From assembly GCA_965637545.1 (NCBI GenBank), contig OZ281499.1, positions 14,198,001-14,262,000 on the forward strand: 64,000 nucleotides of DNA, in the 5' to 3' direction. The notes beneath the pieces were generated by a model. That model saw nothing but the letters and a program-made list of their open reading frames with translations. It did no database searches and was not told the origin of the DNA. The stretch comes from Phallusia mammillata. Lineage: Eukaryota. Positions within the stretch are counted from its first letter, which is position 1. Every line of letters starts with the position of its first letter. Positions 1-64,000 of the stretch are shown piece after piece. The translations under genes and the position numbers were made by a program.

Positions 1-16536: not shown

Positions 16537-17085
16537 AATAATAAAAAATTAACTGTCGCGCCAAGCCCCAGAACCTTTCCTGTGCTTCAACGCGAGTTTC
16601 ATGCACTATTTATTGTATTTATATTGCGTATCCCAAAAATCCATTTTGCATAAATCTATTCTTTACGTGTTTTTGCAAATCCGCGTGTAAATATACCATA
16701 CGGCTTTTGGTCCTCCCATTTATATAAAAACAAGACTCTTATCCCTTCTATTGCGTGTAGCACTTTGTATAACAAGAAATTGTGCTATACGCCTATCTCC
16801 ACTTTGTGTAGTTGTTTTTCGCCTTTGTGTATTTTTGCGCCTTTGGGCACTTCTCTGCGATTGAATGTGTTTTTTCTCCTGTTTGCACACGTAAAACAGC
16901 CTTGTTATGTACTGCCTCTGTGTTTCTTCCTTTCGTGTTAAATTAAAAAAATATCCCCGTATTTTCTTTAGAATTCTACCGCCTTTGTTTACATTTCTCT
17001 TTGCGTAAAAAAATCCCCTTGTATGATCTCTATTGTGTTTGTTTATTTTTCGCACTATTTACTATCTCTATATTTAAAATCTCAT

Positions 17086-17290
17086 CGTATGTTTTCTATT
17101 GTCGTTGTTTACCTTTCGCTGTATCCACTATTTCTATCTTTAAAATTCCCCTCGTAAGTTTTCTATTGTCTTTGTTTACTTTACGCCGTAGCCACTATTT
17201 CTATCCTTAAATTTCCCCTCGTATGTTTTCTATTGTCTTTGTTTACTTTACGCCGCTACTACTATTTCTAGCTTTAAAATTCCCTTTTTC
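17086..17290 (+). repeat. Three diverged ~65-bp tandem units in the 3' UTR of B (also 29617-29820 in F)
   Basis: Repeated CGTATGTTTTCTATTGTC..GTTTAC..CACTATTTCTATC..TAAAATTCCCCT. Confidence 0.8.
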
Positions 17291-17421
17291 TTTATTTTTC
17301 TATCGTCTTTGTTTACTTCTTTGCTGTGTGTACGACTTCCATGTATCTGACCTTTCCTCGTATCCTTTATTTTTTTCCCTTTTTTCCCCTCATATTACAC
17401 TACGCGCGCACACTATTCTAA

Positions 17422-17889
<468 letters not shown>

Positions 17890-18011
17890 TAACGGATATA
17901 TATTGTGGATTTACGTGGATTACTGGACTTTTGTGGATTACCAAACTCACACCTAGTCTCAAGGAAACTCTGCTACACCTGTGCTCCTCTCAGGAGGTAT
18001 CCTGAGAGGCC

Positions 18012-19307
18012 ATGTCGGAAAAACCGACGTATGCAAATGCTGCCTCTGCAGGTAGCACTAAAAAAGCAACAGCGAACCAAGCTGCCGCCAAACCTCTTAT
18101 TTCTCCGGAGCAATGGAGAACAAACGGCGATGTTCGTTTTGAACCGGGTTTGCCGAGGGCCCAGATTTATGAACTTCTGGAAAACTTGAACTTTGATGTC
18201 CGGCGCCACCTTGACGCATTAGTACAAACACCTGGCGGAAAAGTAACGTTCAAAGCCCGCACCGAAACCTGGGCCAAACACTTGGCCAAAATTCTGAAAG
18301 AGTCGGGCAAGGCGACATACGTTTCACAGTATGGTGACAACGAAGAACGCCTCGTCATGTTGTATGTCCTCCCCCAGTACAGTCTTGAGATGACCAAGGC
18401 CATCATCGAAAAATTCACCGATGTTTATCGTTGTTGGCACGCTAGAGACGATCATGGCCTCCTTTCGGGCCGAAGAATATTCATAGTAAACAAGGAGAAA
18501 TTACACCTCAACCCGATGCCTAAACGCATGTCATTCGATCGCCGACGGATCGACATATCTTATCCTGACCAACCGGAATATTGCCCCCGATGCCGGGAGA
18601 TCGGACATGGCATCGAAACACACTTCAAACCAACCCAAGCACCACAAACGGAAAGCCCCACACATAATCCCCCTCCTTCAACAAAAGCTCCGGAAGATCC
18701 AATTGATGATTACCCACAGCTTGACAATCCACCAGCAACAAGCACCCCCAAACCCCAAAGATCATCCAACCCACCCCCTGACAGACCCCACCCACACCCA
18801 GACCTTGGGAAAAACCCAGCCCACAGCGACACACCACAAACAGAAAAAACCCAAGAGGCAGCAGTATATAACGCGGACCAGGATATGGTACTGGTAGGAA
18901 ACACAATGGAAATTGAAGAAGATGCGGGTGGAGATGGCGAACTTCACGGAGACACAACACAACAGGATCCAAGTAAGCCCACTTCTCTTTTTAATACTAA
19001 ACGTAAACGCTCGCAGACACATCCTGCGAGCCCAGAACAGGACTTAACAACGACTAGATGTTGCCAAATGCGACTAACAGGTGTTGAAATGCAGTGTAAG
19101 TGCAAGCATGTGTTTGTACGCTGCACTTGTGGTCAATGGACTTTAAAGCCAGCATTAAAAGAGTACATTAAATGCCACAAAATGGACTGTCCGAACATCC
19201 ACCTCAGATGCTTTACGTGTACAAAAACACTAACTGTTCCTCCAGGGGCCTCTACCACATGCACATGTGGAGCTGTTTTACCACAAGATTTCAATGAAAC
19301 GCTATAG
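18012..19307 (+). CDS. ORF1 of C, intact 431 aa (putative RRM region, knuckle, Cys-rich C-terminal domain)
   Basis: Uninterrupted ORF; YCPRCREIGH; C-terminal CC..CKC..CTCG..CHKMDC..CFTC..CTCG. Confidence 0.85.
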   Translation: MSEKPTYANAASAGSTKKATANQAAAKPLISPEQWRTNGDVRFEPGLPRAQIYELLENLNFDVRRHLDALVQTPGGKVTFKARTETWAKHLAKILKESGKATYVSQYGDNEERLVMLYVLPQYSLEMTKAIIEKFTDVYRCWHARDDHGLLSGRRIFIVNKEKLHLNPMPKRMSFDRRRIDISYPDQPEYCPRCREIGHGIETHFKPTQAPQTESPTHNPPPSTKAPEDPIDDYPQLDNPPATSTPKPQRSSNPPPDRPHPHPDLGKNPAHSDTPQTEKTQEAAVYNADQDMVLVGNTMEIEEDAGGDGELHGDTTQQDPSKPTSLFNTKRKRSQTHPASPEQDLTTTRCCQMRLTGVEMQCKCKHVFVRCTCGQWTLKPALKEYIKCHKMDCPNIHLRCFTCTKTLTVPPGASTTCTCGAVLPQDFNETL

Positions 19308-19440
19308 ATACCCCCAACCCTAGACAAACCTATGTACCCTCATAAACCCTTGAAAGCCCTATTTTAAGCACCAGAACCCTACGGCAACTATCCCCTTTGT
19401 TGTTAGTTTTTTTCCCTTTTCTTCCCTCTTTGCCGGAACT

Positions 19441-21550
19441 TTGGAAAATCCACTGACAATCACAGAACTGAACACACTGACAAAATCGCTTCCGAAGGGA
19501 AAATCTCCTGGACCAGATGGCATTTCCATTGAATTCTACATCCACTTCTGGAAGATAATTGGAGCCGACCTTACATCAGCCCTTAATTTTGTTTACCAAA
19601 CAGCCTCAATGGAACCAGCTTTTGCTCAAGGCCATATAACTCTCATCGCAAAACGAGACGACCCAACACACCCTTCGCAGTTTCGACCCATCACCCTACT
19701 CAATACGGACTACAAGATCCTAAATAAAGCACTAAATCAACGTCTACTCCCTTATTTTGACAACATACTATCAAATTTTCAATACGCAAAGCGAGGCTCT
19801 TCAACGACACAAGCCTCAAACATGTTGCGAGATCTTTACACAGAAGCCAGGAGACGGGAAAACAACACTTTATTCGTCTGCATCGATTTTAAAAAAGCTT
19901 TTGACAGTCTAGATCACCAATGGATCAATTTTGTTCTTACTACCAAAAACTTTCCTACTCGCTTTCTTAATTATATCAAAGCCTTACAGAGCTCTTCAAG
20001 ATCGCAAATTTTGATTAATGGAACAATGACGCCCCCCATCTCCATCCAAAAAGGAGTAAGGCAAGGAGACCCCCTTAGCCTTTCCCTTTTCACGATCGCT
20101 TTGGACCCTTTATTGGTAAGCATTCAAAGCAACCCAGCAATAAAGATGACCCCCTCACCATCCAGACACACACCCAAAACTGTTGCGTTCGCTGACGACG
20201 TCACCTTGGTCACGACGGGCACTACGTCTCTGATCGAAGCGTTTAAAACAATCAAACGCTTTACGTCTCTCACACACCTGAAACTCAACGAAGAAAAGAC
20301 GCAAGCCTTGGCAGTCATAGAACCACCAGTCCTCCCACATATAGAGCTGAAAATTCAATGGTCCACAAATTCAATCTTTCCATTAAATATACCAATCGGA
20401 AAACCAGCCATTATACAACGTGAATGGTCTACGCTGATAGTAAAGTTTAAAGAAAAAATCACGAAACTTGCAGACTCCTTCCTGACAATGGATACCAAAG
20501 CGGTCCTAACCAAAACTGTTTTGCTCCCACCTTTTCAAAACTTGCTTCCACCTACCCTATCCCCAATGCCAAACGGGACCAAATAAATGAGTTAATCAGC
20601 GGTTTTATGTCCGGGAACAACCACAAGAATTTGAAAATTCCATCACACAGGTTATGCCTACCCAGAGAAGAAGGAGGGTATAATGCAGCCGACATCCCTT
20701 GCTACCTGGATGCTTTTTACATCAGAAATGTACAAGAATACCTCCAGCACAGATTATTTGATACTAATACAACTCCACAACTGTCAATAATAGAATACAA
20801 CATTGGATTCCAACTGTCTACACTTCTGGAACTACGGAAAAGAAACTCACTCCCGCACACACCACATCCATCCCCCCACTACGTTGAAACTCTAAAGATC
20901 ATAAAAAGATACAACATCTCAACCCAAGCCCCCATATCTCTGCGAGTGAAACCCACATATAACTATATGATAAGTCAACGGAAAACCCATCAACCCTGGA
21001 TACATCCATCATGGCATCTGATTCACCATCCAATTCTGCCCAACTACCTAAAAACTTTTAATTATAAACTGACGGAAGAAATTATTCCAGTAAAATCCAA
21101 ACTAATCCCCAATATTCCGGACCTTGACCCAAATTGTACCCTCTGCAGGGTCTCCTACGAGAACATACCCCACCTTTTCTTCCGATGCCCGGTGGTGCAG
21201 CCTGCACTAAGACTGATCAGTCAAGTGTTTAGACGCATATCAAGAATTCAAGTGGACATATATAATAACCCAAACTTTATCTACAATATTGCCCCCCCCC
21301 AATTGAAGAACCAAGATCTCAAGCACTTTTTGCGGTCCTAAACACCTCACTTCTACACGCAATTTGGAAAACACGAAATAAATCCAAAGACAAACCAACG
21401 AGTCAACAAGAAGCAAAAGAGAATCTGATAAGAACAATTAAAAGATCACTCAACTACCGACTCCACACAGAAAGGATACGTTCCTGTCAGAACTACAAAG
21501 ATTTGAATCTCGTAGCCATCCAAGAAATGGAGAACTGTGACCCCATCTAA
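19441..21550 (+). pseudogene. ORF2 of C: RT and zinc domain only
   Basis: KSPGPDG, FRPITLLNTD, DFKKAFD, GVRQGDPLS, AFADD, CTLCRVSYENIPHLFFRC. No endonuclease motifs between 19308 and 19440. Confidence 0.88.
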
Positions 21551-22108
21551 AAAACCTGCATGCACACTATATGTGTCCAATTACATATAGATTTAGGCTC
21601 CCTTTAACTTTTTGTACCTGTGACAACTTTTTTTTTCTCTTGTTTGCTTATGATTTAGGGTCCTTTTTTAACTTTACTTACGATATCACTCGCCTTATGT
21701 TCTACACATAACTAATTTGAGTCAAGCGTTCTTCCCTGTTTTTGCGACTCTTCCGTCGCACGCACCACGCAACTTCCGAAACACATACTATCTGTGTCCT
21801 ACACCGGCTTCCCTAAACTTGTTGTACCTATGACAACTTGTTCTTTTGCGTATGATGTAGTGTCTCTTATTAACTTTACTTACGCCTTTACTCGTTATAT
21901 ATTTTGCGCGAAACATATTGACTTCTGTGCCTTTTCCTCTTTTGTGTTCCTTCTGTTGCACGCTCCATGGGTAAATTACACACTATCTGTGTCAAATTAT
22001 ACACAGAATCAGTGTCCTTGAAACCACCTGTAAATCGGACCAACGCGCCACCTTATGCTGAGTTTTCCCTTTATTGTGCGATCTAATGTGACACAAATAA
22101 AAACAAAA

Positions 22109-22606
<498 letters not shown>

Positions 22607-22631
22607 GAAGCGGCACACCAACAACCAAAAC

Positions 22632-22647
22632 GGCTCTTTTCAGAGCC
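22632..22647 (+). terminator. Histone 3' stem-loop of H3
   Basis: caaaac-GGCTCT-TTTC-AGAGCC-acc, then GCGAAAGAGA. Confidence 0.93.
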
Positions 22648-23126
22648 ACCTAAACCCTTGCGAAAGAGATACTTGACTTGTTTCGGGGGCCGGCGCGTCG
22701 TGCCATTTTTTTTACAGCGTAAGTAAACGCTTGCCTGCGATGTGCGCGGCAAAAACAGGAACATGGCCGCCGCCGGCTAGTCTCTTTTGCCGTGTTTCGA
22801 AATGGCATTTCGTTTCGTTGGGTGAAATTCAATTGCGCGAGGACAGTTGCTCGCTGGAGCATGAATGACGCACATTAAAGGCTCGTTTCGCCCGGAGCCG
22901 GAGCCCTGGTCGAACTCGACGACAAAGGCAACAGGGTGCACAGTGACGTCATGTAGGGCTGTGTTGTGAAATTGGAATGCGGTTTCAATTGGTCGAAATA
23001 GTTTGCCATCGCAAAAATTGGGCAAAGGCTACAAGGAAGACATTCGTTCGGGGCGAGCAATGCACGGTCCCGGGCCGCAGCGGGGGGGGCGGCCATCTTG
23101 AAATCTCTTTTGCGAAAAATTCGGGT

Positions 23127-23142
23127 GGCTCTGAAAAGAGCC
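23127..23142 (-). terminator. Histone 3' stem-loop of H2A
   Basis: Reverse complement GGCTCT-TTTC-AGAGCC-accc, then GCAAAAGAGA. Confidence 0.93.
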
Positions 23143-23182
23143 GTTTTTCGGTTTGCACCACGTACGAGACAGGGGCGACGAT

Positions 23183-23560
<378 letters not shown>

Positions 23561-23731
23561 ATACCACAACGGAAACAGCAACGTTATCATCGAACACATC
23601 ATCAGGATACAGTAAAGGCTATTGATAGATTTCGATTCTTTTACTGACCAGACGAGTTTGTTCTTGTAACATTTTTGTTTAGATAGTACGTTCTCTTCAC
23701 TTTTTTCTGGGTGAATTGAACACACATAAAC

Positions 23732-23747
23732 AGTCCTTTTCAGGACT
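23732..23747 (+). other. Histone 3' stem-loop-like hairpin in the 5' region of F
   Basis: ataaac-AGTCCT-TTTC-AGGACT-accc; 21 of 22 nt identical to 7169-7190. Confidence 0.7.
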
Positions 23748-24005
23748 ACCCTGCAGCCTTGTTTTCAGTTTTGGATTTGAGGCAGCTTTTGTTAGTTTCA
23801 TGTGGGTAACTTGTTTACAAGTTTCCCCAGAAATTTCATTGTTCTTGTCCGCTTGCAAGCGGTTCGAGGAAGGTTTTCTTTGTTTAGAGAAGCCGCTTGT
23901 TGCTGTTTCCCGCTTTCACACGGGTTCGTGCAACTTCACACCGGTTGGTGCAGCCTTTTCTTTGTTTGAGGTTAGTTCTTGTTGTGGCTTTTACAGCAGC
24001 CCAGT

Positions 24006-25611
24006 ATGTCCTACGCTGCCGCCACAAAGAAGAGTTTGGCTCCCACAGCCACCACTGCAAATGAAGGTCAAGAGCCTTTCGCTTTCGACCGAAATGTCGA
24101 GGTGGAAGCCCGCTTTAACCCTGGCCTGAAAAGACAGGAGATTTACGAAGTTTTACGGGCTATCAGGTTCAATTTTCGAGCCGACTTGGACGGCATCATT
24201 CAACTGCCGAAGGGCCGAGTTACTTTTTATTGTAGCACGGAGGCGAAGGCCAAAGATCTAGCGGTCGCTCTGACCAACAGCCAAAGGGCGGATTACGCCA
24301 CAGCCTACGCTGACAATCTAGTGAAGGTTGTCATGTCTCGCTGTCCCCCAGGGATTGATATGCGAGAAATCGTGGATTATTTGGACAGAACGTACGCTCC
24401 AGTCGAGCGTTCTTACAGAGTTAAAGACCCGATGAGCAAGTCTCTGGGGGAAACGGGCTTTCTTTATGAAGAGATCCGTTCTCGCGGAAAACCCCATCCC
24501 AGAAAGCATCTTTCTAGGAAAGTGGTCAGTGTTAATGTTCTACACTGGCCAACCACGGGCTTGTGCCTATTGTCAGATCGTAGGCCATAAGAAGGAGGAA
24601 TGCTCGTCGCTGCTGGAGCGTCAGGCACAGCAAACCCAAGAACAGCCTGATGTTCCAGCTGAAGCACCGGAGGAGATCGGAACAACATCCCCTCCCCAGA
24701 CCTCGCGACAGGTGCTCCCTGGTCAGGTTGAGCGACTCGGTGGTCTAGCCACGGAAACGGAGGAGATCGCAACAACATCCCCTCCCCAGACCTCGCGACA
24801 GGTGCTCCCTGATCAGGTCGAGCGAGTCGGAGGTCAGAAGAAGGATACGGAGGAGATCGCAACAACATCCCCTCCCCAGACCTCGCGACAGGTGCTCCCT
24901 GATCAGGTCGAGCGAGTCGGTGGTCAGAAGAAGAACAAGAAGGAGGAGGAGACAACAACGTCAGCCCCTTCATCGACCTCGCGACAGGTGCTCCCTGATC
25001 AGGTCGAGCGAGTCGGTGTTCAGAAGAAGAACAACGAGGAGGAGACAACAACGTCGGCCTCTCCATTGACCTCGCGACAGGTGCTCCCTGAAAAGGTTAA
25101 GCGAGTCGGTGGTCCAACTACCAACCCCAGGAGTCCGCGGTCGAAGCTCCCAAATATGGTTGAGCAAGCCGGTTCTCCTGGGCCTGCGCCAAGTGCGCCC
25201 ACGACCTCAACACCCAGGATTACCCAAGGAAATGAGGAAGGGGTCGTCTCCCTTCCGGACACATCGCTTCCAGAGGAGATCATCACCCCACAGGAGGAAG
25301 GATACAAGATCGTCCGGAGGAGGAAACGACCAGCAGCGACACCGCCGAAGAACCGGACAAATTGCTGCCTTACAGCATACGAAGGTAGAAACATGCGTTG
25401 TTTGTGCGGCACAATGCACATTAAGTGCAAATGTGGCACTTACGCCACAGAACAGAACTATAAAAGCCCATCGCAGTGTACTAATAAAAAGTGTAAAAGA
25501 CTGCTAATACAATGCACTTGCGGAAATTGTTATAATTTAGCGCGCGATGAACGAATTCTCTGCTCATGCAAAGCTCGCATACCGTCAGATTTTAACGCCA
25601 CATTTTTTTTA
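24006..25611 (+). pseudogene. ORF1 of F (frameshifted) with five ~30-aa tandem repeats and a Cys-rich tail
   Basis: MSYAAATKK..; CAYCQIVGHKKEEC knuckle; repeats EEIATTSPPQTSRQVLPDQVERVGG (24670-25110). Confidence 0.85.
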
Positions 25612-25657
25612 AAAAACTGTGTTACCTTATGGTTCCCCTTTTCATTCAAACGTTAAA

Positions 25658-28600
25658 ATGGCGCCGACCAGTTTTCTAAAAATCTGTACGCTGAATGTAA
25701 ACGGCATAGGCCAGGCCTCCAAACGCCACGCCCTGTTCCGTCATCTGTCCTCTTTAAACTTTGACCTTTTTTGCCTCCAAGAAACCCACTCTACCCCCCA
25801 AACCGAATCCCTGTGGAAGTCCGAATGGACTTCCGGCCCCATCCTCTTAAACTCGGCACCGCACAAAGGCTCCGCCAGCGGCGGTGTCGCAGTTCTTCTA
25901 AACTCCTCTAGTATTTCCATTCTAAATTCTATTTCCGACTCCACCGGTCGTATTATTACGACCGACATATCTACCCGAACCCACACCATCCATATCGTAA
26001 ACATTTATGCACCCTCCGGCAGTAAAAATCATCAAGCCCGCAACACCTTTTTCGACTCCCTGTACCCTTACATTAATTCACCTCACCCTATCATCCTAAC
26101 CGGCGACTTCAACTGTGTAGAAAAACCCTCTCTTGACAGATATCCCCCCAGCCATACCCACCCTCCTAATAAAACTCTACAGAACCTTCTAACAACCTTT
26201 CACCTGCAGGACTCTTTTCGGTTACTCCACCCCACCTTACGCCAATTCACCCGTCGAGCACCTAACACCCAATCCCGAATCGACCGCATTTACATATCTC
26301 CAGCCCTCACCCCAAAACAACACACCTTCCTCCCAACATCCCTTTCAGACCACGACCTTGTAATCCTCACCCTGAACCTAGTCTCTGCCCCACCCAGGGG
26401 CAGAGGCACTTGGAAAAACAACGTCAACACCCTTCACGATCCTCACTTCCAAAAACACCTCCGACAACTCTACCCCGTATGGAAAACCCTTGCCCCATTC
26501 CACCCCAATCCCTTGGACTTCTGGTTGACCCTTAAAGTAAAATTCAAAAAACTTATCCAAACCCACTCAAAACGAATTGCCCAAGAACAGCGTACCCATA
26601 CCCACAACCTCCAGACCCAACTTAACACCCTTCGGCAAACCCTCAACGACGACCCTTCCTCTGAAAACTACAAAACCTTCCTTGCTGTAAAAAAATCCCT
26701 CGCAACTCTCCACCTCGACACCGCCCGATCCCATCTAATTAAATCCCTCGCTTCTGACCCCCATTTCAAACACATGGCAGACAAAACCCTTTACTCACAA
26801 CTCCTCCCCTCCAAACGACACCCCCCGATAACCGAACTGGAAAACGACCTTGGACTTCCCCTCACCACACCCAAGGAAATGCTTTCCCATACTCACCGCT
26901 TTTTTACAGACCTCTACTCGGACCAAAACAAACCTATCCCACCCCCGGACAATATCTTTTTGAAACAACCACTTAACCCCATACCGGAAGACCAAACCCA
27001 ATTCCTATCCCAACCATTATCGAAAACCGAAATAAAAACTACCATATCCCTTTTCCCAAACGGCAAAACCCCGGGTCCCGACGGTCTCAGTGTCGAGTTT
27101 TACTCGCTCTACTGGGACCTAATCGGGGCTGACCTCACCCGAGCCCTGGACTATGCGTACCTCAACGCCTATACCCCTTTAGAATTCAACCTTGGACACC
27201 TCACCCTAATCCATAAGAAGAACAACCCATCCCTCCTCACAAACTACCGCCCCATATCCCTCCTGAACGCCGACCTAAAAATACTACAAAAAACCCTAAA
27301 CCTCCGCATCAAACCCTTCCTTTCCCAGATAATTTCCCAAAACCAATTTGCACAACCCAATTCGACCACTTCCGACGCCACAACCCTCCTCCGCGACCTA
27401 TTTCATGAAGCCATATCCTGTTCCTCTGATTCCTTTTTTTGTTTCGCTCGACTTCGAAAAAGCCTTTGACTCCATTTCCTACACCTGGTTAAAATTACAA
27501 CTTACCCGAAAACGTTTTCCCCCTACCTTTGTCAATTACATTCTTTCTCTGCAGACCACCGCTTACTCAATGGTTTTGCCACAACGGGCTTCCCGATCAG
27601 GAGAGGTGGCCGGCAAGGCGACCCGCTGAGCTTGACCCTCTTCCTGATTGCCATCGACCCATTACTCGCTGCCATCCAAAACCACCCTTCGATATCACCT
27701 GTCCCAGCCCCTTGTCGAAACACACCAAAAGCAATCGCCTTTGCGGACGACGTCACCCTTGCGGTGGCCGGCTCCCATTCCCTAGAAACATCCTTTCAAT
27801 TAATATCCCGTTTCACCCTGATTACCGGCTTAGCCCTAAACCCCACCAAAACCCAGGCGATTGCTACCCTCTGCCCCCCAAACTCTCCAAACCTCCCCGA
27901 TATCAACTGGAACCCGACTGTAATCACCCCTCTCAACATTCCCATCGGCCACCCCAAATCCATCACCGCAGCATGGAGAAACGCCATCTGCTCCCTTAAA
28001 GAAACCTCCACGTCCCTCAAACACCCTTTCCTCACCTACGACGCCAAGAGCATTTTAACCAAAACCCTGCTTCTCCCCAAACTCTCATACCTGGCACGAA
28101 CCTACCCACTTCCACCCACGCAGCGAGAAACAGTCGATGGCATTGTGGTAGACTTCATTTCAGCCTACCCAAATCCTCCCCTCCCAATAAAAACCCTATC
28201 CGCACGTCGTGACCTTGGTGGTTACGACGTCGCCAACATTCCCTTATACACAGACATTTTTTTTCTTGCACCCCTACGGAAATACCTATTGCACAGAATT
28301 TTTGATACCCCGACAACACCCCAGCTTTCCCTACTCGAGTACCACGTTGGACACCCCATCTCCAGACTTTTTAACCTCCGCACCAGAAACTACCTTCCCC
28401 CTTTTACCAGACCACTTTGTCGCTACTTGCAAAACTGAACCCAACACAATCCGAACTGTTATCCCCAAAATCCAAACCACTCTACACTAGATTAGTCAAC
28501 CCTGACCCCGACCCCACGAATCCCACCGATTGGTCCCTCATCCACCACCCAATTCACCCCAACTACATTAAAACCTTCAACTACCGACTGAAACAAAAAA

Positions 28601-29067
28601 CCCTACCCCTACACTGTAAATTCACCATATTCTTTCTTGACAAGGACACAAACTGCTACCTTTGCAACACCCATTTCGAAACCTACGACCACCTTTTCCA
28701 CACCTGCCCCCAAATACAAAGCCTCCTCACCCTTGCAAAAAAAATCTTCACCAAAACAACCGGAAATCCAACCACCTACTTTGACACCCCCTCCCACTAT
28801 GAATTTATTAAACCCGACCACCCTTCAGCATCCGAACACACACTTATATCCCTACTGAATTCAACCCTCTCCCATGCGATATGGAAAACCCGTAACAAAA
28901 TAAAAGCCGAAACCCACTCCATCAGCCCCACACTTGACAAAGACCTAGCCCGATCCCTAATCCGATCTTTACACTCTAAACTTTCTATCCAGCGGAACAG
29001 GCCAAACTCTATCCACTTGGAGGTCATGGCCAACGCCGTTAAAGCTATCAATTTGATAAAAATATAA
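25658..29067 (+). pseudogene. ORF2 of F: APE-RT-zinc domain (three lesions)
   Basis: TLNVNGI, LQETH, GDFN, SRIDRIY, SDH; RT motifs; extra T near 27435, 13-bp deletion near 27568, frameshift near 28400. Confidence 0.9.
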
Positions 29068-30958
29068 AATAATAAAGAATTAACTGTCCCGCCAAGCCCC
29101 AGAACCTTTCCTGTGCTTCAACACAAGTTTCATGCACTATTTATTGTATTTATATTGCGTATCCCAAAAATCCATTTTGCATAAATCTATTCTTTACGTG
29201 TTTTTGCAAATCCGCGTGTAAATATACCATACGGCTTTTGGTCCTCCCATTTATATGAAAACAAGACTCTTATCCCTTCTATTGCGTGTAGCACTTTGTA
29301 TAACAAGAAATTGTGCTATACGCCTATCTCCACTTTGTGTAGTTGTTTTTCGCCTTTGTGTATTTTTGCGCCTTTGGGCACTTCTCTGCGATTGAATGTG
29401 TTTTTTCTCCTGTTTGCACACGTAAAACAGCCTTGTTATGTACTGCCTCTGTGTTTCTTCCTTTCGTGTTAAATTAAAAAAATATCCCCGTATTTTCTTT
29501 AGAATTCTACCGCCTTTGTTTACATTTCTCTTTGCGTAAAAAAATCCCCTTGTATGATCTCTATTGTGTTTGTTTATTTTTCGCCCTATTTACTATCTCT
29601 ATATTTAAAATCTCATCGTATGTTTTCTATTGTCGTTGTTTACCTTTCGCTGTATCCACTATTTCTATCTTTAAAATTCCCCTCGTAAGTTTTCTATTGT
29701 CTTTGTTTACTTTACGCCGTAGCCACTATTTCTATCCTTAAAATTCCCCTCGTATGTTTTCTATTGTCTTTGTTTACTTTACGCCGCTACTACTATTTCT
29801 AGCTTTAAAATTCCCTTTTTCTTTATTTTTCTATCGTCTTTGTTTACTTCTTTGCTGTGTGTACGACTTCCATGTATCTGACCTTTCCTCGTATCCTTTA
29901 TTTATTGATTATTATTTTTATATACCTTTATTCCCCTCAAGTTACACTACGCGCACACTATTCTAATTTATACCCTTCTTAATCTATACAGAAAGATACG
30001 TTAAACAACCACCTATTGTACCCACCCACACTTGTAAACTATTAACTCTCTGTCTCTCCCTTTTTTTGTTGACGTATTTTGTTCTTGTATCGTCACGGGA
30101 AGCCACCAAAGAAATAAAGTCAGCGTTGCAAGCTGCTTTTCACAAATCCGGATTAAAGCTAACATTTCGGGAATTTTCCAATAGAGATTGGAAAGAGAGT
30201 GTGGAATTTCTTGATGTTTTGCACTGCTATTCAAGTGTTACAAAGTTACATTTCGTCACCAAAGACCACGTGAAAGAAACAAGCAAACACCGTTGCTTCC
30301 TGCACGGAACTTCCCATCACCCTTCACATGTATTTCGGGGCATTGTGTTGGGTGAGGCCAGTAGATTAAGAAGGCTGAATGAGTTGGACAAAGACTATTT
30401 CACCAGTCTGGAACGACTCAGGGAAAAGTGCCAAAGATCTGCGTTTCCCGAACGCATTACAGAACAGTGTTTAAGTGTTTCGAAAACTTGGATGAAACGG
30501 TTCGCGTCACCAACTTGTCGATCCAGCAAACCAAGGATAGCTTGGGGTACAGCTTTCCCACAGGCAGCTAAGGAAAGGGACTTACAACTTTCCGCGACTG
30601 TAGTTTATAAAAGAGCAAGTACCCTGGGGAACCTTCTGACTAATTACAGAAGCTTGGCCCATGCACCACAATAGCCCGTCGGCCAGTCGCGCCCTTGCGA
30701 AAAGTGTGCTTTGTGTGGCAATCATGGCAGTCATAAGAGCATGGTTTATAAACAGCGCAAATTCACAACACACGGACAAGTTTTAGAATTGAAACAAGAC
30801 CTGGACTGCAAGTGCTACGGCATATATGCGGCTACTTGCAACATATGCAGCGCACAATACATTGGACAAACAAAAAACCGGTTTAGCACCCGTTGGACAC
30901 ATCACAGATCCACATGGAAAGAACACAAAGTAAATGAGGAAAATGACAATGCAGCATT

Positions 30959-32290
30959 CAGACATGGGGCAATTCGTATTCGTCATTCCTACACAGGTTT
31001 TGGCACCTTCGTGCTGTATTCGAATGATTTTGGCTTTCGTTCGATAGTGCATGAATACAATTCGAATAGCTGAAGTTAACTTTTGAACCAACAATTCATG
31101 AATACAAAAACTTGAGTAAATTTATTCGAATACAATTCGAATTGTAGGTTTTTGCCAACCTAAGAATTTGCAAATTCGAATACACGATATTTTTTACGAA
31201 GACAATTCGAATTGTTGTCGGCCTTTGGCAAGGTAACAATTCGTAAAATCGAATACATGACTACATTTGTACGAATGCCATTCGAATTGTTGTCAGCCTT
31301 TGGCAACGTAAGATACGTAAAATCGAATACATGACTACATTTTTACGAATACAATTCGAATTGTCGATTACCTCCAGACTAGAAGTAGTCGAGAATATTT
31401 TGCTACATATTTTTGCCAAATAGATTCGAATACAATTCAAATTGGCAGTGAATGTGACCTGATTTGACAAGTTTTTGTTTATGTTACGAAACAATGACAT
31501 ATAGAAGTTTAATTGTGACGTTACATAAATGGAATTGTGTTACAAAGCTTACAACATTGGGTTGTTCTCAGCACATGACAGGTGTAGCGTGTTCATGAAG
31601 CAAACATTTCACGTAAATTTGGTGAAGTTTTTATAACGGAGACTTAAATCAGTCAAGCTAATGTGGCAAAAAAGCTCGTTGATTTACATTTTTACCAATA
31701 AATTTGCAATTCATAAACCCATGTTACTTTTTGATCGAATACCTTTTAAGTTTCGGGGCATTTTATTTCTTTTATTTTCCGCAACTACAAATATCCAAAT
31801 CGGTGCATTCGAATGTTATTCGAATTGTTTGCTTCTTACAACAACTGAACAATTCGTGAATACAAATAACTAGAACTATTAATTCGAATACAATTCGGAT
31901 TGCTTCATCTCAAAAAGTAAGTATTCATGAATACGAATACACGCTTGGGGTTTATTCGAATTACACGTTGTTGTTTTTTGGTCAACTATTCATGAATACT
32001 AATACTTAACATGCTTTATTCGAATACAATTCGAATTGCTGCCACCTTAACATTACGAAACAATTCGTGAATGCGAATACCTGACTCGCATTATTCGAAT
32101 ACAATTCGAATTGCCGAACTTTAAAAAGTGCGTAGAATTCATGAATACGAATACATGCCTTGGTTTATTCGAATAGTATTCGAATTACTTGTCGTTGTAG
32201 TTTGGTCAACAATTCATCAATTCGAATACAGTCATGCAGGTATTCGTAAAGTATTCGAATACAGGACGCGTGTATTCGACCCCATGTCTG
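30959..32290. mobile_element. Non-autonomous hAT element with many ATTCGAAT subterminal repeats
   Basis: TIR CAGACATGGGG/CCCCATGTCTG; 8-bp TSD GCAGCATT (30951-30958, 32291-32298). Confidence 0.92.
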
Positions 32291-32739
32291 GCAGCATTAT
32301 TGCACCACTACGCCACAAAACACACAGCAGTTTTTTCAACACACCCCGACATAGCACAATGTTTTAGCGTAACGTTTCTACAGCAGCCGGCACCTAAAGA
32401 CCTGGATGCATGTGAAGCCAAGTGGCTTAAAAACACAGGCCACCATCAATATTCAAAAAATGGTTTTACCTAGATTGCGCTGATCCGCAGTTTTATTTCT
32501 AATCTTGCGCGTGTCTGTTGACGTTATCTTTTTCCGTTTTACGCCTCTCACCTTTTCTCCTTTTTTCCGCCGTTGCGTCTGTTTTTCGTCCTTGTTACAT
32601 TTACGCTTTTGTGCTCGTGTAGACTGTGTTAACCAAACTAGATATAAATGCTTTTAGTGTTTTAAGTTTTTTACTATATTATTTTGTATGCTTTTACATC
32701 TGTTCTCCTTTAATTTACCTTCGTTGTTTGCAGTTTTTA

Positions 32740-32779
32740 GAGACGGACGATGCCTGAATAGGTGAAATATATATCTCTC
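32740..32779 (+). ncRNA. Minimal type I hammerhead ribozyme variant in the Penelope pLTR
   Basis: Stem I GAGA/TCTC; core CGGACGA (U4G); stem II GCCT-gaat-AGGT; GAAA; palindromic ATATATAT stem III; cleavage triplet ATC. Confidence 0.6.
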
Positions 32780-32859
32780 GAATATACCAACCCAGTGTCT
32801 ACTGATTTTGAGTCAGAAGCATTTGCTTCTTAATTAATCATTTACTGAAAGAATTTTGA

Positions 32860-34230
32860 CTCAGTGATCGTGGATATTAACATGCCTACTATTAGAGGGA
32901 CAGATCCTGTGAATAGCATTTATATCATACTGATAAAGCATTAATATACTTACACTAAATTGGGGAAATCTCAGCACTTCCTGTATAAATATTTTTGCTT
33001 CGCAATTGCATTTTTTGTACCTTGAATACACATCTTTTTTGGGCAGGATTGGGATGGTCAAGTAACTATAAACGACAACAATGCTATTTTAAAAACCTTG
33101 CTTGTAGATTGAGCCATGAGACACCATTATACCTGATTGGGAATACATGGCTTGCGTTTATCATTTCGTTCCTTGTTGTAACTCCAGCCACACACTTTGT
33201 ACAATAACATATGGGACTAAATCTTTTCCCCAGTGTACATAACCTTTTGAGATATCTGTGTATAAAATTGAAACATTACCACTTTTATACATATAAATAT
33301 TTACTACTGCATTTCATACTTAATCTGTTGACAAAATTATCAACAATAAACATACCATGGAACTTTTTTGAGTACACATTAAATTTGGTTACGGTTGAAA
33401 TTTCAAACTCTTTAACTGCCTTTTCAGCTTCTTCATACGTAGAAACCCACTGTAAGTAATGTAATGATTAATTTATGAAACTTCCTGAAAATAAATTAAA
33501 CATGAACCTTCAAATTTGTATGCTTGCATACTTGTTCCGCAGGCAGATTAACCTTGCACAAAATTTAAAGGATTTTAGGGTAATTAGAAATTATTCACAG
33601 TATACAAAGGACACATGTCAAACCATTTCACTTGGACTTTTTTTTTAAATTTATAAAAAAAGCAATCTGTTGGGACAGCTTTCCGGTTTGATTTGCTTCT
33701 TTAATATGTTTGCTTGCTATCTTACGTCTGAATTGTGAATTGTTCTACATCAAGAAAGAATCATTCTTGGTCAAATTGTTAAATGTAAGTCAATAAAAGA
33801 ACTTTATTTGCAAAAAACTAACATTTTTTAATAACTACAAATTTATTGGGTTATAAATATCATATAGTTTTTAATATTATAGTTTGGACAGTTTGAAAAA
33901 GGAGCGCTCTATTGACTTTATGAAGATTTATATTTCAAGTTTAATACCTTGTGGGCTGGAAACATAATTACTTCAAACATGGTTAGCATGTACGAATGCT
34001 GAGAGGCCACCTCTTTCATCTGCCGGAAATTATCACATACCTTTTCAATTTGACTTGTTGCAAAATCAAATTCATGCTTTTCTCTGCAACCGATGTAAGT
34101 TATTTTAAAGTTAGATCTTAGAAAAGCAAAAAAATAACAAAAACATACGCAGTTTCGTTGCATGGAGTCATAACTGGTTGGATTACATCCTCCACTTTCA
34201 CTGAAACGTACGTGGTTTCGTTGCATACAT
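32860..34230 (-). pseudogene. Possible Mutator-like or other DNA transposon ORF fragments
   Basis: KKCNCEAKIFIQEVLRFP resembles the KKxxCxAxI motif upstream of MULE transposases. Fragmentary. Confidence 0.25.
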
Positions 34231-34330
34231 TTTTAACTTATATTTTTCAAATTTACAACTTTTACTTATGATATTAATTCTTATACAACTTATTTTAGCA
34301 CAACATTTTTTCCACTACACCCATTGACTG

Positions 34331-37204
34331 TGTAGCGCTACTATTTCTGCGCCTAAGGTTGAGGACGCTGCTCTAACGGCTAGCCGGTAAAACCAATAAC
34401 TAGACCGCGCGCTACTCTTAATTCTTTTGCAAAACAGTAACAAAATATGCAATATATCCTTTGTCCTTATTATAAAAGCGCAGTAAAATAAGCACGGTTA
34501 TCTAGTAAAAGATCTCACAAACCAAGAAGCACGTTCTACCAAGGCCGACCAACCAAGTCTGCCTGATCACCTATTCACCGCCCTCACGTTAGGGAGCCAG
34601 CCACGAGGAAAAAACAGCAGTTATTCTTGGGGCAAATTAAGCAAAGTCCCGAGGTAATTAATTAGGGACACGCGCAGGAATGCCAAGGCAACAAGGACGG
34701 TTGCGTCCGAAACGCAAAAATGGAAAACAATAAAAATAAAAGATAACATACAGTGACGAAGCAACAAACAAAGTTAGTGTTAACACAGTGAAGAAATAGC
34801 TAAATAAACAAAGGTGATAATATTAGCAACACATGGAAATAAGTATCATATGGTGAAATTGCTGTGCAATAGACAAATAAATAATATTATGGGAAACGAA
34901 CAACATATTGTGACAAAAGAACAAACGAAACGAGTGACAAAACAGTGCAATAAAGAAATTGATAATATTATTCGTAACACCCCCCCCCTTCCCGCGTCGT
35001 TGCACTCCCGGGCAACAAAACATTGTTTCGTACAATGTGTTCTTTGCGTGCGTGCCCTAAGACGACTCGCACCAGGGACGTCATCAGGCGAATTGTCACC
35101 GAACTTTATCGGTATGTCACCTTGTGCTTCTCCCGTAATCGGCAGCGTTACGGAGCATGGTACGATAGGCAAGGCGATCCTTTGCTCTACCGGTTTGTGT
35201 CGGTCCCGTCCATCGTCGTCCTCCCACTTGGCACTGCTGGACACCAGTCTATTACAATGGACCGTTTCCTGTCGGCCAGCGGCGTCTCTCATGACGTAGT
35301 GCGCTAGTGGCTTGACGTCGGTAACGCGAAAGGGACCTTTCAATGACATATGGACCTTGCGCCGAGCCCCGACTGGTACAGCAGGATTTCTTAACCACAC
35401 CACGTCGTCAACCCTATGTGGTTCAACTCTGCACCGGCGTTCCGGGTTACCGTTTGTGACTTGATTGGTTTCGGACCGGTAGAGCGTCTCACTAATGCTG
35501 CCCTTTTCCGGGCCGTACTGATTATTTGACTTCGTGTTCTTCGGCTTTTTTCCTACCCGGGACCACGTTGCACGGGGCCTCGTCGTGCTTCGAACAACTG
35601 AGACAAATTCTTTGCTTGTTTGTCTGCACAGCCTCGCCAATGTACAATTTCGAACCAGATGTCCTTGCGAACCACATGCAAAACATTTACGTATGGTAGG
35701 CCTACCGTTGCTTGTTGGTGCAGTGCGATTGTACCCTTTAGCTTTCGTACATACGTCGGCCCGAAACTGGTAAATGTCCGAGCGCATGACGTCTAACTCG
35801 CGTCTGAACGACGACATACACTGCTGGAGGTTGGCGTCAATCCGCTGAAGAGTATCTCGGACCTCGTGGATCTCCTGTCGCTTTTCCAACCCTGAAACTG
35901 GAAAACACACCAAAGGGTCTCTGGCCCCTGCACGTATGACCATCTTAGCTGCGGCGACAAATTCTCGAGTCTTTACGTTGCGCACTACATCAGTTGCCAA
36001 ACTCCGGTCAGATAGACCCTTGACAAGCGCCAGAAATAGCACTTCGTTCTTAACGTTGGCGTCTTCTGCCTTAGGGTACCCTCTATCGGCCAGTGATTGC
36101 AGTGCATATACGAAGGCCCGTGGGGATTCGTTTGGTTGTTGTACCCTATCCATAAGATCGTGGCGCAGCACTTGGCCGTGGTTAAAATCATGTTCTTTTG
36201 CTTTGGATACCAATTCGTCAAAAGAGTACTTATATACGTTAGAGCCATCAGTTAAGTCCCACAAAAAAATCTTTGTCGACGTGCGTAAGCAGTAAATGTT
36301 TTTTGACTTCTTCTGTCGCTTTCACGCATGCACAATACGAATTAAAAACTTCACTAAAACTATTAAAATCATCACCGATCATAAATCGGGGCGGGTTCAT
36401 ACACACGTTCAAAGCCATGAAAATAAAATCAACTTACTTGGTCGGCAGTGAAGCGCGCGGTCGTGAGCGGCTGCAGCGTCCTGGCGTGCTCGCCAATTTG
36501 TAGCGCTACTATTTCTGCGCCTAAGGTTCAGGACGCTGCTCTAACGGCTAGCCGGTAAAACCAATAACTAGACCGCGCGCTACTCTTAATTCTTTTGCAA
36601 AACAGTAACAAAATATGCAATATATCCTTTGTCCTTATTATAAAAGCGGAGTAAAATAAGCACGGTTCTCGACAACACAATCGGGCCAACGTAGCACTTT
36701 AAAAACACTATAAGAAAACAGACAAATTAGTAAAAGATCTCACAAGCCAAGAAGCACGTTCTACCAAGGCCGACCAACCAAGTCTGCCTGATCACCTATT
36801 CACCGCCCTCACGTTAGGGAGCCAGCCACGAGGAAAAAACAGCAGTTATTCTTGGGGCAAATTAAGCAAAGTCCCGAGGTAATTAATTAGGAACACGCGC
36901 AGGAATGCCAAGGCAACAAGGACGGTTGCGTCCGAAACGCAAAAATGGAAAACAATAAAAATAAAAGATAACATACAGTGACGAAGCAACAAACAAAGTT
37001 AGTGTTAACACAGTGAAGAAATAGCTAAATAAACAAATGTGATAATATTAGCAACACATGGAAATAAGTATCATATGGTGAAATTGCTGTGCAATAGACA
37101 AATAAATAATATTATGGGAAACGAACAACATATTGTGACAAAAGAACAAACGAAACGAGTGACAAAACAGTGCAATAAAGAAATTGATAATATTATTCGT
37201 AACA
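34331..37204 (-). mobile_element. Internally deleted Ty3/Gypsy-like LTR retrotransposon
   Basis: LTRs 34331-34979 and 36499-37204 with TG..CA ends; 4-bp TSD ACTG; PBS TGGCGAGCACGCCAGGA (tRNA-Arg-like) next to the right LTR; polypurine tract next to the left LTR. Confidence 0.92.
34980..36264 (-). CDS. Gag (capsid plus CCHC knuckle) fused in frame to an integrase C-terminal GPF/Y segment
   Basis: RVQQPNESPRAFVYAL, CFACGSQGHLVRNC, then DVVWLRNP..LKGPFRVTDV..VHCNRLV. No PR/RT/RH/IN core. The ORF runs on into the LTR to 34846. Confidence 0.75.
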
Positions 37205-37383
37205 ACTGCAACCTCAAAAAATATCTTCAATCGTCTAGATTGAAAATCCAAACATCCCAAAATATATCTTAACATAAAATGAAGCTTTACTTCTTCCTTT
37301 TCATCACTCGCGTCATTTTGGCGCGAATGCTCCATTGCGCCACCTATCGAAAATTAAGCACTTTTGGATCTCCTAGGAGGCAC

Positions 37384-39734
37384 GGACCCCTTTAAAACAT
37401 AAAGTATCGCATGTATCGCATGTATCGCATGTATAGCATGTATAGCATGTATAGCATGTATAGCATGTATAGCATGTACACAGCCTATATACTAAATCTA
37501 TCGCATGTACCCGGGACTTTCCCCAACTTGTATTGTAAGTAACCGCATGTACTTTACTACGCAGTTGCAATGCTGTAACTACATGAGGTACGAGTTTTTT
37601 GTCTTTTGTCTTGGTCTGCACTGCAGTTGACTGATTTATTGAGTATGGTTTAGGCTGAATGTAACAGTCTTCATGTGCTCTACTGCTGCAATTGCAACTA
37701 ATATCTAAAGACTTTTGTCTTACAGGATGTCTATTACATGTGTTAGGCAAGCAAGGGTATAGAAAACTAAAGCAAGCAGTGTTTTATTTCAACATCCTTT
37801 ATTGAAGAATCAGTTCACAGTTGCCGATGCAAAAACAAGCAAACAACAAAATGAATGAAATTCAAATCTCAGAACTCTAAAACATTCATTTGTGTTTTCC
37901 TGGCTTTTTATCAGCTTGTTTTGGTGGCAATTTGATGGTCATGGTTCCTTCAGAGAATGTGGAAACAAACTTGGCAAAGTTTGGTCCATTAAAGTTGGAT
38001 TATACAAAGAAGTGTGATGATGACTTGCATTGGAATTTGGCTTTAAAGTTTGTTGCTTATCAGTCTCAACTTTTATCTTACTTTCTAATTGATTGTCAGC
38101 TGGCAAAGATTAGTGCATTAGAATGGAGAAGACGCAGAAGTCTGGTCATCATTGATGATAGGTTCTGGAAGTTGGTCAGTGTGATAAAATATGATTTTTT
38201 CTATCCTTGCTGGTCCACAAGCAAGAAATGGTTTGGAATGCATATGCTTTAAGCAGTACCTAGTATTGTCTATAATTACAACAAAATAGGTGCTGCTTTG
38301 TTGTGCATTTGATAAAGTCCTTTTTGATTCAGTAGTTCTGCGGCATATATATCAACCTCTATCTGCTGTGTTTCACCTTTTTCTGGTACTAATGGTTTAT
38401 GATTGTCAAAAAGTATTCTTTCCTTTATCCCCACTTGTTTTACCACATTATTTTCCACGTCTGCTAACTAAATTTAGTATGTTTTTGATGTGTATTTGGT
38501 ATTTTTTACTGCACCTTCTGACTAAAAATTGAATAAATTATATTATTACCTATCTGCACGTCGTTTATGATTTTAATGCACTGACATACTAGAGGACATT
38601 TTTTGGAATTTTCTCCTGTCAACTATTCTGCATTGTTATATAGTTCAAAACCCGTTCAGCATCTGTACAATACTTTCCACTTATGGACAACTGATACATT
38701 ATGCAGTCATTAGCTGATGTTCTGAAATTAAATTTACCCTAGCCATCTGTGCAGTACTTGCAAACCTAATTCAAGTTTCCAACAAGTATTTTAGGTTTTT
38801 AATTTATTTTAATTACAATTTAGTCTTTGGGGTTACAATAAAAAAATACAAAGAAGCACCATAAAAAACACAAAATATTATTGATAATGTCAGCAAATGA
38901 GTAAACAGTACAATCATAATTCACAGCTGGAATCTTTGTACTGCTACTAGGACAACACTGTCAATAAACTAAAACATGATAACCAAATATGTTTTCAGAA
39001 AAACTGTTGGACTTGTCTAGCAGTAACTTTTTAAACATTTATCTTGAAAGTTAAGCTGAAAAATGGAATCATGAATTAGTTCAAAAACATATAAATCCTG
39101 CACCAGAAAGCATAGTAAAGTGTACACACTATAATTAATACAATTAAAATTAACACCACTCTGTTACGAATCTGCTGCATGAAAAACAATGAGACTAAAA
39201 TACCAGACTTTTAAAATGAAGTTAATAAAATGACTGTCTGAACTTGTGCAACAAAAACAGCAACAATGAATAATTTACTATTCATCGCAAAAACTTTACC
39301 AATCTGCAATACAAAATGTAACACAGAAAGTAGTACATTTTATAAAGTAAAATTGTGCCTGCAGTGGAGCATTGATCAGTTTCGTAAAGCAAGAGGTTGC
39401 ACAAAGTACTGACTTTAAACCAATTACAACCACTTCACCAGTCAAACTCCTATCAATTTTTATCTTAATTTTGTTGTTACACACCAATTAAACTAGTGAC
39501 TAGTGAGCCTAGGTCTTTTAACTGCAGGCACATTTTAACAACATTACTTTGTACAGTCTACTTCTACTCACATTTAATTTTCTTACAACACAAGTTAGGG
39601 AAAGTCCCGGGTACATGCGGTAAACGATTATACATGCTATACATGCTATACATGCTATACATGCTATACATGCGATACATGCGATACATGCGATACATGC
39701 TGTACATGCGATACTTTATGTTTTAAAGGGGTCC
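37384..39734. mobile_element. Foldback-type DNA transposon with ~145-bp TIRs containing 9-bp tandem repeats
   Basis: Ends GGACCCCTTTAAAACATAAAGTATCGCATG../..CATAAAGT complement AAAGGGGTCC; units GTATCGCAT/GTATAGCAT; 8-bp TSD GGAGGCAC. Confidence 0.88.
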
Positions 39735-39921
39735 GGAGGCACTCCGTCAGTAGCTCTACCGCTCACGTGGCGCGGTTGACACCACTAGTCGGGATGTCCA
39801 ATAAACTTATACTACGTTTTCATGTCGTGGATTTGGGCCATGTGACCATATTTGGAAGTGAAAAACATGAAGCAGCAAAATTTGGGCCATCTAATTCGGG
39901 TGGTTTAAACTCAGTTTAGGC

Positions 39922-40250
39922 CAGTGGTTCCCAACCTGTGGGCCATGGCCCAGTAGTGGGCCACCAAGACATTTTCAATGGGCCACAGAGCCATTTGAAT
40001 AGATTCTACTGTTTTGTAATACTGTATATGTCATGCGCTTTGTTTTGAAAAACTTAATTTTTGCAAAGAATTCTGAATCTTGTAGCCAAATTTCAGGAGC
40101 ATGTATCTCATTAAAAACAAATTGCTGGATAATTTCGCCTGTTTTTGAGTTATTTTTTTGTTTGTGCCCAAATTTACAGCACGTGATGGGCCAGGAATCG
40201 CTATTAAATAGACATTTGGGCCACAGACCAAAAAAGTTTGGGAACCCCTG
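39922..40250. mobile_element. hAT (Buster/Charlie-like) MITE
   Basis: TIR CAGTGGTTCCCAA/TTGGGAACCCCTG; TSD GTTTAGGC. Confidence 0.9.
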
Positions 40251-40459
40251 GTTTAGGCCATGTATGTTTTGGGTCATGTATTTGTAGTGAGTTGTTTTTG
40301 CGAACTATGTACGCGGTACTTTGAGCTGAAGTGGAAAATTTTGTTTTCAACAGAGGCTGTTTTACTACCGACGACCTGTTTACTGCCTTTCTTCGTTACA
40401 TAGATTTTCAGTGAACAGTAGCCTGGTTTTGCACATGCAGCATTTACTCTACTAGCGCA

Positions 40460-41950
40460 ATGGATGAAAACGAGATAGAATTAATTGTATACGTCGTGGT
40501 TGTCGGAGTATTGCTAATACTGTATACAAGGACTTAATTCAGCAACGAAAAATGCACATGTTGGCCATTTTAGAAAAAGTTGATCAGACTAGTCAACGTC
40601 GTTTTTGGATGAGAAACAGGTGTGTTAAAATGTTATTTAGGCTTTACAGGAATATATTTGTAATGATTTAAAAACATCAGATCATCAGAATGGTGGCCAC
40701 ATTTTTTGACAAGTGTGTCAGATAATGAGTGGATTGAAAATTTCAGAATGAGAAAATCAACTTTTGATAATATTGTGAACTTGGTAAAGGATGATTTGGA
40801 ACCAGGTAAGTTTTAATCAAACTTGTTTTTTTTTGTTTATGTGATACCACTTAACACTGCAGATGAAAATTGGGTAAGAAAACCTATCCCTGTGGACATG
40901 AGAGTGGCAATCGTTATTTACAAATTGGCATCTGCATATGAATTCAGAGTTATAGGATCTCTGTTTGGAGTGCACAAAACTTCTGTCCACAGATTTGTAG
41001 ACAGGTAAAGCAACAAATGTTAGAGAAAAATTAATGAATGCTAAAAAACTACACGTTCTGTCAAGCTCTAGCAAAGATGAAAAATATATACATACAAATG
41101 CCAAACAACGAAGAGGCTAAAAACATTGCTGAAAGCAATTTATAAAAGACTGGATTTCCACAAGTCTATGGTGCCATAGACGGATGTCATATTGCAGTGA
41201 GAGCACCAAGTCAAGGTTCAAGAGGCTTCTTGAACAGAACAAGATTTCATTCAATGGTTTATAAAGCTGTGGCTGACACCCACAACTTTTGTGCTTTAGT
41301 TTTAGGGATGTTTCAATAAAATGTCCTGGAAGTGAGCATGATGCATCTGTTTTGAAAAAATCAAACTTATACCATCGTCCTGCTAGTTTGCCAAAGGTAA
41401 TGCATAAAACATGTACATTAAAAGCGTATGTATGGACCAATTCAAATCAACAGAACTATATTGCAGTTATTGTAATTAGCAAACGTGAAAAATCATCCAG
41501 CATGGTATGCAAACTGGCAGTATACAAATTTCAACATTTTAGTTTTGTTTGTTTTTATGGTAACATTATTATTGGTGGGACAGCTATTCCTCTGATGATT
41601 TTGGGTGATGCTGCCTACCCAATGCTTCCTTGGCTAATGAGAACATATACAGGCTCAACCTTAAGCAACAAGCAGGAAGTTTTTAATCACCAACACAGCA
41701 GCACCCGCATTGTGATTGAACACACATTTGGAAGGTTGAAAGCACGATGGAGAATTTTAAAACGACCTTTAGACATTAAAATGGATAAAGTACCATTAGT
41801 TGTTGGGGCCTGTTGTAGTTTACATAATATGTGTGAAACTGCACAAACTCCAGTTCAGAGGGATACAGGAGAACAGCTATCTGTACCTTCTGCTGCCATT
41901 GATTCTACTGTGAGATCAGCAATTGCTGACTATCTATTTGAAACTAAATT
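40460..41950 (+). pseudogene. PIF/Harbinger DDE transposase with introns (outer element)
   Basis: FRMRKSTF; GFPQVYGAIDGCHI; PGSEHDASVL; GDAAYP; STRIVIEHTFGRLKARWRIL; GT-AG introns. Confidence 0.85.
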
Positions 41951-42249
41951 TGTATTTTTTCGGTTCTTTATATGTGTAATAAAAATAATAATTCATGACT
42001 ACAAACTTTGTATAGAATGGACTGAAAATATATCACACACATAGTACAGCAATTATCTTTGTGAAAAAATTCCATCTGCAATTCTTTCCAAAATTCCTAA
42101 CATCTGCTGCATTTGTGCTGAAGAATGAGCTTCTACAGCTTAAAAGTGCTCCAACATTGCTTGATTTCTAACATCTAAAACCAACAGATATGGAGCAATA
42201 TAATTGAATCCATTTACAAAATATTTAATGCTTGAACACACTTTTGCCT

Positions 42250-43600
42250 TCATATGTCCGGTTTTACAATTGACAGCAAACAGCTAATACAACAACACAT
42301 ACAAACCTGTATTTCTTGCAGATCGAAGACGCCTTTGAAATGTTCTTTTTGAAGACCCTGCGGTACAACAAATACTAATGCAACATTAATAAAAAAATGT
42401 GAATTCCTAATTACGCTTTTAAAGTATAAATGTTTAAGGACCAAACTGCAAAATAGCCCAAGGTAAGTGACTCAAATAGTGGTGTTTTGGTCGCAACGGC
42501 ACATCACTAAACTTTGAAAATCGCAAAGACGAATACGAAGAAATATGATACTGCAAATGCAAAATAGCATTTTTAGTTAGATTTGGGGCTACACAAATTT
42601 CAGTAATAAGGTGAAGTTTTAAAACAAGTTTCGATACATCATTATCTGAATTAACAATTTTGCCCCAAACAAACAATGGAAAAAGTCGTACAAAACACCA
42701 GTTCTGACTTGCATTACCAGAAAGTCGTTTTGCACATTTTACTATAAGTGGAGGCCTGGAAGGCTTGTCAGTAGCAGAGAATTTAAACTTTTGAAGAACA
42801 CAATTTACACATCGTAATGAAAAGCATTTCTTAGAAATGAAATAATTAACATACAACACCATGTCCCATTGAATGACTCTTTCAAACAAATCATGTGCTG
42901 GACATGGTGGTAATCCAGGGACACATACATGATAATAACGCAAACCATTAAAAACACTGTCCTGTTTTATACCCACAGAATTTAATGTACCCTCTTCTAA
43001 TGCCATTTCCAAAACTGCTTTTTATAACTATCAACAGATCTGTAAGAAATTGGACACAAGCAGTCTTCACGAAAACTTGACTTTTCTACAGTACAAAATC
43101 GACAGAAATATAAAGCATTGCTAAAATTTGTTGTAAATCCCCCCAACCAATGGCTTCCTAAATTATCCCCCATGATACAAATGACAGTTCCAAAAATGTT
43201 TTCTACAAAACCTAAATCAATTCCATCTTCTTCTAAAACTCGAAGGTCTCAGATCAAAGGGCAAAAGAGGGAAGAGGTGGTTGATTCATTGATAAAAAAA
43301 ATTTGCAAAGTAAAACTAGTTGAAAGTTCTCTTTGATCTCTCTTTGTCAATCTTTGATCGATTGTACCAATACAAGTTTGCCAAAGTGTAATAAACAACT
43401 AAAAGTTTGTGCTTTTGTTTTCCTGAGCCCAGTGGATTTGCTATCTCAAAGGCATCTTGGTACATAACTATTTGAATACAGTGCTGGTTTGAAGCCAAAA
43501 ATGTGTTATTTTTAAAAACCAAGCCATCTCGAAAACCCAGGTATGGATGCGTTTTCTTTAGTGGGTGCATAAATTTAGAAATGGAATATAACAAAGAAGA
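42250..43600 (-). pseudogene. CACTA/EnSpm-like transposase fragments
   Basis: YQDAFEIANPLGSGKQKHKL..YYTLANL; PPCPAHDLFE; RPKHHYLSH. Confidence 0.65.
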
Positions 43601-44041
43601 TGTTTTTGTGCCGGAGATGATCAAGCAAAAAAGTAAAGGTGCGTTTACACTACACGCGACGCGAAGCGACCCGTTATCTTTTTGCCTTGTTTGTGTTGAA
43701 GCGTTTACACTACACGCGACGCGACGCGAATGTCGCGTCGCTTTGAATCGCTTCTGAAGCGAAAAATCGCTTTGCGCGTGTACTGTTGTGAACTAGCAGC
43801 CTGTGCTTTTTTTAACTTTTTCAAATTTTGATAGCTATATGCGTGGTTTGTTTTGCTACTAAAGGTATTTGAAACTGAAAACGTAATCAAGGATGATAGA
43901 ACTAATTGCCTCAATTATGAATTATAGCCTTTGTGTCACTGACATTTGTTTTAGACCCTTGGACAGGATGCTAGTCCTGGTTTGGTTATTGATTTACACT
44001 AAAATAATAAACTTTTTTTAAGGTTTTAGTTTTAGCAAACA

Positions 44042-45152
44042 ATGGAAGAAATTTTAATTAACAAAGTGCGGGATTTTCCTGCTTTGTTTAATACCAGCAT
44101 CAGCGATTACCACAATCGCAACATCAAAGACAATTGCTGGCTTAAAATAGCTTCTGAGATGAACACACCAGGTTAGTATTGGTGTTTTTTTTTTACTTTT
44201 ACAGTATGCAAAACAACTTTTAGGCCTAGAGTATAGTAAGCAAGTAGTCATTATGTTAGTATAAGGCATGATTTTTACTTTTACAGTTTGCAAAACACTT
44301 TCTTAGAGCTTGGATATAGTAAGCAAGTAGTCATTGTGTTAGTATAAGGCATGATTTTTACTTTTACAGTTTGCAAAACATTTTTTAGTGCTAGAATACA
44401 GTAAGCAAGTGGTTGTTATGTTAGTAAGGCATCACAGAAAGTCAGATGAGACATTTTAAATATGTTTTCAGTTAAAGACATAAAAGAAAAGTGGAAGGCA
44501 TTGAGGGATAAATACGTGAAAATCAAAAGAAAAGAAATGAATGTGAGGTCAGGCTCAGCAGCATCCAGCAGTTATAGTTGGAGTCTGTATGATGCAATTT
44601 CTTACATTGATCCTTATGTAAAACCCAGGAGGTAACAGTCAAAACACACTTTTTTGTTGTTACATTTTTTGTTGTTAACAATTTGATATTTTGTAGCACC
44701 ACAAGCAACTTAGATGAAGACACTGTCACACTAACCCTGGAACCGTGCTGCAGTGAAGATGAGTTTTTCACAACTAAATCTCCGGATAGTGCCATCAAAA
44801 GACCAACCAAAAAAAGAAAGGAAATGGATAGCTTTGAAAAAAAGATTTTCGAGCTACTGGAAAATGATAGTAAGTTTGTTGTTGACAGGCATGTCTTAAA
44901 TACTTTGTTGTACTTATAATTTAACAATTGTACATGTAATTTTTTGCCAAAAGTCAAAAATCAAAGCCAACTTTTACCATTTTTTGCCAAAGTTTATACT
45001 ATCATTGCATTATGTTTGAAGCTAAAGAAGAAGACCCTGACCGAATGTTCATGCTATCATTGGTGCCTAAACTAAAAGACTTGGACAAGAAAAAGGCATC
45101 TGAAATCAAAATTAAAATTCTAAATTTATTTCACCAAGCTGAATTCGAATAA
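44042..45152 (+). CDS. MADF/Myb-like protein of the inner Harbinger (spliced, about 4 exons, BESS-like end)
   Basis: LINKVRDFPALF..WLKIA; KEKWKALRDKYVK; FMLSLVPKL. First intron contains three ~75-bp tandem units (44205-44410). Confidence 0.75.
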
Positions 45153-45228
45153 CAAACGAAACAAAATGCAATAAATACAAAACAAAACTCTTCTAGCAAA
45201 GTTGTGGTTGTTGTTGTTGTTGGATTCA

Positions 45229-46600
45229 TTAACACCTGTTTATCCTGTCCAGCTGCCATGAAACCTGACCCTCAGTACTAAAATAATTTTTGAAGATTTC
45301 CCTCACTTTCATGGCAGCATCAGAATTTCTTCGTCCTTGTCTTTGTATATTTTGAAACCCTTGTCCCTCTTCTCGCCAACTGCCGTCAGTAATGTGACCC
45401 TGTCGGTCTTCCCGGTCAAAATCACGGTCATCACAGTAGCAGTACCGTAAATAATTGTGTAGAACACAGCATGCTTTTACGACAGCATCAGCTCTACACG
45501 GAGAAAGTGGTATGGGCCTTCGGAAAACCCGCCATTTTGCAGATAGTATGCCGAAGGTATTTTCGACAGTCCGTCTTGCTCTAGACAAACGGTAGTTGAA
45601 GATTCGTTTTCCTTCTCCAAGGTTTCTTCCTGGAAACGGCCTCATGAAATTGGTTTTTAAACCGAATGCTTCATCACCAACGAAGACATAGGGAGCAACT
45701 TGATTGCTGCCACGCAGTGTCGAACACCCAGGAAGGTCCAATTCGTTCGCTTCTAATTTTTTTCCGAAAGCGGAATTGGCAAATACACTGCCATCTGACT
45801 GCTTACCGAAAGCCCCCACATCCACACATATAAATCGGCATTGCGAGTCAGCTACAGCGAGCAAAACAATGCTGTGTGAATGTTTGTAATTATAAAACAT
45901 CGACCCTGAATTATTTGGTGCCTGCATAACAATGTGTTTGCCATCAACACTTCCCACACAGTTTGGAAATTGCCAAAACTGGTCAAAATCTTCTGCAATT
46001 TTTACCCAATCTTGCCTCGATGGAATAGGCATGACCTCATTTCGCAATGTCTCCCATATAGCAGCACATGTTTCCGGTACAGCATGGCATATTGTTGATT
46101 TTGATGTTCGGAAGGATGCGGCAATTGTCGAATAAGAATCGCCAGTGGCTAAAAACCTGCAAAACAGCAGAACGGCTTAATAATCGTACGCTATAGGCTA
46201 TGTAATTTTTTAAAGCCTACCGAAGCGTCAGTGCAAGGCGTTCTTCAACGGAAATGCTTGTTCTCAAATGAGTTCTTTGCTTCTTTATCTTCGGTCCAAT
46301 TTTATGCGCTAAAAAATCAAACGCTTCTGGCGTCATTCGAAAATAAGTCCGAAACTCGGAAAGTCTTTCGAGGCGCAACTCCAAAATTAAACGATGAAAT
46401 TCACCTAAAGAAAGTATTTTTAGCTAAAAATCAAACCTGTTTTCACTGTATAAATAGTTTCTTAACTTACCAAGTTCGGACCTTCGCTGCAAAATCGGAT
46501 GGACCCACCAACGTCGCGCCCGTCGTTTCTTTAGAGCCATTCTCCTGGCTATCAATAACAAGGCTACGTTTCTACTTTTTTTTGTACCAACCATGATAAA
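45229..46600 (-). CDS. Harbinger transposase of the inner element (spliced; 5' boundary approximate)
   Basis: WQFPNCVGSVDGKHIVM; GKQSDG; VGDEAF; FNYRLSRARRTVENTFGILSAKWRVF. Confidence 0.88.
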
Positions 46601-46801
46601 AATCTGTGTTTGTCTCTTTTTGTGTCAGTAAAAAGAGTTATAACTGGTTTCTAATGACAACGCGCTTGTGCGACACCACAATAAACAATTAATAAGCAAA
46701 AAATATGCAAGTCACGCGAAATTGTTACCGATAGTGTAAACAGTTGATCGCTTGCGCGGCGTGCCGCGTTGCGTCGCGTCGCGTGTAGTGTAAACGCACC
46801 T

Positions 46802-47150
46802 TAAGGGAATCATAATGTTCCCAAACAGATATGGTTGTCCCAGATGCACCACTTCTTTTCATATTTTCAAATTTTTTTCTTTCTTTCGAAAACCGATCAC
46901 GCAGGCTTTTCCAGCGCTTTGTGCATAACTCAACTGCAAAAAATAATTTTAGGCATACCCATAGTATAGCATTAGCATTAATAATATATGCAATATTTGC
47001 CTTAAAACAATGGGGCAACTGACAACAGCTACACATTACCTGGTTGTCCGGTTCTCTGACTAATCTTGGTCCACATGTTGTCTTTTTTAATTTGGTCCTT
47101 GTAATATTTGTCTTTGTAATTGTATAAATATGGTGCATCCCGGATCATTT
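46802..47150 (-). pseudogene. MADF gene of the outer Harbinger, interrupted by the inner Harbinger
   Basis: PYLYNYKDKYYKD..W; KRWKSLRDRFSKE..WEHYDSL, continuing as LFLLDHLRH to the left of 43637. Confidence 0.75.
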
Positions 47151-49941
47151 GAATCAAAATTTCATTAAAACTCGTCCTAATTGTTTTGCTAAAACCCAGT
47201 GGCGTATCAATGATTTTAAAAGTAATGATGAGAAACTGCACCAAAAAAATCCATTGTTACGTCATTCTCCTGTAGAAATGGTTTCGGACACGGTCACGCT
47301 TCGATGCATGACAAGAAAGGTCGTCTGCTTGTATTCACTCTGTCAGGTATACAGGTGGAAAACACGAATTTGGAGCTGTGCGCATGTTTTAGCTTGTCTG
47401 GTTCTGTTTATATGTGTGACATAATTCTTGTTACGTACTCAATTCACGTAAAATAGCGTCTTATTTATTGTTGCGCACAGGTTTTCAAGACGAAACTTGG
47501 GTTTTGCAAAACGAAATGTACAGTATAATTACGTATGCTTCTTTAACATAATGTATTAGCCTCAAATTAATGATGTATTAATTGTTGTTAAATTAGCCCT
47601 GAAGAGTTGTTTTTATCTGATTTGCTATTGAGTGACCTATAAGAATGGCAAGAATGTGCTGCATACCATTTTGCGACAAAAGGGCACCCGATGTCAGCCT
47701 TTTTCGTGTGAAATCGAAATCGATGTGCAGCAAAAATGATCAAAACTGGGCAGAACAAATGGAAAAAATTATTCTAGGTTGTCGCATGGACAATCATATT
47801 GAAGGACTGTACAAAAGAGATTTGGTGAAAATTTGTGAATTACATTTTACGCCTGCAGATATTATCATGAGTAAGTTGAGTTGTAATAGTAATTGCTAAG
47901 ATTTTCTGTAGAACAAAAAACATAGGAAAGACAAATTACTAACATTGTGAATGACAAATATTACTTTACAAAATGTCTATGTAATGCTGACTCTAATTTT
48001 TTACAAAGTAAATTTACTAATGCTATGGTAATTTTGCCAAAGATTTCAAGGTTTCTCATTCATTTGAACATTTTTATTATTAATGCAGAAGGAAGTCGTA
48101 AAGAATTAAGACCAGGTGCACTCCCAACCCGTAATCTTCCCAAAAAGTTGCCTTTACAAGCTGTCCGTTCATCTCCAAAAGACCGTCAACATTTACCAAC
48201 CATTAACAAAAGTTTTTTAAGTTTATCAAAAATTGACCCTCCTCATGCCTGGGAAAAGTGTTTGGATGAAACCAACATCAAATTTGTTTTTCGACATGAA
48301 TATGACCAACCAAAGTTTTTAATCAATGTCAACAAAGATTTTGTTGTCAATGTATGTTTCTATGGATGGGGGGCCCCTACACACAATCATATCAATCAGT
48401 TTGATCTCAAACACGCTAAAATACACCAACTGACGACTAGAATTGAAAACTCATCAATTTGCTCTGGAGTAGATTTTAGCAATGAAGATGGTGTTTCACA
48501 ATATGTTACAACACCAGCAAACTTTGAAACCAAAAACCTTATCCCAGATGTGAAAGTGATTGCTAAAAGGTAAGTTACATGGTATTGTTAACTTAAACCT
48601 GTTTTCTTCTGAAATGATTTAAAAACTTTTGTAGTAATTTATTAATTTATCTTTTAATTTGTTGTTCAGGTCTCAATTCTGTTCAGTTTTTTTGTTATCT
48701 GAAGGAAAATGTTCCAACTGCAAGGCACTTGATCAGTCTTATAAGCGCAAGTTAGCAAAAAGGCAAAATTATAAATCACAGGTTAAGGATAATCCACTTG
48801 GTACTATTCAGTATGGGCGTACACTAAAGTCAAGAATACAATGCGCAATTGATGCCAAGAACAAAAGGTACACATTTAAAAAAAGGCAGTAGCAGGAATT
48901 ACTTTATGGTGGTGAATAGTTTAGGTTGATACACAGCCAGTTTCATTACTTTCTGTTCTTGTGATGTTTGAGTCAGCATGTTAATGGTGCGTTATAAACA
49001 AACAAAAAATATCAAAAGTTGCAGTAACAGAATACATGACATAGTATATGGCAATTTTTAGAATTGCGGAGCTGGAAGAGGAGGTTTAAATTCTGTTAAA
49101 AAACACAGATGTGCAGGTTCCAGTTGACATAGCTATGTCCAATGACTTCAAAAATCGAATGAATACTGGTAATAGTATGTAGTTAGTGCTTTCAAAATGT
49201 ATCTATCCTGTTTTGTTTAGCATGTTTATTTTTGGTGCATCTGATGCAGTATTGTACATTTTAATGGTAAACTAGAATAGTGGTTTTCCTATATATTGCC
49301 AGTTTATATATACTACATCATATTTAACGATGTATCACATATACCATTTACTATATTTATAATGAATATATATTTGGCATTGGGTCCTTATCTTTTTCCT
49401 GGCACTTTATAACATAATTGTTTCTGCAAGCATAATCTAATGGGTCCCCACACATATGCATATGCGATTTGGTAACAGTAAAAATAGGACACAATCATTG
49501 TTAGATATTTACCAGTTTACTATACACATCATTTTATCTACACATATGATTGTTTTTGCAAGCAAAAACGAATGGGTCCCCACACGCGCGTTTGTGCGGA
49601 TTTATGGTAAACAAACATCCTGGTTATTTTCAGATTCTTAAGGAAAAACTTAACCAACTTTAGCCTTAACCCAACTTTGAAAGTTTTGTCCGTATTCTTT
49701 TTGCATCATTATTGTCATATAATTACAAAAAAACAGTAAATAAGAACAGGAAAAATACTTTCAATTTAATCTCATGCTTTGACCTTGATATTGTCGTTCA
49801 AGGTCAGTTTTTAAACACAATTTTCCAAAACTGAAAATGAGCTTGATAACTTAATAAAACGACATAGCATGAGTGCGCAAAAACAGCTGATTTGTAATCA
49901 CCAACACGACTGTCTCGTAAAACGTCCGTCCGGACGTCAAG

Positions 49942-50039
49942 CTGAGCACTCCCGCTGCATTCACTCGTCTTAATCGTAAACGAGTGAATTCTGAGCACTC
50001 CCGCTGTATTCACCCGCCCTAATCGTAAACAAGTGAATT
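49942..50039. repeat. Two 49-bp tandem units, the first with a perfect 10-bp hairpin
   Basis: CTGAGCACTCCCGCTG(C/T)ATTCAC..GTGAATT repeated twice. Confidence 0.8.
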
Positions 50040-50214
50040 ACTACCTTGAGATTTCAGACTTCTATCTGACTGACAGTGTACACATGTTATGGACTGTAAA
50101 AGTAACTATTTGGCCGATTAAGGCAAATTTTTAAATACTAAACGAATAACCTACTGCAAACAATTGTTTAAATTTTCAGCACATTGGGGCTTGTATTTCT
50201 GGCCTTACTTATTA

Positions 50215-50805
50215 TTTTGTGGTTTAAGGGGTAAACATGGATGAATCCAATAAAAAGTTACAAAATTCTTTAGAATAGCTTACATTGCACCAACCAACAA
50301 AGCATGAAACCCTCAGATTATGTACTTGGGTCAGTACAGCCGTTTTAATTTTTTTTCGTTTTGGGGGGCCTGTGGGAAAACGTTTGGGGTCAAACTTCAG
50401 GAGGATCAAATTCGGAGCAATAACTAACATCTGTGCAAATTTGAATACATTTAAAGCACTCTTTTTTGACCAAACGCACTTAACAAACCAGCGTTAGACA
50501 GAAACGAATATTTTGTGGGTTAAGGGGTGAAAATGGGTAAATCTTTTTTTAAGGTACAAAATTCTTTGAAATACCTTATATTGCACCAAACAACAAAGCA
50601 TATAACTCCAAAATGAAGTACTTTAGCAAGTATAGCCGTTTTAAAACTTTCACGTTTTGGGGGGCTGTGGGTGAACCGAGGGATCAAACGGGGTCAAAAT
50701 TCACATGGACCATCTTTAGACCAATATCTATAATGTGTGTAAATTTGAAAGAGTTTGAACCATTCTTTCTTGACCAAAACGTGGGAACAAACCCGCGTTA
50801 GAAAG
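50215..50805. repeat. Two diverged ~295-bp tandem units
   Basis: TTAAGGGGT..ACAAAATTCTTT..TTGCACCAA..AACAAAGCAT..CGTTTT..GGGG(G)C..TGTG(T/C)AAATTTGAA repeated at about 50225 and 50520. Confidence 0.7.
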
Positions 50806-51749
50806 AGCAAAAATGGTGAAGTGGATGAGTTTCATAGGATTTTTTGGAAGGAACAATTAAAGCAGCAGGGCTGCAAACCAAATGGTTTACGATACCATCC
50901 AGAAATAATTAAGTAAGCTGTTTTCTATTAATTAAATAAAAAGTAATGACACAAACCGCTTCTGCTGTCAATTAATTTTGCCTTTCAAAGAAGAATGTAA
51001 TGTTGAGCATTTGTGTAGGTTTTGTCTAAGTATTGCAGCAAAAAATAGGAGTGCATTTGAAGAACTAAGGGACAGTGGCTTACTCCATTTGCCTTCTTCA
51101 AGAACTCTAAGTGATTATAGGTGGGAGGGTTGGTATTCATGTTATTTTTTAACAGTTTTGATGCATTGATTACTACTGCACAGAAACATTTATCAAACTG
51201 CGCCAGGGATTCAGGACCATGTGCTGAAAGAACTCAAACAGAAAAGTTCTCAAATGGCTGAACATGAGCGAATGTTGGTAATTTCGGTCGATGAAATGAA
51301 AGGTTTGTGATGGTTTGACTTTTGCAGATTATTTAACAGATACTAATTGTTTGTCATAATGTGGGGATAAAACGATGTGGCAATGCATCGAATTTATACC
51401 TTGCATTATAAATTAATGCAATAAGGTCATGTTGTTGTGCCATTGGCGCTGGTCCGGCCATTGTGTTGTGTTTAATCATGCTAATGTTTTTGCAGTGAAA
51501 GAAAAGATAGTTTACAATGCATCCAGTGACCGGATGGTTGGATTTGTTGATCTGGGAAAAACCAGGAGTTTGTCTGAAGAGGCAGCCAGTCACGCTTTGC
51601 AATTTTATGCACGTTCCATTATGTCTAGTTTTTCACGACCCATTGTATTTTTTAGCACTAGCAAAACCAATGCTGCCGACTTGGCAAGTATGTTTTGGGA
51701 AATTGTGGAGTCATTACAGTCATGTAATTTAAATGTTGTTGCTCTAGTG

Positions 51750-52903
51750 CAGGGGTGGGCAAACTACGGCCCGCGGGCCGCATGCGGCCCGGCAAAGGAG
51801 TTCATGCGGCCCGCCAAATGTTAGTAAATTTTAAAAAGATAGTTACCGAGCAACGCTGAATAGTAAGTTATTATAAGCACAGGCGTACAGTTTTAAAAAA
51901 TAAAAATAAATACCGCGGGTGCGACTTGCCGATACCTATACCATGTGCAGTATCTGTAACCGTACCATACTTTGGAACTAAACACAGATACTTTTTTCGT
52001 GCATTAGCCTGTTGTTTCTGCCACGTTCTTATACAAATCGTCACTTGACATAATTTCTTCGTTCGATAAAAGTGAAAGCGATTCACGTTTTTAAATACAG
52101 CCCACTTTGCACTGTTGACGCGAAAACTTTGGTCACTTTGGATCAAGTTTACGTCTTTGCAGTACTTTGGAAACAGACAAAAAATAGCTTCAGAATCGTT
52201 AACACAGACCCGCACAACACCTAAAGATGGATACTAAATGCGGCTCGCATTGTTTAATGTTGGCGCAAGGAATTTATCAACAAAACAACGTGCTTGTTTA
52301 TTTTGAAACAATTACAATTGTAGCGTTTCAACCAATGTTTGTCCAATCAAGTGACAACAAATTTATGTTTATAGCTGAAAATATGCTATGTTAATATTTT
52401 GGGCTAAATCAGGCGTGTACGACCACATGCGGCCGCGGAGACGGGTTTGTGCGGCTGTGACCATGTTTATTAAAATACATGCACTGGAGGCCGTGACGTA
52501 TCTAAAACTATTTTGCCAACTATTTTAAACTGCTAAAAACAGATTTCGTGTGACTGGAAAAAAGATTACCAGCCTATTAACTATATGCGGTGCCTGTTTA
52601 TCCGCTTATTGTGTGCAAAGAATCCGAAAAAACAGGCACAGTAATCGTCAAAATACAGATTATGATGTCATAAACAATCAGCTTCGTTTAGCTAAACTTA
52701 TGCACCATGTTAGAAACTATTAATCTAAGCATTTTAGGTGGCTTTAAATGGTATATATATAATATAAACCTAATTCTTTACACCAGTTATTTTAAAACAA
52801 AAACAAGCAAGCAATTGGCGGCCGTTGGTGAAATACTATGCGGCCCGATAAGATTTAGAACTTTTGAATGCGGCCCTTGCACTGAAAAGTTTGCCCACCC
52901 CTG
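51750..52903. mobile_element. hAT (Buster/Charlie-like) non-autonomous element
   Basis: TIR CAGGGGTGGGCAAACT/AGTTTGCCCACCCCTG; TSD CTCTAGTG. Confidence 0.92.
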
Positions 52904-52989
52904 CTCTAGTGTGTGATGGTGCACCATGCAATAGGAAATTGTTCACGCTTCTGAACAACCTTCATCTTGATGTACCTTACAAGTGTATT

Positions 52990-53945
52990 AACGTTTCAGG
53001 CCAAATATTCTGATCAAATTTTAATTTCAGCTTTGCATTAAGACTTTTGGCCTTTTGGTAACACCGTATTTTTAAATAGAAATTATAAATTTTTATGACA
53101 ATATCTTCAAAGCACATATCTGAAAGTAACATACAAAAAAATATCATAGACATAAGAAAAGTCGATATTGGAAAATACATTTTCATGTACATTATCAGAA
53201 CTATAGCACTTCCTAAAATTGTATTCAAGGTAAACAAGAAATTGTGTCACCTCTGGTTTTGGGACAGTTAATTTTCCAAACTTACAATCATTCAAGGCTG
53301 AAATTTGGCACATCAACATCATCATTTGTCAATTCATTTTCAGACTGATTACGTTTTTTTAGTTTTTGTAATATATAGCCACCAATATATTGTATGGTCG
53401 TTTCATCATCTTTGCTTAATTCCTCGAATTGATGCAACTTGGAAAGGCTCAATTTTTGGGAGAGATAATTTATGTATTTGTCAAATATTTTTCTTGTTAA
53501 ACCTAATGATAATGTTCGTTGGATTGTAAACAGACTGGGAATTATTGATATACCATCACATGCAAATTTATGAAACAAGGTATCTGGTGCTTTAATCGTT
53601 AAAAAAGTTTCCAAAAAGTATTTAATGGCATTTGCTGGTAGGTCATTTTCACTGCCACCAACTTCTATCCACCATGTTTTAATTTTGTTTTCACCAATAT
53701 CATTGGATTTTCTTTCAGCTGAAAAAAAGAAAAACAACATCTGGGATGTGCAGTAAAATCAAACAAATTGAAATTAGGAAAGTACCAACTATAAATATGC
53801 ACAAAACAATTACCAAATAATAATGTTTACTCATATACATATTTACAGTTATTACCATGCCTTTTTCATGCCATAGAAGACCTCTCTTCATAGAAAATTC
53901 TTTTTTACATTTTTTACACCTACAAAACCAAAAATATGTTGACAA
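52990..53945 (-). pseudogene. Spliced ORF remnant with a C2H2-like finger and a P-transposase C-terminal-like region
   Basis: CKKCKKEFSMKRGLLWH; YIGGYILQKL..GKLTVP..YLKIRCY. Confidence 0.35.
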
Positions 53946-54234
53946 ATTCTTAACAGCAAAACAAGTTCTTACCTTTTGATGTCCAAGGAATCCAAATCCT
54001 CACAATCAATAACAATTTCAATATTTAAGTCACAATTCATTTTATTGACTAAGAATCCTAAAAGCACAATATTACAGACTTTTACAAGAATATTAAGGTA
54101 AATTGTGACAGATTTTAGGTGAATGTCGCCACGATCCACAACGTCACTTCAACGTACATTAATCGCACGCGTATTTGTATATTTTGTCAATACTAGTACA
54201 TAAAACGAGTCAGCATACCTAAATTCGTAACTGT

Positions 54235-57200
54235 CCAGCGAAGGGGACCCCGTTCCCCCTCACAGGATGCAACGGATACACCACCTGATGTGGCCCAGGA
54301 GGAGGAGGTCCACTGCGACTCCTCAACATTAATCACCGATTCCAGCGGCGAGGTAGAGGAAGAAGAGGAGACCTCGGAGGAGGAGAAGGGGGAGACCTCG
54401 GAGGACAACAGTTTTATAAAGGTCAGCAGAAAGAGGCGAGGGAGGTCTACTCCCTCCCCTAACAATAACATTAAGAAAAAGTTGCAAAAAATATCCAAGT
54501 GCCCGTGTGGGCGCTTTGTGGGAGAACCAGGTCCGGGCTTGCAGAAGGTCTGCGAGGGCTGTTCCGCAATCACTTTTGGTTGTGCTTGCGGTTCAGTTCT
54601 CGCGGTCCAACCCGGACATACAACAACTTGCCCAAAGTGCGAGAGGACTTACCATCCTCATACGCACCACGCTAGTGACCCGGGCGGTCAAACGTAATTT
54701 ATTTTATCTTTGCATCCTTTTATTTACACTGCCTAATTTTTTTTAATGGCTGACTACCTTAAAATAACAACCCTCAACTGCCGAGGACTCGCGGGTGACG
54801 CCAGGAGACTGGCCGTCTTCAAAAGTCTTCGGCAGTTGGAAGTCCATATCGTCCTCCTGCAAGAGACTCACCCTTGTTCTATTCAAATCAAAATAACAAA
54901 AGTGTGGCGAGCAATGGATTCGCAATTTTACTAATTCACCCGTCTCTCTCTTTTGTGTCGACGGGGATCGGGACGGGAGGGTTGTGGTTGCCGATATTAA
55001 AATATTTACTCAATGCGTACACGTCATAAACGCGTACGCCCCGGAAAAAGATATTAAAGCTGCAATTAGAAAATCATTTTTTGAAAATTTATATCCATTC
55101 GTAACCTCCAATCACCCAATTATACTCGCAGGCGACTTTAATGGGGTTGAACAACCCGGTTTAGACCGTTTCCCCCCCTCTAAACGTAACAATACGGCAA
55201 TGGTTCCTTTGAGGCAACTCTGCCATGACTTTCAACTTTCCGACACTTTTCGTTCCTTGACCGGAAACAAGCAAATTTTTACGCGGCGACAAGGAAATTC
55301 GCAATCTCGTTTAGACCGCTTTTATGTAAATAATACGATACAACCCATTCACGAAAAAACCCAAAATTTTTCTCTTTCGGACCACAACGCGGTGATCATC
55401 ACTGTCCAAATTGGGCCTTTGCCCAAGCGAGGATCACCGCCTTGGAAAAATAATGTCGCCGCGTACGATGAGCACTTCCAGGAGGAGCTCTCGGACAGAT
55501 GGCCTCGGTGCCTAACACTGGAGGAACATTTGTTCGAGAACGCCCCTTCCTGGTGGATGCTCATCAAACAAAAAAATAAATCATTAAACATACAAAATTC
55601 GAAACGCTTATCTAAAATACAAAAACAGGAACAAAAGGACCTGGAACGAAAAGTGACGGAATTGTGGGAAGGCATGGCAGAGAATCCTTCCCTACTCCCC
55701 CAATACCATACCTTTAAAAAAACAATTGGCCACCCTTGTTTACACTAGGGCGAAGAAGAAAACTACCAGGGACCGACTTTTACGTTTTGAGCAATCGCCA
55801 AAGGACTTTGATCGAAAGCCTTGTTGACGATTCTGGTCAAGCAAACTTCCACATTCCTTTTATTTTGGACAACACCGCTAAATTTTATGAACATCTTTTT
55901 TCGGCCAGTACTGTCAATGAGCCCATCCAAGAACGATTCTTAAATAATATACATCCCAAATTGAACGAGAGCGCATGTTTGGCACTAACCGATATAATTA
56001 GTAAAGAAGAAATTAAACGCGCTCTCCCTACGTTTAAAGCTGGGAAATCTTCCGGACCCGATGATCTCTCCTTTGAATTTTATAAACTCAATTGGGGAAC
56101 CATCGGGACAAAATTTGCTGAAATTATTAATTGCATCCATAACGGTCAAATTCCCTCAAATTTTAACGATGGGCTCATTACACTTATCCACAAAAAAACG
56201 ACAAGGACCAATTAGGTAACTACAGACCTATCTTCTTGCTCAATTCTGACCTAAAAATATATTCTAAAATCCTTTCCCTTCGCCTCAAGGCCATTTTACC
56301 GGATGTTGTTCAACCCCATCAATTTGCAAAACCCGGCAAAAAAATATCGGAAGCCACAACCCTCTTACGGGACCTCTTGTATGAGGCCCAAAGGAGAGAG
56401 CTCAATTATTACTTCATTTCGCTAGACTTTAAAAAAGCATTCGACTCCATTGCCCACACTTGGCTCTGGAAGGTCCTTTCAAAAATGGGCTTACCTCAAC
56501 AATATATTAACAATATCAAAAATTTGCACAGGGAGGGCAGCTCGAAGATTTTCGTCAACGGCTTTTCCACCAGAAGCGTTCCCATTCGAAACGGTGTTCG
56601 CCAGGGCGACCCCCTTAGCCTGTACTTGTTCGTACTGGCTATTGAACCCCTCGCCCAAGCGTTCCAGGATGACCCCAGTGTTGAGGGAATCCGCCTACCT
56701 GGAAGGCACTTGATCAAGTGCCCCAGCTATGCGGATGACGTCACACTGACCCTCACCCATTCGTTTTCTGTTAAAAAAGCTTTCCACATTCTAGACCTTT
56801 TTTATTTGGCGTCGGGCCTAAAAATTAATCCTGAAAAAACAAAAGGCATTAAGCCAAACAACGTTAATACCCTTACCCAACTCCCCGAAATCGATTGGTC
56901 TGAATCAAAATTGGATATTTTAGGAGTTTCGATCGGCCCACTAAAAACAATTCAAAACCTGTGGGAAGCAAACACCCATAAATTAAAACACGAAATTTCG
57001 CTCTCAAAGCGTTACCCCTGCACCTGGAACGCCAAGTCACTTCTATCAAAAGCCAAATTATTACCCCACCTAGCCTATACCGCAAACCTTTATCCCCTCC
57101 CTAGCGACATCGCGGAGAAGGTGAACGCCATGGTGGAAAAGTACGTGTGCGGGAGTCGGAGAGTTGCCCTCCCGATTGAAACATTAAGCAAACCTTTGGA

Positions 57201-58811
57201 CAGAGGTGGGTACAGTGTGGCAAACATCCCTCTATATTGTGACCTACTTTATCTTTCTAACATTTATCAATATTGTAAACACAGAGAAAATAATCTAATA
57301 ACCACACCCGGTCTTGCCTTGACGGAATACAACATCGGGCATCAGCTTTCCCGTCAATTTGGCTTTCGTTTGGTAAACAATACTCCCCATGCTGATGCTC
57401 CATCACCCTACTATAGCCACTCTTTAAAATTAATTGATAAATACAAATTAAATTTAGAAACCGTCCTCAATAGCAAGATTCGTAACCTATATCGTTCCCG
57501 TAATTGGTCCCCTACTGGCACCCTCCACCCGCCCCAGGGTGACCACTGGAGGAGCATTCACCACCCTATACTCTCTAATAATTTACGAACTTTAAATTAC
57601 CGTATAACATGGAATTGCCTTCCCCTATCTGCAAAGTTTTCCAATTTTCTTCTCGACAACGACACATTGTGCCCATTCTGTCAAAGTCACGCCGAAACAA
57701 TATGGCATCTCTTCATTGAATGTTCTCGAACTCAAACTGTTTGGCGCGAGGTGCACCAGCTCATCACTCGTGCCACTGGGTGCTCCTCGCTAAATTTTAC
57801 AGTTGCTCTCATTATTAATATGGAAATACCACCGCTCCTGGAGTACTGGTCCGACCTTTTGATTTCCATGATTTCCATAACAAAACAAAGTATTTGGCAA
57901 GATCGAAATAAAATAAAATATGATAACATTGATACATCACCCAATAGTATTTATTCCTGCGTTAAAAAATCAATTGTATGTCGACTTTTCTTCGAAACAA
58001 ATCGCCGTGACCCCACCTTTTTACCAGTACTCCAGGGGCTGAGGGAAGCCCTAAGGTAGTCAGCCACTCACTTTGGTCGTTATCACTTAATTTATTTTTT
58101 CCGTGTGTGTCTTTTCGTTTATTATTTACACACCTTTTCACGTTGATTTTTCGTTCATATTCCCCCAATCGGACGCTAAAAGAAAAAACAAAAACGAGTG
58201 TATACATATACATATTTATATTCTTTGTATACGTACGTACGTCCGACACAAGCATTAATCTAAGACCATACAACATTCCCCATGTTGACCGTTATGTTTA
58301 TTTTTCCACCGTTTTGTCAGTCTTTCCATTTATCAATTCACACCCGGTTTTCTTTTGTCTGTCCGAAAAAAATATATATACATATATACGGAATACCTAT
58401 ATACTTATGTGTGTATATATTGTGTATGTGTGCGTATATATACATGTCTCCTTCTTGTTGTCTATGTGTTTTGCTTTTTTTTGTTTTAGTTTTGTTAAAT
58501 ATGTATAAAATGCGCATAAGTTGCTCACTTTCGGTAAACATAGTTTCGTTGCCATAGTCACGTCAAATATTGATTTTGTTATCCAATGCGTACTTTATAT
58601 TGCAGTGTTTCCATTATTATAATTTTTCGTATGCATTAGAATCCGTAGTACTACATCAACTTGTGTTCGCAATTTTTTAAATTCGTTGTAATATACAAAT
58701 TTATGTTCGTAACTTTCCTTTGTGTGTTCGCAATGTATTATGTTGTTTTTCGTATGTGTTGTCGATTCTTCGGTTGTGTAAATTTTTGAGTTTTGTCAAT
58801 ATACAAAAATT
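54235..58811 (+). mobile_element. Family A copy A2 (5' truncated in ORF1; degenerate ORF2 54746-58059)
   Basis: High similarity to A1; ORF1 tail CPCG..CEGC..CACG..CPKC; ends TGTCAATATACAAAAATT with no poly(A). Confidence 0.9.
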
Positions 58812-58825
58812 GCGGTAAAGGATTG
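58812..58825 (+). other. 14-bp H4-like target footprint between A2 and A3
   Basis: GC GGT AAA GGA TTG versus GT GGA AAA GGA TTG flanking A1; both differences are synonymous Gly third positions. Confidence 0.7.
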
Positions 58826-60690
58826 TAGTCAGATTTTCTGCCGGAATCTGTTCGACGCAGGGTCTCCATAGACCTTGATTGGATTATTTACTTGGATTTA
58901 TCTCTGACTTTGCTCTCATTGAATTATTGCAACGTTTGAAGCTCTGCAACGCACCACAAATTGAAGAGTGGGCGTGGTCACCCTGCCTATTAAGGTCGAG
59001 GGTTAGAATTGTTTACAAAACGGAGGATGCGCCTGCGGGCTCATCTTTAAGTCTCCCGGGCGACAGGCCACGGACGACTCTGCTCCTGTGGCATCGGCGG
59101 AGGAGGGTGCCCTCCCGTCACATTCTTCTGCTATCAGTGAAAGTCAGGGCTCGCTCTCTAGAAGAGGAGCCCTCCCTGTGAAGCGAGGATGGAATAAAGT
59201 TGTGGGTGGAGGCCCACCAAGGCCCACCACTGCCCTTTTAAGAGAAACCGAAGTTCTTGTCAAATTCCCTGCAAAAAAACAGGGGATTAATCTACAAGTG
59301 GATTGAAAAAGTTAAATTTCCACTACAAGCTATTGAAGGGATCGTGGAGAGATTCAACGGCCTTACCGACATCACATGTTCATCCGAAGAGAAAGCAAAG
59401 ATACTAGCTGAAAGGCTAAACTCCTTAGAAGAGGTCGAGTATGCGAAACTCCACGATCCCGAATTCACCGACGTGGTAATAGAACATCTACCGAATAGGC
59501 TGGAATGGGAGCCAACACTGTACCAGTTGGAAAGGCGACACGGGGAGGTGCGCAAATATTATAAATTGCGGGATCCGCAATACCGAAAATTCAATGGGAA
59601 AAGAATGTTTGAAGTAAGAACAAGCGATCTTAAGGAAAATCCAATCCCGAAAAATGTCAGAGTGTGTGGATTGCGTTTCATGGTCCATTACGACAACCAG
59701 CCAATCCAATGTTTTCTATGTCGAAATTTCGGCCACAGGGACCGCGATTGTCCTCAAGAGAAAATCGACGTAGAAGATTTCCCCACTTTGTCTATAACTC
59801 CAAAGGAACACAAAGGAAAACACAGCCGTCACGCAACGGTCGTGAACGCCGAGGAGAACGCAAAAGCAGTTAGAGAAGCGTGTGAAGAGCTGAAGAGGGG
59901 GCTTGCAATTGCATCATCTTTGCAAAACACCGATACAATCAAGGATTCACTGGATACCAGTGAAGGGGACCCTGCTCCCCCCTCACGTGATTCAATAGAT
60001 GTGCCACCGGATGTGGCCCAGGAAGAGGAGATCCATTGCGACTCCTCAGCAACACCGAGCCCTGATACCAGCGCAAACGGTTCTGCGGAGGAAACTACAG
60101 ATGAGATGGGGGATACCACGGAGGACAACACCTTCATAAAGGTTAGACGGAAAAACGAGGGAGGTCCACTCCCTCTCCTGACAATAACACTAATGAAAAA
60201 ACGCAAAAAAATTTGAAGTGCGCATGCGGGCGCTTCGTCGGTGAACCCGGTCCGGGCTCGCAAAAGGTCTGCGAGGGCTGTTCCGCAATCACTTTTGGTT
60301 GTGCTTGCGGTTCAGTTCTCGCAGTCCAACCCGGACGTGCATCTACGTGCCCAACTTATAAGAGGACGTATCATCCTCACACGCGCCACGCCAGTGACCC
60401 TGGTGGTCAGACGTAACTTATTGTGTTTTGGTACCTTTTATTTATATTGTCTAAAGTTTTTTAATGGCTGACTACCTAAAAATAGCAACCCTCAACTGCC
60501 GAGGACTCGCGGATGACGAAAGGAGACTGGCCGTCTTCAGAAGTCTTCCATGTCGTCCTAAATAACAAAAGTGTGTCGAGCAATGGAGTCGCAATTTTAC
60601 TAATTCACCCGTCTCTCTCTTTTGTGTCGCATCACGGGGATCGGGACGGGAGGGTTGTGGTTGCCGATATTAAAATATTTACTCAAACCA
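58826..60690 (+). mobile_element. Family A copy A3: 5' UTR, ORF1 (to 60416) and truncated start of ORF2
   Basis: ORF 59257-60216 with CFLCRNFGHRDRDC knuckle; Cys tail as in A2; MADYLKIATLNCRGL at 60464. Confidence 0.85.
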
Positions 60691-61499
60691 GCAAGCAAAA
60701 GAAAAGCAACAGTCAGAAATAAGTTACCTGAAAAGAGGTGGTACAAGTGTTTGCAGGATTAAAAAAGGCAGCTGCAAAATTGTCTGGTGCATTCCATGGT
60801 ATAACTTGTTTCCTTTTTTTATCAATGTCCAGTAAAATATTTGTGACACACTTTACTGATTTAAAGACAAGTGGGTATATTATAGGAGTGGGGAGCAGCT
60901 GACTGCAGACCTCAAAAATGGCAACTTGGTTCCAGCTATAAGGTTTTAACACACTGCAGTGAAATGTTCTTTCAGTGGTGTAAATATATCCATATGCTTT
61001 ATATTTTAGTGCAAAATTTAGCAAGTCAGCATATATAACAGAAGTTTCAATGTCAGGTTGGAAAGTTGATGTTAAAAGACTGGATGTTCATAGTATGCAT
61101 GAATCATTGTGCACTACTTTGGTGTGTAAAATGTTAGTCCTATTATATTAATGCAGAAAATAATTCTATTCCCATTGTGTTAGGCAAATTAGAAAATCTA
61201 AATCTTTGCAATGGAGTTGCACAAACTGGTTTCAACACAAAACTGCACCCGCTTATTTTTTGGAATGGTGACAAAATTGTGGAAACCACCATTGTTTGAT
61301 CCCCCAATTATAAAATTTCAGGTATAATAAATTTGTATCATTGTGCAAAACTACGGCATTTTTGTGATTGTTTTTTGTGATATCTAACAGCAGTAACAAA
61401 TCAATGTGAACAACAAGCCAATGTAGTTGATCTTGGGGGAAGAGCTGAAGTCACATGAACAAACAGAACTTGTGAGTGTGTTTTGTATCATTAATTTGC

Positions 61500-63740
61500 A
61501 CACATACTGAGGTTGCTGAGTCATTTTAGGGGCCAAACGAGTGGCTTAAAATGATGCATCGAAATCAGCTGCACAACAGAGATGTTCTACCATGTGCACG
61601 TGGTTATCATCCAGACTTTATTTGACGGGCAATTGAAATTTACAATAGGTCCCCTGCTGTATATGATCATGTTCGTCGCATCAACTATTAGAAGCTACAG
61701 GTATTGCACTATTTACAAAAGTTTTACATCTACAAAATCTTTTTTGATTTGATTGTTTTGTGTGTAGAAACTGCATTGCTCCCAAGCCAGGAACAAATTG
61801 TCAGGCTTTAGCAGAAATCGAGAGAGCCTAAATCGTGAATCTCCACCAATAGGTTTTATTTGTCTTGATGAAATGAAGAGTAAGAGTCATTAAGATACTG
61901 AATAAATTCCTGGTTTTTGTGATGATAAAACATGCAATTTCTGTAGTAAAGGAAAATCTTGTGATGAAAAACGGGAAACTTGTGGGTTTAGTAGATATAG
62001 ATGGTGGACGAAGCAACAAACTTGCTACTCACATTTTAGGTAAGGTTTGTTTACAAAATCCAAAACTAAAAATGATAAATTTGTTTTGCATGTTGTAGTT
62101 TTCTACCTAAGGACTGTCCGTCGTGAAATTTTACTTCCGTTAGCCTGGTACCCAACAAGTGCCACTCCAGCTTTCAAACTTGCATAGTTTTTTCGGAAAT
62201 TGTTGTTTGAGTGTGAAACACGTGGTGTTCAAATACATGCAGTTATAGCAGATGGACATCGAACCAACAGGCAATTTTTTAAACTAGTGGCAGGGGTTGA
62301 TAAAATCCCAGTGAAATCATGTTTTGTTGCCACCAATTACTGTGCTACTGACGGGATGGTTTATCTATGTTCTGATCCATCTCATTTGTTAAAGGTATTA
62401 TATTTTGTCCTTACTTTTAGTGAAGTGGTAGCATATTTAATTTTGCAAAACTTTAGACAATTCAAAATAGCCTTTATTTCTCAAAACCAGGAGGAACTAA
62501 GTACTTTAATAGGAATCGCAGGGCATTCTATGGTCTCACATTGTGGAACTATACAAGCTTGAGCAAAGTTTGCCATTCCTTAGCAGAACAAGAATTACAA
62601 AGGCCCACATTAAACTTCCTTTCACTAAGGCAGTGCTCTTCAAAATATGCATGGGGTGCACCAGCACAAAAGGGTATACAAGGGTGCATCACAAACTTTT
62701 AATGAACCATTAATACTTGACATTCAGGATATTAGAAAAAGGGTGTAGGTTTCAATTGATGTATAAATGAACCTTTTATTTTTTTAAATGTTGATGTCTA
62801 ACACTTTTAGTCCGGTCGACGTATATCTACCTTAAAAGGCGCTTTCCGCAGAGTGCAGAGTTAATTTACGTCAAAAGTTTTGATTTTAAGTAAACAGGGT
62901 GCATGAGTTTATCACAACAACTTTAAGGGTTCACCAAACCAAAAAAGGTTGAAGAGCACTGCACTAAGGTATAGTGGTCAGAAAATACAATTACAATATA
63001 ATTTCCAACATGACATGACGTTTCAATTGCAGATGAAGGTAAAAATTAGCCCGTGACGTTCTTTCATGGAAAGTTGGTAATTTGTTACAGCAACAAAATG
63101 GTTGTGAGGGTACTGCTGACTTTGTTTTGCTGATTTCCAAGTATGTTATACAGTGCTATGTAGTACATAGTATTACTTTTCGAAACAAATAATTTTGTAT
63201 CTATGGTTTGATTTTGTAAATAGTCGCCCTTCAAACGCTATTAAACACCCAAACGATGAAAAGTTGATGTGGTTGCTTGACTTTGTGAATCACCTACTTG
63301 CATGGAAGGTATTTGTTTGTTTTTTTGTAGCCTATATGCAGAAACAGTGCTAGTGTAGGATTGTGTCGATACAAGTCATAAAGGTGAATTCAAGAGCATA
63401 TTGGCTTTTCCTATTTTTGTAGGACTTGTATTCACAACACTAAACTTCGATGAAATGACTAAAAATTTACTAAATTCTGTACCATATGTTTGCTTAGAAA
63501 GTTTTACCCAGGATTGCTTGGAAGCATTTTTTGGAAACTCTGAGTGTTAAAAAAAACATTTTTAGCAGCATTTATATTGTAAGACCTTTATTTATAGAGG
63601 CAGGTGTGTAGAAGAATGACAAATCCAGATGTCAATCAATTTGGCTACATTGTTCAACACTTACCCAAAGAAAAGTTATCAAAAAAATTAAGGGAGGCAA
63701 TACAACACATGGTTCAGTCAATGTCTGGACATATTTGTGT
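61500..63740 (+). pseudogene. Second P-element/THAP9-like transposase (spliced, degenerate)
   Basis: CLDEMK; KLVGLVD; VIADGHRTNRQFF; YLCSDPSHLLK; FTQDCLEAFFG; NPDVNQF. Confidence 0.75.
62631..62961. mobile_element. hAT (Buster/Charlie-like) MITE
   Basis: TIR CAGTGCTCTTCAA/TTGAAGAGCACTG; TSD CACTAAGG. Confidence 0.9.
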
Positions 63741-64000
63741 GAAGAACCAATGCCAAAATGTTAAAAAAAACACATCAAACATGAATTTTTGTATTTTATT
63801 TTTAAAATACATTTGAACACTGTTGGCAGATTTTTTTAAGTCTGCACGCAATCCACCAGACCTTTTGTCAACAGAAACAAATAACTTTTGAAACTTTTTT
63901 TGGCAAGATTATGAGACAATGTTTAGACAAACAAGTTAACAATGTAAAAAAGAACATTCTAAAGTGCAGTCGTGTAACTGCTCAATGAAGTTGTTGTAGT

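Follow-up and report, generated by a model that had tools for sequence, protein, structure and literature searches.

The window, a 64,000-nucleotide stretch of the Phallusia mammillata contig OZ281499.1, is the edge of a histone cluster, and in it a hairpin of histone mRNA type lies in the 5′ leader of a LINE retrotransposon, element F. This locus raises the question of why a retrotransposon should carry such a hairpin at the 5′ end of its RNA, and what would read it there. The features concerned are as follows.

6880–11662, forward: element B, degenerate, with an H3-leader-like start (5′ boundary approximate)
7174–7189, forward: near-twin hairpin of family B with a UCUC loop, 3 nt before the ORF1 AUG at 7193
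12027–12042, forward: genuine H4 stem-loop with downstream element, for comparison
12380–17595, forward: 5′-truncated F-family copy at H3 codon 5, without leader and without hairpin
22632–22647, forward: genuine H3 stem-loop with downstream element, for comparison
23127–23142, reverse: genuine H2A stem-loop with downstream element, for comparison
23183–23560, reverse: H2A gene, head-to-head with the 5′ end of element F, promoter deleted, premature stop
23563–23591, forward: 5′ end of element F, a 29-nt copy of the H4 5′ leader from the H4 start site (27/29 identical)
23563–24005, forward: 5′ leader of element F, more structured than its shuffles (z −4.85)
23732–23747, forward: histone-type stem-loop in the element F leader, AGTCCT-TTTC-AGGACT (6-bp stem, UUUC loop, A-U bottom pair)
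24006–25656, forward: element F ORF1, frameshifted in this copy
25658–30093, forward: element F ORF2 (APE endonuclease and RT) and 3′ part, ending at about 30093 with the poly(A) missing

The stem-loop is present with the flanks taaac (5′) and accc (3′), just as an earlier note on this DNA had given it. Histone stem-loops follow the consensus GGYYYU-UYUN-ARRRCC, and measured against it only the bottom pair departs (A-U, not G-C), which agrees with what that note had claimed; compared with the H4 loop of the window, two compensated pairs differ. Both strands of the window were scanned for 6+4 hairpins with a fully paired stem, G-C as the second pair and the loop U's. Six sites emerged, namely the three genuine histone loops, the element F hairpin, the near-twin at 7174 and an unrelated site at 63828. 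The F hairpin forms a separate hairpin in both the MFE and the centroid folds of the 468-nt leader, and Markov simulations on five leaders gave a chance expectation of 2–8 × 10^-4 matches per leader. By this expectation, by its own fold and by its recurrence at homologous places in many families (see below), the hairpin exceeds chance.

Like the histone 3′ stem-loop (Rfam RF00032), the F hairpin has a 6-bp stem, a 4-nt U-rich loop with U1 and U3, G at stem position 2, a U-A closing pair and, in the window copy, an A-rich 5′ flank and an ACC 3′ flank, which vary among copies and carriers (see below). Unlike it, the hairpin has an A-U bottom pair and is part of the 5′ leader in a long retrotransposon RNA, not 3′ of a histone stop codon, and the element DNA ends with AATAAA and poly(A). 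The adjoining upstream gene is H2A on the opposite strand. A downstream element about 15–20 nt past the stem, where U7 cleavage would need it, was not found: positions +12 to +30 hold 6 purines, whereas the five genuine loops in the intact unit have 12–14 there, and neither genuine HDE 8-mer is matched with fewer than 5 mismatches. The family B hairpin is likewise without a purine-rich downstream element, and for both families the missing cleavage element agrees with the earlier note. Against RF00032 the F hairpin scored 16.7 bits (E 0.33), under the gathering score of 34, compared with 32.9–36.6 bits for the genuine neighbouring histone loops, and it is therefore unconvincing if taken alone. 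Although it would work in the manner of a histone stem-loop, four features set it apart from a histone 3′-end signal: the bottom pair, the score, the place in the RNA and the missing downstream element.

Nearby, an intact histone unit spans 4993 bp in the order H1, H4, H3 and then divergent H2A and H2B. Elements of 5.4–6.6 kb repeatedly interrupt the units; they have ORF1 and an APE-RT ORF2 and end in poly(A) or an A-rich stretch. The 3′ junctions measured at H4, H3 or H1 all fall between −3 and +19 nt relative to the ATG (8/8), all in sense orientation; at H2A, two further junctions are in the leader and one is at codon 6. The target zone is the 5′ leader to about codon 7, not a single sequence. 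Element F is an APE-RT (Tx1/L1-like) LINE family with sense insertions at the 5′ ends of histone genes; the label "Tx1-like" is provisional and taken from its architecture, our trees containing only the elements analysed here. The window copy has lost its promoter and its ORFs are broken, the first frame of ORF2 stopping at 27469. Three other F copies have intact ORFs, encoding an ORF1 protein of about 500–530 aa and an ORF2 protein of 1146 aa. An intact F ORF2 has 100% identity to a "Pol-like protein" that UniRef lists under Phallusia mammillata. The main array is followed at C6:14.409–14.428 Mb (L037–L039) by another, diverged type of histone repeat (about 82% identical, unit of about 6.2 kb).

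When the genome was searched with window positions 23560–24100, nine matches were found, eight reaching the leader and the ninth beginning past it. The identical 16-mer is present in 8/8 copies that reach the leader, including two old ones with leader identities of 91% and 79%; two of the eight, on small contigs, are possibly duplicates of a C6 copy. At C6:14.357 Mb and on the two small contigs, element F follows an intact H4 promoter and leader, while the window copy and two others carry the slightly diverged 29-nt H4 leader head-to-head with an H2A start. The hairpin, which the earlier note would have given up if other full-length copies were without it, is therefore kept in all eight 5′-complete copies and also in family B. 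Nor is it an outside remnant of a deleted H2B or H1 3′ end, since the element starts 169 nt earlier in all contexts. Within the leader, 73% of the alignment columns are invariant and the hairpin is one of two 18-nt invariant runs, so that the F copies alone prove little. The base run before the stem is AAAC in three copies and AAAG in five, including the copy that matches RNA contigs, and the 3′ flank is ACC in 7/8 and ACT in 1/8; the AAAG flank counts against an SLBP site. Three F copies share an identical head-to-head H2A junction with differing 3′ flanks, suggesting recombination between copies. The premature stop in the window H2A lies at 23436–23441, and the duplicates L002 and L003 are without it. 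The F copy at C6:14311931–14318481 (L027–L028) occupies the breakpoint at which the histone array flips orientation.

The hairpin also lies inside the transcript. Contigs of runs X1, X2 and X9, from three studies, which we took as RNA by guess (no listed run is labelled as RNA), begin on the H4-inserted copy L032 at 5097, 5094 and 5101, within the H4 leader. They span the hairpin (nt 170–185 of the element RNA; L032 4917–4932) and extend into ORF2, the X1 contig being 6107 nt long. These three runs leave the spacer bins 6001–6960 of L032 empty, whereas run X13 fills all 30 bins. One X9 contig matches L032 with 0 differences over 478 nt and has a loose end at 5101, 28 nt past the H4 TATA and equivalent to window position 23563; the letters of this loose end are presumably a template-switch primer, and similar loose-end letters also occur about 50 nt before the H1 ATG. 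As judged from contigs and one loose end rather than raw reads, transcription of element F most likely begins at the host H4 promoter and continues through the hairpin, with an internal promoter firing at the same base as a possible alternative. Neither this start nor the wider distribution of the hairpin had been recognised in the earlier note. For two ORF1-only elements in spliced-leader genes, the contigs were short and of low depth.

Outside element F, the near-twin hairpin belongs to the sister family B, whose window copy is joined by its 3′ end 3 nt before the H4 ATG at 11666. The RT regions of F and B are 62–71% identical, and a comparison of their leaders gives a single strong match, 21/22 nt with an E of 4e-6, which comprises the hairpin together with its AAAC flank; the match that ranks next outside coding sequence has an E of 0.34. 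Genome-wide, the motif occurs at 370 places compared with 47 in a reversed control. An ORF1 search gave 92 matches, and 66 of them, those within the genome part of the first 100 of the 370 motif places and with second pieces dropped, were compared with the motif positions. Among the matches listed, 52/66 are preceded, at no more than 700 nt from ORF1, by a consensus 16-mer that belongs to the element and has the same orientation, and among the 66 examined none has it antisense or downstream of ORF1. A 53rd sense motif upstream of an ORF1 match is a true H1 loop and was not counted.

Most carriers start with a copy of a spliced-leader exon and are found within spliced-leader gene arrays. Over its first 16 nt, the gene repeated in these arrays is identical to the most frequent spliced leader of Ciona (PMC1488885, Table 1). 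These carriers comprise an autonomous family, KAW, with an ORF2 36.5% identical to that of F, and several ORF1-only families of about 3.5–4 kb, with one or two histone-type hairpins each. The ORF1-only families usually have two, HP1 at about nt 213–275 and HP2 at about nt 440–500. After HP1 come ACCAA and, at +19 to +21, a GAGAGAAT-like 8-mer, the corresponding position in true H4 and H2B being +16, and the best HP1 tested against RF00032 scored 24.2 bits, under the gathering score of 34. HP2 has C-rich flanks and no HDE-like 8-mer. Two 5′ A's are reported as required for full SLBP affinity (PMC10388802), and the C-rich 5′ flanks of HP2 count against an SLBP site. In the two AAPG families HP2 was lost by a deletion of about 20 nt and HP1 is canonical; in KAW, HP1 is absent and HP2 is kept. 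This pattern of redundancy speaks for an SLBP site. In KAW the local MFE favours another helix, which counts against one. The tandem spliced-leader RNA arrays, with units of 553–578 bp, lie at C3:11.0–11.33 Mb and C6:13.45–13.70 Mb (L100–L131). They are invaded by at least two APE-type LINE clades and several ORF1-only non-autonomous families, and the elements open with their own slightly altered leader exon and a GTAAG donor. No hairpin was found in the second, distant spliced-leader-targeting clade.

A relative on the metagenome contig L168, with a spliced-leader exon at its head, has AGCTCT-TTTC-AGAGCT about 50 nt before ORF1, and it was the only one of 80 metagenome loci (23 with at least 1800 nt before ORF2) with a sense hairpin. 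In the broken copy L155 the hairpin has decayed, in the spliced-leader-headed relative L154 it was not found, and an antisense look-alike in L229 we attribute to chance. Two dispersed, more distant L1-like loci and two broken clade members were inspected, and none had a near-consensus 16-mer with up to 3 mismatches. On another metagenome contig (L158:4147–4425), the 3′ end of a relative is joined to an H3 gene at about codon 10, and histone targeting is therefore not limited to this genome.

Aligned, 15 hairpin variants are paired in 90/90 cells, with double changes in three of the six pairs, and several are letter-perfect histone loops. In shuffles the covariation score was reached 0/500 times and the pair count 28/500 times. 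The rows of this alignment (A3) are related and were picked by likeness to the consensus, with j_HP1 (5/6 pairs) and several near-duplicates omitted, so that the covariation is supportive and not a p-value. In the ORF2 tree of the analysed elements, F and B group with E, and KAW groups with I1/I2 (90/92, not starred), implying several losses or several gains of the hairpin. The ORF1 tree carried long-branch warnings, and one gain with several losses fits it as well as several gains. Intact or near-intact families behind the same kinds of promoter are without the hairpin, which makes it dispensable. Taken together, the hairpin is real, selected and widespread in a clade, and its function we infer.

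The reading that we prefer, with a probability of roughly 55%, is that the conserved stem-loop in these target-specific Tx1/L1-like leaders binds SLBP without being cleaved and that the RNA would then be handled as a histone-type mRNP. Binding of the hairpin by SLBP, taken on its own, is highly probable, and the host genome has an SLBP gene. What all carriers have in common is the promoter of a non-polyadenylated Pol II gene; the target gene itself is not common to them. The cap-binding complex is described as routing RNAs to histone-type, snRNA-type or decay fates, with CBC/NELF connecting the cap to SLBP and CBC-ARS2 sorting short RNAs (PMC7462061). Given such promoters and this CBC-SLBP link, SLBP could be loaded early on the nascent leader, by which the element RNA would acquire a histone-mRNP identity, and its stability, export and translation might then be tied to S phase and to oogenesis or oocytes. 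The effect on the fate of the RNA would presumably be positive rather than repressive. In the established pathway, U7 cleavage requires the downstream element (PMC1635294); without one, F and B RNAs should not be cleaved by U7, which fits the read-through contigs. For the roles of SLBP in histone mRNA we refer to PMC3763545, PMC6239174 and PMC11997800. According to the account of SLBP CLIP in HeLa cells, no real non-histone target emerged (PMC4604434). This counts against the preferred reading, as do the A-U bottom pair and the Rfam score under the threshold.

The position of the hairpin weighs on the other side. Its distance to the ORF1 AUG is 3 nt in B, about 50 nt in L168, about 190 nt in KAW and 258 nt in F, always 5′. 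SLBP is known to act from the 3′ end of mRNAs, and in a 5′ leader it could equally block scanning. It might serve as a brake or timer, repressing ORF1 translation or keeping the RNA silent in oocytes up to the release or degradation of SLBP, much as IRP on a 5′ IRE represses translation. Such a repressive outcome, favoured by the place of the B hairpin 3 nt before the AUG, is the main rival. It is unlikely all the same, since the AUG distance is not conserved and repression is less obviously profitable for a parasite.

A selected structure read by a factor other than SLBP, be it ORF1p/ORF2p or another host factor, and derived from or convergent with the histone loop, would account for the off-consensus flanks in many carriers and for the bottom pair, which is A-U in the ORF2-bearing F, B, KAW and L168 and G-C in the ORF1-only families. 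We consider this improbable, as the positions invariant in the 15 variants (stem G2, loop U1 and U3) are those read by SLBP, several variants are letter-perfect histone loops, and the motif is kept although the ORF1 proteins of its carriers are only about 30% identical.

That the hairpin guides the RNP to the histone locus body, and hence insertion into histone genes, has in its favour that all five F-family 3′ junctions examined with poly(A) or an intact end, the cut-off window copy being the exception, lie near histone starts (H4 +15, H1 +12, H3 +12 and the H2A leader). Spliced-leader genes are the target of most carriers, however, and the hairpin was not found in the histone-targeting families I1, I2/A and C/E; the I1/I2 group stands with the hairpin-bearing KAW in the ORF2 tree. 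With carriers among spliced-leader targeters and three histone-targeting families that are without it, the hairpin does not account for histone targeting. The interpretation in the earlier note is supported in part; the localisation to histone loci that it had proposed is weakened by the equal conservation of the hairpin in the spliced-leader-targeting relatives and its absence from A/I2, I1 and C/E, and we hold a targeting role to be very improbable. The C/E, A/I2 and I1 elements (window 4745–6330 and 17741–22204; L025–L039) are also inserted in sense at histone starts and bear pieces of host leader, E starting with a copy of the H3 leader. The C/E families have a different, 9-bp hairpin directly upstream of the ORF1 AUG; a TCCT-CTC-AGGA hairpin there is a possible degenerate homologue of the histone-type loop and was not counted as one.

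A neutral relic of a captured histone 3′ end, or chance, is the least probable reading and is largely refuted by the conservation pattern: these elements do live in histone genes and capture host leaders, and the ACCAA and HDE-like GAGAGAAT after HP1 suggest capture as the origin of HP1, but the F and B leaders, elsewhere diverged past detection, still share a 22-nt island, stem changes are compensated, the hairpin is present in a second organism and decayed in a dead copy, and the chance expectation is as low as given above.

R2 elements are co-transcribed from the rDNA promoter and carry a 5′ ribozyme. Like R2, element F most likely uses a host gene promoter, and it has a host-derived 5′ end and a structured RNA signal in its leader; unlike R2, it has APE rather than a restriction-like endonuclease, two ORFs rather than one and a Pol II host promoter, the signal in its leader is similar to a binding site for a host protein, and read-through RNA was observed. 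It shares ORF1, an APE-RT ORF2, poly(A) and a multicopy-gene target with Tx1-clade LINEs such as Keno in U2 genes (PMC4640811), from which it and its relatives differ in their targets, histone gene 5′ ends and spliced-leader RNA genes, and in the histone-type stem-loop of the leader. Insertion of the relatives in spliced-leader RNA gene arrays recalls NeSL/CRE-type elements; NeSL is described as a restriction-like-endonuclease Utopia lineage of nematodes (PMC4640811), whereas the elements here are APE-type, live in an ascidian and carry histone-type loops. Outside Repbase reports and subscription reviews, our literature search returned no report of such histone-gene-targeting LINEs and no precedent for a histone stem-loop in a transposon leader.

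The SLBP stem-loop is regarded as exclusive to histone mRNA ends. If the preferred reading is true, natural and selected loops in transposon leaders would form a class of SLBP sites outside histone mRNA, through which mobile elements could couple their RNA to S phase and the germ line. They would also be a new means for a parasite to borrow the cellular histone-mRNA machinery. The leader hairpins offer natural variants, with or without a downstream element, with an A-U or G-C base and with one or two loops, for probing SLBP away from the 3′ end. Independently of this, LINEs that insert specifically at histone starts and in spliced-leader genes, whose promoters they appear to use, widen the known targets of site-specific retrotransposons.

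A broader proposal, which we put forward tentatively and consider doubtful, is that the clade co-opted the whole histone 3′-end system at the 5′ end of its RNAs and that SLBP mimicry is recurrent in transposons. SLBP on an uncleavable loop would give the element RNA its histone-mRNP identity. In the ORF1-only spliced-leader parasites, HP1, by its loop, ACCAA and GAGAGAAT at +19 to +21, is a candidate U7-dependent attenuator that would be cut by U7, and HP2 might protect or translate the RNA remaining after the cut. An unrelated Harbinger-type transposon would have placed a histone loop independently, timing its activity to S phase or the oocyte. A near-complete histone cleavage signal is seen at HP1 of L048:9207–9222 (−), L130:279–294 and 5160–5175 (+) and L118:7859–7874 (+). 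A U7 snRNA pattern search gave 16 matches and 16 control matches, none of the 11–12 candidates inspected had a convincing U7 fold or Rfam match, and a search with RF00066 (U7) gave two matches, both under the cut-off.

Sixteen scattered motif sites were inspected. Three correspond to HP2 of the LINE clade described here, one resembles a genuine 3′ end with a downstream element, and the other 12 are copies of a single Harbinger-type (DDE_Tnp_4) repeat, which strengthens the theme of histone loops in transposons. The positions of these 12 are:

L236–L239, L241–L246, L250 and L251 (for example L237:1531–1546), on contigs C1, C3, C4, C5 and C6: Harbinger-type loop sites

The repeat has taaac-GGCTCT-TTT(T/C)-AGAGCC about 20 nt past the transposase stop, with no clear downstream element. 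At L240:1515–1530 (C4:1963214), tblastn gave no histone match within 1.5 kb of a lone canonical stem-loop, which is followed by ACCCA and a downstream element.

What the first reader, a model, noticed from the sequence alone, without database searches (positions are those of the whole stretch)
58800..58835. A 14-bp H4 footprint separates tandem family-A copies 35 kb from any histone gene
Seen: A2 ends CAAAAATT (as A1 does), followed by GCGGTAAAGGATTG and then the 5' UTR of A3. A1 is followed by GTGGAAAAGGATTG of H4, and the two mismatches are synonymous Gly codon positions. Inference: this is a TSD from another H4 paralogue left by repeated insertion at the same site, giving independent support for H4 codon 6-10 specificity and a ~14-bp TSD. 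Alternatively the element carries a target-homologous 3' tip used for priming.
Basis: partly seen in the sequence, partly recalled or inferred. Interest (0 to 1): 0.7.

Follow-up and report, generated by a model that had tools for sequence, protein, structure and literature searches.

The report
Histone-derived spacer between tandem LINE copies
Two head-to-tail copies of a sea-squirt jumping gene that homes to the start of histone H4 and H2A genes are separated by 14 letters of histone sequence. Other copies suggest (without proving it for this pair) that the element brings these letters along at its front end, much as ribosomal-gene R1 elements do, so they need not mark a histone gene that once lay here.

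Summary
A2 ends at 58811, 14 bp follow (58812-58825, 12/14 identical to the H4 letters after A1), and A3 starts at 58826.

The reading is only partly supported.
- Family A is an L1/Tx1-like APE LINE. It nicks between codons K5 and G6 of both H4 and H2A.
- Where both flanks are readable, the target-site duplication is 20 bp (H4 copy) or 20-23 bp (off-target copy), not 14.
- None of the 48 H4 starts found by pattern search in the assembly has GGC GGT.
- A full-length copy inside an H2A gene still carries 15 H4-type letters in front of its 5' end. All five full-length 5' ends in the assembly do so.
- Off-target 3' ends carry no H4 letters.

The H4 piece therefore travels with the element's 5' end as an RNA leader. 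It is not a 3' tip, and it need not be a TSD made locally. A second, independent tandem pair 212 kb upstream has the same layout. A2 and A3 belong to different sublineages, so the pair reflects two events.

The spacer's first seven letters match H2A exactly, so it may be an H2A/H4 hybrid.

The closest precedents are Drosophila R1 tandem arrays and the 28S tags on R1 transcripts. This scan had already noted the same family elsewhere in this genome (s1-545826).

The parts
1..4271 (+). A1: family-A LINE copy. Its 5' part lies before the window. It holds broken EN/RT/zf-RVT ORFs and the 3' tip at 4254-4271.
   Evidence: Pfam hits; alignment to A2; junction read.
4272..4564 (+). H4 gene remnant, 5'-truncated one base into the codon for Gly6 (mature numbering). 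It is the downstream flank of A1.
   Evidence: 95% identical to the intact H4 (family D9).
11666..11977 (+). Intact H4 gene of the window (GGT GGA AAA GGA TTG variant). It serves as the uninterrupted target reference.
54235..58811 (+). A2: 5'-truncated family-A copy, from element position about 1132 to the 3' end. ORFs are broken. The upstream flank is unrelated AT-rich DNA.
58793..58811 (+). A2 3' tip. It is a variant (2 differences) of the conserved 18-nt tip shared by all other copies, plus one extra T.
58812..58825 (+). The 14-bp histone-derived spacer. The last 9 letters are H4-type (AAAGGATTG). The first 7 are identical to H2A (GCGGTAA).
58826..60690 (+). A3: 5' part of a family-A copy (5' UTR and ORF1). 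The start codon is lost and there are at least 3 frameshifts. It is broken at element position about 1865 by a rearrangement shared with an inverted copy upstream of the window.

Best explanation
What the element is. Family A is a 6,045-bp L1/Tx1-like LINE with an APE endonuclease, an RT and a zinc-binding tail, plus an ORF1 with a CCHC knuckle. It is specific for the DNA that encodes the shared SGRGKGG start of H4 and H2A.

Shown steps.
- The bottom strand is nicked between the K5 and G6 codons (AAA|GGT GG), or one base further on.
- The top strand is cut about 20 bp downstream, so a 20-bp target segment ends up in front of the element.

Inferred, with support.
- The element is transcribed from upstream, so its RNA carries that target segment as a 5' leader.
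- At a new site the cDNA copy of the leader anneals to the upstream target and primes second-strand synthesis. H4-type letters are thereby imported even into H2A.

Inferred for this pair.
- When the site that is cut lies beside a resident copy, the result is a head-to-tail pair separated only by this 14-15-nt (A3-type) or 20-21-nt (active-type) segment. The site could be the resident's 3' junction, whose tip mimics the displaced histone codons, or its 5' duplicate.
- The A2-A3 spacer is such a segment, formed by two events in a histone gene. Later rearrangements removed the histone flanks.
- The two 'synonymous' differences are best read as an H2A/H4 hybrid or as drift of an inherited leader, not as a lost H4 paralogue.
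For: Element type: Pfam Exo_endo_phos, RVT_1, zf-RVT and zf-CCHC. ORF2 matches human L1 ORF2p over EN+RT at E 4e-67. ORF1 (459 aa) and ORF2 (1137 aa) are intact in two copies.

Target: 3' junctions lie in H4 (twice) and in H2A (one locus, plus an identical copy on contig C38) at the same nick.

Stagger: the H4 copy has a 20-bp duplication with 420/420 and 400/400 identical flanks. The off-target copy has a 20-23-bp TSD.

Leader:
- The H2A copy's flanks are 418/418 and 400/400 identical to an intact H2A unit, yet 15 H4-type letters sit between H2A's GGTGGC and the element.
- All 5 full-length 5' ends in the assembly are preceded by H4-type letters.
- Off-target 3' ends lack them.
- Run X16 is a guessed RNA run. 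It does not cover the H4 promoter, which has 958x depth in a DNA run. Its contigs start 24-28 nt upstream of the element and run into it.

Two events: A2 is 97% identical to the active copies. A3 is 94% identical to the off-target copy. A2 and A3 are only 81% alike.

Second tandem pair: at C6:14044655-14044669 the spacer is identical to present-day H4.

H2A match: 57 H2A genes were found; most of those listed read GGT GGC GGT AAG next to the nick.

Precedent: R1 tandem arrays and R1 28S tags (PMC2718515).
Against: - No RNA 5' ends were mapped. The RNA label of X16 is a guess, and contigs cannot show starts.
- The H2A copy could in principle have gained its H4-type letters by gene conversion from the 99% identical H4-resident copy.
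- Only four independent full-length 5' junctions exist, so 'inherited leader' and 'fixed top-strand cut per sublineage' cannot be separated for the A3 type.
- The histone flanks of both tandem pairs are gone, so the order of insertion and the original host gene are unknown.
- The H2A/H4 hybrid reading was made after seeing the data.
Confidence: 0.6

Rival explanations
1. The 14 bp is a target-site duplication made on the spot when one copy inserted next to the other in an H4 paralogue with GGC GGT codons. That gene has since been lost or was not assembled.
For: - R1 tandem arrays are built this way, with the TSD as spacer.
- Both mismatches are third codon positions.
- H4 variants do differ at this very codon: GGC in 47 genes, GGA in 1.
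- In an H4 target the spacer would be supplied by the target DNA under either model.
Against: - None of the 48 H4 starts found has these codons.
- The measured stagger is 20-23 bp, not 14.
- The H2A copy shows that such letters need not be local.
- Two random mismatches both fall on third positions with a chance of about 0.11, which is not compelling.
Confidence: 0.15
2. One-event model. During a single target-primed reverse transcription the RT reached the 5' end of one family-A RNA, including its histone leader. It then jumped to the 3' end of a second family-A RNA, so two different elements were joined through the leader.
For: - The pair is heterologous.
- Both tandem pairs have the layout 3' part, spacer, 5' part, and both lie outside histone genes.
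- The extra T at the joint could be a non-templated letter.
- From my own knowledge, end-to-end template jumping is known for the R2 RT in vitro.
Against: - The right end of A3 is an internal position shared with an inverted duplicate, not a 3' end from which TPRT could have started.
- Contigs in X16 extend 3-7 nt upstream of the nick-equivalent position, so at least some RNAs are longer than the spacer.
- No flanking TSD around the pair could be found.
Confidence: 0.1
3. Array-fragment model. The pair is a piece of a longer tandem array that grew by unequal crossing-over within a histone cluster and was moved here by segmental duplication. The spacer is simply old H4 sequence that has mutated.
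For: - The region is heavily rearranged. It has an inverted duplicate of the A3 breakpoint and mosaic identity blocks.
- Neighbouring A2 3' UTR and A3 5' UTR are only 76-79% identical to other copies, so 2-3 changes in 15 bp are in line with the surroundings.
Against: - Unequal crossing-over would give like copies, yet A2 and A3 are 81% alike and each is closer to other copies.
- ORF1 of A3 differs from the active copy mostly at synonymous sites. That points to lineage divergence rather than decay after insertion.
Confidence: 0.1

Closest known systems
Drosophila R1 tandem arrays in 28S rDNA (Stage & Eickbush 2009, PMC2718515)
   Same: A site-specific APE-type LINE. Head-to-tail copies are separated by a short stretch of target sequence (14 bp of 28S) that corresponds to the segment between the two nicks. 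The explanation given is re-insertion next to a resident copy.
   Different: - R1 arrays mostly lie in the rDNA, whereas this pair is 35 kb from a histone gene.
- The target here is a protein-coding gene start shared by H4 and H2A.
- The element is L1/Tx1-like, not R1 clade.
- The spacer (14-15 bp) is shorter than the family's measured 20-bp stagger.
melanogaster-type R1 transcripts with 28S tags; R2 co-transcription with 28S (PMC2718515, PMC3774820)
   Same: Target-derived letters sit at the RNA 5' end, are carried to non-cognate sites, and are proposed to anneal to the target to prime second-strand synthesis.
   Different: - R1 tags come from upstream of the nick. Here the carried piece is the segment downstream of the nick, the parent's 5' duplicate.
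- No ribozyme was detected (Rfam blank).
- The promoter would be a Pol II histone promoter rather than Pol I.
Tx1-clade target-specific LINEs such as Keno (U2 snRNA) and Mutsu (5S rRNA), from my own knowledge and as cited in PMC4640811
   Same: APE-type LINEs related to L1 with strict insertion into multicopy genes.
   Different: Their targets are small RNA genes or microsatellites. I found no described histone-gene target in three literature searches. Clade membership was not tested by phylogeny.

Membership tests
L1/Tx1-like APE-type non-LTR retrotransposon | N-terminal APE-like endonuclease followed by a reverse transcriptase in ORF2 | tested here: met
   Pfam Exo_endo_phos plus RVT_1. Residues 4-880 of ORF2 align to human L1 ORF2p at E 4e-67.
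L1/Tx1-like APE-type non-LTR retrotransposon | C-terminal zinc-binding motif after the RT; ORF1 with a nucleic-acid-binding zinc knuckle | tested here: met
   zf-RVT hits at E 1.7e-07 and 6.5e-07. zf-CCHC in ORF1 is weak, E 0.0047, below the curated cut-off.
L1/Tx1-like APE-type non-LTR retrotransposon | Insertions flanked by target-site duplications, with frequent 5' truncation | tested here: met
   20-bp duplication in the H4 copy. 20-23 bp at the 5'-truncated off-target copy.
Tx1 clade specifically | Placement inside the Tx1 clade in an RT phylogeny | not tested
   No phylogeny was built. The large protein searches were not spent on this.
R1-style tandem array separated by the TSD | Head-to-tail copies with a spacer made of target sequence that starts at the nick site | tested here: met
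   Window 58812-58825 and C6:14044655-14044669.
R1-style tandem array separated by the TSD | Spacer length equals the family's normal TSD | tested here: not met
   The spacer is 14-15 bp, against 20 and 20-23 bp where both flanks can be read. It may be specific to the A3-type sublineage.
R1-style tandem array separated by the TSD | Array sits in the target gene | tested here: not met
   The outer flanks of both pairs are not histone. This could be due to later rearrangement.
Target-tagged transcript (melanogaster-type R1, R2 co-transcript) | Cognate target letters found at the 5' end of copies inserted in a different site | tested here: met
   The H2A-resident copy carries 15 H4-type letters.
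Target-tagged transcript (melanogaster-type R1, R2 co-transcript) | RNA molecules that carry the tag | tested here: inconclusive
   Contigs of a guessed RNA run cross the leader/element joint. The RNA status and the 5' ends are not shown.

The most novel reading that the evidence does not exclude
A LINE specialised on protein-coding histone genes uses a portable, target-derived 5' leader as a homing and second-strand primer. That leader lets it hop between H4 and H2A, which share only about 24 bp, and builds head-to-tail pairs beside resident copies. Its conserved 18-nt 3' tip mimics the six displaced codons, including an in-frame ATG. The tip thereby keeps the cut site usable and leaves the interrupted histone gene with an open reading frame.
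Probability: 0.35. Interest if true: 0.7.

Novelty: new variant of a known kind. Interest (0 to 1): 0.5.

Why it matters
Target-specific LINEs are models for how retrotransposons complete the poorly understood 5' joining step, and they are being developed as site-specific insertion tools. Here one family offers natural 'experiments' for that step: a copy in H4, a copy in H2A with an imported H4 leader, off-target copies, and heterologous tandem pairs. Together they separate what the target supplies from what the RNA supplies. The target is also a protein-coding multicopy gene, a class I did not find described for such elements. For this finding alone the lesson is more modest. A target footprint beside an element is not independent proof that a target gene once lay there.

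Tried and rejected
- H4 paralogue with GGC GGT: a degenerate search of the whole assembly found 48 H4 starts and none fits.
- The exact 14-mer occurs at two other places. One is unrelated.
- The other lies next to a decayed H4 on contig C4 and looked at first like support. Its first six letters come from the end of a MITE and its TA duplication. The terminus was defined from at least 733 ends. Rejected as coincidence.
- 3' tail model: rejected, because off-target 3' junctions are clean.
- Known ribozyme in the 5' UTR: Rfam blank at E up to 1. The 5' UTR fold is only mildly stable, z -2.3, and the leader pairing is not conserved in A3.
- A TSD around the whole A2-A3 pair: none found. There is no further family-A 3' end within 15 kb downstream.
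The 5' side of the copy on C3 and the relic noted in s1-545846 could therefore not be read.
- Literature: three searches found no histone-targeting LINE.

Full report
**1. Observation**

The window reads, from 58793: the A2 3' tip ending CAAAAATT (to 58811), then GCGGTAAAGGATTG (58812-58825), then the A3 5' end TAGTCAGATT (from 58826). A1 ends with the same eight letters at 4264-4271. It is followed by GTGGAAAAGGATTG and the remainder of an H4 gene truncated one base into the codon for Gly6, mature numbering.

The junction pattern occurs twice in the window and never in 100 shuffles. The intact H4 of the window (11666-11977) reads GGT GGA AAA GGA TTG. Histone motifs in the window end at about 23.5 kb, and there are none in the 10 kb after it.

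**2. What family A is**

- ORFs in A1 and A2 hit Exo_endo_phos, RVT_1 and zf-RVT. The A3 ORF1 hits a CCHC knuckle weakly.
- ORF2 of an intact copy aligns to human LINE-1 ORF2p over endonuclease plus RT at E 4e-67.
- Two copies elsewhere on the same contig are full length, 6,045 bp, with intact ORF1 (459 aa) and ORF2 (1137 aa).
- A2 is 5'-truncated at element position about 1132 against unrelated AT-rich DNA.
- A3 has a lost start codon and at least three frameshifts. It stops at element position about 1865.
- That same breakpoint, plus about 150 bp beyond it, recurs 99% identical and inverted just upstream of the window. The right end of A3 is therefore a rearrangement.

**3. Census of junctions in the assembly**

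Eight 3' ends were found:

| 3' flank | Count | Detail |
|---|---|---|
| H4 | 2 | A1, and the copy ending at C6:14304916 |
| H2A | 2 | C6:14395552, and an identical copy on contig C38 |
| Tandem spacer | 2 | the window pair, and C6:14044654 |
| Off-target | 2 | C6:22813662 and C3:1082386 |

Five full-length 5' ends were found, and a pattern search shows there are no more. All five are preceded by H4-type letters:

- AAAGGATTG, twice, both in tandem pairs.
- AAAGGATTGGGAAAT, three times: one in H4, and two in H2A (the C6 copy and its identical copy on C38).

**4. Real duplication size**

- The H4-resident copy has flanks 420/420 and 400/400 identical to an intact H4 unit, with exactly 20 bp duplicated, plus one extra T before the element.
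- The 5'-truncated off-target copy has a 20-23-bp duplication; three of those letters are ambiguous microhomology.
- The family's stagger is therefore about 20 bp, not 14.
- The off-target site resembles the histone site (GGNGGNRR after the nick).

**5. The key test: the H2A copy**

- Its upstream flank is 418/418 identical to an intact H2A unit up to GGT GGC.
- Its downstream flank is 400/400 identical from that same GGT GGC onward.
- Between the upstream H2A letters and the element lie 15 letters that are H4 sequence and do not occur in H2A.

The H4 segment was therefore brought in with the element. Off-target 3' junctions show no H4 letters, so it is not a 3' tail. It belongs to the 5' end of the template RNA, and the RNA must start upstream of the element in the parent's H4 gene.

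In run X16 (a guessed RNA run) contigs begin 24-28 nt before the element and continue into it. X16 has no cover of the H4 promoter, which a DNA run covers at 958x. This fits the leader model but is not proof.

Another agent of this scan reached a similar view of this copy (s1-545826). I had found and tested the copy independently beforehand.

**6. The tandem spacer**

- A second pair, at C6:14042676-14046143, has the same layout: a truncated copy, 15 bp, then a 5' part. Its spacer is identical to present-day H4. Its flanks are unrelated to those in the window.
- In the 590-bp overlap A2 is 97% identical to the active copies. A3 is 94% identical to the off-target copy. A2 and A3 are 81% alike. 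The downstream member of the second pair groups with A2, not A3.
- The pairs are therefore heterologous and independent. This argues for two insertions (or two RNAs) per pair, not for duplication of one copy.
- The spacer could come from the target (a local duplicate) or from the RNA leader. In an H4 target the two give the same letters. The spacer is thus not independent evidence that a particular H4 gene lay here.

**7. The two mismatches**

- No H4 start in the assembly has GGC GGT.
- The 14-mer next to a decayed H4 on contig C4 is a coincidence, created by a MITE terminus and its TA duplication.
- The first seven spacer letters are identical to H2A. Most of the listed H2A genes (57 found in all) read GGT GGC GGT AAG beside the nick. 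The register three bases further on also fits the GGNGGNRR pattern.
- An H2A/H4 hybrid of the kind seen in the H2A copy would give the spacer without any mutation. This idea was formed after seeing the data.
- Drift of an inherited leader is about equally plausible, since the neighbouring UTRs are 76-79% identical to other copies. A lost H4 paralogue is possible but unsupported.

**8. Comparison with known systems**

Stage and Eickbush (PMC2718515) describe:

- R1 tandem arrays whose members are separated by the 14-bp 28S duplication.
- Melanogaster-type R1 transcripts that carry 6-27 nt of 28S sequence. These tags are visible in non-28S insertions and are proposed to anneal to the target.

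Family A shows both phenomena in an L1/Tx1-like element on histone genes. Three literature searches found no histone-targeting LINE.

**9. Limits**

- There was one read-laying run, on contigs only.
- No phylogeny was built.

Noticed in passing
window 4254-4271; L048:6899-7210; L049:7535-7912: The conserved 18-nt 3' tip of family A starts with ATG TCA, like the histone genes, and is exactly as long as the six codons it displaces (11/18 letters identical to H4). It leaves in-frame ORFs encoding H4 or H2A with MSINKN in place of MSGRGK. It also contains AATAAA. It may be a target mimic, a way to keep the host gene open, or both.
   Followed up: partly
window 60686-60836 and G000:C6:14193964-14194201 (inverted): A3 and an inverted family-A copy just upstream of the window share the same internal breakpoint and about 150 bp of non-element DNA at 99% identity. 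Their 5' parts are only 75% alike. This is a recent inverted duplication or a conversion patch.
   Followed up: partly
element positions 1735-1865 (window 60560-60690; L048:2685-2811): A block of about 130 bp is 99-100% identical between copies that are otherwise 76-80% alike. This points to mosaic structure through recombination or conversion among sublineages.
   Followed up: no
L039 (G000:C4:10786636-10786932): An abundant MITE family (at least 733 termini, TA duplication, terminal inverted repeat core CAGGGGTTCCCAACC) has one copy inside a decayed H4 pseudogene. A second small inverted-repeat insert lies further into the same pseudogene.
   Followed up: partly
G000:C6:14042676-14046143 (L044/L046/L045): A second tandem pair of family A lies outside any histone gene. 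Its 15-bp spacer is identical to present-day H4.
   Followed up: yes
G000:C6:14196400-14196725, minus strand (L047): An H2B gene truncated in its N-terminal Lys-rich part lies just before the 5'-truncated start of A1. This is another interrupted histone gene of the cluster.
   Followed up: no
L048:844-927 in run X16: Two short contigs of a guessed RNA run cross the H4-leader/element joint and differ at position 897. Two expressed copies or alleles may be present.
   Followed up: partly
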